From an uncultured Rickettsiales bacterium (GTDB lineage: Bacteria; Myxococcota_A; UBA796; UBA9615), in NCBI GenBank assembly GCA_964344575.1, contig CAYFOA010000011.1:4193-68192 (forward strand): a DNA stretch of 64,000 nucleotides, given 5' to 3'. This document shows, piece by piece, positions 1-64,000 of this stretch; positions within the stretch are counted from its first letter, which is position 1, and the number at the start of each line of letters is the position of its first letter. A program made the position numbers and the translations under genes. Below the pieces are notes generated by a model that ran no database searches, was not told where the DNA came from, and saw only the letters and a program-made list of their open reading frames with translations.

Positions 1-504
1 GATCCCCTTGTCGCCGGTCTGCACGCCGACGACGCGGTCGCCGTCCCAGAGCACGTCGACGGCGGGGAAGCCGCAGAAGATGTCGATGCCCAGCTTCTCC
101 GCCTCGCCCGCCATCCACCGCGCCAGCCGCGAGGCCGACATGATGAGGTTCCCCTTGTTGTGCATCGGGGGGGGGACGAGGGGGAGGTCGAGGGAGCGCT
201 TGCTCCCCAGGAGGGCGACGACGTCCTCCTTCTCGACGACGGGGCCGGTGGGCGCGTCGTCGCGCCAGCCGGTGCCGCCGAACAGCTCGTCCAGCGCCTT
301 GGGCTTCATCACCGCGCCGGACAGCACGTGCGCGCCGACCTCGGAGCCCTTCTCGATGACCGCGATGGAGGGGGCCTCGTCGAACGCGTCGGGGTTGTCG
401 CGGACGAGCTGCCCCAGCCGGATCGCCCCGGCAAGGCTGGCCGCCCCCGCGCCGACGAAGAGGACGTCGACGTCGAGGACTTCGCGCTGGACGTCGTCCG
501 TCAT
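1..504 (-). CDS. Electron-transfer-flavoprotein:ubiquinone oxidoreductase (ETF-QO/FixC-like), N-terminal 168 aa; 3' end lies outside the window
   Basis: Reverse-strand translation MTDDVQREVLDVDVLFVGAGAASLAGAIRLGQL...SGAVMKPKALDELF...MHNKGNLIMSASRLARWMAGEAEKLGIDIF. It has the FAD-binding GxGxxG motif and an MHNxGN motif like that of ETF-QO. The ATG lies at 502-504 and forms an ATGA overlap with the upstream gene's stop codon. Confidence 0.8.
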   Translation of the reverse strand, partial: MTDDVQREVLDVDVLFVGAGAASLAGAIRLGQLVRDNPDAFDEAPSIAVIEKGSEVGAHVLSGAVMKPKALDELFGGTGWRDDAPTGPVVEKEDVVALLGSKRSLDLPLVPPPMHNKGNLIMSASRLARWMAGEAEKLGIDIFCGFPAVDVLWDGDRVVGVQTGDKGI

Positions 505-1217
505 CGCTGGATGCTGATGACGCCGGTGCGGCTCGCGGTGCCGACGAACTCGCCGTCGACCGCCGCCCCCCAGTAGCCGTTGGAGGTGACCTCGAAGGAC
601 TCGGCGGGGAGGATGTCCGCGGGGACGAGGAAGAAGGTCTGGCCGTTCTCCTCGATCAGCTCGCCGTCCATCTTCTCGACGGTCAGGTGGCCCTTGAGCG
701 TCTTCCGGGTCACGCACTCGCGGCGCTGCTCCTCGGTGAGCACGGGGAGCTTCTTCCAGTCGTCGCCGAGGGCCTCCCAGCCCTCCTCCGGCTCGACCAG
801 CTCGATGCCGTCGCAGATGTGGTCGGGGACCTTCTTGACCTCGACGTCCGACCCGTCGGTCCCCTTCATGGTGACCTTGCCCTCGTCGTCCGCCTCGCCC
901 TCGCCCTCGTCGCCGCCTTCCTCGTCCTCGTCCGCCTCGGCCTCGAACAGGTACGCCTTCCAGCTGCCGTCGCCCGCCATGGCGATGCCGTAGAGGAGCT
1001 CCTTGCCCTTCGGCTCGGTGATGAGGAGCCAGCACTCCCAGCCGGCGACGCAGGACTCGAGCTCGCCCTCGATGTCCACGCGGAGGGGCTGCCCCGCCTC
1101 CAGGGAGACCTTGTGCTTGATGACGTGCCTGGCCGGCTTCTTCGCCTGGGCGAGGCCGGGAACGGCCAGCGTCGCCGCGATCGCGAGCATCAGGAGGGGG
1201 CGGAAAAGACGACTCAT
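501..1217 (-). CDS. Secreted hypothetical protein (238 aa) with signal peptide and acidic Glu/Asp-rich segment
   Basis: The C-terminal 238 codons of the long spurious ORF 501..2900 have protein-like composition. The segment begins MSRLFRPLLMLAIAATLAVPGLAQA (signal peptide). The ATG is at 1215-1217. Confidence 0.7.
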   Translation of the reverse strand: MSRLFRPLLMLAIAATLAVPGLAQAKKPARHVIKHKVSLEAGQPLRVDIEGELESCVAGWECWLLITEPKGKELLYGIAMAGDGSWKAYLFEAEADEDEEGGDEGEGEADDEGKVTMKGTDGSDVEVKKVPDHICDGIELVEPEEGWEALGDDWKKLPVLTEEQRRECVTRKTLKGHLTVEKMDGELIEENGQTFFLVPADILPAESFEVTSNGYWGAAVDGEFVGTASRTGVISIQR

Positions 1218-1301
1218 GGGCTCTCCAGGGGCCGAAGACGGCGCACCGTACTCCAACGGTGTCGGCGGGACAAGCGGTGTTGACCGCCGCATGATGGAGG
1301 C

Positions 1302-1898
1302 GTGAGCGACGTCGAAGATCCCTTCGAGTACGACCCGCGGAACTTCGTCTTCCCGAAGCAGCGCGAGCGCCCCTTCCGAGCCGGAGTGCTCCTCGGCTGC
1401 GGGTTCGCGCTGTTCCTGTTCTTCGAGGTCCTCGCGATCGTCTTCTTCGGCCCCTGGGTGGGGCCGGTCAAGGCGACGCTCATCGGCGTCCTCTGGTTCC
1501 TCGTCCTCATCCTCGGGTGGACCGTGGTGATCGGCGGGCGGCAGGCGTGGATGGGGTCCCACTCGCCGGTGGAGTGGGTCTACCGGTCGTTCCTGCGGCG
1601 GGAGGCGCCGGTCCCCGTGCTCGACGAGGCGCCCGCGCAGCTCCTCCGGAAGCGGGGCCGCCCCGACGAGGCGCTGGCGCTGTACCGGGGCTGGTGCGAG
1701 GAGCACCCGGACATGGCGATCCTGCTGTTCCGGCGGGCGGAGATCCTCCGCGTCGATCTGAAGGACCGGATGGGGGCGGCCAGGCTGTACCGGCAGTTCG
1801 CCTCGCGCGTGCGCGCGCGTGACTATCGGCCCACCGACGAGGAGCGGGACGCGGCGGCGATCGCGGAGGGGCTGGCGGAGGAGCTGAAGAAGGGCTAG
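1302..1898 (+). CDS. Hypothetical membrane protein (2-3 TM helices) with C-terminal TPR-like helical region
   Basis: ORF begins at an ATG. It has hydrophobic segments (GVLLGCGFALFLFFEVLAIVFFGPWV; LIGVLWFLVLILGWTVVIGG). Composition is protein-like. It is divergent from the 501..1217 gene. Confidence 0.6.
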   Translation: MSDVEDPFEYDPRNFVFPKQRERPFRAGVLLGCGFALFLFFEVLAIVFFGPWVGPVKATLIGVLWFLVLILGWTVVIGGRQAWMGSHSPVEWVYRSFLRREAPVPVLDEAPAQLLRKRGRPDEALALYRGWCEEHPDMAILLFRRAEILRVDLKDRMGAARLYRQFASRVRARDYRPTDEERDAAAIAEGLAEELKKG

Positions 1899-1910
1899 AT
1901 AGGCGCCGCC

Positions 1911-3584
1911 ATGGCCAACGAGTTCGTCTACACGATGCAGGGCCTGTCGAAGACCACGAGTCGCGGCAAGGCCATCCTCAAGGACATCTGGCTGTCGTTC
2001 CTGCCGGGGGCGAAGATCGGCGTGCTGGGCCTGAACGGGTCGGGCAAGTCGACGCTGCTGCGGATCATGGCCGGCGTCGACACCGAGTACGAGGGGACGG
2101 CGTACCCGCTCGAGGGGATCAAGATCGGCTACCTGCCGCAGGAGCCGGAGCTCGACGAGTCCAAGACGGTGAAGGAGAACGTCGAGGAGGGGGTCGCGGA
2201 CTTCCGCGCGATCGTGGAGGAGTTCGAGGCGGTCTCGATGAAGTTCGGCGAGGTGACGTCGGACGAGGAGATGAACGCGCTGTTCGAGGAGCAGGCGCGG
2301 CTGCAGGACGTCATCGACGCGAAGGACCTCTGGGACCTGGACCGGCACGTGGGCATCGCGATGGACGCGCTGAACGTCCCCGTGGACGCGGAGACGGCGA
2401 CGCTGTCGGGCGGCGAGCGGCGGCGCGTGGCGCTGGCCCGGCTGCTGCTGGCGCGGCCGGACATGCTGCTGCTGGACGAGCCGACGAACCACCTCGACGC
2501 GGACTCGGTGGCGTGGCTGGAGCAGTACCTCGCGGAGTACCCGGGGACGGTCGTGGCGGTGACCCACGATCGGTACTTCCTGGACAACGTGGCGGGCTGG
2601 ATCCTGGAGCTCGACCGGGGCGAGGGCATCCCCTACGAGGGGAACTACACGGGCTGGCTGGAGCAGAAGGAGAAGCGGCTGGCACAGCAGCAGAAGGAGT
2701 CGAGCAACCGGCAGAAGATCCTCGCGCGCGAGCTGGAGTGGGTGCGGTCGTCGCAGAAGGCGCGGCAGTCCAAGGGCAAGGCGCGGATGAACCGGTACGA
2801 GTCGCTGCTGACGAACGACGGCGCGGAGAAAATCCAGTCGGGGACGATCTTCATCCCCCCGGGGCCGCGCCTGGGCGACGTGGTGATCGAGGCGGAGCAC
2901 GTCTCCAAGGGGTTCGGGGACCGGACGCTGATCGACGACCTCAGCTTCGTGCTCCCGCGCGGCGCGATCCTCGGGGTGATCGGGCCGAACGGCGCGGGGA
3001 AGACGACGCTGATGCGGATGCTCAACGGCACCGAGACGGCGGACAGCGGCGACCTCGCGCTGGGGCAGACGGTGCAGATGGCGTACGTCGACCAGTCACG
3101 CGGCGGGCTGGACCCGAACAAGACGGCGTACGAGGAGATCTCGGGCGGCTACGACCGGCTCCAGCTCGGCCAGAAGGAGGTCTCGACGCGGGCCTACTGC
3201 ACCTGGTTCAACCTCCGCGGGGACATGCAGCAGCAGCTGACGGGGCAGATGTCGGGCGGGGAGCGGAACCGCGTCCACATGGCGAAGCTGGTCAAGTCCG
3301 GGGGCAACCTCATCGTGCTCGACGAGCCGACGAACGACCTCGACGTGGACACGCTCCGGTCGCTCGAGGACGCGATCACGGAGTTCGCCGGCAGCGCGAT
3401 CGTCATCAGCCACGACCGGTGGTTCCTGAACCGCGTCGCGACGCACATCCTCGCGTTCGAGGGGGACGGGCACGTGGAGTTCGTGGAGGGGAACTACGAC
3501 GACTACGTCGAGGACCGGCGGAGGCGGCTGGGGGAGGACGCGGACAAGCCGGGGAGGAGCAAGTTCCGCCGCCTGGCGCACTAG
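1911..3584 (+). CDS. ettA: Energy-dependent translational throttle protein EttA (ABC-F family ATPase)
   Basis: Two ABC cassettes are present. Walker A motifs are GLNGSGKST and GPNGAGKTT. Signature motifs are LSGGERRR and MSGGERNR. The N-terminus MANEFVYTMQGLSKTT is typical of EttA/YjjK. Confidence 0.95.
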   Translation: MANEFVYTMQGLSKTTSRGKAILKDIWLSFLPGAKIGVLGLNGSGKSTLLRIMAGVDTEYEGTAYPLEGIKIGYLPQEPELDESKTVKENVEEGVADFRAIVEEFEAVSMKFGEVTSDEEMNALFEEQARLQDVIDAKDLWDLDRHVGIAMDALNVPVDAETATLSGGERRRVALARLLLARPDMLLLDEPTNHLDADSVAWLEQYLAEYPGTVVAVTHDRYFLDNVAGWILELDRGEGIPYEGNYTGWLEQKEKRLAQQQKESSNRQKILARELEWVRSSQKARQSKGKARMNRYESLLTNDGAEKIQSGTIFIPPGPRLGDVVIEAEHVSKGFGDRTLIDDLSFVLPRGAILGVIGPNGAGKTTLMRMLNGTETADSGDLALGQTVQMAYVDQSRGGLDPNKTAYEEISGGYDRLQLGQKEVSTRAYCTWFNLRGDMQQQLTGQMSGGERNRVHMAKLVKSGGNLIVLDEPTNDLDVDTLRSLEDAITEFAGSAIVISHDRWFLNRVATHILAFEGDGHVEFVEGNYDDYVEDRRRRLGEDADKPGRSKFRRLAH

Positions 3585-3680
3585 GTGCCGCGCAGGCCGT
3601 CGTCACCAGCGAGATGACGACGAGCAGGCCAGCCCGCGGCGCGAGCGAGCTCGCCGGGGATGAGGAGGCGGGGGACGAGG

Positions 3681-3752
3681 TCAGCGGGGCTCCCCATGAT
3701 GAGCTCCTCTCTTGCTTCCATCAGAGCTCCACCGGACGTGGAGCCCCGCTGA
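3681..3752. terminator. 13-bp perfect inverted repeat (tcagcggggctcc...ggagccccgctga) with 46-nt loop between convergent ettA and lipoprotein genes; possible bidirectional terminator or structured RNA
   Basis: Seen directly. No U-tract is evident. Confidence 0.3.
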
Positions 3753-3767
3753 CTTGGGCTGAAACGG

Positions 3768-4796
3768 CTACGGCAGGCAGCCGGTGAACGTCGTCCGCGT
3801 GTCCACGAGCAGCTCGCCGGCGGCCACCCGGACGTCGCAGAACCCATGGCCCGAGGGGAGGATGTCGCTCATGCTGTCGGCGACGACGTCGTTCAGCTGT
3901 GGGAGGGCCACCTCCTCGAACATCGTCGCCACGCCGGCCGCGAGCGATGCCGCGCCCAGCCCCTCGGCGTCGAGCAGCTCGCTGATGCAGTTCGGCTGCT
4001 CCTCGTCGCTGCAGGCAGCGGACTCGAACAGCGACGAGAAGCTGGGCTCGATGTCGAAACGACTGGCGTCGATCGAGACCGACAGCGCCGACTCCAACGC
4101 GGCGCCCGCAGGCGACAGCGCCATCGCGACGTCCAGGTCGGCGTCCCTCAGGAACAGGTCGTAGCTCCCCTGCGGCAGCACGCCGTTGTTGAGGATCACC
4201 TGCTGGGCCTGCTGGAACAGGCCGCAGCTCGCGACCGAGTCCCAGGTGCCGCTCAGGAACGGGACCGACTCGTCTTGCTCGACGCGGACCCGCAGCCCCT
4301 CCCCGTGCCAGTCGGCGTCGGCGTCGCCGTACTGCAGCCCGACGATCTCGAAGTCGATCTCCGTGGTGATCACGCAGCTCGAGAAGAACCCGTCGAGCGC
4401 GGTCTCCGACTCCACCTGGATGCGGCCCCAGTCGGAGTCGGGGGCGATGTCAGTGGGGAGCCACGTCGTGACCTTCCCCTTCCAGCTCGGGTTCTCCGCC
4501 TCCACCAGCGCACTGCCCAGCAGGAGCGTGGCCGCCTCGGTGGACAGGGCGCCCAGGTCCGACTCGCAGTCGCCGGCGACGTCGTGGGGGACTTCCCCGG
4601 GCGCCACCTCGATCAGGTTGCCCATGCAGGAGGAGTAGACCTCTTCCAGGGCCGACGGCAGGCGGTCGTCGAAGGCGAACTGGGACTGTTCACTGAACGG
4701 CGCGAGGCCGCTGTCGTGGCGGTCGTAGTAGGTGTCGCAGGCGTTGAGGCCGGCGGTCAGGACGAGGGCGGTCAGGATCGTGGTCGTACGGGTCAT
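3768..4796 (-). CDS. Hypothetical lipoprotein (342 aa)
   Basis: N-terminus MTRTTTILTALVLTAGLNAC carries a lipobox. Composition is acidic and protein-like. It is co-oriented immediately downstream of the 4812..5525 gene. Confidence 0.7.
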   Translation of the reverse strand: MTRTTTILTALVLTAGLNACDTYYDRHDSGLAPFSEQSQFAFDDRLPSALEEVYSSCMGNLIEVAPGEVPHDVAGDCESDLGALSTEAATLLLGSALVEAENPSWKGKVTTWLPTDIAPDSDWGRIQVESETALDGFFSSCVITTEIDFEIVGLQYGDADADWHGEGLRVRVEQDESVPFLSGTWDSVASCGLFQQAQQVILNNGVLPQGSYDLFLRDADLDVAMALSPAGAALESALSVSIDASRFDIEPSFSSLFESAACSDEEQPNCISELLDAEGLGAASLAAGVATMFEEVALPQLNDVVADSMSDILPSGHGFCDVRVAAGELLVDTRTTFTGCLP

Positions 4797-4811
4797 GATG
4801 TCCTCCTCGAC

Positions 4812-5525
4812 CTACTGGCAGACCGGCACGAACACGGACAGGAGGCCCCCGCTCGGGTCGTAGTCGCACACGCCGCTCCAGCAGACGTCGTCGCGCAGGC
4901 AGGCCTGACCGTCGTCGAGCTTCGCCTGGCAGGTGCCCCAGACGGTCGAGCAGTACATCGCGTCGCCGCAGTCGTAGTCGCTGTCGCAGTCGTCGCCCTC
5001 CGCGGGCGCGGGCTCGACGGTCTCCTCGTCGATCTCGTCGTTCCCCGCGGCGTACGCCTCCTCGGCGGCCGCGTCGCACGCGTCGAGGCAGTCGTAGAAC
5101 TCCTCGAAGCCGGGGGCGTCGAGGAAGTCGTAGCCGGCCACGTACGCGTCCCAAAGGACCGACGCGAGGCAGGCTTCGACGGAGAAGCCGGCCAGCAGGT
5201 CGACGATGCTCGTGTTGGCCAGCCAGCCCGCGTTGACCCACTCGGCGAGGGCGCCCATCCCGATGCAGCCGAAGTAGTCGCCCGCGATGCCGAGGAACGC
5301 GATCGCCTGCTGCTTGTCGTACTCGGACTGGTCTTCGAGCGCCTGTTCGAAGCAGGCGTCGCGACAGTCCTCGCGGGCGTCTTCGATGGGGTCGTCCTCG
5401 ATGCTGTTCCAGTGGCTGTACTCGATGCCGTTGTCCGAGACCGGGTCGTAGTACGACGACGCGCTCGCGACCGAGGCGGTGAGGGTCAGGGCGGCCAGCA
5501 GGGCGAGGGTCTGGAAGTGCTTCAT
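4812..5525 (-). CDS. Hypothetical secreted protein (237 aa) with Cys-rich C-terminus
   Basis: Signal peptide MKHFQTLALLAALTLTASVASA. C-terminal segment DDCDSDYDCGDAMYCSTVWGTCQAKLDDGQACLRDDVCWSGVCDYD has a disulfide-rich pattern. Confidence 0.7.
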   Translation of the reverse strand: MKHFQTLALLAALTLTASVASASSYYDPVSDNGIEYSHWNSIEDDPIEDAREDCRDACFEQALEDQSEYDKQQAIAFLGIAGDYFGCIGMGALAEWVNAGWLANTSIVDLLAGFSVEACLASVLWDAYVAGYDFLDAPGFEEFYDCLDACDAAAEEAYAAGNDEIDEETVEPAPAEGDDCDSDYDCGDAMYCSTVWGTCQAKLDDGQACLRDDVCWSGVCDYDPSGGLLSVFVPVCQ

Positions 5526-5706
5526 GGCGGAGTCTCCAACGGCCGTTCGTTCGGCCTGTCCCCAGCGTGAGCAGCGCCCCGCTCGAGGCCCCCTGACGCG
5601 TCCTGAATCGAGGCGCGACGCCGGCCACCAGGGAGTCAGGGCGCTTCAGCGGGCTTCACGTTCGCCGCCGGGCACGGTCGAGGGAGCAACCCCCTGGAGA
5701 CCCGCC

Positions 5707-7815
5707 ATGCGCACCTTCCTCGCTTCCCTCCTCCTCCTCGCGGCCGCCCCCGCGACGGCCTCCGCCGAGACGTGGCCGTGCCTCGACGGCGGGGACGACG
5801 CCCTGGACGTCACCATCGTCCAGGCGGCCTCCCGCCGGTACGGCCGCAACGGCGACCTGCCGGAGTTCGGCGAGGTGCGAGACGCCCAGGCCTACGACAT
5901 CCACCTCGCCGCGGCGGTCGAGCCGCCCCGGGACCAGGTCCGCAACCTCGTGCTCTTCGCGGCCGGTCAGCAGGGGTGGGAGGCGCTGTCGCCGACCGGG
6001 TTGTCGAATCTCATGACCGGCCAGACGACGGGCTACAAGGCGCTCTGGTACGGCCGGGACCACGAGCGGAACGCCGGCATGCACGAGTGCAGCGTCTACG
6101 CCCGGCTCGTGCGCGCGTCGCAGGGCGGCCGCCTGGAGGGCTTCGACGTCCGCGACGACGGCGACACCTTCGTCGGGCTGGCGTTCGACACGGCGTTCTA
6201 CTTCGACGAGACCGACGAGCAGCGGGAGACCGCGATCGACGCTTGGTACACGTGGCTCACCGGCCACGCCGAGGCGGCGAACATCGACACGATCTACCTG
6301 GCCGGTGTCTCCCGCGGAGGCGCGCTCCTGCACCACCTCGGGCAGCGGTTCGCGGAGGACGGCGCGTACGACGAGGCCAAGATCGTAGTCGGCGGCGTCG
6401 ATGTCGTCTTCCAGCACGACGAAGGCGAGTTCTGCTCGGACGAGACGGAGATCGACAACCCCACCCTCGCGCACCACGAGTACCGGGCGTGGGCGTCGGC
6501 GGCCGGAGAGTGCTTCGACTTCAGCCGCGAGGGGCTCCGCGTCATGCAGCTCGTCGGCGGCCAGCAGGTCCTGCTGCTCAACGACCGCCACGCGTACGCG
6601 GTCCCCCTCGACGACCGCCGGGAGCTCCTCGGCTTCCACCAGCGCTGGGAGCCCTGGAAGCACAAGTTCTGGCAGAGCAGCCTCGACCTCGACGGCTTCG
6701 TCGAGGACATGGTCGATCCCCAGCTGAACTTCTTCGAGGCCGCCCTGTCCGAGGACGCGGACGACCGCTGGCGCATCGCGTTCGGCGCCGCCGACGGCCT
6801 CGACAACTTCACGATCGTGGCGCGCGAACAGGGCCCGGAGCGGCCCGCCGACCTGATCCTCGCCGACGCCGACGGAGACGGAGACACCGACCTGCTCCGC
6901 CTCGACGGCGCCGGCGGCATCGAGAAGTCGCGCTCGTACGCGGGCGACAGCTGGGGCGACTGGGACGCCTGGGCCGGCGCGCCCGCGGGCGCAGACGAGG
7001 CCTCCGACTTCGGCGTGGGGGACTTCGACGGCGACGGCACCGACGACCTCGTCGTGCGCATCGACGGCGCATGGTCCGTCCTGCACGGGCCCACGCGGGG
7101 CCTGTTCGCGCGGTGGCCCGCGACGACGACCGAAGACCTGACGTGGACGGCGGCGGACGGCCCCGAAGGCGGCCTGGATGAGGTCGCCATCGGAGACTTC
7201 GACGGCGACGGGCGCGACGACCTGCTCCACCTGGCGGGGTCCTCGTGGCTGCTCCACAGCGCCTCAGGCGATCGCGACGACCCGTTCGCGAGCAGCGGGG
7301 TCGAGGTCGGACAGACCACCGAGTCGGTGGCCTGGGGCGGCGAGCCGGGGTACGCGGGCTTCGTCGGCTGGGGTCGGGCCGACGTCCTCGTGGGCGACTT
7401 CGACGGCGACGGCTTCAGCGACGTCGTGCGGCCCGAGGCGGAAGCCGAGACGGAGGGCGTGGCCGACGAGGCCCCGATCGAGGGTACGGTGACCCTCACG
7501 ATCTGCGCGCTCGCGCTCGAAGACGGCGATCCCGCCGCGGCGTGCGGCGCGGTCGAAGCCGAGGACGCGTTCCGATCGCGCTACTCGGACTTCGACCTGG
7601 TCGATCGGCTCGCCGTCGGCGACACCGACGGCGACGGCGCCGACGACCTGCTGCTGCTCGACGACCAGCGGGTCTTCCGGCTGACGGCCGCCGCGGACTG
7701 GAGCCGCGAGGAGTGGCTCCCCCCCGGTCCCCACAGCTGGCGCGAGTTCATGGCGAACTACGGCATCGGCGACTTCGACCGCGACGGGACCGCCGACCTG
7801 TTCTTCGCGCGCTGA
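5707..7815 (+). CDS. Secreted alpha/beta-hydrolase-like domain (GxSxG) fused to FG-GAP/VCBS-type repeats
   Basis: The true start is an internal ATG at 5707 (MRTFLASLLLLAAAPATASA, signal peptide) within ORF 5479..7815. It has the GVSRG pentapeptide. Repeats include GDFDGDGTDDLVV, GDFDGDGRDDLLHL, GDFDGDGFSDVV, GDTDGDGADDLLLL and GDFDRDGTADLFF. Confidence 0.75.
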   Translation: MRTFLASLLLLAAAPATASAETWPCLDGGDDALDVTIVQAASRRYGRNGDLPEFGEVRDAQAYDIHLAAAVEPPRDQVRNLVLFAAGQQGWEALSPTGLSNLMTGQTTGYKALWYGRDHERNAGMHECSVYARLVRASQGGRLEGFDVRDDGDTFVGLAFDTAFYFDETDEQRETAIDAWYTWLTGHAEAANIDTIYLAGVSRGGALLHHLGQRFAEDGAYDEAKIVVGGVDVVFQHDEGEFCSDETEIDNPTLAHHEYRAWASAAGECFDFSREGLRVMQLVGGQQVLLLNDRHAYAVPLDDRRELLGFHQRWEPWKHKFWQSSLDLDGFVEDMVDPQLNFFEAALSEDADDRWRIAFGAADGLDNFTIVAREQGPERPADLILADADGDGDTDLLRLDGAGGIEKSRSYAGDSWGDWDAWAGAPAGADEASDFGVGDFDGDGTDDLVVRIDGAWSVLHGPTRGLFARWPATTTEDLTWTAADGPEGGLDEVAIGDFDGDGRDDLLHLAGSSWLLHSASGDRDDPFASSGVEVGQTTESVAWGGEPGYAGFVGWGRADVLVGDFDGDGFSDVVRPEAEAETEGVADEAPIEGTVTLTICALALEDGDPAAACGAVEAEDAFRSRYSDFDLVDRLAVGDTDGDGADDLLLLDDQRVFRLTAAADWSREEWLPPGPHSWREFMANYGIGDFDRDGTADLFFAR

Positions 7816-7901
7816 GTACAGGCTCGATTCAGCCCGATTCAGAGGGGGGCTCCGGCCCCCCTCACCACCATCTCAGAGAACCCCTGACCCCGGAGCTCGC
7901 C

Positions 7902-8822
7902 ATGATCGCCCGCATCCTCTCCCTCGCCCTCTTCCTCCCCGCGCTCGCGTTCGCCGCGACGGACACCTCCGAACCGGGTCCGCAGGAGCTGCAAGAGCCG
8001 CCGCCACCCTCGACGCCGGCCCTCTCCTCGGTCGATCCCTACGATCCCTGCGACGGCGTGACCTGCAACGGCAACGGCGACTGCCTGAGCTTCGGGCTGA
8101 CGTCGGGCTACACGTGCTTCTGCGACGACGGCTACGACGGCACGGACTGCGGTTCCTGCGCGGCCGGCTACGTCGATGACGGCGGCGCGTGCGAGATCGG
8201 CTTCGCGCTGCCGCTGGAGGAGCCCGACCTGTACGACGACCTCGTCATCGGCGTCGACCACGACTGGCCCGCGTCGCGCGAACGCGAGAAGTCCGCGAAC
8301 AACGACGGGAGCTGGTTCAGCCAGCGCTGCGAGACGTACGACGGCCGCCTCGCGCCCCACTGCTACGACGGGCACGACGGCAACGACTTCATGCTGCTGG
8401 GCGGGTTCGCGACGATGGACCAGGACATCGCCTGGGTCCGCGCCGCGGCCCCCGGGACGGTCACGACGGCCACCGATGGCTACTACGACCGCTGCCACTT
8501 CAACCTGCTGAAGCCGGGCAACGATTTCGTGGACTGCGACGGCTACACGCAGAAGAACAACGAGGTCCGGATCGAGCACGCCGACGGCACCGTCACCGTC
8601 TACGCGCACCTGGCCACGAGCAGCGTGGTCGTGGGGGTGCATGACGAGGTCGAGTGCGGCGACATCCTCGGCCTCGTCGGGAGCTCGGGCACGTCGCTCG
8701 CGCCGCACCTGCACTTCGAGGTGCTCGACGCCGACGGGCTGGTCATCGACCCGTACGCCGACGGTCGCTGGTTCGACGAGTCCGGCAGCGACAACGGCCT
8801 GCCCGGCACCGGCTGCGAGTAG
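7902..8822 (+). CDS. M23 family metallopeptidase (LytM-like) with N-terminal EGF-like Cys-rich module; secreted
   Basis: Internal ATG at 7902 gives MIARILSLALFLPALAFAA (signal peptide). Contains CDGVTCNGNGDCLSFG...CFCDDGYDGTDCGSC. M23 motifs are HDGNDF and HLHFEV. Confidence 0.8.
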   Translation: MIARILSLALFLPALAFAATDTSEPGPQELQEPPPPSTPALSSVDPYDPCDGVTCNGNGDCLSFGLTSGYTCFCDDGYDGTDCGSCAAGYVDDGGACEIGFALPLEEPDLYDDLVIGVDHDWPASREREKSANNDGSWFSQRCETYDGRLAPHCYDGHDGNDFMLLGGFATMDQDIAWVRAAAPGTVTTATDGYYDRCHFNLLKPGNDFVDCDGYTQKNNEVRIEHADGTVTVYAHLATSSVVVGVHDEVECGDILGLVGSSGTSLAPHLHFEVLDADGLVIDPYADGRWFDESGSDNGLPGTGCE

Positions 8823-8844
8823 TCCGTTGCACTACACTCCGCCG

Positions 8845-11538
8845 GTGTCCCTGGTCGGCCGCGACGAACTGCTGAGCTCGCTCCGCGCGGCCCTCGGCGA
8901 GCACCGCGTCGTGACCCTCGTGGGGCCCCCCGGGGCCGGCAAGTCGGCGCTCGCGCGAGCCCACGCCGAGCCTCGGGGGGCGCCGGTCCGCGGCGTCGGG
9001 CGGGGGTCCGCGGCCCTCCCCGCCGAGTCCGATCTGGTGGTGCTCGATGGCGCGGACGCAGGCCTCGCGGGGGCGCGGGACGTCGTGCGGGGCTGGCTCT
9101 CGGCATCGACCGAGCGCCGGGTCCTCGTCACCTCCCGGCAGCGCCTCGGCGCCCCCGGCGAGCACGCCCTCGAGGTCCCGCCTCTGGATCCGGACGCCGC
9201 CGCCGCGCTCTTCCTCGAGCGGGCGCGGGCCCTCCGCCCGGACTACGCCACCCAGGACGACTCCGAGGAGCTCGTGGCCCGCATCGCGACCCTCTGCGAC
9301 CACCTGCCCCTGGCGCTCGAGCTGGCCGCCGCGAGGGCCGCCCTCCTGGACCCCGTCGATCTGCTCCGCCGGCTGCACGATCCGTTGGACGTGCTGCGGT
9401 CTGCGGACGACCCGGGGCGCTCTCTCCGGAACCGGCTGGAGGCCTCGATCATCGACCTGGACGACGGCCGCCGGGCGGCCCTGGCCTGGCTCTCCGCCTT
9501 CGACGGACCGTTTGACATCGACGCTGCCGAAGCGGTCGCGGGGGCCCGCCGCGCGCAGGGCGGCCACGTGCTCGACCGGATCCAGGCGCTCGCGGACCGG
9601 TCGCTGCTCTGCAAGGTCGCGTCGTCCCCGGGCGGGGGCGCGCGCTTCGAGCTGCTCCGGGTCGTGCGGGCCTACGCGCGGGAACTCCTCGAGGCCGACG
9701 GAGAGGCCGACGCCGCCGCCCGCGCCCATGCCTCCTGGCTCGCGGGGCGGGTCTGGCGGCACACCGCGGCGTTGGGCGGACCCCGAGGCCCCGAAGCCCT
9801 CCGCCTCCTCGGGCTGCACGGCGCATCGATCCTCTCGGTGCTCGACGCGGGCACGGCCCTCGCCGCCGACGACGCGGCGCGGCTGGGGCTCGCGCTGGAC
9901 GCCCTGCACCGCCACGGTCGACCCGCCCGGCGCGCGGACAGCCGCCACGACCTCGCCGGATCCGCGTCCCCCCTCCGCGACGCCATCGACGTCGCGCTGG
10001 GGGCCTCGTCCGACGCGTGCCCGTCGCTGCGCGCCGCCCTCGTCGCCGCCCGCGAACGCCTCCGCCGCCTCGCCGGGGCGCCGCACGAAGCCCTCCGCAA
10101 CCTCGACGCCGCCCCCGCCGACGTGCCCGCCGTGGGGCTCGAGCGGGCCGCCTGCCTCGCCGCCGCGGGACGCACCCGCGACGCCATCGCCGCGGCCCGG
10201 GCCGTGCACACCGACCTCGTCGCTCGCCGCGCCGACCCCGTCGCCGAGCTCGACGCCGCCGCCCTCACCGCGTCGCTGCTCACCGCCCGCGGCCACATCG
10301 ACAACGCCTCCACCCTCCTGGACGACGCGCTCGCCGCCACGTCGTCCCGCGTCGGCCCCCTCGCCCACGTCCCCTGCCTGCTGGAAGCCGCCCGCGTCGA
10401 GCTGCTCCGCGCCCGGCCCGCCCGCGCGGGGTCCTACCTCGACGACGCCACCCGCATCCTCCGCCCCTGGGACGCGCCCCGCCGCCTCGGCGAGATCCTG
10501 CTCCTGCAGGCCGAAGCGACCGGCGACACCGGCTGCCTCGACCAGGCGCTCGCCCTCTACCGCCGGGCCGGCGACCGGCGCGGCGAGGCGGACGCCCACG
10601 AAGCCGCCGCCGAGGCCCACCTCGAAGCGGGCCGGCTCGACGCCGCCATCGACGACGCCAGCCGTGCCCTCCGGCTCCGCCGCGCCCTCCGCGACGTGCG
10701 CGGACAGGTCGACGCCCTCGAGCTGCTCGGCCTCCTCGAGTGGGCCCAGGGCGACCACGGCGCCGCGGCCACGCGGTTCGGTGCGGCCTCCGAGATCGTC
10801 GGCGAGCTGCAGGACGGCTCGGCCGCCGCGCTCGTCGCGTCCCTGCGCGCCGCCATCGCCGCCGTCGTGGGCAACGTCGACGGCGCCGCGGACGCGCGCG
10901 ACCGGGTCGAGGATCTCCTCGGGGCCACCTCCCACCGGGCCCCGCCGCCGTCGATCTTCGCCCACTGCGCGCACCTCGACCTGCTCCGCGCCGAGCTCGA
11001 TCCCGGCGCCGCGCAGGACTACGTCGCCGCTGCCGCCGAGCGCATCGTCGAAGCCGTCCAGACCGCCGGCGCGCTGCGCCGCCAAGACCACGGCCTGACC
11101 ACCTCCCGCCGGCGCGGGGCCCGCCTCCGGATGGCCCTGCGCCGGGTCACCGAGCGGCTTCCTGACGGGGTCCGCCTCGCGGCCTGGGCCGACGCGCTCG
11201 ATCCCCGCGGCCGGGCGCTCCTCCTGGACGGCGACGGCGCCCACTTCCGCGCGCCCGGCGGCGACTGGAAGGACATCGCGCGGTTCGGCACGCAGCGTCG
11301 GCTGCTCGTGCTGATCGCCCGCTCCCATGGCGGCCCCGACGTGACCTCCGAAGACATCCAAGCCGCACTCTGGCCCGACGAGCGGATCCTCCCCGAGGCG
11401 GCCGCCAACCGGATCCACAAGGTCGTCAGCCAGCTCCGCAAGGCCGGGCTCGGCGACTGCTTGGAGCGCACAGCCGAGGGCTACCGCCTCGCCGTGGCGC
11501 CCGTCGCGCTCCCCGATCTCCCCCTCCGCGCGCCCTAG
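8845..11538 (+). CDS. STAND/AAA-type NTPase with TPR/helical repeats and C-terminal OmpR/PhoB-type winged-helix (trans_reg_C-like) domain; putative transcriptional regulator
   Basis: Walker A VVTLVGPPGAGKS. Walker B LVVLDGAD. LPLALE motif. C-terminus DIQAALWPDE...NRIHKVVSQLRK...GYRL. There is no ATG after the upstream stop at 8822. The start is GTG 8845 or TTG 8827. Confidence 0.75.
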   Translation: MSLVGRDELLSSLRAALGEHRVVTLVGPPGAGKSALARAHAEPRGAPVRGVGRGSAALPAESDLVVLDGADAGLAGARDVVRGWLSASTERRVLVTSRQRLGAPGEHALEVPPLDPDAAAALFLERARALRPDYATQDDSEELVARIATLCDHLPLALELAAARAALLDPVDLLRRLHDPLDVLRSADDPGRSLRNRLEASIIDLDDGRRAALAWLSAFDGPFDIDAAEAVAGARRAQGGHVLDRIQALADRSLLCKVASSPGGGARFELLRVVRAYARELLEADGEADAAARAHASWLAGRVWRHTAALGGPRGPEALRLLGLHGASILSVLDAGTALAADDAARLGLALDALHRHGRPARRADSRHDLAGSASPLRDAIDVALGASSDACPSLRAALVAARERLRRLAGAPHEALRNLDAAPADVPAVGLERAACLAAAGRTRDAIAAARAVHTDLVARRADPVAELDAAALTASLLTARGHIDNASTLLDDALAATSSRVGPLAHVPCLLEAARVELLRARPARAGSYLDDATRILRPWDAPRRLGEILLLQAEATGDTGCLDQALALYRRAGDRRGEADAHEAAAEAHLEAGRLDAAIDDASRALRLRRALRDVRGQVDALELLGLLEWAQGDHGAAATRFGAASEIVGELQDGSAAALVASLRAAIAAVVGNVDGAADARDRVEDLLGATSHRAPPPSIFAHCAHLDLLRAELDPGAAQDYVAAAAERIVEAVQTAGALRRQDHGLTTSRRRGARLRMALRRVTERLPDGVRLAAWADALDPRGRALLLDGDGAHFRAPGGDWKDIARFGTQRRLLVLIARSHGGPDVTSEDIQAALWPDERILPEAAANRIHKVVSQLRKAGLGDCLERTAEGYRLAVAPVALPDLPLRAP

Positions 11539-11541
11539 AGG

Positions 11542-13080
11542 TCAGCGGACCTTCAGCTCGACCGGCGCCGCGCGGGAGCCCTTGCCGCCGATCCGTCGGC
11601 CTTCGCCGTCGAACACATCGACGTACCACTGGACGCCGCCGAGCCAGGCGTCCGTGATCGTGATCGGCCGCCCCGCCCGCGAACCCTCGGGGTTCAGCTC
11701 GATGACGTGCCAGTTCGCCGCGCCGACCTTCATCCACAGCTCCACGCGCTCGGCTCCGGGCCCGTCGAGCTCGACCGCGAAGGGCCACGCCGGGTCGTCG
11801 ACGATGACCGCGCCCGGCGCCACGACCGCGATCTTCACCGCCGGCAGGGGCGTGGGGGTCGGATCCCGGGGCGGCGGGTCCCACTTCGGCGTCGGCGGCT
11901 CCGAAGCCCCGACCGCCACCGGCGTCGCCGCCTCGACCGGCGCGGCGACGTCCGACCGGCGCTCGGGTTCGGGCTCGGGCTCGGGCTCGACGTTCTCGTT
12001 CTCGTTCTCGTTCTCGTTCTCGTTCTCGTGCTCGTGCTCGTTCTCGTGCTCGTTCTCGTTCTCGTTCTCGTTCTCGTTCTCGTCGTCGACGGAAGCATCG
12101 TCGGGGGGATCCCCAGCCCCTTCCTCCCGTCCGCCGTCCCCCACCATCAGCAGCAACACCACCGCGGTCACGACTGCCGCGATGGCCGCCGCCCTGCCGG
12201 CGCGACGGACCCGGGTCGGGGCGTCGGGCAGCTTCAGCGCGGGGACCGCCGCCGTCGACAGCAGCGCCGCCGTGGTGGGGACGATCTCCTCGAGGTGCGC
12301 CTGCGCCTCCTCCACCGTCGCGAACCGGTCCCCCGGCTTCTTCGCGATCATGCGGTCGATCCACGTCTGCGCGTCCACCGGGAAGCCCCGCGGCAGCCGC
12401 ACCGAGCGCGCCTCGCCGGTCGCCCCGAAGAGCAGCGTCCGCCCCACCGAGTACAAGTCCGACGCGTACGCGGCCTTCTCCAGGTCCCGCACCTCGGGCG
12501 CCATGTAGGCCAGCGTCCCCATCAGGTCGCCCGTCTGCGTCAGCCCGAGATCCGTCTCCAGGTGGGCGATGCCGAAGTCGCCCAGCTTCGCGTGGCCGTC
12601 GAGGTCGAGGAAGACGTTCCGGGGCTTGACGTCGCGGTGGACGATGTCGTTGCGGTGGACGGCCTCCAGCGCGGCGAGGAGCTCACCCGCGAGCTGCGTC
12701 CACTGCGCCGGCCCCAGCGGCCCACTCCCCTTCACCCGGGCGTGCAGGCTCCCCCCGGGGACGTACTCCATCACCAGGAACACGGTCCCGTCCTGCACCC
12801 CCGCGTCGTACACCTGCACCACCCGGGGGTGGTTGATCCGCGCCGCCGCCCGCCCCTCCTGCCGGAACCGCGCGAGCAGCTTGTCGTCCAGCATCGCCCC
12901 CGCGTTCAACGTCTTGATCGCGACCTTCCGCCCGAGTTCAGGATCCTGCGCGCGGTACACCTTGCCCATGCCCCCGCCGGCGATGAACGACTCGACCCGG
13001 TAGCGGCCGAACCCCGCCGGCAGGTCCACCGTGTCCGCGTTCGTGCCCCCGCGCGGGCGCGTGGTCCCGGGATCGCTCAC
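11542..13080 (-). CDS. Hanks-type Ser/Thr protein kinase, single TM, with Glu-Asn dipeptide repeat and C-terminal extracytoplasmic domain
   Basis: Kinase motifs are GGGMGKVYRA, VAIK, HRDVKPRNVFL, DFG and YMAPE. A TM helix AAAIAAVVTAVVLLLMV is present. (EN)n/EH repeats are encoded by a hexanucleotide repeat. The GTG start at 13078-13080 overlaps the upstream stop codon (GTGA). Confidence 0.9.
   Translation of the reverse strand: MSDPGTTRPRGGTNADTVDLPAGFGRYRVESFIAGGGMGKVYRAQDPELGRKVAIKTLNAGAMLDDKLLARFRQEGRAAARINHPRVVQVYDAGVQDGTVFLVMEYVPGGSLHARVKGSGPLGPAQWTQLAGELLAALEAVHRNDIVHRDVKPRNVFLDLDGHAKLGDFGIAHLETDLGLTQTGDLMGTLAYMAPEVRDLEKAAYASDLYSVGRTLLFGATGEARSVRLPRGFPVDAQTWIDRMIAKKPGDRFATVEEAQAHLEEIVPTTAALLSTAAVPALKLPDAPTRVRRAGRAAAIAAVVTAVVLLLMVGDGGREEGAGDPPDDASVDDENENENENENEHENEHEHENENENENENENVEPEPEPEPERRSDVAAPVEAATPVAVGASEPPTPKWDPPPRDPTPTPLPAVKIAVVAPGAVIVDDPAWPFAVELDGPGAERVELWMKVGAANWHVIELNPEGSRAGRPITITDAWLGGVQWYVDVFDGEGRRIGGKGSRAAPVELKVR
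11989..12080 (-). repeat. In-frame hexanucleotide microsatellite (GTTCTC/GTGCTC)x~15 encoding (Glu-Asn)n/(Glu-His) in the kinase gene
   Basis: cgttctcgttctcgttctc...gtgctcgtgctcgttctc is seen directly. The translation is ENENENENENEHENEHEHENENENENENEN. Confidence 0.95.
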
Positions 13081-13835
13081 CAGCGGCCCGCCACCCCGAA
13101 GGAGAGCCCGCCGCCGACCACGTCCGGGGCGACCCAGGCCGTCGCCGGGGCGCCCTCCCGGGACGCCACCATCGCGGCGACGAGGCCGACCCCGACCGCG
13201 ACCCCGCCGCCGATCGCGACGCCGGCGCCGACGTCGTGCTGGGTGCTCAGCCGCCGGTAGGGGTCACCGCAGCGGCAGTCGAGGGCGAAGACACGGGTGT
13301 ACGCGTCGGCCACGACGACCACGCCGACCCCCAGCGCCGCGGCGCCGCCGACGGCCACGCCCAGCCCCCCCGCCGTCCCCTTGGGGGGCGCGGGGCGGGG
13401 CGTCGGGGAGGTCTCGGGGGCCGGCTCCTCGGCGGGGGCCGGCGCCTCCGCCGGGGCCGGCTCCTCGCCGGGGGCCGGCTCGGGCGGCGGCGCGCGCGCC
13501 GCGTCGATGCGACCCCGGAGCTCCTCCGCCTCCGTCTCCTGCCGCGCGCTCAAGGGGAACGTCTCGAACCGGTCCAGCGCCTCGGCGGCCGCGTCCCACT
13601 CCTCCAGCGCGGCGTGGCAGGACGCCTTGTAGAACCACGCCCGCCGCGCCTCGGGGTTCAACCGGATCGCCGACTCCAGCAGCCCGATCGCCTCCGCGTA
13701 CCGCTCCACGTCGATGAGGTCGGCCGCCTGGAGGACGTACTCCCGCGCCCGCTCGGCGTCGGCATCCTGGGCTCGCGCCGGCGCGGCGACCGCCACCACC
13801 GTCAGGGCCGCGAGGATCACCGCGATCACTGGCAC
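13077..13835 (-). CDS. Secreted TPR-repeat protein with Pro/Ala/Glu-rich linker and Gly-rich hydrophobic C-terminus
   Basis: GTG start gives VPVIAVILAALTVVAVAAPARAQD (signal peptide). TPR-like segment YAEAIGLLESAIRLNPEARRAWFYKASCHAALEEWDAAAEAL. A 4-nt overlap with the downstream kinase gene suggests an operon. Confidence 0.6.
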   Translation of the reverse strand: MPVIAVILAALTVVAVAAPARAQDADAERAREYVLQAADLIDVERYAEAIGLLESAIRLNPEARRAWFYKASCHAALEEWDAAAEALDRFETFPLSARQETEAEELRGRIDAARAPPPEPAPGEEPAPAEAPAPAEEPAPETSPTPRPAPPKGTAGGLGVAVGGAAALGVGVVVVADAYTRVFALDCRCGDPYRRLSTQHDVGAGVAIGGGVAVGVGLVAAMVASREGAPATAWVAPDVVGGGLSFGVAGRW

Positions 13836-15754
13836 GTGTGGCCCTCCGCCTTGTTCCCGATGCACTCCAGGGCCGCCGGGCAGAGGTTCTCGGGGTAGCT
13901 CGCGTCGCAGGAGCCCGGCACCGTCAGGGGGTCGAGGAACCGGGAGGGGATGCAGACGGGGACGCCCGTGCCGGAGTCGACGCACCGGGACGGGTACGCG
14001 TCGAGGCCAAGGCAGCCGACGGTGCCGATCGTGCACGTGGGCACGGAGACGCACACCCGGACGTCGTCCTGGGTCGCGAACGGGACCTCGGGCAAACCCG
14101 ACGCCGTCCGGCAGATCTCTCCGGATCCGCAGCCGCCGTCGCACGTCGACCGGCAGTCGCCGCCGATCCGGTCGCAGGCCGTGTCCTCCTCGGTGCAGTC
14201 GCCGTCGTCGAGGCACCGGACGGACTCCGCTGCCGGATCGACCACCGACGTCTCCGCGGCGAGGAGCGCACCGGGGGTGTGGGCGACGCCGTTGGCGACG
14301 ACGAGCACCACCGAGGACGCGTGCGCCGCTCCCCCGGCCAGCGGGGCGTCGGTCACCACGAGGTCGGCCAGGGGCCCGTCGTCCGCGGTCGCCCCGTCGG
14401 CGTCGAAGGCCGCCGCGATCGAACCGAGGCGGGGCGCAACGTCCCCGGGGATGAGCGACGCGGGCAGGCTCGTCGCCCGACGGAGCGCCTCCTCGGGCTC
14501 CAGCGTCCCCGACAGCAGCTCCAACTCCTGGTGCAGCCCCCATCCGTGGGGCACGAACCCGCGCCCCGCGCCGCTCCCCGCGACGACCGGGACCACGCCG
14601 CCCGCGTCGAGCGCGGCGAGCCACTCCTCGGTCGCCGTGAACACCGGCGTCGCGCTGAGGCGGTCGACTCCCCCGAGGCCGTGCGGTGCCGGGGCCTCGG
14701 ACGTGTAGGCGGCCAACGAGGTCGCCGCCCGCGGGTTCAGGAAGTCCGCCGCGCCGGACCGGTCGGGGCCGCCGCCGCCCTGCGCGATCACGGCCAGCGA
14801 CGTCGCCAGCGTGAGCGAGCTGACGGCGACGTCGGGCGTCGAGGCGGCGCCGTCGTACGCGCCGCGCTCCGGAAGCGTCATCCACAGCGGCTCGCCGCCC
14901 CGCGCCGCCACCTCCGCCGCGGCGGTCGTCCAGTCTGAGCCCCGGGTCGCGGTCACGTACACGACCGGGTGGCCGGCCAGCGACGCCGGCCACACCGCGT
15001 CGATGATCGCGTCGCCCTCGAGGCCGACGGAGAAGGCGACGAACTCCTCCTCAGGGAGGGGGGTGGCGTCGTCGCCGGGCGGGTCGCAGCGGTCGTCACG
15101 GAACGCGTACTCGCAGGGGACGTCGCCGGCCTTGATCCGGGCCGGACCGGCGGCGCCGAGGATGCGCGGCCCGATGACCTCGCCGGCCTCGATCCGGTCG
15201 GCCACGCCGCGGATCCAGGCGGGCCCCGCCGCATCGATCACACCGGTGACCCCCGCGGCCAGCTGCGCCCGCAGGTGGAACGAGGTCTCGTCGCCCACGT
15301 CGGCGGGCGTGCCCGGGTCGGCGAGGTGCACGCGGGAGTCGATCAGTCCCGGCGCGACGTAGAGGTCCCCGTCGCCGAGCCCGTGATCACCCCGGAGGTC
15401 GGCGACGTCCTCGTCCTCCACCCACTGCAGCACGGCGTCGTCCTGCGTGATGGTCCAGACGGCGTCCGCGACGAGGACGACGTGCCACGTGCCGCCCCGA
15501 TCAGTGTCCCCGTCCCACACGTGGACGGACGTCAGGACCGAGGCGCCGTCCGGCGCGGGGCCGGGGGCGGAGTCGTCGTCGTCGGAGCCCGAGTCGTCGT
15601 CGTCCGAGCCCGAGTCGTCGTCGTCCGGGCCCGTGTCGTCGTCGTCCGGGCCCGTGTCGTCGTCGTCATCGACCCGACACTCCCCGCAGTCCTGCTCTCC
15701 CGGCCAGCACCCCGCCAACAGCAGCAGGCACCCGATCGCGGCGATGCTCCGCAT
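13826..15754 (-). CDS. Lipoprotein with poly-Asp repeat linker, amidohydrolase-like core (tentative) and Cys-rich C-terminal domain
   Basis: Lipobox in MRSIAAIGCLLLLAGCW. Repeat DDDDTGPDDDDTGPDDDDSGSDDDDSGSDDDDS. Segment APGLIDSRVHLADPG resembles the amidohydrolase metal-binding GLIDSHVHL motif, but Arg replaces the first His. The C-terminus carries many Cys. Confidence 0.7.
   Translation of the reverse strand: MRSIAAIGCLLLLAGCWPGEQDCGECRVDDDDDTGPDDDDTGPDDDDSGSDDDDSGSDDDDSAPGPAPDGASVLTSVHVWDGDTDRGGTWHVVLVADAVWTITQDDAVLQWVEDEDVADLRGDHGLGDGDLYVAPGLIDSRVHLADPGTPADVGDETSFHLRAQLAAGVTGVIDAAGPAWIRGVADRIEAGEVIGPRILGAAGPARIKAGDVPCEYAFRDDRCDPPGDDATPLPEEEFVAFSVGLEGDAIIDAVWPASLAGHPVVYVTATRGSDWTTAAAEVAARGGEPLWMTLPERGAYDGAASTPDVAVSSLTLATSLAVIAQGGGGPDRSGAADFLNPRAATSLAAYTSEAPAPHGLGGVDRLSATPVFTATEEWLAALDAGGVVPVVAGSGAGRGFVPHGWGLHQELELLSGTLEPEEALRRATSLPASLIPGDVAPRLGSIAAAFDADGATADDGPLADLVVTDAPLAGGAAHASSVVLVVANGVAHTPGALLAAETSVVDPAAESVRCLDDGDCTEEDTACDRIGGDCRSTCDGGCGSGEICRTASGLPEVPFATQDDVRVCVSVPTCTIGTVGCLGLDAYPSRCVDSGTGVPVCIPSRFLDPLTVPGSCDASYPENLCPAALECIGNKAEGHTCQ
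15570..15675 (-). repeat. 21-bp tandem repeat x~5 encoding the (DDDD[ST]GP/S) linker of the amidohydrolase-like lipoprotein
   Basis: gagtcgtcgtcgtccgagccc repeated with minor variants. Confidence 0.9.
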
Positions 15755-15804
15755 TCGGGTGAGTGTACCGGTCCGCCGATCCGGCTACAGCTTCCGCGGC
15801 GAGC

Positions 15805-16902
15805 TCAGCGGCAGCCGCTCTCCGGCAGCGACGGGTCGTCGACGAGGTCGAGGCCCTGCTCCAGCGCGAGGTACCGCTCCTCGTCCACGTCCCACACCCA
15901 CCAGCCGACCTCCAGGCCGTCGTCGAGGAGGTGCTCGGCGGTAGTCAGCTCCATCGCGGTCGGGTCCAGGTAGCGGACCTCGGCCCGGCTCGCGGCCACC
16001 AGCTCGTCGCACGAGCCCGGGGTGAAGCGACCGTCGCCGTCCGCGTCGGTGAACGCCACCGCCCGGTACACCGCCGTCGGGAGATCGACGTGGCCGTCGC
16101 CGATGTCCGTCGGCGCGAGGTGCTCCGCGGGGGGCGCGCCGTCGATCTCGAGGGACGCCCCCGCGGCCTGCGCGAAGGCCTCCGGGTCGGCCGCGTCGCC
16201 GCTGCCGTCGAGGTACGACGCCAGGACCAGGGCGAGGCGGTCGCCCCCGGGGGAGGTGGCCGGCGCCGCGCCGCGGGTCACCGGCACCAGGGAGCTCGCC
16301 AGCTGCGGACCCTCGTCGGCCGTCGTGCCCTCGGGGACGGGCGTCATCTCCACGTCGCCGCCGTCGAGGATGTCCGCGCGCAGGACCGTGTACCAGCCCG
16401 CGTCGAGGTCGGCGTCGTGCTCGTCGATGACGCGGACGTACATCAGCATGACGGGCGCGCCGCCGAGGAGGTCCTCGCCGGCCGTGAACGCGCCGTCCTC
16501 GTCGGCGTCGAGGTAGGAGAAGAAGAAGTAGGTCGCGACCTGGGCGCCGGGCGCGGTGTGGCCGAAGTCGTCGTCGGACGGCTCGCCGTCGACGACCACG
16601 GCGAAGTCGGTCCAGCCGTCTGCGAGGGCGCCTTGCACCACCAGCGTGCCGTAGGCCTCGTGCCCCGGCCCGCGCGCCTCGTCGTTCACGCCCACGAACA
16701 AGCCGACGCGGACGTCCCCGGTGGGAGCGTCGCGGCCGTCCGCCTCGAACCCGACCCGGCCCGCGAAGGTGACGCTGTCGCTCGCCGCGTCGTCGTCGTC
16801 CGGCGCCCCGGCGGCGTCGTCGTCGTCGCCCGCAGGGGGCGACCCGTCGGGCGCGGGGCACGCGCCGAGGAGCAGGGCAGCGATCAGGGGCCACGTCCGC
16901 AT
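15805..16902 (-). CDS. Hypothetical lipoprotein (366 aa) with Asp-rich linker
   Basis: The start is an internal ATG at 16900-16902 (MRTWPLIAALLLGACP, lipobox), followed by GDDDDAAGAPDDDDAASD. Composition is acidic and protein-like. The rest of ORF 15805..17730 is spurious. Confidence 0.65.
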   Translation of the reverse strand: MRTWPLIAALLLGACPAPDGSPPAGDDDDAAGAPDDDDAASDSVTFAGRVGFEADGRDAPTGDVRVGLFVGVNDEARGPGHEAYGTLVVQGALADGWTDFAVVVDGEPSDDDFGHTAPGAQVATYFFFSYLDADEDGAFTAGEDLLGGAPVMLMYVRVIDEHDADLDAGWYTVLRADILDGGDVEMTPVPEGTTADEGPQLASSLVPVTRGAAPATSPGGDRLALVLASYLDGSGDAADPEAFAQAAGASLEIDGAPPAEHLAPTDIGDGHVDLPTAVYRAVAFTDADGDGRFTPGSCDELVAASRAEVRYLDPTAMELTTAEHLLDDGLEVGWWVWDVDEERYLALEQGLDLVDDPSLPESGCR

Positions 16903-16940
16903 GCCGCCAGTCTTTCCGGGGCGGGCGGCGGGTGCAAGGA

Positions 16941-18134
16941 CTACGCGATCGGGGCGACGTCCGGCGGGACCCAGCCGGCGCGGGCCTCGGCCGACATCAG
17001 CGTCTCCTTCCGCCAGTGACGCAGCGGCAGGAGCTTGTCCCCCAGCCACGTCGTCGCGCCGAGGACCGCGTCCTCGAGGGGTTCGTCGTCGCGACCGGCG
17101 AGGTGGGCGGCGGTCATCTGGAGCCAGCCCCGCGTGATGGTCTCGTGGTAGCCGCGCTCGGGCGTCGTCTCGATCCCGTGGGTGTCGAGGAACCGGTGCA
17201 GCGCCGCCCGCATCCGGTCCATGGCGACGTCCACGTCCCGCCCCGCGTCGCGGAGGAAGGAGACTGCGACGACGACGTGCTCGACGTGGTGCCACTCCTC
17301 GATCGGAAGGGTCGCCGCCTCGAACCGCTCGACCAGCCGCACGATCGCCGCCTCGTCGCGTGGCGCCGGGCGCGAGACGCACCACTGCTGGGACTCCGGG
17401 ACGAACCCGAGCCGCTCGTACAGCGGCCGCGCGGTCCCCTCGACGTGGACGTTGATCCAGAGCGGCAGCCCCGGACGGCGGCCGCGGTGACCTTCGATCG
17501 CGCGGGTCAGCAGGGCCGTCGCGAGGCCGCGCTTGCGCTGCGCCTCCCGGGTCTGGACGTCCTGAAAGCGGGACTCCCGAGGTCCGTCGACGACGGCCAC
17601 CATCGACGCCACCTCCCCGGTCGCCCGCTCGACCGCGATCCACTTCGCCAGCGCCCCTGCCTCGGCCTGGCGGATGCGTCCGGCGACCACCGCGTCGAGG
17701 TAGGCCTGCTCGCGGGGCTGCTCCTGCCACCCGTTGATCTCGACCGCCGCCGCGTGGATGGCGGGCCAGTCGGCGAGCTCGGCGAGGCGCAGGTCGTACC
17801 CGGCGACGTCCTCGATCGGCCCGCCGTCCTCCATCCGACCGGTCAGGGTCACCTCGAGGCGGAGCCCCGGCGGGAGGTCCGGCGGGGGCGTCGCGACGGC
17901 CGCCGTCTCGAGCTCCACGTACGCCGTCTGGACCCCCTTGCCGGCGTGGTGCTCACGCCACGTCCGGAACGGCATCTCCCAGTCCGCCGGCGCCCTCACG
18001 AGCGCGATCCGGTGCCCCCAGTTCGACGCCCGGCAGGCCGCCGCCTCGGCGACGAGGACGTCCCCGAGGTCGGTCCAGGAGGTCTCGAAGGGCTGCGCGA
18101 AGCGGTCGGTGCGGCGGGCGGGGAGGTCGTCCAT
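16941..18134 (-). CDS. GNAT family N-acetyltransferase domain protein with additional C-terminal domain
   Basis: GNAT motif A RKRGLATALLTRAIE and LYERLGF. The 397-aa ORF has balanced composition. Confidence 0.75.
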   Translation of the reverse strand: MDDLPARRTDRFAQPFETSWTDLGDVLVAEAAACRASNWGHRIALVRAPADWEMPFRTWREHHAGKGVQTAYVELETAAVATPPPDLPPGLRLEVTLTGRMEDGGPIEDVAGYDLRLAELADWPAIHAAAVEINGWQEQPREQAYLDAVVAGRIRQAEAGALAKWIAVERATGEVASMVAVVDGPRESRFQDVQTREAQRKRGLATALLTRAIEGHRGRRPGLPLWINVHVEGTARPLYERLGFVPESQQWCVSRPAPRDEAAIVRLVERFEAATLPIEEWHHVEHVVVAVSFLRDAGRDVDVAMDRMRAALHRFLDTHGIETTPERGYHETITRGWLQMTAAHLAGRDDEPLEDAVLGATTWLGDKLLPLRHWRKETLMSAEARAGWVPPDVAPIA

Positions 18135-18167
18135 CCGCCTCCAGAATGCCGAACCGCCCCACTCTAT

Positions 18168-18515
18168 TCACTCACAGGAGGCGGACGGCCCGGCGCGCCG
18201 CCGGCGGAGGGCAAGCCCGGGCAGGACGAGCAGCGCGGAGAAGCTCCAGGAGAACCCGCAGCCCCCGGCCTTGCAGCCGGGATCCCACGACGTGATGCCG
18301 GCGGAGTCGTCATCGTCAACGGTAGCGGTGGTGTCGTCGTCGTCGCCGGAGTCGTCGTCATCGCCGCCGGAGTCGTCGTCGTCGCCGGAGTCGTCGTCGT
18401 CCCCGGCGGTGTCGTCGTCGTCGGAGACGGTGGCGTCGTCGTCGTCCAGGGGCCCCTCGTCCGTGGGGCAGGCGACGAGGGCGAGCGCGAGCGCGCAGAG
18501 CAGCAACCGGTGCAT
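18168..18515 (-). CDS. Small poly-Asp lipoprotein with MYXO-CTERM-like C-terminal sorting signal
   Basis: Lipobox in MHRLLLCALALALVACP. Repeats (DDDD[ST]G)n. C-terminus GCGFSWSFSALLVLPGLALRRRRAG has a GC motif, a hydrophobic helix and an Arg cluster. Confidence 0.55.
   Translation of the reverse strand: MHRLLLCALALALVACPTDEGPLDDDDATVSDDDDTAGDDDDSGDDDDSGGDDDDSGDDDDTTATVDDDDSAGITSWDPGCKAGGCGFSWSFSALLVLPGLALRRRRAGPSASCE
18290..18440 (-). repeat. Imperfect 18-bp tandem repeats (gccggagtcgtcgtcgtc) encoding poly-Asp repeats
   Basis: Seen directly in the sequence within gene 18168..18515. Confidence 0.8.
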
Positions 18516-18600
18516 GGCGACCTCCCGCCGCCAGCCTACTCGGGTCCGGCCGGGGCTACGCTGTCGGCGCGCGCCCGCCGCCGCGCTGGAGGAGAGCCGA

Positions 18601-20172
18601 ATGTCCCCGACCCGAGTCCTCACCGTCCTCGCCGTCGTCCTCGCGCTCGGGACGCTCGTCCCCGGCACGGCGCACGCCCTCTCCTGCGACGACGGGCCCT
18701 ACGAGTGGGAGAGCTCGTCGCTGCTCCCGGCGGATGGCGAGACCGACGTGCCCCCCGACACCTGGATCTGGATCCGGCTCGACGGCTACGGCCACCCCGA
18801 CGACAGCCGCGGGACCGCCACCGTGGCGCTGTTCGACGCCGCCGACGCCGAGATCGAGGTCGCCGAGCAGGGGGCGATCCGGGTCCCCACCGGCCGCTTC
18901 GTCGCCTTCGCCCCGAGCGCACCCCTCGGCCCCGACGCCGAGTACCGCGTCGAGCTGGACGTGGACGACGAGTGGGACGAGTGGGGCGACGACGACGACG
19001 ACTCCGCGGGCGGGGCGGACACCGTCTCGTACACGTTCACCACCGGGGCGCAGGACAGCGGCGGGGCCGGCCCCGACGTGCCCGCAGTCGAGCGTTTGCG
19101 CCTCGAGGCGGGGCCCAACGAGCTGAGCGGGGGGTTCGGCTGCCCCTGGTACAGCGCGGGGCCCGACACCGCCGCGTTCGAGCTCACCTCCGACGGCCGG
19201 GTGAACGTCATCGCCCGGGTCGACGACGCCGACGACGCCGGCCCGGCGGATCCCCTCGGCCTCCTCGCCGCCGCGGGGGAGGACGGCGAGCTGACGGTCC
19301 GCGACCACCTGCGGCCGACCACCACCGTCTACTTCCGGGTCGGCGCCTACGACCTCGCGGGGAACTTCTCCGGCTGGTCGGAGCCGATCGCGGCGAAGAT
19401 GCCGGCCGCCGGCTGTTCGTCGGAGGCGGACCTCGCCGAGGCGAGCCTCGCGTTGGCGTTGCTGCTGGCGGGCGCGGGGCTCCTGCGGCGCCGGCTGCGT
19501 CTCCTCGCGAGCTCGGAGTGGGCCCCCCTGCTGGTGGCGGGGCTGGTCGCGGCGGCGGGCTTCGCGCCGGCGACCGGCTACGCGGACGCTCCGCCCGTCA
19601 TCGACGGCTCGGCGGAGGTCTCGGTCCCGGCGCCGGCGCCGGCGGGGTGGCAGTCGAGCCTCGACGCGCACCTGAAGCGCGACCAGATGGTGTGGGGCGC
19701 TCTGGGCGTGGCGTCGGGCGGGGTCCAGATCGGGTTCGGGGCCGCGCTCCCCTCCCGGGCCCCGGGCGCGCTGTCGGGGACCATCGCCAACGCCGCCGCG
19801 TGGATGCCGTCCGTCGTCGGGCTGGTGACCGTCAGCGCCCTGCGGGGGCAGGTCCGCAACGCGTCTTCGCCGGCGGACTTCCGGAGCTCGCTGAAGGTCG
19901 GGTTCGCCGTCACCGCGATCTCGTGCGGGATCGCGTGGGGCGTGGGGACGCCGGCGGCGATCCTCAGCGGCTTCTTCCTCGACGGCTCGTTCGGCGTGGG
20001 CGTGGCGATCCTGGGCGTCCCCCTGGCCCTGCTCGCGGCGAACCTCACTTTCGGCGTGAACCTCGCCCGGCTGAACCGGGTCGCGCCGGAGAAGAAGCGC
20101 GCCCGGGCGACCGGCCGTCCCGCCCCCCAGCTCCTCGCCGTGGGGCCGACGGGGCTCCTGCTCGCCTTCTGA
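18601..20172 (+). CDS. Secreted Ig-like/beta-sandwich domain protein with an internal MYXO-CTERM-like motif and a C-terminal multi-TM extension
   Basis: Internal ATG at 18601 gives MSPTRVLTVLAVVLALGTLVPGTAHA (signal peptide). Ig-like region (RLDGYGHPDDSRGTATVALFD...EYRVELDV). Sorting-signal-like segment AAGCSSEADLAEASLALALLLAGAGLLRRRLR sits about 220 aa before the stop. It is followed by hydrophobic helices. Confidence 0.6.
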   Translation: MSPTRVLTVLAVVLALGTLVPGTAHALSCDDGPYEWESSSLLPADGETDVPPDTWIWIRLDGYGHPDDSRGTATVALFDAADAEIEVAEQGAIRVPTGRFVAFAPSAPLGPDAEYRVELDVDDEWDEWGDDDDDSAGGADTVSYTFTTGAQDSGGAGPDVPAVERLRLEAGPNELSGGFGCPWYSAGPDTAAFELTSDGRVNVIARVDDADDAGPADPLGLLAAAGEDGELTVRDHLRPTTTVYFRVGAYDLAGNFSGWSEPIAAKMPAAGCSSEADLAEASLALALLLAGAGLLRRRLRLLASSEWAPLLVAGLVAAAGFAPATGYADAPPVIDGSAEVSVPAPAPAGWQSSLDAHLKRDQMVWGALGVASGGVQIGFGAALPSRAPGALSGTIANAAAWMPSVVGLVTVSALRGQVRNASSPADFRSSLKVGFAVTAISCGIAWGVGTPAAILSGFFLDGSFGVGVAILGVPLALLAANLTFGVNLARLNRVAPEKKRARATGRPAPQLLAVGPTGLLLAF

Positions 20173-20181
20173 CCCCGCCCC

Positions 20182-21936
20182 TCAGTCGCGGCGGACCCGG
20201 GACGACGCGGGGCAGTGCCGGACCGGGTCCGGCGCCGCGGTCACGGGCGTGGGCAGCGCCGGCCCCACCGACCGTTCGCACACCTCGTCCTGGAACGAGC
20301 GCTCGCAGCCGGCCGCGGCGGCCCTCATCACCCCCTCCCAGTACCAGGCCCGCTCCCGGTCCCACTCGAACTCCGGCGTGTCGGTGAGCCGGCACCGGAG
20401 CCGGTCGTACTCGTCGACGGCGTCGCGCCGGACCGCGCCGAAGCCCCGCAGCGCCGCCCGCTGGATCCGCCAGTGGTCGCCTGCGACCTCGTCCGTCAGC
20501 TCCTCCAGGTCCGGGAACATCCACGCCTCGGGGTAGCGGACGCAGTCCTCGTGGCGGTGCAGCGGCTCGACCGCGGGGCACAGCAGCCACTCGTCGGGGC
20601 GGAACGTCGACGGCATCTCCCAGCCCCCCTCCATCGCCGGGCGCATCAGGAGCGCGGAGCCGAACAGCCACGCTCCGACCCCCGCCCCGCCGAGCGCGAG
20701 CGCGATCCACCGGGCCGCGCGGCGAGGGGGCGCCGGTACCAGCGTCGGGAGCACGCCGATCGCGACGATGGTCCCGTACCAGACGAAGCTCAGCCGGCGG
20801 GGGGCCCAGCGATGCAGCGTGTCGGGCGCGCCGAGCACGATCTCCGACGGGGGGAAGGCGCCCACGAGCAGCAGCGTCAGCGGCGCCAGGAGGCAGTAGC
20901 CGGCGATCACGGCGGACGTCAGGCGCTGCTCGCGCGTCCACCGGCGGCGGACCGCGGCGGCGACCAGGAGGGCGACGATCGCGCCCCACGCGACCCACCG
21001 GAGCCCGTCCGCGATCGCCTCGTTCCGGGGGAGGATCGCCGCCCACGGCGTGACGTCGAACGTGAACGGGACCTCGGCGTGCACCGAGAGCAGCCGCGTG
21101 GGCGGGTCGAGGAGGTTGGGGAGCCACTCCCGCAGCCGCTCCGACTCGGGGGTCAGCGGGCTCGCGGCGACCGCGTCGAGGCGCTTCGAGGTCGCGTACC
21201 AGAGCCACCCCACGGCCCCTCCCGCGAGCGCCGCGGCGGCCCGGTCGCGCCACCGGCGGGCCCCCGCCACCGCCCCCGCCGCGACGAGGACGCCCAGCGG
21301 CGCGATGATCACCGTCAGCCACCCCGCGACCATCCCCGCCGCCGCCGCCACGGCCGCGAGCGGAGCCGTCACGAAGCTGTCGAGGCGCCGGCAGAGGAGC
21401 ACGAGCCAGCCGCCGAAGAGGACGAGCGCGGACCCTTCGGCGTAGTTGATCTGTGCCTCCAGGGTGAGGACCACGAACCCCGCCGGGGCGAGCGCCGCGG
21501 CGAGGGCGGCGAGGGCCCCCGCGGCGCGGCCCCCGAGCTCCCACGCGATGCCCACGGCGCCGATGAACCCGAGGACGGCGAAGGCGATGGCGACGGCGCG
21601 GAGGAGGAGGTACTCCTCGCCGGGGGCGGGCTCGACGAAGCCGACGAACCGGGCCACCAGCCAGGGGCCGGCGCCCGTGCCGAGGACCTGCTCGCGGGCC
21701 CAGTAGTCGGCGGGGAGGAGCTCGGTCAGGCCCGTCCGGCTCTGCTTCTGCCAGTGGAGGCGAAGCATGAGGAACTCCTCGGAGCAGACCATCGCCGAGG
21801 CGTGGGCGTAGGCCGCGTGGACGCGCACGGCGACGTACGAAGCGAGCGACGCCAAGACGACGAGGAGCGCCGCCCACGGCAGGCGTCGAGTCCCGCGTTC
21901 CTCCTCCGGGGCCGGCTCCGCCGGCGGCGACGTCAT
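20182..21936 (-). CDS. Polytopic membrane protein with C-terminal soluble domain; GT-C-fold glycosyltransferase-like (ArnT/PMT-type) - function tentative
   Basis: 584 aa with at least 10 hydrophobic helices and a C-terminal ~180-aa Cys-containing domain. It lies 10 nt downstream of the MopE-like lipoprotein gene. Confidence 0.7.
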   Translation of the reverse strand: MTSPPAEPAPEEERGTRRLPWAALLVVLASLASYVAVRVHAAYAHASAMVCSEEFLMLRLHWQKQSRTGLTELLPADYWAREQVLGTGAGPWLVARFVGFVEPAPGEEYLLLRAVAIAFAVLGFIGAVGIAWELGGRAAGALAALAAALAPAGFVVLTLEAQINYAEGSALVLFGGWLVLLCRRLDSFVTAPLAAVAAAAGMVAGWLTVIIAPLGVLVAAGAVAGARRWRDRAAAALAGGAVGWLWYATSKRLDAVAASPLTPESERLREWLPNLLDPPTRLLSVHAEVPFTFDVTPWAAILPRNEAIADGLRWVAWGAIVALLVAAAVRRRWTREQRLTSAVIAGYCLLAPLTLLLVGAFPPSEIVLGAPDTLHRWAPRRLSFVWYGTIVAIGVLPTLVPAPPRRAARWIALALGGAGVGAWLFGSALLMRPAMEGGWEMPSTFRPDEWLLCPAVEPLHRHEDCVRYPEAWMFPDLEELTDEVAGDHWRIQRAALRGFGAVRRDAVDEYDRLRCRLTDTPEFEWDRERAWYWEGVMRAAAAGCERSFQDEVCERSVGPALPTPVTAAPDPVRHCPASSRVRRD

Positions 21937-21946
21937 CGACGGTCGC

Positions 21947-23740
<1,794 letters not shown>

Positions 23741-23744
23741 GGGG

Positions 23745-23800
23745 CTCCCTCCAAGGTCGTTGGAGCGGCGCCAATTGACCCACCGGTCAAGGAATTGTCA
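23745..23800 (-). promoter_or_regulatory. Sigma-70-like promoter candidate (TTGACA-N17-TCAATT) plus GGAGGGA RBS for the MopE-like lipoprotein gene
   Basis: Minus-strand reading is cccTTGACAattccttgaccggtgggTCAATTggcgccgctccaacgaccttGGAGGGAgccccATG. Confidence 0.4.
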
Positions 23801-23828
23801 AGGGTGATCCTGTGGAAGTTTCGTGGTC

Positions 23829-24470
23829 TTAGCGGACCACGTACCGCAATTCGGCCGAGCTGCGGACCGCCGTTCGCCACGCGTTGTAGGCCTCCTCGAA
23901 CTCCAGGTTGTGGACGCGGCGGGTGACGTCGTCGCGGACCTCCTCGAAGGGGCGGCCCCCGTACACCGCGTCCTTGTGGCGCTCGTAGTAGGTCCTCTCG
24001 GCCTCCTCGGTGACGTCCACCACCACCGCGAGGTCGACGATCCGGTCGAGCACGACGGACTGCTTGAAGAAGTCGAGCAGGACGGCCTTGTCGAGGCCCC
24101 AGTCGACCCGCCACGCGACGGCGTCGCCGCGGTCCGCGAACGTCTCCTCGAAGAGGCGGAGGCGGCGCTCGGCCGCGAACCCCGACGGCCGGATGGCGCG
24201 GATCTCGGGGCGGCTCAGCAGGATCGTGCGGAACACGACGGCCTCCAGGGGGTCGACCGGGTCCGTCAGCAGGCGCCCGAACTCGGCCTTGTCCGGCGAG
24301 CTCGCGATCTGCTCCCGGATCGCCGCCTCCAGCGCCACCGACGAGGCCGTCACGGGGGTCCCTTCGACCATCGCGACGACGCGGTCGACGAGCGCTCCGG
24401 CCTCGTCCGGCGTCTTCGGAGGGTCCGCGGCGAAGAGCGCGGCGACTACGAGAACAGTCCGCCAACCCAC
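23829..24470 (-). CDS. Hypothetical secreted/periplasmic protein (~214 aa); start uncertain (alternative ATG at 24371)
   Basis: The C-terminal part of ORF 23829..25103 is protein-like. GTG at 24468-24470 gives a signal-like N-terminus WRTVLVVAALFAA. It overlaps the upstream CPBP gene stop by ~25 nt. It is co-oriented downstream of the CPBP gene. Confidence 0.5.
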   Translation of the reverse strand: MGWRTVLVVAALFAADPPKTPDEAGALVDRVVAMVEGTPVTASSVALEAAIREQIASSPDKAEFGRLLTDPVDPLEAVVFRTILLSRPEIRAIRPSGFAAERRLRLFEETFADRGDAVAWRVDWGLDKAVLLDFFKQSVVLDRIVDLAVVVDVTEEAERTYYERHKDAVYGGRPFEEVRDDVTRRVHNLEFEEAYNAWRTAVRSSAELRYVVR

Positions 24471-25270
24471 GAGAACAAGCCTGTCACGTCCCCCCAGAGA
24501 TCGCCGAACGTCGTCGGATCCAGGGGGCTGATGCCGTAGATGTGGTCGAGGACGATCATCACGCTGTTCGCCCACGTGTGGAACAGCGCGCCGGCGAGCA
24601 CGTTCCCCGATCGCGCCCGCATCCAGCCGAACACCAGCGCCGGGAAGAGGATGAACGGCTGCCACCACTGCCACGTCACCAGGCTGTGGCCGAGCGTGAA
24701 GAGCACCGCGGTGATGGGCAGTGCCCAGCCGAACTTCGCGCCGAACAGCTCGAACCGCTCGGGGTCGTACAGCCCGTCCAGCCGCGTCTGCATGTAGCCC
24801 CGGTAGAAGAACTCCTCCGCGTAGCCCACGCAGAGCAGCTGGTAGAGGACCTGCATCGCGATCGTCAGCGCGATCCCGGACGTGATCGCGTTGCCCGGGC
24901 TGAACGTCGGGTAGCCGTACTTCATGCCCATCACGTCGACGGTGAACCAGTTGTAGAACCAGGTCTGGGCGACGTGGTAGCCGGGCAGGAAGAAGACGTA
25001 GATGACGGCGGTGACGACCGCGAAGAAGGCGAACGCCTTCCGGAAGGCGGGCCAGAACGGGTCGGGGAACGTGATGTCGTGGCTGACGACGAAGTTGTTC
25101 CACTTCTCCGCGGCGACCGGGGTGTAGAGGAAGACGATTGCGACGAGGACGAGCCAGTCGTTGGCGAGGGCGCCGCTGTCGACGAGCACCTTGATCCCGC
25201 GGATGAGGAGGCAGGAGCCGAGGTAGAGCGCCAGGACCTCGGTCCAGACGCGGGCGCGGGACTCGGTCAA
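24446..25270 (-). CDS. CPBP family intramembrane metalloprotease (CAAX protease-like)
   Basis: Motifs EEFFYRG (EExxxR), FTLGHS (FxxxH) and FHTWANS (HxxxN). Multiple TM helices. The TTG start lies 1 nt after the upstream LarE-like stop. Confidence 0.85.
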   Translation of the reverse strand: MTESRARVWTEVLALYLGSCLLIRGIKVLVDSGALANDWLVLVAIVFLYTPVAAEKWNNFVVSHDITFPDPFWPAFRKAFAFFAVVTAVIYVFFLPGYHVAQTWFYNWFTVDVMGMKYGYPTFSPGNAITSGIALTIAMQVLYQLLCVGYAEEFFYRGYMQTRLDGLYDPERFELFGAKFGWALPITAVLFTLGHSLVTWQWWQPFILFPALVFGWMRARSGNVLAGALFHTWANSVMIVLDHIYGISPLDPTTFGDLWGDVTGLFSWVGGLFS

Positions 25271-25271
25271 G

Positions 25272-26159
25272 TCAGGAGCTCAGCGTCTCGTTCATCGCCC
25301 CCTGCCGGTAGCCCTGCAGGTCGATGGTGACGTAGGCGAAGCCGGCCGCCTGGGCGCACGCGATGACCTCGCTGCGGGTCGGCTCGGACACGAGGCGGGG
25401 CAGGTCGGCGGGGCGGACCTCGATGCGGCACAGCTCGTCGTGGTAGCGCACGCGGTACTGCCGGAAGCCGAGCGCCTTGAGCTTTCGTTCGACGTCTCCG
25501 ACCATCGTCAGCCGCTCCGGGGTGATGTGGGTGCCGTAGGGGAAGCGGGAGCTGAGGCACGCGAACGCGGGCTTGTCCCAGACGTCGAGCCCGACGGCGT
25601 GGGCGGCGCCGCGGACGTCCGCCTTGGTCATCCCCGCCTCGACCAGGGGGTGGAGGACGGCGGCCTGCTCGGCGGCGATGAGGCCGGGGCGGTGGTCGCC
25701 GAGGTCGTCGAGGTTGACGCCGTCCGCGATCCGGTCGAACCCCTGCGCGGCGGCGGCGGCGCGGGCGACCCGGTACAGCTCCTCCTTGCAGTAGAAGCAG
25801 CGGTTGGACGGGTTCGTGAAGAAGCCCTCGACGTGCATCTCGTCCGACTCGACGAGCTGGAGCGTGGCGCCGAGCGAGGCGGCGAGGCGGACGCAGTCCT
25901 CCCGCTCCTCGTCCGGCAGCGTCGGGGAGACGGCGGTCAGGGCGACGACGTCGTCCCCGAGCTGCTCCCGCGCGACGGCGAGGACGAACGCCGAGTCGAC
26001 GCCCCCGGAGAAGCAGACGACCCACCGTCCGTCGCCGATCGCGAACCGCCGCCGGAGCGCATCCAGCTTCGGACGCCACACGTGCGCGGGCGACACGAGC
26101 CGCGCGGGATCGGCGTCGCGTGCAGCGTTCGTGGTCAGGATCGGGAGGCTCGTCGCCAT
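25272..26159 (-). CDS. PP-loop ATP pyrophosphatase, LarE-like sulfur transferase family (TIGR00268-like)
   Basis: SGGVDS PP-loop within VVCFSGGVDSAFVLAVA. Also CFYCKEELY and C-terminal PYGTHITPERL. These are the terminal 295 codons of the spurious 1612-aa ORF. ATG is at 26157-26159. Confidence 0.85.
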   Translation of the reverse strand: MATSLPILTTNAARDADPARLVSPAHVWRPKLDALRRRFAIGDGRWVVCFSGGVDSAFVLAVAREQLGDDVVALTAVSPTLPDEEREDCVRLAASLGATLQLVESDEMHVEGFFTNPSNRCFYCKEELYRVARAAAAAQGFDRIADGVNLDDLGDHRPGLIAAEQAAVLHPLVEAGMTKADVRGAAHAVGLDVWDKPAFACLSSRFPYGTHITPERLTMVGDVERKLKALGFRQYRVRYHDELCRIEVRPADLPRLVSEPTRSEVIACAQAAGFAYVTIDLQGYRQGAMNETLSS

Positions 26160-26243
26160 CGGCGCCGGGAGGATAGCGCGCGAACTTGTCCCAGGTTGTC
26201 CCGGATCCGCGCCGGCCCCCTCCGCGAGGGCCAGGGTGGACGC

Positions 26244-26834
26244 ATGGCAAGACTCCCCCGTGGACGCAAGTTCGGGTCCTCGTCGTCCTCCGGCGACGGC
26301 GGCGGGCTCTTCTCCCTCTCCTCCGGCCAGATCGCGTTCCTCGTGTTCATCGCCCTGTCCGCGGGCTGGAACTACCTGTTCGACCGGCCCCCGGACACGT
26401 CGGGCACGGCGGGCTGGGTCGACGTCGGCGACGAGCGCGAGTGGACGTTCGACGAGGTCTCGCTGACGTTCGAGGACGGCTGGTGGTTCCTCGACGCGCG
26501 CGCCGTGGCCGGCGGGAGCTGCATCCCCGGCTTCGGCGGGAGCGCGTTCCTGTACGGCCGCGCGACGTCGTCGGTGCGCGAGCCGGACCAGATGCACGGC
26601 AAGCGCCTGAAGCTGGATACGAGCTGGGGTCTCGAGGAGCACCACTTCTGCCTGCCCGGCTACGAAGGGCTGCTGATGGCGCGCGACGGGACGGTCGCCG
26701 AAGTGACCGAGGTCGAGGGCGATCTCGTCACCGTCGCGCTCTCGGGCCGCTTCGACCAGTACGACGCCCACGGCAGCCGCGCCTCGATCCCCGTCACCGT
26801 CAACGCCGACTTCGTCGCGCGCGTCGACCTCTGA
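26244..26834 (+). CDS. Hypothetical membrane-anchored protein (196 aa)
   Basis: Internal ATG at 26244 gives MARLPRGRKFGSSSSSGDGGG, followed by a TM helix IAFLVFIALSAGWNYLF. Composition is protein-like. The regulator gene follows 13 nt downstream. Confidence 0.6.
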   Translation: MARLPRGRKFGSSSSSGDGGGLFSLSSGQIAFLVFIALSAGWNYLFDRPPDTSGTAGWVDVGDEREWTFDEVSLTFEDGWWFLDARAVAGGSCIPGFGGSAFLYGRATSSVREPDQMHGKRLKLDTSWGLEEHHFCLPGYEGLLMARDGTVAEVTEVEGDLVTVALSGRFDQYDAHGSRASIPVTVNADFVARVDL

Positions 26835-26846
26835 TGGGTCGGTACG

Positions 26847-29682
26847 ATGCCGGCGATGGGGCGCTACCTGCGGCTGCGAGCCGGCACCGTCGACCTGCTC
26901 CGGGGGGAGCTGGAGCGCGACGGGCGCGCCGTCCGGCTGTCCACGCGGGAGCTCGACCTGCTGACGTACCTGGCGCTCCGGGCGGGGCGGAGCGTCTCCC
27001 GCGAGGAGCTGCTCACCGAGGTCTGGGAGCACCACCCCGACTCGCTCAGCCGCGCGGTCGACAAGACGATGACGCGGCTCCGGTCGAAGCTGGAGCTCGA
27101 CCCCGCCCACCCCGACCACCTCGTCACGGTGTTCGGTGAGGGCTACCGGTTCGTCCCCCGGCCGGACACGGCGGAGCTGCCGCTGCCGCCGGCGGCGTGT
27201 CCGACGAACCTCCCCGCGGCGATCGACACGTTCCTGGGGCGCGCCGATCTGCTCGCCGCGATCGAGGCGGCGTACGCCGGCGGGCGGCGGCTCGTCACGC
27301 TCCTCGGGCTGGGGGGGATCGGCAAGACGCGGGCGGCGCAGGAGTTCGCGCGGGCCCGGCTCGCGGAGGACGACGGTCCGTCGGGCGGCGTCTGGTTCTG
27401 CGACCTCGCGGCGGTGAGCACGCCCGCCGGGCTGGTCCGGACCGTGGCGGCGGCCCTGGGGCTCGATCTGGCGCCGGGCGATCCGGACGCGGTGGACCGG
27501 CTCGGCCGCGTGCTCGCCTCGCGCGGAGAGCTGCTCCTCCTGCTCGACAACCTCGACGACGTCGCCGGGGAGGCGGGCGGTCCGCTGGTGCGGTGGATGC
27601 GCGCCGCGCCGGAGCTCCGAATCCTGGGGACGAGCCGGACCCGCCTCGGCGCCCCGGGGGAGACCGTCCTCGAGGTGGGACCCCTGGAGGGAGACGCGGC
27701 CGCCGCGCTGTTCATCGATCGGGCGGCTGCGGTGCGCGGGGGACTGGGACCTCGCACGATCGCGCCGGGAGCACGCGCCGCGACGGCCTCGGGGGGGCAG
27801 CCCGCGGTGGACGACGGCGCGGTCTCGGAGCTGGTCGGGCGGCTGGACGGCATCCCCCTGGCGATCGAGCTGGCCGCGTCCCGGGCGGCGGTCGCCCGGC
27901 CCCAGGAGCTGCTCGACGACCTCGACTCGGTGCTCGACCTCGACGGACCGGCGGGGGCTCCGGAGCGTCACAGCTCGCTCCGCGCGACGCTGACGGCGTC
28001 GTGGTGGCGGCTGACGGAGCGGCAACGAGGGCACGTCGCCGCGTGCGCGCTGTTCCGCGGCGGGTTCGACCTCGCGGCGGCCGAGGCGGTGCTCGGCGTG
28101 GGGGGCCGGACCGCGACGCAGCGGGTCCTCGGGGAGCTCCGGGACCGGTCGTGGCTCCGGGCGACGATCGCGGACGGCGCCCTGGGCTGGCGGTTCTCGC
28201 TCTACCCGGTGGTGGCGCGGTTCGTGGCGACCGTCGCCGAGGCGCCGGCGGACGCGGTGGAGCGCCACGGCCGCCACTACCTCGACCTCGCCGAGCAGCT
28301 CCTCCCGGCGAGCCGGCGGCGGGGGGGCGAGCGGGCGCGGCGGCGGCTCCGGGGGGAGCGGGCGAACCTGCTCGAGGTGCACCGCCGTTCGCTGGACACG
28401 GCCCCGGCGCGGGCGGCCCGGGCGGTGCTCGCGATCGACCCCGTCAACGTCGCCCGGGCGCCCACGAGCGGTGACCTGTGGCGGCTCCGCTCGGCGGTGG
28501 AGCAGGCGGACAAGGCGGGGGACGGGCCGCTGAGGCAGCGGGCCCGGGTGGCGCTCGCCACGGCGCTGTGGCGGCGCGGCAACCGGGACGAGGCGGACGC
28601 GGTGCTGGAGCAGGCGGATCTCGACGCCGATCCGGTTGGCGCGGCGGAGATCCTCAACCGGCTCGCCGTCCACCGGATGTACACGGGTCATCCCGGGGTC
28701 GCGCAGTCCCTGATGGAGCGCTCGCTCGGGCTGGTGTCGGGGCGGGACGCGTACGCGGAGGCGGGGACGGTCGGCCAGATCGGGATCCTCCTCGACCGGA
28801 TCGGGCGGCCGCTCGACGCGCTGGAGCACCACGAGCGGGCGCTGGCGCTGCTGGAGCCGACCGGGGACCTCGTCCGGCTCGGGCGCGTCCTCAACAACCT
28901 CGGCATCTCGTACCTCCACCTCGCCGATCACGCCGCCGCGCAGCGCTACCTGGAGCGGGCGCTGGCGGCGCGGCGGGACGTCGGCGATCGGAGCGGCGAG
29001 GCGATCACGATGGGGAACCTGGCGTCGGTCCTGGCGGAGCTCGGCCGCCCCGAGGAGGCCGAGACGTGCCTCCGGTCTGCGATCGCGATGGCGCGGGCGA
29101 CGGGGGCGATCCTGTACGCGGGGATGTACACGGCGAACCTGGGGATCCTCTGCCTCGACCAGGGACGCCACGCCGAGGCGGGGGAGTACCTCGAGGAGGC
29201 GCGGGCGATCGCGGTCCGGCTGGAGCTGCCCCGGAGCGAGACGGTGGCGGTGACGAACCTCGCGATCCTCGGCTGGCTGCGCGGCGAGCACGTGACGGTG
29301 GAGCGGGCGTGGGCGCGGCTGGACGCCGTGTTCGCGGAGGGCGGCGTCGGCGTGATGGAGCACGAGTCGGCGGTGTTCCGGGCGGCGTGGCTCGCGGACC
29401 GGGGCGGCGGCGGCGGTGCTGGAGGTGGCGCGGGCGGCGCTGGGACCGGGGGGACGGTCCGAGGGCGGCCTCCTGACGGCGGAGGCCTGGGTCGCGCTGG
29501 GGCGCTCGCGGGCGGCCGGCGAGGGGGTCGCGGGGCGCCACCGGGCCGAGGCGGCGGCGCTGCTGGAGCGGGCGTTCGCGGTGACGGGGCCGGGGCGGCT
29601 GGGACCGCTGAACCGGGTGTTCGGGCGGCGCCTGCGGGAGGTCCTGGAGGCCGGGCCGGGCGTTCCGTCGCCCTCCGCTTGA
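26847..29682 (+). CDS. SARP/AfsR-like regulator: N-terminal OmpR-type winged helix + NB-ARC/STAND ATPase + TPR repeats; apparent -1/+2 frameshift near 29400-29416
   Basis: wHTH TRELDLLTYLALRAGRSVSREELLTEVW...GYRF. P-loop LLGLGGIGKTRAA. LPLAIELAA. TPR-like repeats. After ...AAWLADRGGGG the protein-like reading continues in another frame (ORF 29416..29682: LEVARAALGPGG...REVLEAG) across a (GGC)n tract. The original frame turns into Gly/Arg low-complexity sequence. Confidence 0.7.
29401..29416 (+). repeat. (GGC)5 trinucleotide tract at the apparent frameshift site of the SARP-like regulator
   Basis: ggggcggcggcggcggtgc. The protein-like reading frame changes here. Confidence 0.7.
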
Positions 29683-29714
29683 CCCCCTGGGACGTGCTCG
29701 GCACATTGCCGCGC

Positions 29715-30164
29715 ATGTCCGACGTCTTCGTGTCCGCGTCCCTCGAGATCCGCGCCCCGCGCGCCCACGTCGCCGGCATCGCGGGCCTCGCGACGGAGGC
29801 CAAGGGGTGGCTCTGGTCCCCGGCCCAGGTGGCGGGTGAGGCGACGTCCCGCGACCTCCCCGACGGCACCCGCCAGCTGGTCGTGGCGGACGGGGACAAG
29901 CTGCGCGACCGGATCGTGGAGGCGAGCGACGAGCGCGTCGTCATCGACAGCGAGTACCGCCCCCGCAACGCCGACGTCCGCGGCCGACACCTCCGCTACG
30001 AGCTGTCCCTGGAGGCGGGCCCGGGGACGACGAACGCGACCCTCGGCCTCGCCTTCGAAGACCGCGCCGCCCCCACCTCCCCCGTCGAGACGAGGCGCTA
30101 CCGCCGCCACGCCGAGCAGTGCCTGGCGAGGCTCTCGGCCCTGGCGATCCCCGAAGGGGCGTGA
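29715..30164 (+). CDS. Small SRPBCC/polyketide-cyclase-like protein (150 aa), tentative
   Basis: Internal ATG at 29715 gives MSDVFVSASLEIRAPRAHV...GWLWSPAQV...LRYELSLEAGPGTTNATLGLAFE. The pattern resembles Bet v1-like/SRPBCC folds. Composition is protein-like. It lies in-frame downstream of the frameshifted regulator ORF. Confidence 0.5.
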   Translation: MSDVFVSASLEIRAPRAHVAGIAGLATEAKGWLWSPAQVAGEATSRDLPDGTRQLVVADGDKLRDRIVEASDERVVIDSEYRPRNADVRGRHLRYELSLEAGPGTTNATLGLAFEDRAAPTSPVETRRYRRHAEQCLARLSALAIPEGA

Positions 30165-30174
30165 GTCCCGAGTC

Positions 30175-31494
30175 CTAGTAGCCGGCGGCGGCGAGGCGGT
30201 CGGCTTCGGAGAGGAAGAAGGCTTCGCGGTCGTAGCCGTCGCTGAAGTGGTCGAAGCCGACGCCGACCTGCTCGAAGTGGTCGGCGGGGACGAGGCCGAG
30301 GTGGTCGCCCCAGGGGGAGGACCACTCCGGGACGATGCCGTCGTTGGCGCCGTCGACCGCTTCGAGGACGCCGTGCAGGAGGGCGACCTGGGTGCCCGCG
30401 ACCTCGCCTTCGGTCGCGTCCTGGCAGTCGAAGTCGAACGCGCCGCAGGTCCGGGACGACCACGAGAAGTAGGCCACGTCGGGGCTGTCGGGGGTCGCCT
30501 CGGCGAACGCGTCCATCGACTCGGGGGCCATGAACTCCAGCGTCGCGGCGAGCTCTGCGGCGCCCATGCCGAGCAGCTCGGCGAGCGCGCCCATCGCGTC
30601 GTCCACCATCCCCGAGATCGTCGGGTCCAGGTCCATCAGCCCGAGCCCGATCTCGGCCAGCCCCGTGCCCCGGTGGGGGGTCGCGATCGTCGTGACGGTG
30701 GCCACCCGGGGGGCGTTGTGCAGCGCCGACGTCAGCCACCGCGCGTCGAGTCCGCCCTGCGAGTGACCGACGAGGTTGAACTTGCGCGCGACGCCCGCCG
30801 CCTGGAGCTCGTCGAGGAACGCCGCCCACTGCTCGGCCCGCACCGGCGGGGCGTTGACGAGATCGACCGAGAACGCGAACGCGAGGTAGCCGGCGTCCGC
30901 CAGCGCCTCGACGACCGGCTCGAAGTTGCCGAAGGCGCCGTCCCCCTGCCCCCCGAAGCCGTGGAGGAAGAAGACGGGGTAGCGCGTGAAGCGGAGGTCG
31001 CAGCCGGCGACGCAGGAGACCGTCACCGCGTAGGGGCGCTCGTCGTCGGACGGCTCGTGGGGGCGGATCTCGACCAGGACCTCGCCGGACTGGGCGAGGG
31101 TGACCTCGACGCCGTCGCCGTCGTCCCCGTGCGCCAGCTCGTCCCCGAGCAGATCGACGACCGTGACCGAGGCGCCGCCGTCGACCTCGACCGCCACCGA
31201 CAGCGTCGACGTCGCCGCCCCCGCGGTCGCGTGCAGGGCGCCTTCGCAGGGCGCGAGGAGCGCGTCGAGCGCGGCTCCCGAGGCGACGAACGAGCCCTCG
31301 TCGGCCGGCTCGTCGCCCGGGAGACCGTTGCACGGAGGCGGGGTGGGTTGGGTGCCGGCGCCGTCGTCGTCGCCCGGGTCTCCGACGTCCGCCGGCGGCT
31401 CCTCCACCGGCGCGTCGAGGGCGGTCAGGCCCGGGGGATCACCGGCGCAACCGGCGACCCACAAGGCCGTGACGAAGATCCCAGCTCCCCGCAT
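30175..31494 (-). CDS. Secreted lipase/esterase (alpha/beta hydrolase, GHSQG nucleophile elbow) lipoprotein
   Basis: Lipobox in MRGAGIFVTALWVAGCAG. FFLHGFGG oxyanion region. LVGHSQGG motif. Composition is acidic and secreted-like. Confidence 0.85.
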   Translation of the reverse strand: MRGAGIFVTALWVAGCAGDPPGLTALDAPVEEPPADVGDPGDDDGAGTQPTPPPCNGLPGDEPADEGSFVASGAALDALLAPCEGALHATAGAATSTLSVAVEVDGGASVTVVDLLGDELAHGDDGDGVEVTLAQSGEVLVEIRPHEPSDDERPYAVTVSCVAGCDLRFTRYPVFFLHGFGGQGDGAFGNFEPVVEALADAGYLAFAFSVDLVNAPPVRAEQWAAFLDELQAAGVARKFNLVGHSQGGLDARWLTSALHNAPRVATVTTIATPHRGTGLAEIGLGLMDLDPTISGMVDDAMGALAELLGMGAAELAATLEFMAPESMDAFAEATPDSPDVAYFSWSSRTCGAFDFDCQDATEGEVAGTQVALLHGVLEAVDGANDGIVPEWSSPWGDHLGLVPADHFEQVGVGFDHFSDGYDREAFFLSEADRLAAAGY

Positions 31495-31515
31495 TCGCGG
31501 CCACGCAACACGGGA

Positions 31516-31534
31516 CGTCGCCCCAGGTAAACAC
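31516..31534. promoter_or_regulatory. 9-bp inverted repeat GGTAAACAC-T-GTGTTTACC (putative operator) upstream of the lipase gene
   Basis: A perfect palindrome apart from the centre nucleotide. It is AT-richer than the surroundings. It sits in the 45-nt gap between the Coq4-like stop and the lipase start on the minus strand. A TetR gene lies nearby. Confidence 0.5.
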
Positions 31535-31539
31535 TGTGT

Positions 31540-32028
31540 TTACCTCGCCGCCGCGAGCCCCAGGATCCGGCGGACGTCGCCGATGGTGCGGTCGAGCAGC
31601 GCCTCGGCGGGGCCCGTCTTGTAGAGGCCGCCCGAGGCCCGGCCCGCCGCGAACGCGCGGAGGGTCCGTCGGGGCATGAGGAGGAGGCCCCAGGCCATCC
31701 CCAGCAGGTTGATCAGCCAGGCGAACCAGAAGCGGCCGCAGCCGGCGCCGATCTCGAACGCCGACATCTCGAACTCTCCCCGCCAGTCGGTCGCGTAGCC
31801 GGTCAGGATGTGGTGCAGATCGTGGTACGCGAGCGCCGCCACGCGGGCCGGCGGGTTGGGCACGGGGAGCCGCAGGGGGCCGAACTCGAAGATGTCGAAG
31901 GTCTTGCCGTAGCCGCCGTCGGCGCCGAAGCCGTTGGCCTCGAAGTAGGCCGTGCGGGCGTCGCGGAGGGTCATGTCGTCGCGGTAGGTCGTCGTGGTCG
32001 TCGTCGTGGTCGTCGTCGTGGTCGTCAT
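31540..32028 (-). CDS. Coq4-family protein (HDxxH-x11-E zinc motif) with N-terminal poly-Thr tract
   Basis: YHDLHHILTGYATDWRGEFE matches the Coq4 motif HDxxH(x11)E. ATG at 32026-32028 gives MTTTTTTTTTTTTTTYRDDMTLRD. An alternative start is the internal M of MTLRD. Confidence 0.6.
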   Translation of the reverse strand: MTTTTTTTTTTTTTYRDDMTLRDARTAYFEANGFGADGGYGKTFDIFEFGPLRLPVPNPPARVAALAYHDLHHILTGYATDWRGEFEMSAFEIGAGCGRFWFAWLINLLGMAWGLLLMPRRTLRAFAAGRASGGLYKTGPAEALLDRTIGDVRRILGLAAAR

Positions 32029-32036
32029 CGTGGTCG
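31985..32036 (-). repeat. ACG/ACC trinucleotide repeat encoding poly-Thr(14) at the Coq4-like N-terminus
   Basis: gtcgtggtcgtcgtcgtggtcgtcgtcgtggtcgtc on the plus strand. Confidence 0.9.
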
Positions 32037-32138
32037 TCCTCTCTCTGCTTCCACGATGCGTCCCCCCGAGGACGCCCCGAAGCAAACGCGAGCGACTCCC
32101 CGTCGATCCTAGAATCACCAGGGATTTCAAACGCTTGG

Positions 32139-32156
32139 GAACGCGAGAACGCGAGC
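32139..32156. repeat. Tandem direct repeat GAACGCGAG x2 (third copy AAACGCGAG at 32084) immediately 3' of TetR gene and 5' of Coq4-like gene
   Basis: ggaacgcgagaacgcgagc is seen directly. Confidence 0.6.
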
Positions 32157-32157
32157 T

Positions 32158-32784
32158 TCAGGCGGGCTTCAGGTAGGCCGTGGCGAGGTGGACGAGCTCG
32201 TCCATGAGCGGCGCCTCGATCAGCAGCTCGGGGCGGTGGGCGAGGACGTGCCCCAGCGTCGCGAGCAGAGACCGGCCCATGATCAGCGCCGCCAGCTCGG
32301 GGTCGACGTCCCGCAGCTGACCCTCCCGCGACCGGAGGAACCGGAGCACCAGCGCCTCCGCCCGCTCGTCCAGTGGCGCGACGTGCAGCTCCGCCGCCTC
32401 CAGCCTCGGGACGGCCCCCGCGAGCTGCGTGATCAGCGCCGTCCGCTCCCCCCAGAAGCCGAAGAGCGTCTGGAGGAACTCGCGCGTCGCCTCCTCCAGC
32501 GGCTTGCCCGCGACCTGGTCGATGGCGAAGTCGCAGATCTGGAGCTCCGCGTCCCGGAGCTGCTCGTACAGGCGGACCACCATCGAGTCCATCGTCGGGA
32601 AGTACTGGTACAGCGAGCCGATCGAGACGCCCGCCACCTCGGCCACGCGGTTCGTCGTCGCCCCCTCGTAGCCGTCGTCCACGAGCACCCGCGCCGCCGC
32701 CTCGAGGATCGTCTCGACGAGGAAGCGGGACCGCTCCTGCTTCGGCTCCTTCCGGGGCGCGTGGGGGGACTTGGGCGCAGTCAC
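32158..32784 (-). CDS. TetR/AcrR family transcriptional regulator
   Basis: N-terminal HTH TNRVAEVAGVSIGSLYQYF. 208 aa. It overlaps the upstream small membrane-protein gene. Confidence 0.9.
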   Translation of the reverse strand: MTAPKSPHAPRKEPKQERSRFLVETILEAAARVLVDDGYEGATTNRVAEVAGVSIGSLYQYFPTMDSMVVRLYEQLRDAELQICDFAIDQVAGKPLEEATREFLQTLFGFWGERTALITQLAGAVPRLEAAELHVAPLDERAEALVLRFLRSREGQLRDVDPELAALIMGRSLLATLGHVLAHRPELLIEAPLMDELVHLATAYLKPA

Positions 32785-32788
32785 GCGG

Positions 32789-33178
32789 TCACGCGGGTCC
32801 GCGGAGGGCGAGCCAGGCGCCGAGCGCGATGCCGAACCAGAAGCCGCCCGCGGGGACGGCGAGGGCCCCCACGAGGCAGACGACCGCGAACGCGACGCCC
32901 CATGCGCGGGACGGGATCGGCGCGCCCGCCGCCGCCCCGCGCAGCAGCCACCCCCCGAACACGAGCAGCGCGCCGAACATCAGCGACCAGAAGACCGCCA
33001 TCTGCATCGGGTCGACCTCGGCGGCGGGGTCCGCGGTCCGCCACCAGCCGTCGCCCGCCATCGTCGCGAGCACGCCGCCGGCGCCCCCCAGCGTGGCGAG
33101 CGTGTGCAGGACCCCCAGCGCGATCAGCACCGCCCCGGCGCGCCCCGCGCGCACGTCGTTTCCAGCCTCTGCGGTCAT
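32789..33178 (-). CDS. Small hypothetical membrane protein (~130 aa, 3-4 TM)
   Basis: Internal ATG (MTAEAGNDVRAGRAGAVLIALGVLHTLATLGG...). Hydrophobic helices. It is co-oriented immediately upstream of the TetR gene. Confidence 0.5.
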   Translation of the reverse strand: MTAEAGNDVRAGRAGAVLIALGVLHTLATLGGAGGVLATMAGDGWWRTADPAAEVDPMQMAVFWSLMFGALLVFGGWLLRGAAAGAPIPSRAWGVAFAVVCLVGALAVPAGGFWFGIALGAWLALRGPA

Positions 33179-33254
33179 CGGCTCCTCCCGCCCCAGGATA
33201 CCTCCACAAGTCCTCAATGAACGGCCGCGCGTGCCCGTGCAAGGGTCGTCGGCG

Positions 33255-35792
33255 GTGCGGAGCTGGGTCCTGGGCGTGACGGTCGCCGTCGCGCTGTCGT
33301 GGTCGATGTCGGGCTGTCCCGAGGCCGACGCCCCCGTCCCCCCCGAGCCCTACACGCCGCCTCCCCGAGCGCTGGACGCGGGGGCGTTCACGGGGCTCCA
33401 TCGCCTCACCGACGCCGAGTGGCGCAACGCCGCCGAAGACCTCACCGGGGTCCGCTGGGAGGGGGACCTGCCGCAGGATCTCGTGCTTCACGGCTACTCC
33501 TCGGTGGGCGCCGCCGAGACGACGGTCGCCCCGCTCGACTTCGAGCTCTACGAGGCCGCCGCCTGGGCCGTCGCCGAGGCCGCCGTCCCCGACGCCGACG
33601 CCCGGGACGCGATCGTCGGGTGCGACGCCACGCCGCTCCTCGGGCTCGAGGACGAGCTCCTCGACAGCGCCGCGTGCATCCGGACCTTCGCCGCGGGCCT
33701 CCTCGAGCAGGCCTGGCGCCGCCCCGCCTCGGGCGAGGAGGCGGACGCCTACGTCGCGCTGTACGACGACGTCGTCGCCCAGACCGGGCGCTCGGTGCTC
33801 GCCGTGCAGGCGGTCCTCGCCGCGGCGATGGCGGCCCCCGACTTCCTCTTCCGCGTCGAGCTCGGCCGCGAGCGGGACGGCGACCCCACCCGGCGGTGGC
33901 TGACCGACCACGAGATGTGGGCCCGGCTCCGGCTGACGATCCAGGACCAGCCCGGCTTCGGGGAGATCGACGCGTCCGACGAGGCCGCCGTCGCCGAGGC
34001 GGCGCTGTCGCTGTGGATGGCGGCCCAGTCCGGCGACGCGGCCGTCCGCTTCCTCGGCGAGTGGTGGGACCTCGAGGGGATCTGGCTGACGTCGAAGGAC
34101 CCGACGATGTTCCCGCAGTGGAACGACGCCCTGAAGGCGGGCCTCGTCGCCGAGGCGGAGTCGATGTTCCTCGACCTCGTCGACGCCGACGGCGACGTCC
34201 GCGACCTCCTCACCACCACCGAGGCATGGGTCACCCCCGAGGTGGCGGCGCTGTACGGCGTTTCGGCCCCCGCGGACGGGCTGACCCTCGTCGAGCTCCC
34301 CGCCGACCGGGCGGGCCTCCTCGGTCGCGGCGCGTTCCTGGCGCCGAACGCCCACGCCACGCTGACGTCGCCCACCCTCCGGGGCAAGTTCGTCCGCGCG
34401 CGGCTTCTCTGCCAGGACATCCCCCCGCCGCCGGAGGGCGTCATCGCGAGCCTCGACGGGGTCGACGACACGGGCACGCTCCGCCAGCAGCTCGAGCAGC
34501 ACATGGAGGACGACGCCTGCCGCCCCTGCCACGAGCAGATGGACCCGATCGGCTTCGCCTTCGAGCACTTCGACCCCGCCGGCGCGTGGCGGGACACCGA
34601 CCGCGGCCACCCCGTCGACGCCGCCTCGGACATCGACGGCACGCCGGTCGAGGGAGCGGCCGACGTCGGCGCCGTCGTGGCAGCCCACGGGCGGCTCCCC
34701 GGGTGCGTCACGATCAACGCCTGGAGCCACCTCCTCGGCCACATCGAGCAGCACGACGAGGACGACTCCATCGACGCCGTCGCCGGCCGCTTCGAGGCGG
34801 GCGGGTACCGGCTGTCGGAGCTGCACGTCGCCGTCGCCGAGACGATCGACTTCCGCAGCCTCCGCGCCCCCGACGGCGGCGAGTGCACCCTCGACGAGGA
34901 GGGCGCCACCCGCGCCTGCGCGACGGACTGCGGCGACGGCACGGAGACCTGCCGCGGCGGCGTGTGGACGGCCTGCACCGCGACGCGGCCGGCGCGCGAG
35001 GCCTGCAACGGGGTCGACGACGACTGCGACGGCCTGGTGGACGAGGAGGTGATCGCGTCGTGCGAGCCCGAGGGCGGCGGGGCCGGCCTCCGGACGTGCT
35101 CCGAGGGCGCGTGGTCGGACTGCGCCTCCCCGAACGTCGCCCGCGAGACGTGCAACGGCGTCGACGACGACGGCGACGGGCTGGTCGACGAGGAGCTGGC
35201 CGTCGACTTCCGCTCGGTGACGTCGGAGCAGCTCGCGTCCCGCCACCCCAGCTGCCAGCCCGCGCTCACGTCGAGCTGGACGGACAACTGCCGCTCAGCG
35301 GTCCACCGCGAGTGCGCCGCGGTCGGCTGCGGCCCCACCGGGATCGGGCCCATCGCCATGGCCGGCAGCAGCGCCTACGGGACGATCGCGTGCCTCTCGT
35401 CCGACGAAGCGGTCGTCCTGGAGACGTCCTTCACCGCCCTCGCCGCCCACCACGAGTGGTGCACCCAGGGCAACGCGTTCAGCCGCGACTGCAACGCGGC
35501 CATCCACCGCTGGTGCTCGGCCTCGGGGCTGGTCACCGGCTATGGCCCCATCGAGCACAGCGGCGACCTCGCCATCGTCGCCTGCAAGCCCGGCGCGACG
35601 CCCTACGGGACGACGTACACGGAGATGTCGGCGTTCCACCCGACGTGCAACGGCGGCGCCCAGCGCAGCGGCGAGGAGTGCGACGAGGCGTACCACCGGT
35701 TCTGCCGCGCCAACGGGCACCGCACGGGCCACGGACCGCTGGAGAACAGCGGCGACGTCGTGTGGGTCGCGTGCATCGGGAGCCTCGAATGA
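33255..35792 (+). CDS. DUF1592/DUF1588-family protein (CxxCH-containing) lipoprotein with C-terminal MopE-like repeats and a triple Cys-rich ~55-aa repeat
   Basis: GTG at 33255 gives MRSWVLGVTVAVALSWSMSGC (lipobox). CRPCHEQMDPIGFAFEHFDPAGAWR is typical of the DUF1588 haem-binding-like region. It is paired with DUF1552. C-terminal repeats are CNGVDDDCDGLVDEE x2 and three HxxC...GxGP[IL]E[HN]SGD..[IV]AC modules. Confidence 0.85.
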   Translation: MRSWVLGVTVAVALSWSMSGCPEADAPVPPEPYTPPPRALDAGAFTGLHRLTDAEWRNAAEDLTGVRWEGDLPQDLVLHGYSSVGAAETTVAPLDFELYEAAAWAVAEAAVPDADARDAIVGCDATPLLGLEDELLDSAACIRTFAAGLLEQAWRRPASGEEADAYVALYDDVVAQTGRSVLAVQAVLAAAMAAPDFLFRVELGRERDGDPTRRWLTDHEMWARLRLTIQDQPGFGEIDASDEAAVAEAALSLWMAAQSGDAAVRFLGEWWDLEGIWLTSKDPTMFPQWNDALKAGLVAEAESMFLDLVDADGDVRDLLTTTEAWVTPEVAALYGVSAPADGLTLVELPADRAGLLGRGAFLAPNAHATLTSPTLRGKFVRARLLCQDIPPPPEGVIASLDGVDDTGTLRQQLEQHMEDDACRPCHEQMDPIGFAFEHFDPAGAWRDTDRGHPVDAASDIDGTPVEGAADVGAVVAAHGRLPGCVTINAWSHLLGHIEQHDEDDSIDAVAGRFEAGGYRLSELHVAVAETIDFRSLRAPDGGECTLDEEGATRACATDCGDGTETCRGGVWTACTATRPAREACNGVDDDCDGLVDEEVIASCEPEGGGAGLRTCSEGAWSDCASPNVARETCNGVDDDGDGLVDEELAVDFRSVTSEQLASRHPSCQPALTSSWTDNCRSAVHRECAAVGCGPTGIGPIAMAGSSAYGTIACLSSDEAVVLETSFTALAAHHEWCTQGNAFSRDCNAAIHRWCSASGLVTGYGPIEHSGDLAIVACKPGATPYGTTYTEMSAFHPTCNGGAQRSGEECDEAYHRFCRANGHRTGHGPLENSGDVVWVACIGSLE

Positions 35793-37114
35793 GCACGAAG
35801 CTCAGCCGCCGCCACGTCCTCAAGGCCGCCCTCGCCGGCGGCGGGCTGGCGACGATCCCGCTGCCTCTCCTCGAGATCATGATGGACGGCAACGGGACCG
35901 CGCTGGCGGGCGGCGAGGACCTCCCGACGCGCTTCGGGCTCTGGTTCTGGGGCAACGGGATCCGCCCCGAGCACTGGGTCCCGCCCACGACCGGCGAGAG
36001 CTGGACGCCGAGCGCCGAGCTGGAGCCGCTGACCGATCTCGTCCCCTACGTCAGCGTCGTCAGCGGCTGCGAGATCAAGACCGCGACCCACGCCCACCAC
36101 AGCGGCATGAGCGGGATCCTGACGGGCGAGCACTACCACCTGCTCGGATACGTCCGCGACACGATCGCGTCTACGTTGCCGTCCCAGTCGGTGGACCAGA
36201 TCGCCGCCGACTGGTTCGAGGGGCTGGCCCCCTTCCGCTCCGTCGAGGCGGGGGTGACGTGGTTCCGGGGGACGGACGAGGGGTCCGCCTTCCAGCACCT
36301 CAGCCACAACGGCCCGAACAACGTGAACCCCGCGGAGTACGACGTCGTCGCCCTCTACGAGCGGCTGTTCGCGATGCCGACCGACAGCGAGCGCGACCTC
36401 GCCCGCCAGTCGGTGCTCGACACGGTGGAGTGGAAGGGGACGCGCCTCCACGGCCGGCTCGGGGTCCGCGACCGCATCCGGATGGAGCAGTACCTCGACT
36501 CGATCCGCGCCCTGGAGACCCGCCTCGCCGAGGAGCCCGCCGCCTGCAGCGCGACCCCGCCCGCCTCCAGCTTCCCCGACGTCGACGGCCTGGAGCAGAT
36601 CGAGGAGAAGAACGCGGCCGTCGCCGACGTCCTCGCGATGGCGCTGACGTGCGACCTGATGCGGTCGTTCAGCGTCCTCTGGAGCACCGCCGGCAGCGGC
36701 GTCATCGTGTGGCAGGCGGGGGGGACGTACTCGATGCACGCGACCTGCCACGAGGAGCCGATGCCGCAGCCGACGGTCCACGCCTGCACGACGTGGACGA
36801 TGGGCAACCTCGCCACCTTCCTGCGGACGCTGCGGGACACCCCCGAGGGGGACGGCAACCTGCTCGACCGCTGCTCGATCCTGTGCACGTCGGAGCTGTC
36901 GGACGGGTGGACGCACGCCAACACCGAGTTCCCCATCCTCGTCGCGGGCAAGGGCGGCGGCCGCCTCCGCGGCGGGATCCACTACCGCTCGACGACCAAC
37001 CGGAACACGTCGGACGCGGTCCTGACGGCGCTGCACGGCGCGGGCGTCGAGGTGGACAGCTTCGGCGTCGACGCGGGCTGGACGAACACGACGGTCGGCG
37101 AGCTCCTGACCTAG
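35789..37114 (+). CDS. DUF1552-family protein with twin-arginine (Tat) signal
   Basis: MSTKLSRRHVLKAALAGGGLATIPL is a Tat motif. It makes an ATGA overlap with the upstream DUF1592 gene. This is the conserved DUF1592/DUF1552 pairing. Confidence 0.85.
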   Translation: MSTKLSRRHVLKAALAGGGLATIPLPLLEIMMDGNGTALAGGEDLPTRFGLWFWGNGIRPEHWVPPTTGESWTPSAELEPLTDLVPYVSVVSGCEIKTATHAHHSGMSGILTGEHYHLLGYVRDTIASTLPSQSVDQIAADWFEGLAPFRSVEAGVTWFRGTDEGSAFQHLSHNGPNNVNPAEYDVVALYERLFAMPTDSERDLARQSVLDTVEWKGTRLHGRLGVRDRIRMEQYLDSIRALETRLAEEPAACSATPPASSFPDVDGLEQIEEKNAAVADVLAMALTCDLMRSFSVLWSTAGSGVIVWQAGGTYSMHATCHEEPMPQPTVHACTTWTMGNLATFLRTLRDTPEGDGNLLDRCSILCTSELSDGWTHANTEFPILVAGKGGGRLRGGIHYRSTTNRNTSDAVLTALHGAGVEVDSFGVDAGWTNTTVGELLT

Positions 37115-37887
37115 AGGGGGATCTCGCGCCCCCCCACGACGGCGTCGTAGAGCCAGTCCGGCATCGCCCGCCCCATCCGCGCCAGCCACACCATCTGCCA
37201 CGGGTAGGCGACCTCGCGGCGGCCCTTCATGATCCCGCGGACCGTCTTCTTCGCGGCGACCTCCGGCTCGACGAGGAACGGCATCGAGAACGCGTTCTTG
37301 TCCGTCATCGGGGTCCGGACGAAGCCGGGATGGACGGCGGTGACGCTGATCCCCCGGCTCTTCAGCTCCAGCCGCATGGACTCGAGCATCGTCGTCAGCG
37401 CCGCCTTGCTCGCGGAGTAGGGCCCGCTCACCGGGAGCCCGCGGAAGCCCGCGATCGACGAGACGCCGGCGATCCGTCCCCGTCCCCGCTCCAGCATCCC
37501 CGGGACGACCGCCGCGAACAGGTTCGTCGACCCCTCGAAGTTGACCCGCATGATGCGGTTGCAGCGGTCCGCGTCGAACCGGTGCATGGGGACCGGCGCG
37601 CCGATGCCGGCGTTGGCGATCGCGACCTCGATCGGGCCGGCCTCCTCCTCCGCCTCCGCGACCGCCCGCCGGACGGCCTCGACGTCCACGACGTCGCACG
37701 AAATCGGGAACGCCTCCCCCCCCGCGGCGCGGACGTCTTCGGCGACCTCCGCCAGCTTGTCGGCCCGCCGCGCCAGCATCGCCACCCGGGCCCCGTGGGC
37801 GCGCCCCAGCTCGACCGCGACGGCGGCGCCGATGCCCGACGACGCGCCGGTGAGGATGACGACAGGGCCCGCGCTCATGCGCGGCAT
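37111..37887 (-). CDS. Short-chain dehydrogenase/reductase (SDR) family oxidoreductase
   Basis: TGASSGIGAAVAVEL (TGxxxGxG). YSASKAAL (YxxxK). Internal ATG at 37885-37887 of the spurious 689-aa ORF. Confidence 0.85.
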   Translation of the reverse strand: MPRMSAGPVVILTGASSGIGAAVAVELGRAHGARVAMLARRADKLAEVAEDVRAAGGEAFPISCDVVDVEAVRRAVAEAEEEAGPIEVAIANAGIGAPVPMHRFDADRCNRIMRVNFEGSTNLFAAVVPGMLERGRGRIAGVSSIAGFRGLPVSGPYSASKAALTTMLESMRLELKSRGISVTAVHPGFVRTPMTDKNAFSMPFLVEPEVAAKKTVRGIMKGRREVAYPWQMVWLARMGRAMPDWLYDAVVGGREIPL

Positions 37888-37914
37888 GATGCCCGATCTG
37901 GTAGAAGCCGCCGC

Positions 37915-39240
37915 ATGGTGACCCCCCGGCTGCACCGCGGGCCGCTGACCCGCGCCCTCGTCCTGGAGTCCCCCGACCCCGAGCTCGACGAGGGGCTGCG
38001 CGGCATCGGCATCAAGCCCGTGCGGGTCGAGGCGACCCCCGACAAGGCCGGCATCATCGCGCTGTGCGAGCGGCACCGGCCGCACCTGATCTTCAAGCGG
38101 TCCCGGCTCGTCATCGACGCCGACATCCTCGACGCCGCCCCGGAGCTCTTCGCCGTGATGCTCTGCTGCATCGGCGACGACTCCGTCGACAAGCAGGCCT
38201 GCGCCGACCGCGGCGTCCTCGTGCTGAACGACCCCCGCTCCAACGGCCGGTCCGTCGCCGAGCTCGTCATCGGCATCCTCCTCATGGGCGCCCGCCGCAT
38301 CCCCGAGGCGTGGCGCGCGACCCGCAAGCACCAGTGGACCAAGTCCGCGTCGGGCCGGTTCGAGGTCAAGGGGAAGACCCTCGGTGTGCTCGGCCTCGGC
38401 AACATCGGCAAGCAGGTCGCCCGCCTCGCCGAGGGGCTGGGGATGACCGTGCTCTTCCACGACTCCGACGAGGTCGCCCAGGCGGTCGGGGAGACGATGG
38501 AGTGGGACTCCGTCGACTCCTTCGAGGAGCTCTTCGCGCAGTCCGACGTGGTCAGCCTCCACCTCAGCGCCGAGGACGCCCGGGGGCGCTCCAACCGGGG
38601 GGCCGTCACGCGCGAGCACCTGATGACGCTGGGGAAGGACCGCCCCGCCGAGTCGCCCCGCGTGTTCGTGAACCTCGCCCGCGGCTTCGTCGTCGACCCC
38701 GCCGACCTCCGCGCCGCGGTGGACGCGGACGCCGTCCGGCACGCCTTCATCGACGTCTACCCGGAGGAGCCGCAGGCCGGCCAGACGGCGTGGACGAACC
38801 CGTTCGCCGAGTACCCCCAGATCCACGGGACGCCCCACATCGGCGCCGCCACGCGCGACGCGCAGCCCCGGATCGCCCGCAAGATGGTCCGCACGGCGCG
38901 CCAGTTCAGCCTCCGCGGCACCGTCGAGGACTGCGTCTTCATGCCCCGCCGCCGCATCGACGTGGCCCGGTCGGCGATGTCGCCCCACATCCTCGCCGTC
39001 GTCCACTCCGACGCCCGCGGGACCAAGAAGGCGGTCGATGACGCGATCTACGCCGCCGGGGTCAACAACCTCCAGTCCACCCACCAGGACTTCCCCCGGT
39101 ACGGCATCGCCTACGACCTGTCGGTGCTGGAGCGGCCGCTGACCGACGAGGAGCTCGCGGGGCTGGTGGAGCACGCGCACGAGCTGGCGGAGGGGCCGAC
39201 GCCCATCCGCGCCATCCGGCAGGTCACCCTCGGCGAGTGA
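37915..39240 (+). CDS. D-isomer-specific 2-hydroxyacid dehydrogenase, SerA (D-3-phosphoglycerate dehydrogenase)-like, with C-terminal regulatory domain
   Basis: NAD-binding motif GVLGLGNIGKQVA. Catalytic region ...NLARGFVVD...HIGAAT. Internal ATG at 37915 (MVTPRLH) within a long composite ORF. Confidence 0.85.
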   Translation: MVTPRLHRGPLTRALVLESPDPELDEGLRGIGIKPVRVEATPDKAGIIALCERHRPHLIFKRSRLVIDADILDAAPELFAVMLCCIGDDSVDKQACADRGVLVLNDPRSNGRSVAELVIGILLMGARRIPEAWRATRKHQWTKSASGRFEVKGKTLGVLGLGNIGKQVARLAEGLGMTVLFHDSDEVAQAVGETMEWDSVDSFEELFAQSDVVSLHLSAEDARGRSNRGAVTREHLMTLGKDRPAESPRVFVNLARGFVVDPADLRAAVDADAVRHAFIDVYPEEPQAGQTAWTNPFAEYPQIHGTPHIGAATRDAQPRIARKMVRTARQFSLRGTVEDCVFMPRRRIDVARSAMSPHILAVVHSDARGTKKAVDDAIYAAGVNNLQSTHQDFPRYGIAYDLSVLERPLTDEELAGLVEHAHELAEGPTPIRAIRQVTLGE

Positions 39241-40411
39241 GCGCGTCCTCGATCCGGTCGAGGGCCTCCGTCAGCACCGCCTCCGACGTGCAGAACGTCA
39301 GCCGGACGTGCCCCGCGGCGCCGGGTCCGAACCACCGCGGAGAGCCGGGCACGACGCGGACGCGGGCGTGTTCGTGGAGCCAGGCCGCGACATCGTCCTG
39401 ATCCCCCAGCCCCAGCCCCTCGACGTTCGCGAAGACGACGTACGTCCCCTCGGGCGCGACGGTGGTGACGCCCTCGATGGCGTTCAGCCGCGCGACGACC
39501 AGGTCCCGCATCCGCAGGAGGTGGTCGAGGAACGCCTCGGCCCACGGCCACGCGTGTTCGTAGGCGGCCTGGGCGGCGACCTGCGAGAGCGTGGCGACGC
39601 CGTACGCGGTGGTCGGCGCGCGGGAGACGTCGAGCAGACGGTCGCGGACCTCGGGGTTCGGCGCGGCCAGGAACCCGACCCGGAGCCCCGCCAGCCCGAA
39701 CGTCTTCGAGAAACCGTAGACGCCGACGGTGCGCTCGGCGAAGTCGGGGGACAGCGACGCGATCGCGACGTGCCGGTGGGGGGCGTGGACGATGTCGCAC
39801 CAGATCTCGTCGGACAGGATCAGGAGGTCCCGCTCGCACGCCAGCTCGCCGACGGCCCGGAGCTCGTCCTCGGTCATCACCCGGCCGAGGGGGTTGTGGG
39901 GGTTGCAGATGGCCAGGACCTTCGTCCGCTCCGTGACGAGCGCCGCGAGCCCGTCGAGATCGAAGGCGCGGTTGGCGACGTCCATCCGGGAGCGGACCGC
40001 GACGCCGCCCGCGTTGTCCACGCAGGCGCCGAAGAGGAAGTCGACGGGGTCGAAGATGAGCGCCTCGTCGCCGGGCTCCAAGGCGTGCCGCGCGACGACG
40101 AACATCCCCGACGCGGCGGAGTCCGTGGGGAGGACGCAGTCGGCGCTGCAGCCGGCGATCGCGTGGCGCTCCCGGAGGACCTTCGCGGCCGCCTCGCGGA
40201 ACGACGGCAGCCCCTCGGGGGGGCCGTAGGAGAAGACGCCGCCGGCGGTGTAGTCGGCGATCGCCTCGCGGATGACGGGGGCCACGGGGAAGTCGGGATC
40301 GGCCGCCGTCAGCGGGATCACGCCGTCCTCGACGGTCGCCCAGCGGAGGTTGAACGCCCGCTCCTTGAGCAGGTCGAAGCGGACAGCGTCGTCGTCGAAG
40401 AAGTCGTTCAA
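39224..40411 (-). CDS. PLP-dependent aminotransferase (class I/II fold)
   Basis: FSKTFGLAGLRVGF carries the PLP-lysine motif. NPHNPLG motif. The proposed TTG start at 40409-40411 overlaps the upstream monooxygenase stop (TTGA). Confidence 0.8.
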   Translation of the reverse strand: MNDFFDDDAVRFDLLKERAFNLRWATVEDGVIPLTAADPDFPVAPVIREAIADYTAGGVFSYGPPEGLPSFREAAAKVLRERHAIAGCSADCVLPTDSAASGMFVVARHALEPGDEALIFDPVDFLFGACVDNAGGVAVRSRMDVANRAFDLDGLAALVTERTKVLAICNPHNPLGRVMTEDELRAVGELACERDLLILSDEIWCDIVHAPHRHVAIASLSPDFAERTVGVYGFSKTFGLAGLRVGFLAAPNPEVRDRLLDVSRAPTTAYGVATLSQVAAQAAYEHAWPWAEAFLDHLLRMRDLVVARLNAIEGVTTVAPEGTYVVFANVEGLGLGDQDDVAAWLHEHARVRVVPGSPRWFGPGAAGHVRLTFCTSEAVLTEALDRIEDALTRRG

Positions 40412-41505
40412 TGGACCAGCGGAATCGGCCGCGACGTCTCCTGGCGGGGGTCCAGGAAGTCCGCCACGAGCACCTCGCCACCGCGGAGGATCTCCTCCAG
40501 ACGGGGGCGCCGCTCCCGATCGTAGCGGGCCATCGCGTCGAGGGGGTCGGTCCCCTGGGCGAACGCGTCGATCAGGTGGCCGCCGAGGCAGACGGCGTCG
40601 GCGAGCGCGGTGTTCGCGCCCTGGCTCGTCAGGGTCGGCAGCGGGTGGGCGGCGTCGCCGATCAGGGCCACGCGGCCGGTGTGCAGCGGCGCCGGGGCGC
40701 TCGGCGCGACGGTCCGCCAGACGTACGAACTCGTCCACCGCGTCCGCTCGACGAGCTCCCCGATCGGCTCCTGCCAGTGCCCCACGAGCCGCTCCGCGAA
40801 CCGCTTCTTCCCGTCCGCGGTGGTGGGGATGTCGACGAACCGCTGCCCGTCGTACTGGATGAACCAGATGATCCGGCCCTGCTCCGACGGGACGATCCCG
40901 ACCGCCAGCCCGCCCCCGGGATCGAGGATCTTCAGGAACGTCCGGTCCAGCACGGCGGCGAGGTCCGGCGCGTGGCAGACCGACACGAGCTCCCGGATCC
41001 GGCACTCGGCGGGGCGCCAGTTGGGGTGCAGGGAGCGGCGGACGGACGAGTGGACGCCGTCCGCGCCGACGACGTAGTCCGCCCGCTCCGCGGCCCCCCC
41101 CTCGAACGACAGCGTCACCCCGTCGGCGTCCTGTTCGACCCCGATCAGGCGCCGCCCGAAGCGCATCGCCTCGCGCGGCACGGAGTCGGCCAGCAACTCC
41201 AGCAGGTCCGCGCGCACGATTCCGAGGTGATGGTCGAGCTGCATGGACTTGACGAAGCCCGCGTCGGGGCGGCGGAGGATGGCGAGGTCCAGCGGACGCG
41301 CCAGCTCCCGGGCGCGGTGGCCGCAGCCGATCGCGTCCAGCGCCTGCATCCCGTTCGGGAGCAGCAGCAGCCCCAGCCCGACGCGCTGGAAGACGGGGAC
41401 ACGCTCGTAGACGAGGGCGTCGACCCCCGCCTGGTGGAGGCACGCACCCAGGGCCAGGCCCCCGACGCCTCCGCCGATCACCGCGACTCGCATCCGTTCC
41501 TTCAT
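40408..41505 (-). CDS. FAD-dependent monooxygenase (UbiH/salicylate-hydroxylase-like)
   Basis: MKERMRVAVIGGGVGGLALGA carries the GxGxxG motif. GDAAHPLPTLTSQGANTALADA is the FAD/NAD fingerprint. Confidence 0.85.
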   Translation of the reverse strand: MKERMRVAVIGGGVGGLALGACLHQAGVDALVYERVPVFQRVGLGLLLLPNGMQALDAIGCGHRARELARPLDLAILRRPDAGFVKSMQLDHHLGIVRADLLELLADSVPREAMRFGRRLIGVEQDADGVTLSFEGGAAERADYVVGADGVHSSVRRSLHPNWRPAECRIRELVSVCHAPDLAAVLDRTFLKILDPGGGLAVGIVPSEQGRIIWFIQYDGQRFVDIPTTADGKKRFAERLVGHWQEPIGELVERTRWTSSYVWRTVAPSAPAPLHTGRVALIGDAAHPLPTLTSQGANTALADAVCLGGHLIDAFAQGTDPLDAMARYDRERRPRLEEILRGGEVLVADFLDPRQETSRPIPLVH

Positions 41506-41580
41506 CGGTACAGAGCACCTGATCTACAGGTCGCGAACGCTGAAATAAAGGGCGGGACCGCGGTGTATCCTGCTCCGCCG

Positions 41581-42687
41581 ATGGACCCGAGGCGCCTCGT
41601 CCTGCTCCTGATCGCCGCCTGCGCGCTCGCGCTGGCGCCCGCGTGCAAGTCGGGCAACGCGGACGACGGCGGCCGGTCCGACGACGACTCGGCCAAGGAC
41701 GACGACGACTCCGCCGAGGAGGAGGCGCGCGCCACCCCGGTCAAGGTCGAGGCCGTCGCGCGGGGGCCGATCTCCGAGACCATCGCGGCGTCGTCCACGG
41801 TCGAGTCCGAGCGGCGGGCCGACATCCACGTCGAGGTGAGCGGGACCGTCGAGGCGATCCGGGTCGAGGAGGGCGACCGCGTCGGCGCCGGGGCCGTGCT
41901 CGCGGTCCTCAAGAACCCCGCCCTCGACGGCGAGCTGGAGCGGGCTGAGTCCGCCTTCGGGCGCGCCGAGGACGACTACGGCTCCGTCCGCGGGCTGTAC
42001 GAGAAGGGCTTCGTCAGCCGCAACGAGTACGACGCCGCCGCCCACACGTTCGACACCGCCCGGGCGACCCTGGAGCAGGCGCGCGCGTCGCACCGGGCGG
42101 GGCAGCTCCGGAGCCCCATCGAGGGGACCGTGAGCATGCGCGCGGTCCGGTTCGGGGAGGCTGTCACGCCCCCGATGTTGGCCTTCCAGGTCATCGATCT
42201 GGCGGCCCTCCGGGTCGAGGTGTCGCTCCCCGAGAAGGACCTCAGCCGGCTCCGCGTGGGGCAGACGGCGCGCATCCGGAGCGAGATCCTGGAGGACGCC
42301 GCCGAGGTCCCCGGCCGCATCGAGCGGATCAGCCCCGTGGTCGACCCCGCCAGCGGCACCGTCAAGGTCACCGTCGCGCTCGACCCCGGCCAGGTGACGC
42401 TCCGGCCGGGGATGTTCGTCGCGGTGGAGATCGTCGTCGACACGCACGAGGCGGCGCTGCTGGTGCCGAAGCGGGCGGTCGTCTACGACGAAGGCGAGCC
42501 CCACGCGTTCGTCGTCGTGCCCGCCGAGGAGGGGGACGGGACGGTGGTGAAGCGGAAGAAGCTCGACCTCGGGTTCAGCGACCGCGACCAGGTCGAGGTG
42601 CTCGAGGGAGTGGCGGAGGGGGACCGCGTGGTGATGGTCGGGCAGGGCCTGCTCCGCGACGACTCCGACGTTCGCGTCGTCGAGTAG
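41581..42687 (+). CDS. RND efflux membrane fusion protein (periplasmic adaptor, HlyD family) lipoprotein with Asp-rich linker
   Basis: Lipobox in MDPRRLVLLLIAACALALAPAC. Asp-rich linker KSGNADDGGRSDDDSAKDDDDSAEEE. Coiled-coil and beta-barrel-type MFP regions. Confidence 0.85.
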   Translation: MDPRRLVLLLIAACALALAPACKSGNADDGGRSDDDSAKDDDDSAEEEARATPVKVEAVARGPISETIAASSTVESERRADIHVEVSGTVEAIRVEEGDRVGAGAVLAVLKNPALDGELERAESAFGRAEDDYGSVRGLYEKGFVSRNEYDAAAHTFDTARATLEQARASHRAGQLRSPIEGTVSMRAVRFGEAVTPPMLAFQVIDLAALRVEVSLPEKDLSRLRVGQTARIRSEILEDAAEVPGRIERISPVVDPASGTVKVTVALDPGQVTLRPGMFVAVEIVVDTHEAALLVPKRAVVYDEGEPHAFVVVPAEEGDGTVVKRKKLDLGFSDRDQVEVLEGVAEGDRVVMVGQGLLRDDSDVRVVE

Positions 42688-42734
42688 GCCCCCCCCGCGA
42701 ACGCGCGCGCTCGCGCTCGGTATACTCCGGCACT

Positions 42735-44921
42735 GTGACGGATCCCGGTTCTTCGCCGCCGCTGCCAGACGGGGTGGATCGCGACGGCGAGTTGGCCTTC
42801 GACGGGCTGGGGACGGCCGCGTGGGTGACCGACGTGGGCCACGTCCGGCAGCGCAACGAGGACCGCCTCCTCGTCAAGTCGCTCTGGGGCGGGAGCTACG
42901 CCCTGATGCTTGTCGCGGACGGCGCCGGGGGTCACGACAGCGGCGACAAGGCGGCCGAGATGGTCGTCGCCACGTTCAACGAGCGGTTCTCCGAAGACGG
43001 CGAGGCCCCCGACGACGGCGACCCCGGCAAGTGGATCCGCGACACCATCATCGACGCCCACGGGCGGGTGAAGGGGCTCGGTCACGGCCAGAGCCGCCCC
43101 CCGGCGTCCACGGTCGTCGGGCTCATCGTCGAGAAGGCGTCGCTGTGCGGCTGGCGCTTCCACGTCGGCGACTCGCGCCTGTACTCCCGCGCCGAGGACG
43201 GGATGGTCGCCCAGTGGACCCGCGACCACAACATCACCAACGGCCTCATCGACCGCGGCCTCCCCGTCACGCAGGCGCTGAAGATCGCCGACGGCGGCCG
43301 GCTCACCCAGGTCCTCGGCGGCGGCAGCGACCCCGAGCCGGAGATCCTCGGCCCGCTCAAGCTCCTCCCCGGGCAGGTGTTCCTCATCTGCAGCGACGGC
43401 ATCTACGGCCACAACGCCGACCGGGAGGTGCTCCTGCCGGCGATGAACCCGGCCGAGGGGACGACGACGGAGCGGGCGCGCGAGCTCAAGGGGGCGGTGC
43501 TCGACGGCGAGGCCCCGGACAACCTCTCCGCGGTCCTGTGGCAGGTGCCCGGCGACGCGGTGGCGACGTTCGAGCGGGAGACCGTCACGAACTCCATGAA
43601 GGCGGTGACGGCGGCGGACATCGCGCGCCACCTCGCCGAGTCGGAGGAGGACGCCGAGGCGCCGACGCAGCGGATGACGGCGCCGGAGGACTCCGGGGGA
43701 GGCGGGTTCATGATCCTGCTGCTCCTCGCGGGCGCGCTGGCGGCGTTCCTGTGGTGGCAGTCGGAGCAGGACGGCGAGGCCGACGTGGCCGACGACGCCG
43801 CTACCGAGACGCCGGCCCCGACGCCGGCCGAGCCGGAGACCCCCGAGGAGGACGCCCCCCTGCCGTGGCCGGACGACCCCGAGGCGTCGGACCGGCTGGC
43901 GGCGCTGGTGGGCGGCTTCGACGGCGCCTGGTGGGACGCCCTCCCCCCGACGACGAAGGCCGCCAAGGTGCAGCTCCTCGCCGACCTCGTCGCCGCGGAC
44001 CTGGGGCCGTCGGTGGTGCTGTCGTACATCGAGGAGCCGGACGGCCCCACGGTGGACGCCGAGTTCGCGGGGTGGAAGCTCGCGAACGACGAGGGGCGCC
44101 AGCGGGCCGCCCAGGGCTGGGACGCGCGCGCCGCGATCATCTCCAGCCACCCCGTCCTCGGGGCCCAGCCCGGCATCCCCGCGCTGATGGCCGACGCCGC
44201 CTGCCAGCAGGTCCGGCTCGGGTGGCCGCGGCCCGGCGGCGAGGCGCCCCCCGCGCTGGAGCGGTGGCTGGCCGCCTGCCTCCCCGCGGAGCTGGGGCGG
44301 CGCAAGGTCGAGATCCGGCTCGGCGCCTGGCCCGAGCGCGGCTGGTCGATGGACGACCTGAACCGCGTCCGCGCGCTCGCGCTGAGCGAGGAGGGGCCGG
44401 CGCAGCTGCGCGACGTCGCCGCTGCGGAGAACGTCCGCGTGGCCGAGCTGGGGCTGCTCGCGGCGGCGATGACGAGCCCCCTGCTGGCCCACGTCGAGAT
44501 CGATCTGCACGTCGTCCAGAGCCGGCAGGACGTCCCCGCGGAGTCGACCGCGGAGGAGGCGGAGGCGCTGGTCCACGGCCGGGCGGTGGAGATCGCCACG
44601 CTCCTCCGGGCGGCGGCGGGCGGACCGGTCCCCGTGCGCGGCGCCGGGTGGGTCGCCGACGACCTCGCCGTGGCGGCCGACGTCTCCGTCCTGGGGGACG
44701 CCGACAGGGCCCGCATCGCTGACCTGAACCGCCGCGTCGAGGTGGTCGTGGGCAGCGCCGTCGGGCCCGAGCCGGAGGAGGCGCCGGACGCCGAGGAGGA
44801 GGAGCTCCCCGGCGAGGTCGAGTCGGTCGAGGAGGCCGAGCTCCCCGACGAGCCCACGTCGGCCCCCGTCGAGGCCGGCGACTCGGCGCCCGCAGGCGAC
44901 GACGACGACTCCGCGCAATAA
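42735..44921 (+). CDS. PP2C-family (PPM) Ser/Thr phosphatase with TM helix and ~400-aa C-terminal domain
   Basis: TDVGHVRQRNEDR and LVADGAGGHDSGDKAAE are PP2C metal-binding motifs. TM helix GFMILLLLAGALAAFLWW. GTG start. It sits between the MFP and RND genes with 47- and 29-nt gaps. Confidence 0.8.
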   Translation: MTDPGSSPPLPDGVDRDGELAFDGLGTAAWVTDVGHVRQRNEDRLLVKSLWGGSYALMLVADGAGGHDSGDKAAEMVVATFNERFSEDGEAPDDGDPGKWIRDTIIDAHGRVKGLGHGQSRPPASTVVGLIVEKASLCGWRFHVGDSRLYSRAEDGMVAQWTRDHNITNGLIDRGLPVTQALKIADGGRLTQVLGGGSDPEPEILGPLKLLPGQVFLICSDGIYGHNADREVLLPAMNPAEGTTTERARELKGAVLDGEAPDNLSAVLWQVPGDAVATFERETVTNSMKAVTAADIARHLAESEEDAEAPTQRMTAPEDSGGGGFMILLLLAGALAAFLWWQSEQDGEADVADDAATETPAPTPAEPETPEEDAPLPWPDDPEASDRLAALVGGFDGAWWDALPPTTKAAKVQLLADLVAADLGPSVVLSYIEEPDGPTVDAEFAGWKLANDEGRQRAAQGWDARAAIISSHPVLGAQPGIPALMADAACQQVRLGWPRPGGEAPPALERWLAACLPAELGRRKVEIRLGAWPERGWSMDDLNRVRALALSEEGPAQLRDVAAAENVRVAELGLLAAAMTSPLLAHVEIDLHVVQSRQDVPAESTAEEAEALVHGRAVEIATLLRAAAGGPVPVRGAGWVADDLAVAADVSVLGDADRARIADLNRRVEVVVGSAVGPEPEEAPDAEEEELPGEVESVEEAELPDEPTSAPVEAGDSAPAGDDDDSAQ

Positions 44922-44950
44922 GCGCGACCCTGAGGGGTATAAGCCTCCGC

Positions 44951-47900
44951 ATGGCCGCAGGAGCGCCCGTCCAGGCCACCCTCGTCCGTCGCCCGGTGGC
45001 CACGATCATGGCCTGCCTGGCGGCGGTGGTGTTCGGCGCCGTGTCGTACACCAACCTCCCCCTGAACCTGATGCCGGACCTCGACTACCCCACCATCACG
45101 GTGCGGACCGAGTACCCCGGCGCGGCGCCGGCGGAGGTCGAGAGCTACGTCAGCGAGGAGATCGAGGAGGAGCTGTCGACGGTGCCGGGGCTGGCGTCGA
45201 TCGAGAGCGTCTCCCGGGCGGGGCTGTCGGACGTCATCCTCGAGTTCGAGTGGGACACCGACATGGCGGAGGTCTCGCAGGCGGTGCGGGAGCGGCTGGG
45301 GCTGCTGTCGCTGATCGACGAGGCGAGCCGCCCGTTGGTCCTCCGCTACGACCCCAACCTCGACCCCATCGTGCGCCTCGCCCTGGCCGCCGAGGACGAC
45401 TCGATCGAGGCGCTGGTGACGGCCCGGCGCCTCGCCGAGGACGAGCTCCGGCCGGCGCTGGAGCGGCTCCCCGGGGTCGCCGCGGTCAAGGTCCGAGGGG
45501 GGCTGGAGCGCGAGGTCGCCGTCGAGGTCCACGAGGGGCTCCTCCACGCGCGCGGCTTCACGGTGCAGGACGTCGTCAGCCGGCTGAGCGAGGAGAACAT
45601 CAACCTCGCCGGCGGGTCGCTGCTGGAGGGGCAGACCGAGTACCTGATCCGGACCCTCAACGAGTTCCGCGGACCCGAGGAGATCGCGGACCTGCACCTG
45701 ATGAACCAGCAGGGCGGCATCGCGCGGCTGGGCGACCTCGCCGAGGTCGCGGTGCGGCCCAAGGAGCGCGAGGTGGTGGGGCGCGTGGGGGGGCGCGAGG
45801 CGGTGGAGATCGCGGTCTACCGGGAGGCCGACGCGAACATCGTCGCCGTCTCCCGGGCGGTGCGGGACCGGGTGTTCGGGACGGAGGCCCAGCAGGCCTG
45901 GGTGAAGGCGCAGAAGGAGAAGCCCAAGGAGGCCGACGGCACGCCCGTCGCGCGCAAGGACGGCAAGAAGAAGGGGGACAAGAAGGGGAAGAAGGGGAAG
46001 AAGAAGAAGCGGCGGCGGAAGCGGCAGCGGGCGGGGGTGCCCCAGGGCGGCGGCGGCGGCGGCAAGATGACCGCCCGCCAGATGACCAACTTCCTCGCCT
46101 ACGAGCTGCCCGAGGGGATGGAGTTCGAGGTCGTCAGCGACCAGGCGCGGTTCATCGAGGCGGCGATCTCCGACGTCCGCGACGTGGCGCTGTACGGCGC
46201 CTTCCTCGCCGTCCTCGTGCTCTTCGTCTTCCTTCGCCACGGCTGGTCGACCTTCATCATCGCGACCGCGATCCCGGTCTCCGTCGTCGTCACGTTCGCG
46301 CCGATGTACCTGTTCGGCGTCTCCCTCAACCTGATGTCGCTGGGCGGGCTGGCGCTCGCGATCGGCATGCTCGTCGACAACTCGATCGTGGTGCTGGAGT
46401 CGATCCACCGCTGCCGCGAGGAGGGGGACGACATCGTCGCCGCAGCGATCCGGGGGGCCGCCGAGGTGTCGGGCGCGGTGACGGCGTCCACCCTGACGAC
46501 CGTCGCCGTGTTCCTCCCCATCGCGTTCGTCGTCGGCGTCGCGGGGCAGCTGTTCGGCCACCTCGACCTGCCGGTGGTGTTCGGCCTCCTCGCCAGCCTC
46601 GCCGTGGCCCTTTTCCTGATCCCCGTGCTGGCCGCCCTGCCCGCCCGGATCGACCTCCGCGAGATCGACGACCGCTGGGACATCGTCCGCTTCACGCTGC
46701 CCTTCACCGAGCTCCGGGACGCCTACCGGTGGGCGTGGAACGGCAAGCTGTTCGGGCCGATCCGGGTGCTCGGGATGACGCCCCTGATCCTCGTCCGGTT
46801 CGCCCTCTCGGCGGTCTTCGTGTGGACGCTCTGGCTCTTCCTGCGGGGGGCGCGCCTGGTGGTGAAGGCGGCGCGCGGCCTGCTGTGGGTCGGCGGGGTC
46901 GCGACGGGGGACGCCGGGCGGATGGTGGCGGGCCGCTTCGACCAGGTCCTCGGCTGGGTCGAGGCCGTCTACGAGCGGGCGCTGCGGACGTCGATCCGGA
47001 TCCCCTCGGCGGCGCTCGTGCCCGCCGTCGCGCTCTTCGCGCTGGCGCTGGTGTCGGTCCCGAAGCTGGGCACGGAGCTGCTCCCCGAGGTCCACCAGTC
47101 GGTCGTCCTCGCGCACGTGGCGCTCCCCGTGGGGACGCCCCTGGAGCGGACGATGGAGGCGACGGACACCATCGCGAACGCGGCGCGGCGCCTGCCGGGG
47201 GTGACGTCGGTGTACGCGGCCGCGGGGACGGAGCGTGAGGTGGGGGCGTCGTCGGACTCCGGCGAGAACACCTGCGACCTCGTCGTCCGGCTCGAGCCGA
47301 CGGAGGACCCGGCGGCGGCGGAGGCGGCGGTGCGCGAGGAGCTGCGCCGCATCGTGGGGGAGGTGCCGTCCGCCGAGGTCACGCTGTCGGCGCCGACGCT
47401 GTTCTCGTTCAAGACGCCGCTGGAGGTCGACGTCCGCGGCGAGCGGCTGGCCGACCTCCGGGCGTCGGCGGACGCGGTGGTGGAGCGGCTCGCCAAGGTG
47501 GACGGGCTGCGGGACGTCCAGTCGAACCTCCAGGCCGGCTACCCCGAGATCCAGGTCCGCTACGACCGGGCCCGGCTGGAGCAGTACGGGCTCGACATCG
47601 GCGTGGCCGCGCGCGCCGTCCGGGACAAGGTGGCGGGCAACGTCGCCACGGATCTGCGCGGGCAGGGGCGCAAGACCGACGTCCGGGTGGTGCTCCGGGA
47701 GGCGGACCGGGAGACCATCGACGACCTCGAGTCGCTCAACGTCAACCCGCGCGGGGCGCCGCCGATCCCGCTCAAGGCGGTGGCCGACCTGACGCCCTCG
47801 GAGGGGCCCTCGCAGATCCGCCACGCCGAGGGCGAGCGGGCCGCGCTGGTGACGGCGAACGTCGCCGGCTTCGACCTCGGCACGATGGCCGAGCGGGTCG

Positions 47901-48484
47901 ACCGGGAGATCGCGGCGATGGAGCTGACCGGGGACGTCCGCTACACGGTCGGCGGCCAGTCCCAGGAGATGGAGGCGTCGCTCCAGTCGCTCCGGTTCGC
48001 GCTGCTCCTCGCCGTCTTCCTCGTCTACGTGATCATGGCGTCGCAGTTCGAGTCGGTGCTCCAGCCGACCGTCATCCTCTTCGCCATGCCGCTGGCGCTC
48101 GTGGGCGCCGTGGCGGGCCTGTGGCTGGGCGGCCTGCCGGTGTCCGTCGTGGTGCTGATCGGGTCCATCGTTCTAGCGGGGGTCGTGGTCAACAACGCGA
48201 TCGTGCTGGTGGACTACGCCAACCAGCTGCGGGATCGCGGCCAGGACTCCGTCGAGGCCATCGTCAACGCCGGGCGCGTCCGCTTCCGGCCCATCGTGAT
48301 CTCGACGCTGACCACCGTCCTCGGGCTGATGCCGATGGTGGTGGGGACGGGGGAGGGGTCCGAGATCCGGCAGCCGCTGGCGCTGACCGTCATCGCCGGG
48401 CTGCTGTCGTCGACGCTCCTGACCCTCGTCGTCATCCCCGTCCTCTACAGCCTCCTCGGCCGGTTCCGGAGCCGCGCGGCGTGA
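44951..48484 (+). CDS. RND efflux transporter permease (AcrB/CzcA superfamily) with Lys/Arg-rich insertion
   Basis: 12-TM RND architecture. Conserved LAIGMLVDNSIVVLE and VVNNAIVLVDYAN motifs. Insertion KAQKEKPKEADGTPVARKDGKKKGDKKGKKGKKKKRRRKRQR. Confidence 0.9.
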   Translation: MAAGAPVQATLVRRPVATIMACLAAVVFGAVSYTNLPLNLMPDLDYPTITVRTEYPGAAPAEVESYVSEEIEEELSTVPGLASIESVSRAGLSDVILEFEWDTDMAEVSQAVRERLGLLSLIDEASRPLVLRYDPNLDPIVRLALAAEDDSIEALVTARRLAEDELRPALERLPGVAAVKVRGGLEREVAVEVHEGLLHARGFTVQDVVSRLSEENINLAGGSLLEGQTEYLIRTLNEFRGPEEIADLHLMNQQGGIARLGDLAEVAVRPKEREVVGRVGGREAVEIAVYREADANIVAVSRAVRDRVFGTEAQQAWVKAQKEKPKEADGTPVARKDGKKKGDKKGKKGKKKKRRRKRQRAGVPQGGGGGGKMTARQMTNFLAYELPEGMEFEVVSDQARFIEAAISDVRDVALYGAFLAVLVLFVFLRHGWSTFIIATAIPVSVVVTFAPMYLFGVSLNLMSLGGLALAIGMLVDNSIVVLESIHRCREEGDDIVAAAIRGAAEVSGAVTASTLTTVAVFLPIAFVVGVAGQLFGHLDLPVVFGLLASLAVALFLIPVLAALPARIDLREIDDRWDIVRFTLPFTELRDAYRWAWNGKLFGPIRVLGMTPLILVRFALSAVFVWTLWLFLRGARLVVKAARGLLWVGGVATGDAGRMVAGRFDQVLGWVEAVYERALRTSIRIPSAALVPAVALFALALVSVPKLGTELLPEVHQSVVLAHVALPVGTPLERTMEATDTIANAARRLPGVTSVYAAAGTEREVGASSDSGENTCDLVVRLEPTEDPAAAEAAVREELRRIVGEVPSAEVTLSAPTLFSFKTPLEVDVRGERLADLRASADAVVERLAKVDGLRDVQSNLQAGYPEIQVRYDRARLEQYGLDIGVAARAVRDKVAGNVATDLRGQGRKTDVRVVLREADRETIDDLESLNVNPRGAPPIPLKAVADLTPSEGPSQIRHAEGERAALVTANVAGFDLGTMAERVDREIAAMELTGDVRYTVGGQSQEMEASLQSLRFALLLAVFLVYVIMASQFESVLQPTVILFAMPLALVGAVAGLWLGGLPVSVVVLIGSIVLAGVVVNNAIVLVDYANQLRDRGQDSVEAIVNAGRVRFRPIVISTLTTVLGLMPMVVGTGEGSEIRQPLALTVIAGLLSSTLLTLVVIPVLYSLLGRFRSRAA

Positions 48485-51400
48485 GGCCCGACGGACTCGG
48501 CGCGCTGCTCCCCCGGTTCGCGCTGGGCCGCCCCGTCACCGTCTCCATGGGGCTCCTCGCGATCGTCGTGCTGGGCGCGATCGCGTACGCGAAGATCCCC
48601 GTCCAGCTGATGCCCGCGGGCTTCGAGTACCCGTACCTGTGGGTCTGGATCCCGTATCCGGACTCGACCCCCCGCGAGACCGAGCGGTCCGTCGTGCAGC
48701 CGATCGAGGACGCGATCGAGACGCTCCCCGGGGTGCGCGAGATCGACGCCCACGCGGGCCAGGACTACGCCCGCTTCAGCATCGAGTTCGACCAGAAGAC
48801 GGACATGACGGAGGCGTGGGCGGGGCTGATGGACCGGCTCGAGCGGACCCGCCCCGAGCTGCCCGACGACCTCGAGCACTGGTACGTCTACAAGTACAAC
48901 CCCGAAGACGACCCCATCCTCTGGGCGGCCATCTCGATCCCCGACGACGCGGACGATCCCGCCTACGTCATCGAGACGCGCATCCAGAAGGTGCTCGAAC
49001 GGGTCCCCGGCGTCGCCCGCGTCGAGTTCTACGGAGCGCATCGGTCGCGGGTGTACGTCGACTTCGACCGCGAATCGGTCGAACGGCACGGCATCAGCCT
49101 GTACCAGGTGATGCAGGCGCTCCAGTCGGACAACTTCACGATGCCCTCGGGGGAGGTGCGGGCGGACGGGCGGGTGGTGCTGGTCCGGTCGCTGGCCACC
49201 CTGGAGTCGCGGGACGCCATCGCCGCGCTGCCGGTGGGGAACGGGGTCACGCTGGAGGACATCGCCCAGGTCGTGGTGGCACGGCCGGTGGACACGTCCA
49301 TCCACCGCGTCAACGGCGACAACGCCGCCTCGATCGACGTCTACAAGGAGTCCGGCGCCAACACGATCGAGGTCTGCCGCCGCGTCCAGGAGGCGGTCGA
49401 CGGGCTCGCGGACGACCCCAAGCTGGCCGGCTTCGTCGTCCACCGCTTCTTCGACCAGGGCGACCTCATCCAGGAGTCGATCGACAACCTCCGCAACACG
49501 GCCCTGCAGGGCGGCCTGCTCGCGATCGTGGTGCTCCTCTTCTTCCTCCGCCGCCTCCGGGTGACCCTGCTCATCGCGCTGTCGATCCCGCTGTCGCTGC
49601 TGATGACGATCATCGTCCAGTACTTCGTCGGGGAGTCGATCAACCTGCTCGTGATGATGGGGCTGATGCTCGCCGTCGGGATGACGGTGGACAACAGCAT
49701 CGTGGTGGTGGAGTCGATCTACAGGCGGCGCGAGGAGGGGGAGAGCCCGTGGGAGGCGGCGCTGCACGGGACGGCGGAGGTGGCGCTCGCCATCGTCGCG
49801 GCGACGTCCACGACCATCGTCGTCTTCCTCCCCCTGATCCTGATGTCGGACGACGCGCAGTTCAGCTTCTTCATGGGGAAGCTGGGGCTGCCGGTCTGCT
49901 ACGCGCTGCTCTGCTCGCTGTTCGTGGCGCTGATCATCGTCCCGCTGGCGACGGTGACGGTGGCGGCCGCTCCGCCCGCGAAGCCGTCGCGGATCATCGA
50001 GGGGGTGACGGACCGGTACGCGCGGCTGCTCCGGGCGACGCTCCGGAACCGCTCCTGGGCGGCGGTCGCGTTCGTGCTGTCGTGGGCGTCCTGCGCGGTC
50101 CCCGCGAACAACCTCGACCAGACGGACGAAGGGGACGGCGGGATCATCGACTTCGTCATCGGGATGGAGTTCCCCGCGTCGTTCACGGTCGACGAGATCG
50201 ACGAGTCCATCCAGAACATCGAGGAGATGGTCGCCGACAAGCAGGAGGAGTGGCGCATCCGGGCGGTGAGGGCGCGGCGCTGGCGGGGGTCGCGGCGCGG
50301 CTTCGTGATGGCGTTCATGGAGAAGCGGCAGCGGGGGGACATCACGAAGGACGAGATCAACGAGCTGCTCCCCGACATGCTCGAGGAACGGGAGATGCCG
50401 GGGGTCCAGGCGTGGGCGGGGTGGCGGCGGAACATGGACAGCGGCGAGACGCTGTCGATCAACGTGACGGGGCCGGACAGCGAGGTGCTGACGGAGCTGG
50501 GGGACGAGATCGTGCGGCGGCTGCGGGACGCGCCGGGGGTGGTCGGCGTCGAGGCGGAGACGGAGGAGCGGGGGGCGGACGAGCTCCACGTCCTCGTCGA
50601 CCGGGAGCGGGCGGCGCGGTACGGCGTCTCCCCGACGGTGCTCGCCCGGACGGTGGCGTTCGGCTTCCGCGGGGTGGGGCTGCGGCCCGTGCTGATGGAC
50701 GGGCGCGAGGTCCCCATGCAGGCGGGCTTCCGGCTATCGGACCGGGCCGACATCGGCAAGCTGCGCGACTTCGGCATCTGGTCGCCGGTGACGGGTCAGG
50801 TGGCGCTGGGGACGGTGGCGGACTTCGAGTTTGCGAAGGGGTACGGGACGATCCGGCGTCGCGACCGGCGGACGTCGCTGCGCGTGACGGCGACGCTGGA
50901 CGACAAGGACCTCGGCGCCGGCTTCATGAAGATCGAGGAGGCGCTGTCGACGCTGCAGCTGCCGCGCGGCTACGAGTGGAACCGGGGCCGCCGCTGGGAC
51001 CGGCTCGAGGAGCAGGACAAGGCGCAGAAGTTCGCGTTGCTGCTGTCGATCTCGTTCGTCTTCCTGCTGATGGGGATGCTGTTCGAGTCGTTCTGGACCC
51101 CCGTCGCGGTGATCGTGTCCGTCCCGTTCGCGTTCGTGGGGGCGTACTGGATGCTGTTCGCGACGGGGACGACGGTCGAGATGATGGCCGGGATCGGAAT
51201 GGTGATCCTCGTCGGCATCGTCGTGAACAACGCGATCGTCCTCGTGGACCGCGTGCAGCAGTACCGCGACGAGGGGATGGAGCGCGACGAGGCGCTGCTG
51301 GCGGGGGGGCGCGACCGGTTCCGGCCGATCGTGATGACGGCGGCGACGACGATCGTGGGGCTGCTCCCGATGGCGATCGGCGACTCGGCGATCGTGGGGA

Positions 51401-51537
51401 CGCCCTACTTCCCGCTGGGGCGGGCGGTGATCGGGGGGCTGGTGGCGTCGACGATCCTGAGCCTCGTCTTCGTGCCCCTCTTCTACAGCTACTTCGACGA
51501 CCTCAAGGCCTTGATGACCGGGACGCTGCGCCGATGA
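48481..51537 (+). CDS. Second RND efflux transporter permease (paralogous, MdtB/MdtC-like tandem arrangement)
   Basis: The GTG start overlaps the RND1 stop (GTGA). Motifs VGMTVDNSIVVVESI and VVNNAIVLVDRVQQ. 12-TM topology. Confidence 0.9.
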   Translation: MRPDGLGALLPRFALGRPVTVSMGLLAIVVLGAIAYAKIPVQLMPAGFEYPYLWVWIPYPDSTPRETERSVVQPIEDAIETLPGVREIDAHAGQDYARFSIEFDQKTDMTEAWAGLMDRLERTRPELPDDLEHWYVYKYNPEDDPILWAAISIPDDADDPAYVIETRIQKVLERVPGVARVEFYGAHRSRVYVDFDRESVERHGISLYQVMQALQSDNFTMPSGEVRADGRVVLVRSLATLESRDAIAALPVGNGVTLEDIAQVVVARPVDTSIHRVNGDNAASIDVYKESGANTIEVCRRVQEAVDGLADDPKLAGFVVHRFFDQGDLIQESIDNLRNTALQGGLLAIVVLLFFLRRLRVTLLIALSIPLSLLMTIIVQYFVGESINLLVMMGLMLAVGMTVDNSIVVVESIYRRREEGESPWEAALHGTAEVALAIVAATSTTIVVFLPLILMSDDAQFSFFMGKLGLPVCYALLCSLFVALIIVPLATVTVAAAPPAKPSRIIEGVTDRYARLLRATLRNRSWAAVAFVLSWASCAVPANNLDQTDEGDGGIIDFVIGMEFPASFTVDEIDESIQNIEEMVADKQEEWRIRAVRARRWRGSRRGFVMAFMEKRQRGDITKDEINELLPDMLEEREMPGVQAWAGWRRNMDSGETLSINVTGPDSEVLTELGDEIVRRLRDAPGVVGVEAETEERGADELHVLVDRERAARYGVSPTVLARTVAFGFRGVGLRPVLMDGREVPMQAGFRLSDRADIGKLRDFGIWSPVTGQVALGTVADFEFAKGYGTIRRRDRRTSLRVTATLDDKDLGAGFMKIEEALSTLQLPRGYEWNRGRRWDRLEEQDKAQKFALLLSISFVFLLMGMLFESFWTPVAVIVSVPFAFVGAYWMLFATGTTVEMMAGIGMVILVGIVVNNAIVLVDRVQQYRDEGMERDEALLAGGRDRFRPIVMTAATTIVGLLPMAIGDSAIVGTPYFPLGRAVIGGLVASTILSLVFVPLFYSYFDDLKALMTGTLRR

Positions 51538-53129
51538 GAACGACGACTCTGACCCTGACGACGCTCCTGCTGCTGGCGGCGACCCCCGCGGCGGCGGAGG
51601 ACTCGACGCTGGAGGCGGACCTCGACGCGATCGAGGCGATGTCCGCGCTCGGCGACGACGCGCACGACCTCCCGCTGGAGCACGCCGTGCGGCGGACGCT
51701 GGAGGAGAACCTCGGCCTGCGGGTCCGCATCAAGGAGCTGGAGGCGGCGCAGGCGCGGCTGAAGGCGTCGTGGGCGCCGTGGATGCCGTTCGTGACGGCG
51801 GGGTGGGGGTACCACCCGTCGCGGTCGGAGATGTTCCTCGACGACTACGAGACGTGGCGGCGGACGAACGGGGACAGCGCGAACTACAACGTCGGGTTCG
51901 GGGTGAACCTGCCGACGGGGACGAACGTGTCGCTGACGTGGGCGCAGGGGGCGGTCAACAGCAAGGTGAACTTCGACCCGGAGGTGACGTTCGAGAACCC
52001 GCTCGACCCGGACAACCCGATCCCCTTCCTGGTGGACAGCGACTTCTCGACGAAGTGGTCGGCGCTGTCGATCCGGCTGAACCAGTCGCTGCTGCAGGGG
52101 ATCTCGCCGACGTACCAGCTGCGGAGCGTCCGGAAGGCGGGGCTGGCGCTGGACGTGGCGGAGGTGCAGCGGGACCAGGAGATGACGGACGCGGTGGCGC
52201 TGGCGCTGAAGCAGTACTGGGACCTCGTGGGGTACCGGCGGCTGGTGGAGATCCACCGCATCGACCGGCGGCTGGCGGAGGACCAGCGGGAGGTGACGCA
52301 GGCGCTGATCGACGCGGGGAAGCTGGCGCCGATCGAGCTGCTCCGGGTGGACGAGCGGGTGGCGAGCGCGAGCGCGGCGGTGCTGGAGGCGCAGCACAAC
52401 GCGGCGGCGGCGGAGTCGGGTTTGAAGCAGCTGATGCGGGTGGGTCACGACCACGCGCTGTTCCGGACGCCGCTGCGCCCCGTGGACGGGGTGGCGTCGG
52501 TGATCCCGTCGCGGGATCGGGACGCGTCGATCGACATGGCGGTGGTCCGCAACCCGGGGCTGATCCTGGCGCGGGCGGACGTGGAGGCGGACTGGATCGA
52601 CCGGCAGGCGGCGCGGCACGAGATGCTGCCGGACCTGGGGCTGACGGCGGCGCTGTCGCTGAACGGGTCGGGGTTCGAGGTCCGGGAGTCGGTGGAGGAC
52701 GTGTTCAACACGCGGTTCCCGGACCTCGAGCTGGGGATGACGTTCACGATGCCGGTGCCGGACGTGGGCGCGATCCACGCGCTGAGGGCGTCGGACCTGG
52801 AGCTGGAGGCGGCGGAGGCGAACGAGGCGAACGTGGAGCTGCAGCTGCGGTCGAACGTGGAGCAGTTCTGGGGCGCGATCCAGTCGTTCGCGGCCCAGGT
52901 GGAAGTCGCCCAGGTCCGAGCCGACCTCGCGGCCCGGTCGGCGGACGCGGCGGCGGCGACGTACGAGGCGGGCAAGAACACCCTCCGCGAGGTCTTCGAG
53001 GCCCAGGCGGACCTCAAGGAAGCGAGGGTCGCCCTCCTCCAGGCCGAGATCGCCGAAGCGAAGTCGAGGGTCGAGCTGGAGGTGCTCCGGGGCTCGTTGC
53101 TGGAGACGCTGGGGGTGGAAGTGGAGTAG
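51534..53129 (+). CDS. Outer membrane efflux protein (TolC/OMF family)
   Basis: ATGA overlap with RND2. Signal peptide MRTTTLTLTTLLLLAATPAAA. Two-repeat coiled-coil/beta pattern typical of OMF. Internal ATG of a composite ORF. Confidence 0.85.
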   Translation: MRTTTLTLTTLLLLAATPAAAEDSTLEADLDAIEAMSALGDDAHDLPLEHAVRRTLEENLGLRVRIKELEAAQARLKASWAPWMPFVTAGWGYHPSRSEMFLDDYETWRRTNGDSANYNVGFGVNLPTGTNVSLTWAQGAVNSKVNFDPEVTFENPLDPDNPIPFLVDSDFSTKWSALSIRLNQSLLQGISPTYQLRSVRKAGLALDVAEVQRDQEMTDAVALALKQYWDLVGYRRLVEIHRIDRRLAEDQREVTQALIDAGKLAPIELLRVDERVASASAAVLEAQHNAAAAESGLKQLMRVGHDHALFRTPLRPVDGVASVIPSRDRDASIDMAVVRNPGLILARADVEADWIDRQAARHEMLPDLGLTAALSLNGSGFEVRESVEDVFNTRFPDLELGMTFTMPVPDVGAIHALRASDLELEAAEANEANVELQLRSNVEQFWGAIQSFAAQVEVAQVRADLAARSADAAAATYEAGKNTLREVFEAQADLKEARVALLQAEIAEAKSRVELEVLRGSLLETLGVEVE

Positions 53130-53151
53130 GCCGGCTGGTGCAACGCCTCGC

Positions 53152-53649
53152 TCAGGGCCGGGAACTTGGACGGCAGTCCGAGCGCTGTCGCGGGGAGGGC
53201 ACAGTCCAGCGGCCACCTACCGGGGCGCTCCAGGCTCCCCCGCCGTCACGGACTCGAACGCGCCATTCGACCTCGTCCCCCTTCGGCCAGTCGCGACACA
53301 CCGGGAGCGTTACTGTCTCCCTCCGATCGAGGCTGACGTGCGGCGCGACCAGCGTCGTCCCCAGTGCTTCGACTTCGAACTCGGGTGAATCGAGGCGCTC
53401 CTTGCCCGGCTCTACATCAACGAGGAGCCGCACGGCGTATCCGAGGGCGACGCCGCGTCGAGGCTGACCACAGGTCGTGGCGGGATGACCTGGGTCGCAG
53501 AACTCGACCCCGTGAATCACGGTCGCCGTCGGCCGGGAGGATGTGGGTTCGCAGGCTTGCAGCAGCAGCGAGCCGACGAAGGCTACCGCCAACGCCCCGC
53601 CGAGGTGCCGCCCCGAGGGCGACCGAGGCTCGCCGACTGGGGTGGTCAA
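53152..53649 (-). CDS. Hypothetical small lipoprotein (165 aa), low confidence
   Basis: N-terminus ...GGALAVAFVGSLLLQACEP carries a lipobox. Composition is protein-like. It is convergent with the OMF gene. Confidence 0.4.
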   Translation of the reverse strand: MTTPVGEPRSPSGRHLGGALAVAFVGSLLLQACEPTSSRPTATVIHGVEFCDPGHPATTCGQPRRGVALGYAVRLLVDVEPGKERLDSPEFEVEALGTTLVAPHVSLDRRETVTLPVCRDWPKGDEVEWRVRVRDGGGAWSAPVGGRWTVPSPRQRSDCRPSSRP

Positions 53650-54350
53650 AGGTAGTTGAAGATGTCCCAGGGCCCTGGGCAGTCGGTATCACTTCTGGCG
53701 GGCATCCCGCTCTGGTAGCCCCATCCATCCGTTTGGTATGTGCAGTCGGGCGGAACGTACGAGTACCACTCTACGAGGTAGTCGCACAGGCAGACCGCAG
53801 TGAAGAACGGAAACCAGTCGATGTCCCAGTAGCAACCCTGCAGATGACGGTGCGTACCGCTCGGTGGACAGGGCACCGACGAGTCTTCTTCTACTTGTAC
53901 TTCTTCGTCTTCTTCATCTTCATCGTCATCGTCGGGCGCAGTGCCGTCGTCGTCATCGTCGTCATCGTCGTCGTCGTCATCATCGTCGTCGTCATCGGGC
54001 GCGGTGCCGTCGTCGTCATGGTCCGGTTCGTCGATCTCGACGGTGTCGGGGCCGGGGCTGTCGTCCACCAGCTCGCGTATGAGGGTCGCGACCGGACTCT
54101 CTCCGCCGTCGTCGTCGTCGGTTGCCACGACCGTTGTCCCGGCCCCAGGCGCCGTCATGCACACGCCCATCTCGGTGTCGCACCCGCAGCAGGTGCCGTC
54201 GTCCGAGCCCGAGGTCGGTGCACAGTCCGAGTCGGAGTCGCATTCCTGTCCAGCTGGGCAAGTCACGCCCTCGCAGGGATCGCCGCCTTCGCCTTCGCCA
54301 TCCGGCTCGACCCTACCCTCGCCTGGGCCGCCCTCCTCGCCCTCGGCGAC
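53646..54350 (-). CDS. Acidic poly-Asp, Cys/aromatic-rich protein; 5' end undetermined
   Basis: Reading frame of ORF 53646..55082. From ~54350 downward codon usage is A/T-rich at third positions, atypical for this genome. Contains CEGVTCPAGQECDSDSDC, a run of ~17 Asp, and the C-terminus CYWDIDWFPFFTAVCLCDYLVEWYSYVPPDCTYQTDGWGYQ. The upstream part of the ORF is Arg-rich and spurious. Confidence 0.35.
   Translation of the reverse strand, partial: VAEGEEGGPGEGRVEPDGEGEGGDPCEGVTCPAGQECDSDSDCAPTSGSDDGTCCGCDTEMGVCMTAPGAGTTVVATDDDDGGESPVATLIRELVDDSPGPDTVEIDEPDHDDDGTAPDDDDDDDDDDDDDDDDDGTAPDDDDEDEEDEEVQVEEDSSVPCPPSGTHRHLQGCYWDIDWFPFFTAVCLCDYLVEWYSYVPPDCTYQTDGWGYQSGMPARSDTDCPGPWDIFNYL
53885..54005 (-). 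repeat. GAC/GAT trinucleotide run encoding poly-Asp (~17 D plus flanking D/E)
   Basis: gtcatcgtcgtcatcgtcgtcgtcgtcatcatcgtcgtcgtcatc on the plus strand. Confidence 0.9.
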
Positions 54351-54646
54351 CGAGAAGTCGGGTGGGACCTGGGGACCGAAGAACCAGGTCGGCCAGCTCG
54401 GGGATCGCGCTGCGATCGACGGGGACGCGCAGGTGCACGGCCCCGACGCCGGCTTCCACCAAGCCCTCCGCGCCACGCCCCCTCGGAACCACTCGGGCAA
54501 CGGCTGTTCTGCGCCGCGCCTCGACCGGCAGGAACACGAACCGCCGCGCTCACCCTTGCAGGAGCAGCTTCGACCGGAGCAGGAGCGATGCCCCTTCGTG
54601 GAGCGGACCCGAGCGCTGACTCGATCGAGGCGGCGCTCCCGCCAGC

Positions 54647-55033
54647 TCAGAGCGTGACGATCTGCCACCGGGCGCTCGCGCGGCACGCGACGGGCGTCGT
54701 CCCCGAGTTCCGGTGGATGTGCCAACCGAACCGTATGAGGCGCTTGCTGCTCGTGTCGCTGCTGGCGTCCGAGTAGGCGCCCTGGTCCTGGTAGCCGGCA
54801 GCGTTCGTCGCGGTGCCGACCGAGGTCGAGCTGCCCGGGTTGTCCGCGAAGTCCGCGACCTGGTAGGCCGGGACGACGTCGAGGTTCCCGATGACTTCCT
54901 CGATCTCGAAGGCAGCGCGGACCTTCTCGATGTTGGCCGCGCTCATCCACGGCGTCGCCGAGATGAAGATGTCGGTTGTGTCGTTCTCGGTCATCAGGGT
55001 GGTCGGTGGTGCGTAGACCGAACGAGTTCCCAT
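54647..55033 (-). CDS. Hypothetical protein (128 aa) of unknown family, preceded by a consensus Shine-Dalgarno site
   Basis: MGTRSVYAPPTTLMTENDTTDIFISATPWMSAANIEKVRAAFEIEEVIGNL... Composition is balanced and non-GC-biased. GAAGGAGG lies 8 nt upstream of the ATG. Local GC is lower than the genome average. Confidence 0.55.
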   Translation of the reverse strand: MGTRSVYAPPTTLMTENDTTDIFISATPWMSAANIEKVRAAFEIEEVIGNLDVVPAYQVADFADNPGSSTSVGTATNAAGYQDQGAYSDASSDTSSKRLIRFGWHIHRNSGTTPVACRASARWQIVTL

Positions 55034-55041
55034 GGGGATCC

Positions 55042-55049
55042 CCTCCTTC
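55042..55049 (-). promoter_or_regulatory. Consensus Shine-Dalgarno GAAGGAGG 8 nt upstream of the ATG of ORF 54647..55033
   Basis: Plus strand reads ccctccttc. Confidence 0.6.
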
Positions 55050-55086
55050 GCCGCGACGTGCGGCGTGAGAGGAGGGTTTCACAGCC

Positions 55087-55104
55087 AGAGAGAGAGAGAG
55101 AGAG
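55087..55104. repeat. (AG)9 dinucleotide microsatellite in intergenic region, followed by a 7-bp stem hairpin at 55140-55156
   Basis: cagagagagagagagagagagc, then ccttccg-tgg-cggaagg. Confidence 0.9.
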
Positions 55105-55197
55105 CAAGGTCCGTGCCGTTGCGCCCAGTGTAGTTCGGTCCTTCCGTGGCGGAAGGGCCAGGGTCGTGCACGGAGGCGAGCGACCTATACTGGCCTC

Positions 55198-55773
55198 GTG
55201 AGTTCTCGTGCCACGAAGCGAGCGACGTACGAGGATCTCCTCGCGCTCCCCGTGCACGTGGTCGGAGAGCTCATCGGGGGCGTCCTGGAGGTCTCGCCGC
55301 GCCCCGCTCCGCCTCACGCGGTCGCCCACTCGGGCCTCAGTGGCCAGCTGACGCCGCCCTTCAGCTGGGGGCGCGGCGGACCCGGCGGCTGGTGGATCCT
55401 CACCGAGCCGGAGCTTCACCTGGGCTCGGACGTCCTCGTGCCCGACCTCGGAGGTTGGCGACGGGACCGCATGGAGGAGATGCCCGAGACGGCGTACTTC
55501 GAGCTGCCGCCGGACTGGGTCTGCGAGATCGTCTCGCCCGCGACGGCTCGAGTCGATCGGGTGCTCAAGCTGCCGGTCTACGCGAGCGCCGGCGTCGCCT
55601 GGGCATGGCTCGTCGATCCGATCGCCCGATCCCTGGAGGTCTTCCGCGGAGCCGACCGGACCTGGGTGCTGCACTCCACGCACTCCGGCGACGACATCGT
55701 GCGCGCTGAACCCTTCGCCGCGGTCGAGCTCGAGCTGTCGCTGGTCTGGGGGGAGCTGCGGGGGGCGGGATAG
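55198..55773 (+). CDS. Uma2-family (DUF820) PD-(D/E)xK putative endonuclease
   Basis: YFELPPDWVCEIVSPAT resembles the Uma2 signature (PDLVVEVLSPS). 191 aa. GTG start. Confidence 0.8.
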   Translation: MSSRATKRATYEDLLALPVHVVGELIGGVLEVSPRPAPPHAVAHSGLSGQLTPPFSWGRGGPGGWWILTEPELHLGSDVLVPDLGGWRRDRMEEMPETAYFELPPDWVCEIVSPATARVDRVLKLPVYASAGVAWAWLVDPIARSLEVFRGADRTWVLHSTHSGDDIVRAEPFAAVELELSLVWGELRGAG

Positions 55774-55847
55774 AAGGTCCTCCTGATGCCGGCGGTAGGG
55801 AGGCAAAGCCAGGTTGCATTGTGCAACCCATCCGATAGAATTGCTTC

Positions 55848-56189
55848 ATGTCCACCGCCGTCAAGCTGTCCTCCGAGCTGGTCGAGGCTGCGCGCGCCGA
55901 GGCTGAGCTGTACTCGCGGTCGATGACGCAGCAGATCGAGCACTGGGCTCGTGTCGGGCGCGCCATCGAGCGGTCGGGGGCCGTCGATCCCGAGCGGGTG
56001 CGCGCGGCGCTGCGGGCGGAGCTGCACTTCGACGAGCTGGGGACCGAGGAGCGGATGGCCGTGCTGGGTGAGCTGGAGCGGGCGGTCCTGAAGCCGAAGG
56101 GGGACCGCGCCCTGGCCCGGGAGCTCGCCGCCGGCGGTGAGACGCTGGTGGGGGCCGGCGCCGACGGCGAGCTGTTCGAGGTGCCGTGA
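55848..56189 (+). CDS. ParD-like antitoxin (partner of zeta-toxin-like ATPase)
   Basis: 113 aa, helical and acidic. The N-terminus has the pattern MSTAVKLSSELVEAARAEAELYSRSMTQQIEHWARVGRAIE. The stop overlaps the downstream GTG start (GTGA). Confidence 0.7.
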   Translation: MSTAVKLSSELVEAARAEAELYSRSMTQQIEHWARVGRAIERSGAVDPERVRAALRAELHFDELGTEERMAVLGELERAVLKPKGDRALARELAAGGETLVGAGADGELFEVP

Positions 56190-56779
56190 CCGCCGAGCCG
56201 CCGCTCCTGTGGCTGCTGATCGGACCGAACGGGGCGGGGAAGAGCACCTACTACCGGACGCGCATCGAGCCTCGTCTGGGGGTCGAGTTCGTCAACGCCG
56301 ACGTCATCGCCGCCGCCGAGTGGCCGGACGCCGGTCCCGAGGCCGCCTACGAGGCCGGACGGCGGGCGGCCGAGCGGCGCCGGCTGCTGATCGCCTCGCG
56401 GGAGTCGTTCGTCACCGAGACGGTGTTCTCCCATCCGTCGAAGCTCGATCTCGTCCAGGCCTCGCTCGACGCCGGCTACGAGCTGTGGGTCACGTTCGTC
56501 TGCGTCCAGACGCCCGAGCTGGCCGTCGCCCGCGTCGCACACCGTGTCCGCCGCGGCGGGCACGACGTCCCTCGCGACAAGATCGAGCAGCGGTTCGCCC
56601 GGATGACCGAGCAAGCCAAGATCGCGGTCCGGCGGGCGCGGCGGGCGTTCATCGTCGACAACAGCGACCCCCGCCGGCCGCTGCGGGACGTGATGACGTT
56701 CGAGCGAGGCCAGCTGACCTGGCGAGCAGACGACCTGCCGGCGTGGTGTTGCGCCCTGTTCGGAGGGGCTCTGGACTGA
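56186..56779 (+). CDS. Zeta-toxin-family P-loop kinase-like toxin
   Basis: Walker A LLIGPNGAGKSTY. Size ~197 aa. It follows a ParD-like antitoxin in the canonical gene order. Confidence 0.8.
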   Translation: MTAEPPLLWLLIGPNGAGKSTYYRTRIEPRLGVEFVNADVIAAAEWPDAGPEAAYEAGRRAAERRRLLIASRESFVTETVFSHPSKLDLVQASLDAGYELWVTFVCVQTPELAVARVAHRVRRGGHDVPRDKIEQRFARMTEQAKIAVRRARRAFIVDNSDPRRPLRDVMTFERGQLTWRADDLPAWCCALFGGALD

Positions 56780-57127
56780 TCATGAGCGTTCGGGAAGCTC
56801 GCGGCTCCGACGTGGCCGGGAGCTGTCAGGGGCTCTCGTCGGGTCTAGGCTCTGAATGCAGGCCTACGGCCGTCTCGGGGACGTAGTAGGTCAGCGTCTG
56901 CTCCTCACCGACCTCAGCACCTCGAGCTGGACGACGTCCACCGCGTTCATCTCCATGAAGACGACTCGCGGAGTTGCCGGGCGTTCTGCCGACTCGGCTG
57001 GGGCGACGCCGCGTCAGCGGCGCAAACCCCTCGGCGGAACATCAAGCGGGTGCGGCCGGACACCTTGAGGCGATCAATCGATGAGGTTCAGTTCGAAGTG
57101 GTGTGACCGCCGAGCCGACGATTTGAA

Positions 57128-57661
57128 TCAGGACTCCTCGAGGATCTCCTCGAGTGCGTACCAGGTCTTCTGCGGGATGCGCTCCCGGTCGAAGTAGCGG
57201 AGCATGATCTCGACGGCGTCTTCGTACCGCTCGACGTTGAGCGCGCGGAGGAGGAAGCGGACGTCTTCTTCGTCGCGGAAGCCCTCGCCGATACGCATGG
57301 CGGCGCACTTCAGGGCCAGCAGGTACTCCGGTTGGGCGACGAAGACCGCGAGGTGGGGGAGGTCGAGGAAGGGGTCGAACTCGCCGCGCGCGCTGAGGAA
57401 GCCCTTCACGCCGTCGTTCAGCCAGTCCTCGCGCACGTCCGCTCGGAGGGCGACCCGCGCGGCCGCCCGACGGAGCTCGGCGGTCGGCCGGAACAGCGCG
57501 TCCACGTCCCGGGTGGACTCGCGGGCCTCGAAGACGAGGCACATCACGGCGCCGCCGACCAGGTAGAGCTCGCCCCGGATCCCCTCGCGCCCCAGCTCCT
57601 CGTCGAGGAGGTCGAACAGACGCCGGATGTCCTCGGCCGTCAGCTCCAGGCGGTCAGGCAC
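57128..57661 (-). CDS. Nucleotidyltransferase-fold protein (MNT/AbiEii-like minimal NTase)
   Basis: LYLVGGAVMCLVFEARESTRDVDALF fits the hG[GS]...DhD NTase signature. It overlaps the upstream RHH-protein gene by 8 nt. Confidence 0.7.
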   Translation of the reverse strand: MPDRLELTAEDIRRLFDLLDEELGREGIRGELYLVGGAVMCLVFEARESTRDVDALFRPTAELRRAAARVALRADVREDWLNDGVKGFLSARGEFDPFLDLPHLAVFVAQPEYLLALKCAAMRIGEGFRDEEDVRFLLRALNVERYEDAVEIMLRYFDRERIPQKTWYALEEILEES

Positions 57662-58142
57662 GGTCGCCCACCGCCGCGTCGATGAACAGGTTCCTCCGCC
57701 GGAACGCCACTGGGGCGGACACCAGGAGGTGCTCCCGGAGCCGCCGCAGTCGGGTGCCGAACCAGGGGTGAGGGAGCGGGGGCACGCGAGCCGCCCAGGC
57801 GGGCGGCGGGCAGCCGAGGCGGGCGGCCGTCATCTCGACCAGCGCCGCGACGTAGTTGCGCTCCCGGAGCGGCAGGAAGTCGACCTCGAGGCCGTCGACC
57901 GCGAGCGGGAAGTCGATCGCCGCGAGCCCCTGCAGCAGCTCGATGATCTCGGCCCAGGCCGCCTGCGACGAGCCCCCCGTGACGTGCCCCATCAGCGCCG
58001 CCAGCCGCCTCCGGGGCTCGGGGAGGGCGCGCGCGAGGATCCACTCGGACATCCCCATCCCCGCCCGCTCCGAAGCGGTCCGGATCGCCCGCTTCTCGGC
58101 CTCGGTGACCCTCAGTTGGAGTTGGTGCGTACGCGTCGCCAT
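57654..58142 (-). CDS. Ribbon-helix-helix DNA-binding protein with C-terminal extension (possible HEPN-like Rx4H)
   Basis: N-terminus MATRTHQLQLRVTEAEKRAIRTASERAGMGMSEWILARAL has an RHH/CopG-like pattern. The C-terminus contains RRLREH. Confidence 0.6.
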   Translation of the reverse strand: MATRTHQLQLRVTEAEKRAIRTASERAGMGMSEWILARALPEPRRRLAALMGHVTGGSSQAAWAEIIELLQGLAAIDFPLAVDGLEVDFLPLRERNYVAALVEMTAARLGCPPPAWAARVPPLPHPWFGTRLRRLREHLLVSAPVAFRRRNLFIDAAVGDRA

Positions 58143-58214
58143 ACCTCTGCCTCCGAAGACGATGGGTCGGGGTCCACACTATGTCAAGACGGTGTATTGA
58201 CACAGTGCTTCAAA

Positions 58215-58270
58215 TACATCGATTGTACGAATCGACTTGATCGACATAAATCGAGTCAATAAGGTCGATT
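58215..58270. promoter_or_regulatory. AT-rich divergent promoter region with TCGATT-GTACG-AATCGA palindrome and about five AATCGA-like half sites
   Basis: catcgattgtacgaatcgacttgatcgacataaatcgagtcaataaggtcgattc lies between the RHH/NTase module (minus) and the HTH-citrate-synthase gene (plus). Confidence 0.5.
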
Positions 58271-58271
58271 C

Positions 58272-59477
58272 ATGTCTGAGATCATCCCTGCCAAGGAGGC
58301 GGCCGCGATCCTCGGGATCAAGGTCCAGTCGCTGTACACCTACGTCTCGCGGGGGGTGCTCCAGTCCGTGCCCGGGGCGGGGCGGTCGAAGGGGTATCGG
58401 CGGGCCGACGTCGAGCGGCTGAAGACGAAGACCGAGACCTCCACCGCGCTCCGCTGGGGGGAGCCGGTGCTGTCGACCGAGCTGACGTCGATCGCGCCCG
58501 ACACCGGGCTGCGGTACCGGGGGCACGCCATCGAGGCGCTCGCGGACGAGTCGTTCGAGTCCGTCGCCGAGCTGCTCTTCACCGGGGAGCTGCCCGAGAT
58601 CCGGCCCACGTGGGTCACGCGGGGGCTCGGGATCGTGCCCGTCGACTTCGCCTCGGCGGTCCCCACCGGGACGCCGCCGCTGACCAGCCTCATGGTCGCC
58701 GTGCCCGCGCTGGCGTCGCGCGACGACGAGCGGTTCGGGGCCGCCGAGGCCGCCGAGCTGCACCGGGGACGCCGGTTGATCCGGCGCATGGCGGCGCTGC
58801 TCGCCCTCGGGCTGGACGTCTCCCGGTGCGGGCCCGCCCTCGCCCAGGGGTCCGTCGCCGGCACCGTCGCCCGCGCCCTCGGCCGCGGCAGCACCACCGA
58901 GGTCGTCAGCGCCGTCGACCTCGCCCTCGTCCTGTGCGCCGACCACGGCCTCAACGCGTCGACCTTCGCCGCCCGCGTCGCCGCGTCCGCCGGCGCCGAC
59001 CTGTACGCGTCCACGTCCGCGGCCATGGCGGCGCTCTCCGGCTGGAAGCACGGCGGCGCTTGCGACCGCGTCGAGGCGCTCCTGGACGAGGCCGGGACCG
59101 CCGCCCGGGCCGGCGACGTCGTCCGCGGACGGGCCGCCCGCGGCGAGTCCGTCCCCGGCTTCGGCCACCCGCTCTACCCCGACGGCGACCCCCGCGGCGC
59201 CATGCTGCTGGAGGCCGCGCGCCAGGTGTGGGGGGACAGCGACCGCCTCGCCACGTTGAACGCCGTCGTCGCCGCCATGGACCGCCTCGGCCACGCCCCC
59301 CCGAACCTCGACGTCGGCCTCGTCGCGCTCGCGTCGGCGCTCGGCCTCCCCCGCGGGTCCGCCAAGGCGATCTTCGCCGTCGGCCGCACCGCGGGCTGGA
59401 TCGCCCACGCCCTGGAGCAGCGCCGCCAGGGCTTCCTGCTCCGCCCCCGCGCCCGCTACGTCGGCCCCGAGGCCTAG
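58272..59477 (+). CDS. HTH (excisionase/MerR-like) domain fused to citrate-synthase-family domain
   Basis: N-terminal AAILGIKVQSLYTYVSRG is an HTH. Citrate synthase motifs are LSGWKHGGA, GFGHPLY, PNLDVGL and VGRTAGWIAHALEQ. Confidence 0.85.
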   Translation: MSEIIPAKEAAAILGIKVQSLYTYVSRGVLQSVPGAGRSKGYRRADVERLKTKTETSTALRWGEPVLSTELTSIAPDTGLRYRGHAIEALADESFESVAELLFTGELPEIRPTWVTRGLGIVPVDFASAVPTGTPPLTSLMVAVPALASRDDERFGAAEAAELHRGRRLIRRMAALLALGLDVSRCGPALAQGSVAGTVARALGRGSTTEVVSAVDLALVLCADHGLNASTFAARVAASAGADLYASTSAAMAALSGWKHGGACDRVEALLDEAGTAARAGDVVRGRAARGESVPGFGHPLYPDGDPRGAMLLEAARQVWGDSDRLATLNAVVAAMDRLGHAPPNLDVGLVALASALGLPRGSAKAIFAVGRTAGWIAHALEQRRQGFLLRPRARYVGPEA

Positions 59478-61126
59478 TCCCGGTCCCCGTCCTCGTCGGC
59501 CGGTCGGACCGTCCAGGCCTCGGCGTCGTCCGGGGCGGCCTCCAGCACGTACCCGGCGGGGTGCCGCGCCTCCCACGCGGGGAGGTCCGGCGCGCGCAGG
59601 AACACCAGCCGGTGGTCCGTCTTGAAGCCGAACGGGTAGATGGCCTCGCGGCTCCCCTCCGGAGGGATCAGCACGGCGACGTCCGCGGTCGGCGCGTCCC
59701 TCAGGGGGCCCGTGGTGAGGAGCTCGGGGACGTCGGGCGCGGGGAGGCCGAGCCGGGCCCACCGCACCAGGAGGTGGGCGCTGAGCATCCACGAGAGGGC
59801 GACCGCGGTCAGGAGCATCGACGTCCGCTTCGCCGTCCCCCGCGCGAAGTCCGCCGCGAACGCCACCACCACGAGCACGCACAGGGCCTGGAGGAAGTAC
59901 TTCCCCTCGAACGGCCAGCCGAGGTTCTCGATCTGCAGCGGCCACGGCAGCCGCCCCCCGCGGGGGAAGAGGATCCGGTCCGCGAGGTAGACGCACACCA
60001 GCGTCCCGACCAACCACGGCGCGATCGCGAGGCGGCGGGAGCGGGCGTCGCCGGCCCACGCGCACGCCAGCCCGAAGCCGACGAGCAGCCAGACCGGCTC
60101 CATCGGATCGAGGTAGCGGGGGTAGAGGTCCCAGCCCCGCTCCAGGTCCCGCTTCAGCCAGTAGCGGACCACGTGCAGCGTCGACATCGCCGCCAGCGCC
60201 AGCCCCCCCGCGGCGACGAACGCGACGGCCTGCCGGACGGGGTCCGAGATCCCCGCCCGGCGCGACACCAGCGCGGCGGGGACGAGGAGCGCGAGGCCCG
60301 CGCTGGACAGGGGGTAGTACAGGAGGTGCTGGCTGGCCGAGCGGTACAGGATCCCCCATCCCCGCGGCGACTCGATCGCCCGGGTGGCCGCGCTGAGGTG
60401 CCCGGTCGCGACCCCTTCGCCGTACGCCTGCACGGGGGCCTCCCGCAGCGCCGACACGATCAGCTCCGGGGCGAACCCCACGAAGGCGCCGGCGAGGGCG
60501 AACCCCACCCACCGGAGCTCGTCCCGCACGTCGCCCCCCGTGCGCCACGCCCACAGCGCCCGCCCCGCCAGCAGCGCGGCCCCTGCGGCGACGAACGCCA
60601 GCCCCGTCCGGCGCGTCGCCACCATCAGCCCGAGGACCAGCCCGAACCCCGCCGCGGAGCGCGCGTCGGGCCGCTTCGCGAACCGGTAGGCGAGCCCCAC
60701 GGAGACGAGCACGAGCGCCGTGAACAGCGCCTCAGTCCGCGTGTTTCGGGCGTGCAGGGTGACCCCCGCGAGGAGCTGGGCGGCGGCCAGCGCCGACCAC
60801 GCCCGCCGCTCCCCCGCGAGGTCCCGGAGCAGCGGCAGGAGCGCCAGCGAGGCGGCCGCCAGGAGGACGCCGTGGAGCGTGTAGATGGCGTTGAACCGGA
60901 GCGCGTTCGACTCGATCGCGAAGAACGGGCTGAGGACCATCGGGTAGACGGGCGGGTAGACCTTCCCCAGCCCCGTGTCGTAGCGGCCCTCCCGCCACAG
61001 GTTCTGGGCGAGGTCGAGGTAGACGTTGGAGTCGAGCTTCGGGTTGACGATCCCCGCGGGGCCGAGGAACTGGATCAGGAGGACGTGGACGACCACGGCC
61101 GCCACGAAGAGGCGCGGGCCGGTCAC
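59474..61126 (-). CDS. Polytopic membrane protein, GT-C-fold glycosyltransferase-like (ArnT/PMT family, tentative)
   Basis: 550 aa with at least 11 hydrophobic helices. The GTG start overlaps the upstream gene stop (GTGA). It is co-operonic with a GT2 gene. Confidence 0.7.
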   Translation of the reverse strand: MTGPRLFVAAVVVHVLLIQFLGPAGIVNPKLDSNVYLDLAQNLWREGRYDTGLGKVYPPVYPMVLSPFFAIESNALRFNAIYTLHGVLLAAASLALLPLLRDLAGERRAWSALAAAQLLAGVTLHARNTRTEALFTALVLVSVGLAYRFAKRPDARSAAGFGLVLGLMVATRRTGLAFVAAGAALLAGRALWAWRTGGDVRDELRWVGFALAGAFVGFAPELIVSALREAPVQAYGEGVATGHLSAATRAIESPRGWGILYRSASQHLLYYPLSSAGLALLVPAALVSRRAGISDPVRQAVAFVAAGGLALAAMSTLHVVRYWLKRDLERGWDLYPRYLDPMEPVWLLVGFGLACAWAGDARSRRLAIAPWLVGTLVCVYLADRILFPRGGRLPWPLQIENLGWPFEGKYFLQALCVLVVVAFAADFARGTAKRTSMLLTAVALSWMLSAHLLVRWARLGLPAPDVPELLTTGPLRDAPTADVAVLIPPEGSREAIYPFGFKTDHRLVFLRAPDLPAWEARHPAGYVLEAAPDDAEAWTVRPADEDGDRD

Positions 61127-62991
61127 GGAGTGCCGACCCTCTCGTTCTGCTGGGCCTGGAACTTGCGGTGCCGCCGCTCTCGGCCGCGGGCCTTGCGGTC
61201 GGTCATCGTGGGGTCCCACAGCGGGGTCCGGAGGTCGCACAGGTTCCGCTTCCGGTCGTAGTGCTGGAACCGGTCGCGGGGGTCGTGGGGGTACATCGAC
61301 CAGTCGACCTGGTCGCGCACGTCGTCCGCCGTGGGCTCGACGCCGGCGCCGAGGATCACCCACAGCTCGCCGTCGCCGCCCGCGCCGCGGAGCGTGTGCG
61401 GCCCCGCCTCCAGGGTGAGGACCTCCCGGTGCTCGACGGCCCGCCCGTCGACCGACGCCTCCCCCTCCCAGCCGCCGCGCAGCCAGACGGTGTACTCGCC
61501 GTCGACGAGCAGCTCGACCTGCTGCGAGCGCGCCTCGTCCCGCACGAGCATGCGGCCGCCGTGGAGGTAGAGGTTGTCGCGGTAGGGGAGGAAGTGGCGC
61601 CAGTGCCACCGCCGCTCGGTCTTGGTCAGGTACTTCGTGCGGCTCATGTAGTCCGCGATGAAGAAGCGCGGCCGCCGCTCCCGGGCCCGCTCCATGAAGG
61701 CGCGGTGGCGGTCGGTGGCGCGCTTCCGGAAGATGCGGCGCTGGGGGCCCGTCCCCAGGAACGCCATCTCCGGGTAGCCGGGGACGAGGCCGATCATGTC
61801 CCAGTAGGGGACGGGCTCGGGGAACGCCTCGCGGATGTCCTCCATCACCCGGATCTGGTGGCGGTTGTTCGTCGCCACGAGGGGGCCGGGGACCTCGCGC
61901 GAGGCGTAGATCGAGCCCCCCACGGCGGCGGCGACGAGGACGACGGCCACGGCTGGGGGGGCGCGGCGGGCGAGGGCGGCGCCGGTCGCGGCGAGCAACG
62001 CGCCGGCGGGGATCGCGAGGTACGGGATCATCGACGCGATGTAGTACGGCCGGAAGCCGCGGTGGACCTGGATCGTCGCCACGAGGACGAGGGCGGCCGT
62101 GAGTGACGCGGCGACGAGGGGGCGCCGGCGGGCGGTCACCAGGAGCCACGGCACGGCGAGCGCCGCGATCACCCACACCGCGGGGCCCGATTCGAAGACC
62201 ATGCTCAGGTTCTCGAGCTTGTCCTCCAGCGTGATGTCGGTCCCGAAGCCGGTCCGCTTCGCGACCTCGAACGTGTGGGTCACCGCCGCGCCGCCCCGGT
62301 CGGAGACGAGCGCGAGCAGCCCGAACCAGGCGGCCATCGCCGTCGCCGTCACGCCCGCCGCGACGGCGCCCTCCCGGAGCCGGGGGCGGAGGTCGCGCCA
62401 GCCCTGCGTGGCGAGGACGTAGACGGCCCACCCCGCCCCGATGGCGGCCGCGTTGTAGACGCTCTTCTGGCTCACGAGGCCCGCCGCGGCGACGAACCCG
62501 CCCGCGATCGCCGCGCGACGGAGCCCCGGATCCGGCCGCCACAGCTGCGCCATCGCGGCCAGCGTCAGCGCCACGACGAACGTGTCCGTCCGGACCTCGA
62601 ACGCGTACTTGAGCCAGCCCCCGCACGTCACCAGGAGGGCGATCGCCAGCGCCGCCGTCCACGCCCGCTCGCCGCCGTCGCGGCCGTCGTCGCGGGCGGA
62701 CAGGGACGCGACCCCGACGAGCGCGAGGATCGACGCCAGCGCCGCGACGACGCGGAACCCGCGGGCCACGAGGACGGGGTCGTCGAGCCAGAGCAGCGGC
62801 GCGAGGGCGAGCCAGAGGAGGCCGGGGCGGCCGGGGGCGTGGAAGTCCCCCTCGGCGAAGCGGGCGGCGTGGCGCCAGACGTTCGTCTCGTCGCAGTGGA
62901 AGGCCGCCACCTGGCCGATGTAGAGCAGCGCCGCGGCGCCCCCCAGGAGGGCGACGGCGAGCGCCCCCCGCGCCGGATCGAGGCGGCTCAC
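61123..62991 (-). CDS. Polytopic membrane protein with C-terminal soluble domain, GT-C-fold glycosyltransferase-like (tentative)
   Basis: ~622 aa from the GTG at 62989-62991. N-terminal ~380 aa are multi-TM. The C-terminal ~240 aa is a charged soluble domain. GTGA overlaps at both ends. Confidence 0.7.
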   Translation of the reverse strand: MSRLDPARGALAVALLGGAAALLYIGQVAAFHCDETNVWRHAARFAEGDFHAPGRPGLLWLALAPLLWLDDPVLVARGFRVVAALASILALVGVASLSARDDGRDGGERAWTAALAIALLVTCGGWLKYAFEVRTDTFVVALTLAAMAQLWRPDPGLRRAAIAGGFVAAAGLVSQKSVYNAAAIGAGWAVYVLATQGWRDLRPRLREGAVAAGVTATAMAAWFGLLALVSDRGGAAVTHTFEVAKRTGFGTDITLEDKLENLSMVFESGPAVWVIAALAVPWLLVTARRRPLVAASLTAALVLVATIQVHRGFRPYYIASMIPYLAIPAGALLAATGAALARRAPPAVAVVLVAAAVGGSIYASREVPGPLVATNNRHQIRVMEDIREAFPEPVPYWDMIGLVPGYPEMAFLGTGPQRRIFRKRATDRHRAFMERARERRPRFFIADYMSRTKYLTKTERRWHWRHFLPYRDNLYLHGGRMLVRDEARSQQVELLVDGEYTVWLRGGWEGEASVDGRAVEHREVLTLEAGPHTLRGAGGDGELWVILGAGVEPTADDVRDQVDWSMYPHDPRDRFQHYDRKRNLCDLRTPLWDPTMTDRKARGRERRHRKFQAQQNERVGTP

Positions 62992-63863
62992 CGGAGGAAC
63001 CGGAACCGGCCGCCGAGGTACTCCCGGAGGCGCTCGCGGCCGTAGTAGTCGCGGACCTCGGCGTCGGGGCAGCGGTCGGCGCGGCGGCGGGCCGAGCCGA
63101 GCCAGCCGCGGAGGAAGTGGACGCCGCCGGTGTGCGGCGCCCGGAGCGTGTAGGCGACGGACCGGCCCGCGACGATCGCGGGGTGGAGGCCGAGGAACCA
63201 GGCGTACTCGCCCTTCCGCGCGTAGCCCGCGGCGACGCCGTACCGGGTCCCCGTCTCGCGCGCGTGGGTGGCCTCGACGTCGGGCAGGAGCCGGGTCTCG
63301 AACCCCGCCTGGCGGGCCTTGACGTTGGCGGCGCCGTCGAACCCGGCGTAGGGGGGGAGGCCGCCGATCCGGTCGAGGCAGTCGACGCGGAACGTCTGCG
63401 TGCCGCCGCGGGGGAGGTCGGACCGCTGGAACGGCTCCAGGGGCTCGCCCGCGACGCGGATCACCGAGGAGACGACGCCGAGGCCGGGGTCGCCGGCGAG
63501 CGCGCCTACGAGGCGGGCGTAGTGGTCGGGGGGGAGGCGCAGGTCGGCGTCGACGATGCCCGCCGCGACGGGCTCGACGCCCCGCTCCCGGATCCGCCGC
63601 AGCGCCTCCGCGAGGCCCCACGACTTCAGCCGCCCGATGTGGTGCCCGAGGTACTCGTCGGAGCGGTCCGGCGAGCTCGCGACCTCCATCCAGTCGCGCG
63701 ACGCGGCCGCCTCGGCGGCCCACTCCGCGGTCCCGTCGGTGCTGTGATCGTCCACCAGCAGCCAGAGCGCCGGGGGGAGCTCCTGGGCGTCGAGGTCGGC
63801 CAGCAGCTCCGGCAGACGCTCGCGCTCGTCGCGGGCCGGGGTGGCGATCACGTAGGCGGACAC
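62988..63863 (-). CDS. Family 2 glycosyltransferase (polyprenyl-phosphate sugar transferase-like)
   Basis: VSAYVIATPARDE...LWLLVDDHSTDGT...GIVDADL has the DxD motif. A GTG start at 63861-63863 is preferred over the TTG at 63899. Confidence 0.8.
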   Translation of the reverse strand: MSAYVIATPARDERERLPELLADLDAQELPPALWLLVDDHSTDGTAEWAAEAAASRDWMEVASSPDRSDEYLGHHIGRLKSWGLAEALRRIRERGVEPVAAGIVDADLRLPPDHYARLVGALAGDPGLGVVSSVIRVAGEPLEPFQRSDLPRGGTQTFRVDCLDRIGGLPPYAGFDGAANVKARQAGFETRLLPDVEATHARETGTRYGVAAGYARKGEYAWFLGLHPAIVAGRSVAYTLRAPHTGGVHFLRGWLGSARRRADRCPDAEVRDYYGRERLREYLGGRFRFLR

Positions 63864-64000
63864 GCGGGGGGTGGTAGGCCCCTGCCCCGACGATGTCAAG
63901 GTATCCTCCGGCGCCTCCGTTGCCCTGGGATCCCCACCGCCGTCAGCGCGTCGTCACCGCGATCGCCGTCGCGGCAGGAGCCGCCGTCCTGGCGCCGGTC

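Follow-up and report, generated by a model that had tools for sequence, protein, structure and literature searches.

In polymorphic toxin and adaptor–effector–immunity cassettes (Zhang et al. 2012, PMC3482391), such as those combining the Eag or Tap adaptors of type VI secretion systems with their effectors, a conserved small protein is encoded upstream of a partner that joins a conserved N-terminal element to swappable C-termini, some of them with HExxH. The gene of a variable envelope protein lies directly 3', the variable genes have a lower GC3, and the cassettes are located in variable regions beside toxin–antitoxin and IS genes. Encapsulins and their cargo follow a comparable logic, in which a conserved structural gene is adjacent to variable cargo bearing a short terminal tag and the two are occasionally fused. 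The locus described here and its relatives share these features. The locus lies in a 64-kb stretch of DNA (64,000 nucleotides, the whole of what was analysed and hereafter the window) and is best explained as a minus-strand cassette of three genes, running from 55033 to 53152 and coding for proteins of 128, about 335 and 165 aa, which are joined by CTGA and TTGA stop/start overlaps. A previous sequence-only reading had described two genes and overlooked the third.

ORF128 and its protein family

ORF128 (54647–55033, minus strand) codes for a 128-aa protein and is preceded by a Shine–Dalgarno site, GAAGGAGG (55042–55049, minus strand; read from the sequence), 8 nt upstream of its ATG at 55033. 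The coding signal is strong, with a GC3 of 0.85–0.97 along the gene and 0.91 overall. The coordinates, sequence and Shine–Dalgarno-N8-ATG start given in the sequence-only reading are all present on the minus strand. Its statement that ORF128 matches no family stands for curated libraries, as no curated family was found in Pfam, NCBIfam, PHROGs or PADLOC and 77 family members gave zero Pfam matches, but not beyond them. Exhaustive HMMER searches matched ORF128 to 218 clusters at E ≤ 1e-3 and to 52 at E ≤ 1e-10, with matches spanning residues 3–127, and family size is accordingly given as a lower bound of at least 218 clusters, clustered at 50% identity. Judged by these alignments, ORF128 is a member of a large, widespread and uncurated family. 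Its members are mostly 125–132 aa long and align end to end; the conserved columns of the family alignment are F23, R39, E43, R101 and G103, together with an 'RFG' motif that ORF128 carries as KRLIRFGW, and tandem duplications of the jelly-roll domain occur in 24 of the top 150 clusters. Word-indexed protein searches with ORF128 returned only ORF128 itself, a single-protein genome scan returned no relatives, a metagenome scan returned one locus, and no relative was found in a scan of the viral collection IMG/VR. In the literature, we found no description of this jelly-roll family.

The AlphaFold model of ORF128 is a jelly-roll with a pLDDT of 96.9, and the protein is confidently predicted to fold as a single small jelly-roll. 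The closest fold is that of birnavirus VP2, with phage cement proteins, tail-fibre tips, XepA and viral capsid proteins among the other structural neighbours. Jelly-rolls of viral and TNF-like type that form trimers or pentamers make up this neighbourhood, and ORF128 is probably oligomeric as well. As judged from which VP2 fragments matched in BFVD, the best structural match seems to be to the VP2 projecting (P) domain and to TNF-like trimers, and not to a shell-forming tangential jelly-roll. The first strand of the model begins at residue 3, and there is no N-terminal Cys connector.

The acidic partner gene

The same-strand frame downstream of ORF128 is continuously open from 55184 to 53646, of which gene callers gave only 54128–53646 (160 aa). 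We assign the partner gene, which codes for the acidic protein, to 53646–54650 (minus strand), corresponding to ∼334 aa if the start is the CTG that overlaps the ORF128 stop codon (CTGA); in-frame GTG codons at 54668 and 54686 are alternative starts and extend the range to about 334–346 aa. The gene is placed at the ORF128 stop because the CxC repeats sit at 54581–54528, and the overlap matches those of two related loci, L014 (ATGA) and L029 (GTGA). There is good reason to think that the partner is translated over about 335 aa. The earlier view that the 5' end of the second gene cannot be fixed had missed this extent, whereas the Cys module, the ∼17-Asp run, the aromatic Cys-rich C-terminus and the atypical codons that it described in a same-strand frame are all present.

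The partner opens with a CxC-repeat motif, CSGRSCSCKGERGGSCSC (54528..54581, minus strand), a signature common to the partner proteins of the family, and a further CTC follows ∼25 codons downstream. Only three double-CxC sites, CSGRSCSCKGERGGSCSC being one, occur in all six frames of the window. A second Cys module, CEGVTCPAGQECDSDSDCAPTSGSDDGTCCGCDTEMGVC (54159–54275, minus strand), is by eye like 'DSDCPECSASAGADCGCGCTDGSE' of locus L010, a resemblance that was not statistically significant by BLASTP. An acidic low-complexity linker (53883–54119, minus strand) includes an Asp run of exactly 17 residues (53996–53946, minus strand) and a tandem repeat with a period of 63 bp in about 2 copies; assemblies break in this linker or Asp run, and the partner sequence is identical in independent assemblies. 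The protein ends with an orphan C-terminal module (53649–53870, minus strand) of 74 aa, containing 7 Cys, 6 Trp and 6 Tyr and having a GC3 of 0.71. Overall, the partner has a pI of 4.05, contains 6.2% Cys and is without an HExxH motif. No search found a homologue or family for its acidic/aromatic portion, a PDB sequence search gave no significant match, and a single-sequence AlphaFold2 model (pLDDT 45) was uninformative. Queried with the acidic protein or with only its C-terminus, word-indexed searches gave no match, not even to the query itself. In the N-terminal 180 codons of the partner, GC2 exceeds GC1, resembling out-of-frame sequence; this, the payload without homologue and the absence of a canonical start with a Shine–Dalgarno site all speak against the carrier/payload reading set out below.

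Base composition sets the partner apart. Its GC3 is 0.76 (0.71–0.80 by part), compared with 0.91 for ORF128 and 0.89–0.99 for eight neighbouring genes, and GAT makes up 25% of its Asp codons compared with 1.6% in host genes. GC content falls to 0.60 at 53600–54000, and the partner spans a segment of 58–61% GC. The lipoprotein gene that follows has a GC3 of 0.76, like the partner, and the GC3 of the partner is lower than that of the jelly-roll gene in the window pair and in all 10 other pairs.

An RNA element was rejected: Rfam gave only a sub-threshold P35 match elsewhere, there are no tRNAs, and the palindrome behind the ORF128 stop is folded no more stably than shuffled sequences (z +0.74). 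Promoter and terminator scans found none. A frameshift or −1 fusion joining ORF128 to the acidic frame is geometrically possible, and the GC3 signal changes frame near 54650; it was rejected, as homologues end where ORF128 ends. A gene on the plus strand or in another frame at 54130–54650 was likewise rejected: there was no family match in any frame, and the CxC repeats favour the minus-strand frame.

Pairing across relatives and the downstream lipoprotein gene

At 12 of the 14 jelly-roll genes examined, which are a sample and not a census, the gene that abuts downstream has CxC repeats at its beginning: the window pair, two pairs in L010, and L014, L015, L016, L020, L021, L025, L026, L027 and L029. 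L022 and L028 have no adjacent CxC partner. Against a background of 0.8% of 120-aa windows, such a partner at 11 of 13 jelly-roll genes corresponds to P of about 4e-22. In addition, one fusion protein, P0106, combines CxC repeats, a jelly-roll and an HExxH domain, the last being 41% identical (E 1e-76) to a separate partner in L010. The jelly-roll and the CxC partner are very probably a genuine, functionally linked pair, and, because such a partner almost always follows the jelly-roll gene, the pair is a real conserved cassette.

Beyond the CxC tag, the partners differ widely. The jelly-rolls of L026 and L027 are 81% identical and their partners about 25%, while the partners of the window, L016, L020 and L025 have unrelated C-termini; variation of C-termini behind a shared tag is also a property of polymorphic toxin systems. 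Zincin-like HExxH partners occur at six of the loci examined, and the motif 'CAL..MA.TI.HExxH' is conserved in five of the aligned relatives' partners; these proteins have no significant Pfam or PDB match, with E of only about 0.1 to Peptidase_M48 and Reprolysin. The L029 partner has beta-propeller-like repeats, a payload that is not typical of toxins and as such speaks against an effector reading. A Gly22 run takes the place of the acidic run in the L026 partner, and most partners have no such run. On these alignments, the partner is fast-evolving and the acidic gene is this genome's version of it. The novel two-protein system proposed from the sequence is thus borne out by co-occurrence of homologues as a type of pair (CxC partner at 12 of 14, one fusion), but not for the acidic/aromatic part, which has no homologue. 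A C-terminal Cys was found in 24 of 108 proteins of the ORF128 family and no Cys at all in 30 of 108, so that a disulfide between the jelly-roll C-terminus and the CxC tag cannot be general and was rejected.

The third gene (53152–53649, minus strand) codes for a predicted lipoprotein of 165 aa with a signal peptide and an LLLQAC lipobox, and its TTG start overlaps the TGA stop of the partner (TTGA). A PDB sequence search with it gave nothing significant. The gene 3' of the partner is usually that of a lipoprotein or membrane protein, as in L021, L020, L027, L010, L025 and L016, and its sequence is not conserved between loci. The lipoprotein is possibly a third, immunity-like component.

ParD-like, zeta-like (AAA_33) and Uma2 genes adjoin the cassette, in agreement with the toxin–antitoxin modules noted earlier. 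The ParD-like and AAA_33/zeta-like genes (55848–56779) lie on the opposite strand, a relationship of adjacency only, and we rejected the cassette genes as part of the adjacent type II toxin–antitoxin pair. Relatives are found in ordinary chromosomal contexts and also beside toxin–antitoxin and IS genes. Nine loci have chromosomal neighbours (ABC transporter, RND/TolC, acyl carrier protein synthase, toxin–antitoxin pairs); capsid, terminase and portal genes are absent there, and no secretion genes are adjacent in the loci read. Cargo of a mobile element, a role suggested earlier, is not an obvious description of the cassette. The secretion proposed for the acidic effector is unproven, since neither ORF128 nor the partner has a signal peptide; Pfam, NCBIfam and PADLOC gave no known secretion signal, trafficking or toxin domain in any component, a further point against the carrier/payload reading.

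Proposed function, alternatives and comparison with known systems

We propose that ORF128 is a well-expressed cytoplasmic jelly-roll of ∼128 aa, probably oligomeric, that would serve as a conserved carrier or adaptor. The partner would be a translationally coupled, low-expression modular protein in which the CxC repeats are conserved and the C-terminal payload is swapped or diverges rapidly, the payload being here the orphan aromatic Cys-rich module behind an Asp-rich linker and in many relatives a zincin-like HExxH domain. The CxC repeats, probably via bound metal, would dock the partner onto the jelly-roll oligomer, which would then carry a polymorphic effector, and the variable envelope lipoprotein encoded downstream may be its cognate, acting as a receptor or in an immunity-like, protective way. 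That a complex forms and that metal is bound are steps that we infer, as are the effector/immunity role and any export route. The statement as a whole, including the carrier/payload mechanism, comes close to an even chance of being right but falls short of it; the effector-plus-immunity role is more tentative and, on balance, doubtful. Somewhat unlikely, in our estimate, is a general form in which a capsid-spike-like or TNF-like jelly-roll oligomer captures hypervariable proteins through a metal-bound CxC tag and displays, delivers or sequesters them, with matched envelope lipoproteins. If such capture were true, it would establish a principle of protein targeting not described before, and the polymorphic effector or cargo systems built on it would form a class of their own, unrelated by homology to the secretion adaptors, compartment shells and defence systems known so far.

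Several points make the locus worth pursuing. At least 218 clusters of very confidently folded jelly-roll proteins have no Pfam, NCBIfam, PHROGs, PADLOC or PDB entry, and their partner genes are poorly recognised, the acidic one being missing from the protein collections searched. A CxC tag on unrelated proteins encoded beside a conserved scaffold gene amounts to a testable rule of protein targeting and could reveal a new bacterial way to load, display or deliver variable effectors. The ORF128 family also adds a cellular jelly-roll relative to the debate on the origins of capsid proteins, and the locus can now be annotated with three genes, coding for proteins of 128, about 335 and 165 aa.

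Because the GAC/GTC repeat leaves three of the six frames open, an open acidic frame is in itself weak evidence for coding; the coding status of this frame rests on comparative evidence, the CxC signature. That the acidic frame is no gene, being open by chance or antisense to some other feature, would agree with this openness, with a plus-strand frame (53941–54657) whose GC1/GC2/GC3 pattern is plausible at 54300–54650, and with the absence of the partner from the NCBI-derived protein set searched. Yet the CxC signature coincides exactly with this frame and position, neither strand carries an Rfam, tRNA or Pfam feature here, Prodigal predicts a gene over the 3' part in four assemblies, and the partner stop overlaps the start of the next gene, leaving this explanation scarcely credible. 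Alternatively, the partner could be a decaying or non-functional copy that has lost its start codon and catalytic domain and is drifting while its Asp repeat expands. The CTG in place of ATG or GTG, with no canonical start and Shine–Dalgarno site, the GC3 of 0.71–0.80, the missing HExxH and the payload without homologue would all fit, as would the 63-bp tandem repeat, the assembly breaks in the Asp run and the degradation seen in other relatives (an IS truncates L015, and L010 carries an in-frame stop in its second jelly-roll copy). We nevertheless consider decay unlikely: ∼335 codons stay open through the 58–61% GC segment, the Cys and aromatic residues in the final 74 aa resemble those of a folded module held by disulfides or binding metal, the lipoprotein gene still overlaps the partner at an intact TTGA, independent assemblies have the same sequence, and low GC3 is shared by the partners of all 10 other loci, clearly intact ones among them.

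The remaining explanations concern what the pair does. The jelly-roll might self-assemble into a shell, fibre or spike that the CxC peptide, as a targeting or anchoring element like the cargo peptides of encapsulins, loads with variable cargo enzymes, with no antagonism. Proteins that have little in common except a short conserved tag at one terminus, and that are encoded beside a conserved small structural gene, are consistent with such a scaffold, as are the fused form P0106, the tandem jelly-roll duplications and the capsid and cement proteins among the closest folds. Host-optimal codons and a perfect Shine–Dalgarno site in the jelly-roll gene and not in the partner gene likewise suggest many jelly-roll copies per partner. 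This possibility leaves the variable downstream lipoprotein unexplained, and the best structural match of ORF128 seems to be to the VP2 P domain and TNF-like trimers, not to a shell former; we regard it as quite unlikely. Binding of metals and minerals is classically associated with CxC repeats and long acidic runs, and a pI of 4.05 with 6.2% Cys would suit a protein whose CxC clusters are metallothionein-like and whose Asp17 run binds cations or mineral, the jelly-roll being accessory. Such metal handling is very unlikely given that family members do not conserve the acidic run, that relatives' payloads are enzymes or propellers and that no metallothionein family was matched. Equally, the likeness of ORF128 to phage cement proteins, tail-fibre tips, XepA and viral capsid proteins could point to the remnant of a phage or virus structural module, with ORF128 as a cement, decoration or tail-fibre-tip protein and the partner as a fibre or spike; zero PHROG matches for any component or relative, the lack of an IMG/VR relative and the chromosomal setting of nine loci make this highly improbable.

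A conserved jelly-roll carrier with a variable, CxC-tagged partner, the reading we prefer, can be set against what has been described. Phage cement and decoration proteins and PBSX XepA/YomS have no sequence-family match to ORF128, which has no phage context and a different partner gene. Birnavirus VP2 and TNF/C1q-like trimeric jelly-rolls, such as the N-terminal lectin of BC2L-C, are only 6–10% identical to it; ORF128 is a stand-alone bacterial protein without the capsid base or shell domains of VP2, and homology is not demonstrable. Compared with the Bacillus endospore appendage Ena (DUF3992), with its Cys-mediated tip and anchor proteins, ORF128 has neither an N-terminal Cys connector nor a DUF3992 match, 30 of 108 family members are Cys-free, and the organisms are Gram-negative-type MAGs. 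Encapsulins have an HK97-fold shell and unrelated tags, whereas the protein here is a jelly-roll for which genes and model give no evidence of a closed shell. In polymorphic toxin systems, the cassette would be accompanied by a known trafficking domain, linkage to a secretion system and a recognised toxin domain, none of which is seen here; in place of an adaptor with a DUF1795, DUF4123 or DUF2169 fold there is a jelly-roll, in place of a folded PAAR, LXG or Rhs module a short CxC repeat, and one of the payloads is a beta-propeller.

ORF128 and its family

ORF128, the 128-aa gene that heads the cassette, lies on the minus strand (55033-54647) of a window with 72.9% GC, and its ATG is found 8 nt after the Shine-Dalgarno sequence GAAGGAGG (55049-55042, minus strand). 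Its GC3 of 0.91 (0.85-0.97 along its length) agrees with that of neighbouring genes (0.89-0.99). A perfect (AG)9 repeat at 55087-55104, (CT)9 on the coding strand, is located ~40 nt 5' of the Shine-Dalgarno site and, as part of the promoter or leader, could be prone to slippage.

A sequence-only reading of this DNA had placed ORF128 in no family. This remains so for the curated libraries Pfam, NCBIfam, PADLOC and PHROGs, in which no match was obtained, and a word-indexed protein search returned ORF128 only. However, an exhaustive HMMER search against 1.84 billion cluster representatives revealed a large uncurated family of 218 clusters at E<=1e-3 (52 at E<=1e-10), the majority 125-132 aa long and aligned over approximately residues 3-127. 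Of the top 150 clusters, 24 are tandem duplications (240-275 aa). The window holds one jelly-roll copy only. A 77-sequence alignment shows a conserved '..L.RFG' motif as well as conserved F23, R39, E43, R101 and G103, and the AlphaFold2 model built with that alignment is an all-beta jelly-roll (pLDDT 96.9, pTM 0.89). The top-ranked structural match in Foldseek searches of PDB and BFVD was birnavirus VP2 (TM 0.60-0.71); since sequence identities to the structural matches are 6-15%, the model points to fold-level resemblance rather than demonstrated homology. A signal-peptide-like N-terminus was scored in only 1 of 108 single-domain members, and the family is therefore one without signal peptides. 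We conclude that ORF128 is a real, conserved protein. A frameshift fusion of ORF128 with the acidic frame behind it was rejected, because the homologues stop at ORF128's own end.

Extent of the partner gene

The second minus-strand frame, that of the acidic partner, is open as far as 53646. The sequence-only reading had described the locus correctly in every particular: ORF128 with its Shine-Dalgarno site, then Cys-rich segments, an acidic stretch with an Asp run (given as ~17; exactly 17 consecutive residues when counted), an aromatic, Cys-rich C-terminus and atypical codon usage. GC3 is 0.76, and GAT makes up 25% of the Asp codons vs 1.6% in host genes. The first 180 codons show an unusual GC2>GC1, also seen in the L014 relative, as a result of a Cys/Ser/Gly/Arg-rich composition. 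The acidic region holds a tandem repeat with a period of 63 bp. Three independent assemblies (ends of L002, L005 and L006) break inside the Asp-codon repeat (53880-54010), and L006 shows GAT/GAC differences within it, so the repeat may be heterogeneous or the assembly may reach its limit there.

Several assemblies of ENA project PRJEB17505 contain this region, >=99.8% identical to the window; in them Prodigal calls only 54128-53646 (160 aa). Neither this protein nor the lipoprotein encoded behind it was found in the NCBI-derived protein set, and the proteins from the NCBI copy of the contig (76,988 bp) include neither, so that the ~1.5 kb at 53152-54646 is effectively unannotated in public data. 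The 5' end of the partner gene, said earlier to be impossible to fix, can be placed by a double-CxC motif, CSGRSCSCKGERGGSCSC, in the acidic frame (54581-54528, minus strand), one of only three double-CxC sites across all six frames of the 64-kb window. Because these are repeats of the partner type, the gene is read from its sequence as starting at the ORF128 stop, making it about twice the called length. An in-frame CTG at 54650 overlaps the ORF128 TGA (CTGA); L014 (ATGA) and L029 (GTGA) have overlaps of the same kind. GTG 54668 and GTG 54686 are canonical alternatives; starts at TTG 54500 or GTG 54476 would lose the first CxC cluster.

A shared tag on differing payloads

The DNA around ORF128 homologues was read, and the arrangement proved consistent across loci. 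In the relatives, the next same-strand gene abuts or overlaps the jelly-roll stop and carries repeated CxC units in its first 5-100 residues: GCTSGCSCGG..GCSCVQC in L014, GGCGCDGGCG in L016, GACGCSGCGCGSG in L020, DCSGQPSKCACEGC in L021, DCGCGGGCGGGCGDTCAGKGCGCG in L025, ACGCDSAPCECS..GCDCELGGCDC in L026, HCGCGC..CAKGCG in L027, SCGQDLSCSCVGC in L029, and VCSCPGKRGKAGRCGC in L015, where an IS then cuts the gene; in L010 the tag is present twice. A CxC partner lies downstream of 11 of 13 jelly-roll genes (P ~4e-22, from a background in these loci of 0.8% per 120-aa window), or 12 of 14 with L029 added. The proposed novel two-protein system thus stood up as regards co-occurrence of homologues, but a third gene is also present.

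Individual loci depart from this arrangement or add to it. In L015 (533-2633), from a Phycisphaerae MAG, the insertion is a DDE_Tnp_1 transposase that truncates the partner past the CxC motif. L010 has a second, diverged jelly-roll and CxC/HExxH cassette (7894-7403, minus strand), tail-to-tail with the first; the jelly-roll gene of this second cassette has an in-frame stop. In L028 (1163-1620), a small hydrophobic, membrane-like ORF separates the jelly-roll gene from an HExxH partner without a clear CxC motif. L022 (5443-9679) encodes a 258-aa tandem-duplicated jelly-roll that has no CxC partner behind it; in its place come a 247-aa protein, a radical SAM/SPASM enzyme and an HEVAH protein, an arrangement that may be relevant to double-jelly-roll evolution or Cys modification. 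In the related MAG loci L026 (3368-4237) and L027 (3483-4427), a gene for a ParA/MinD-like ATPase whose C-terminal '(A/P)GWDD(D/G)A' is conserved lies upstream of the jelly-roll gene.

The C-terminal parts of the partners differ among loci. Those of L010a, L010b, L021, L026, L027 and L028 have in common a weakly conserved region with the motifs 'ENLD.V' and 'CAL..MA.TI.HExxH', which matched Pfam at E ~0.1 only (Peptidase_M48 and Reprolysin) and nothing in PDB. The L029 partner has beta-propeller-like repeats, and the C-terminal parts in the window, L016, L020 and L025 are unrelated to either type and to one another. Between L026 and L027, jelly-roll identity is 81% whereas partner identity is ~25%. 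Partner GC3 lies below jelly-roll GC3 in the window, as it does in each of the 10 other pairs. In a 638-aa protein, P0106 (ENA contig, 3015 bp), a CxC segment and a jelly-roll domain are joined to a zincin-like HExxH domain, which shares 41% identity (E 1e-76) with the free-standing partner of L010; this fusion is a Rosetta-stone link between jelly-roll and partner. The L026 partner (5488-6861) has a Gly22 run and then a Trp-rich segment (HWDPWQWGVFWWLVG), resembling the Asp17 run and CYWDIDWFPFF of the window, and a homopolymer linker joined to an aromatic tail may be a design that recurs.

The third gene, a 165-aa ORF (53649-53152, minus strand), starts at a TTG overlapping the partner TGA and encodes a signal peptide with a LLLQAC lipobox; its GC3 (0.76) is that of the partner. 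Lipoproteins also follow the partner in L021 (LIIVAC), L020 (ALSGC), L027 (LTSSAC) and L010 (LTLGC), and membrane proteins in L025 and L016, with no similarity between any two of those compared. GC drops to 0.60 across the payload. A convergent RND/TolC operon flanks the cassette on one side and divergent Uma2, ParD-like/zeta-like and NikA-like genes on the other. The latter, a Uma2-family gene and a ParD-like antitoxin overlapping a zeta-like/AAA_33 kinase (55252-56779), and a NikA-like gene paired with a 177-aa gene (57128-58142), form a cluster of toxin-antitoxin-type modules. Relatives adjoin toxin-antitoxin genes (L019), IS/integrase genes (L015, L008) or ordinary metabolic or transport genes (L014, L021, L029).

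Possible function of the cassette

Four observations taken together make it very probable that the jelly-roll and CxC-tagged proteins function together: their genes are conserved neighbours, a fused protein exists, the gene overlap has the geometry of translational coupling, and expression is predicted to be asymmetric. What they do is more tentative. Since the conserved small protein is accompanied by swappable payloads that share an N-terminal tag, and by a variable envelope protein, our best guess, held with less than even confidence, is an adaptor-effector-immunity role in which the CxC repeats would be the docking element, probably metal-dependent.

A jelly-roll scaffold with the tagged partner as cargo would account for the stoichiometry as well as for tag and fusion, yet it leaves the lipoprotein unexplained, and we consider it improbable. 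Slightly less doubtful is that the window's own partner is degenerating, as its CTG start, orphan payload and expanding repeat might indicate; against this, the frame is intact over 335 codons and still overlaps the next gene. It is unlikely that the acidic frame, with its partner-type repeats, is non-coding, or that the cassette has a metal-storage role. No relative was found within a prophage among the loci read, and none in IMG/VR; a phage remnant is also an unlikely origin.

The cassette, unannotated and widespread, offers a simple, testable targeting rule. We do not claim membership in polymorphic toxin systems: the searches of its components turned up neither a known trafficking or toxin domain nor a link to secretion, and one payload is a propeller. 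The likeness to their adaptor-effector-immunity cassettes lies in the conserved small protein, the N-terminally tagged, swappable payloads and the variable envelope protein.
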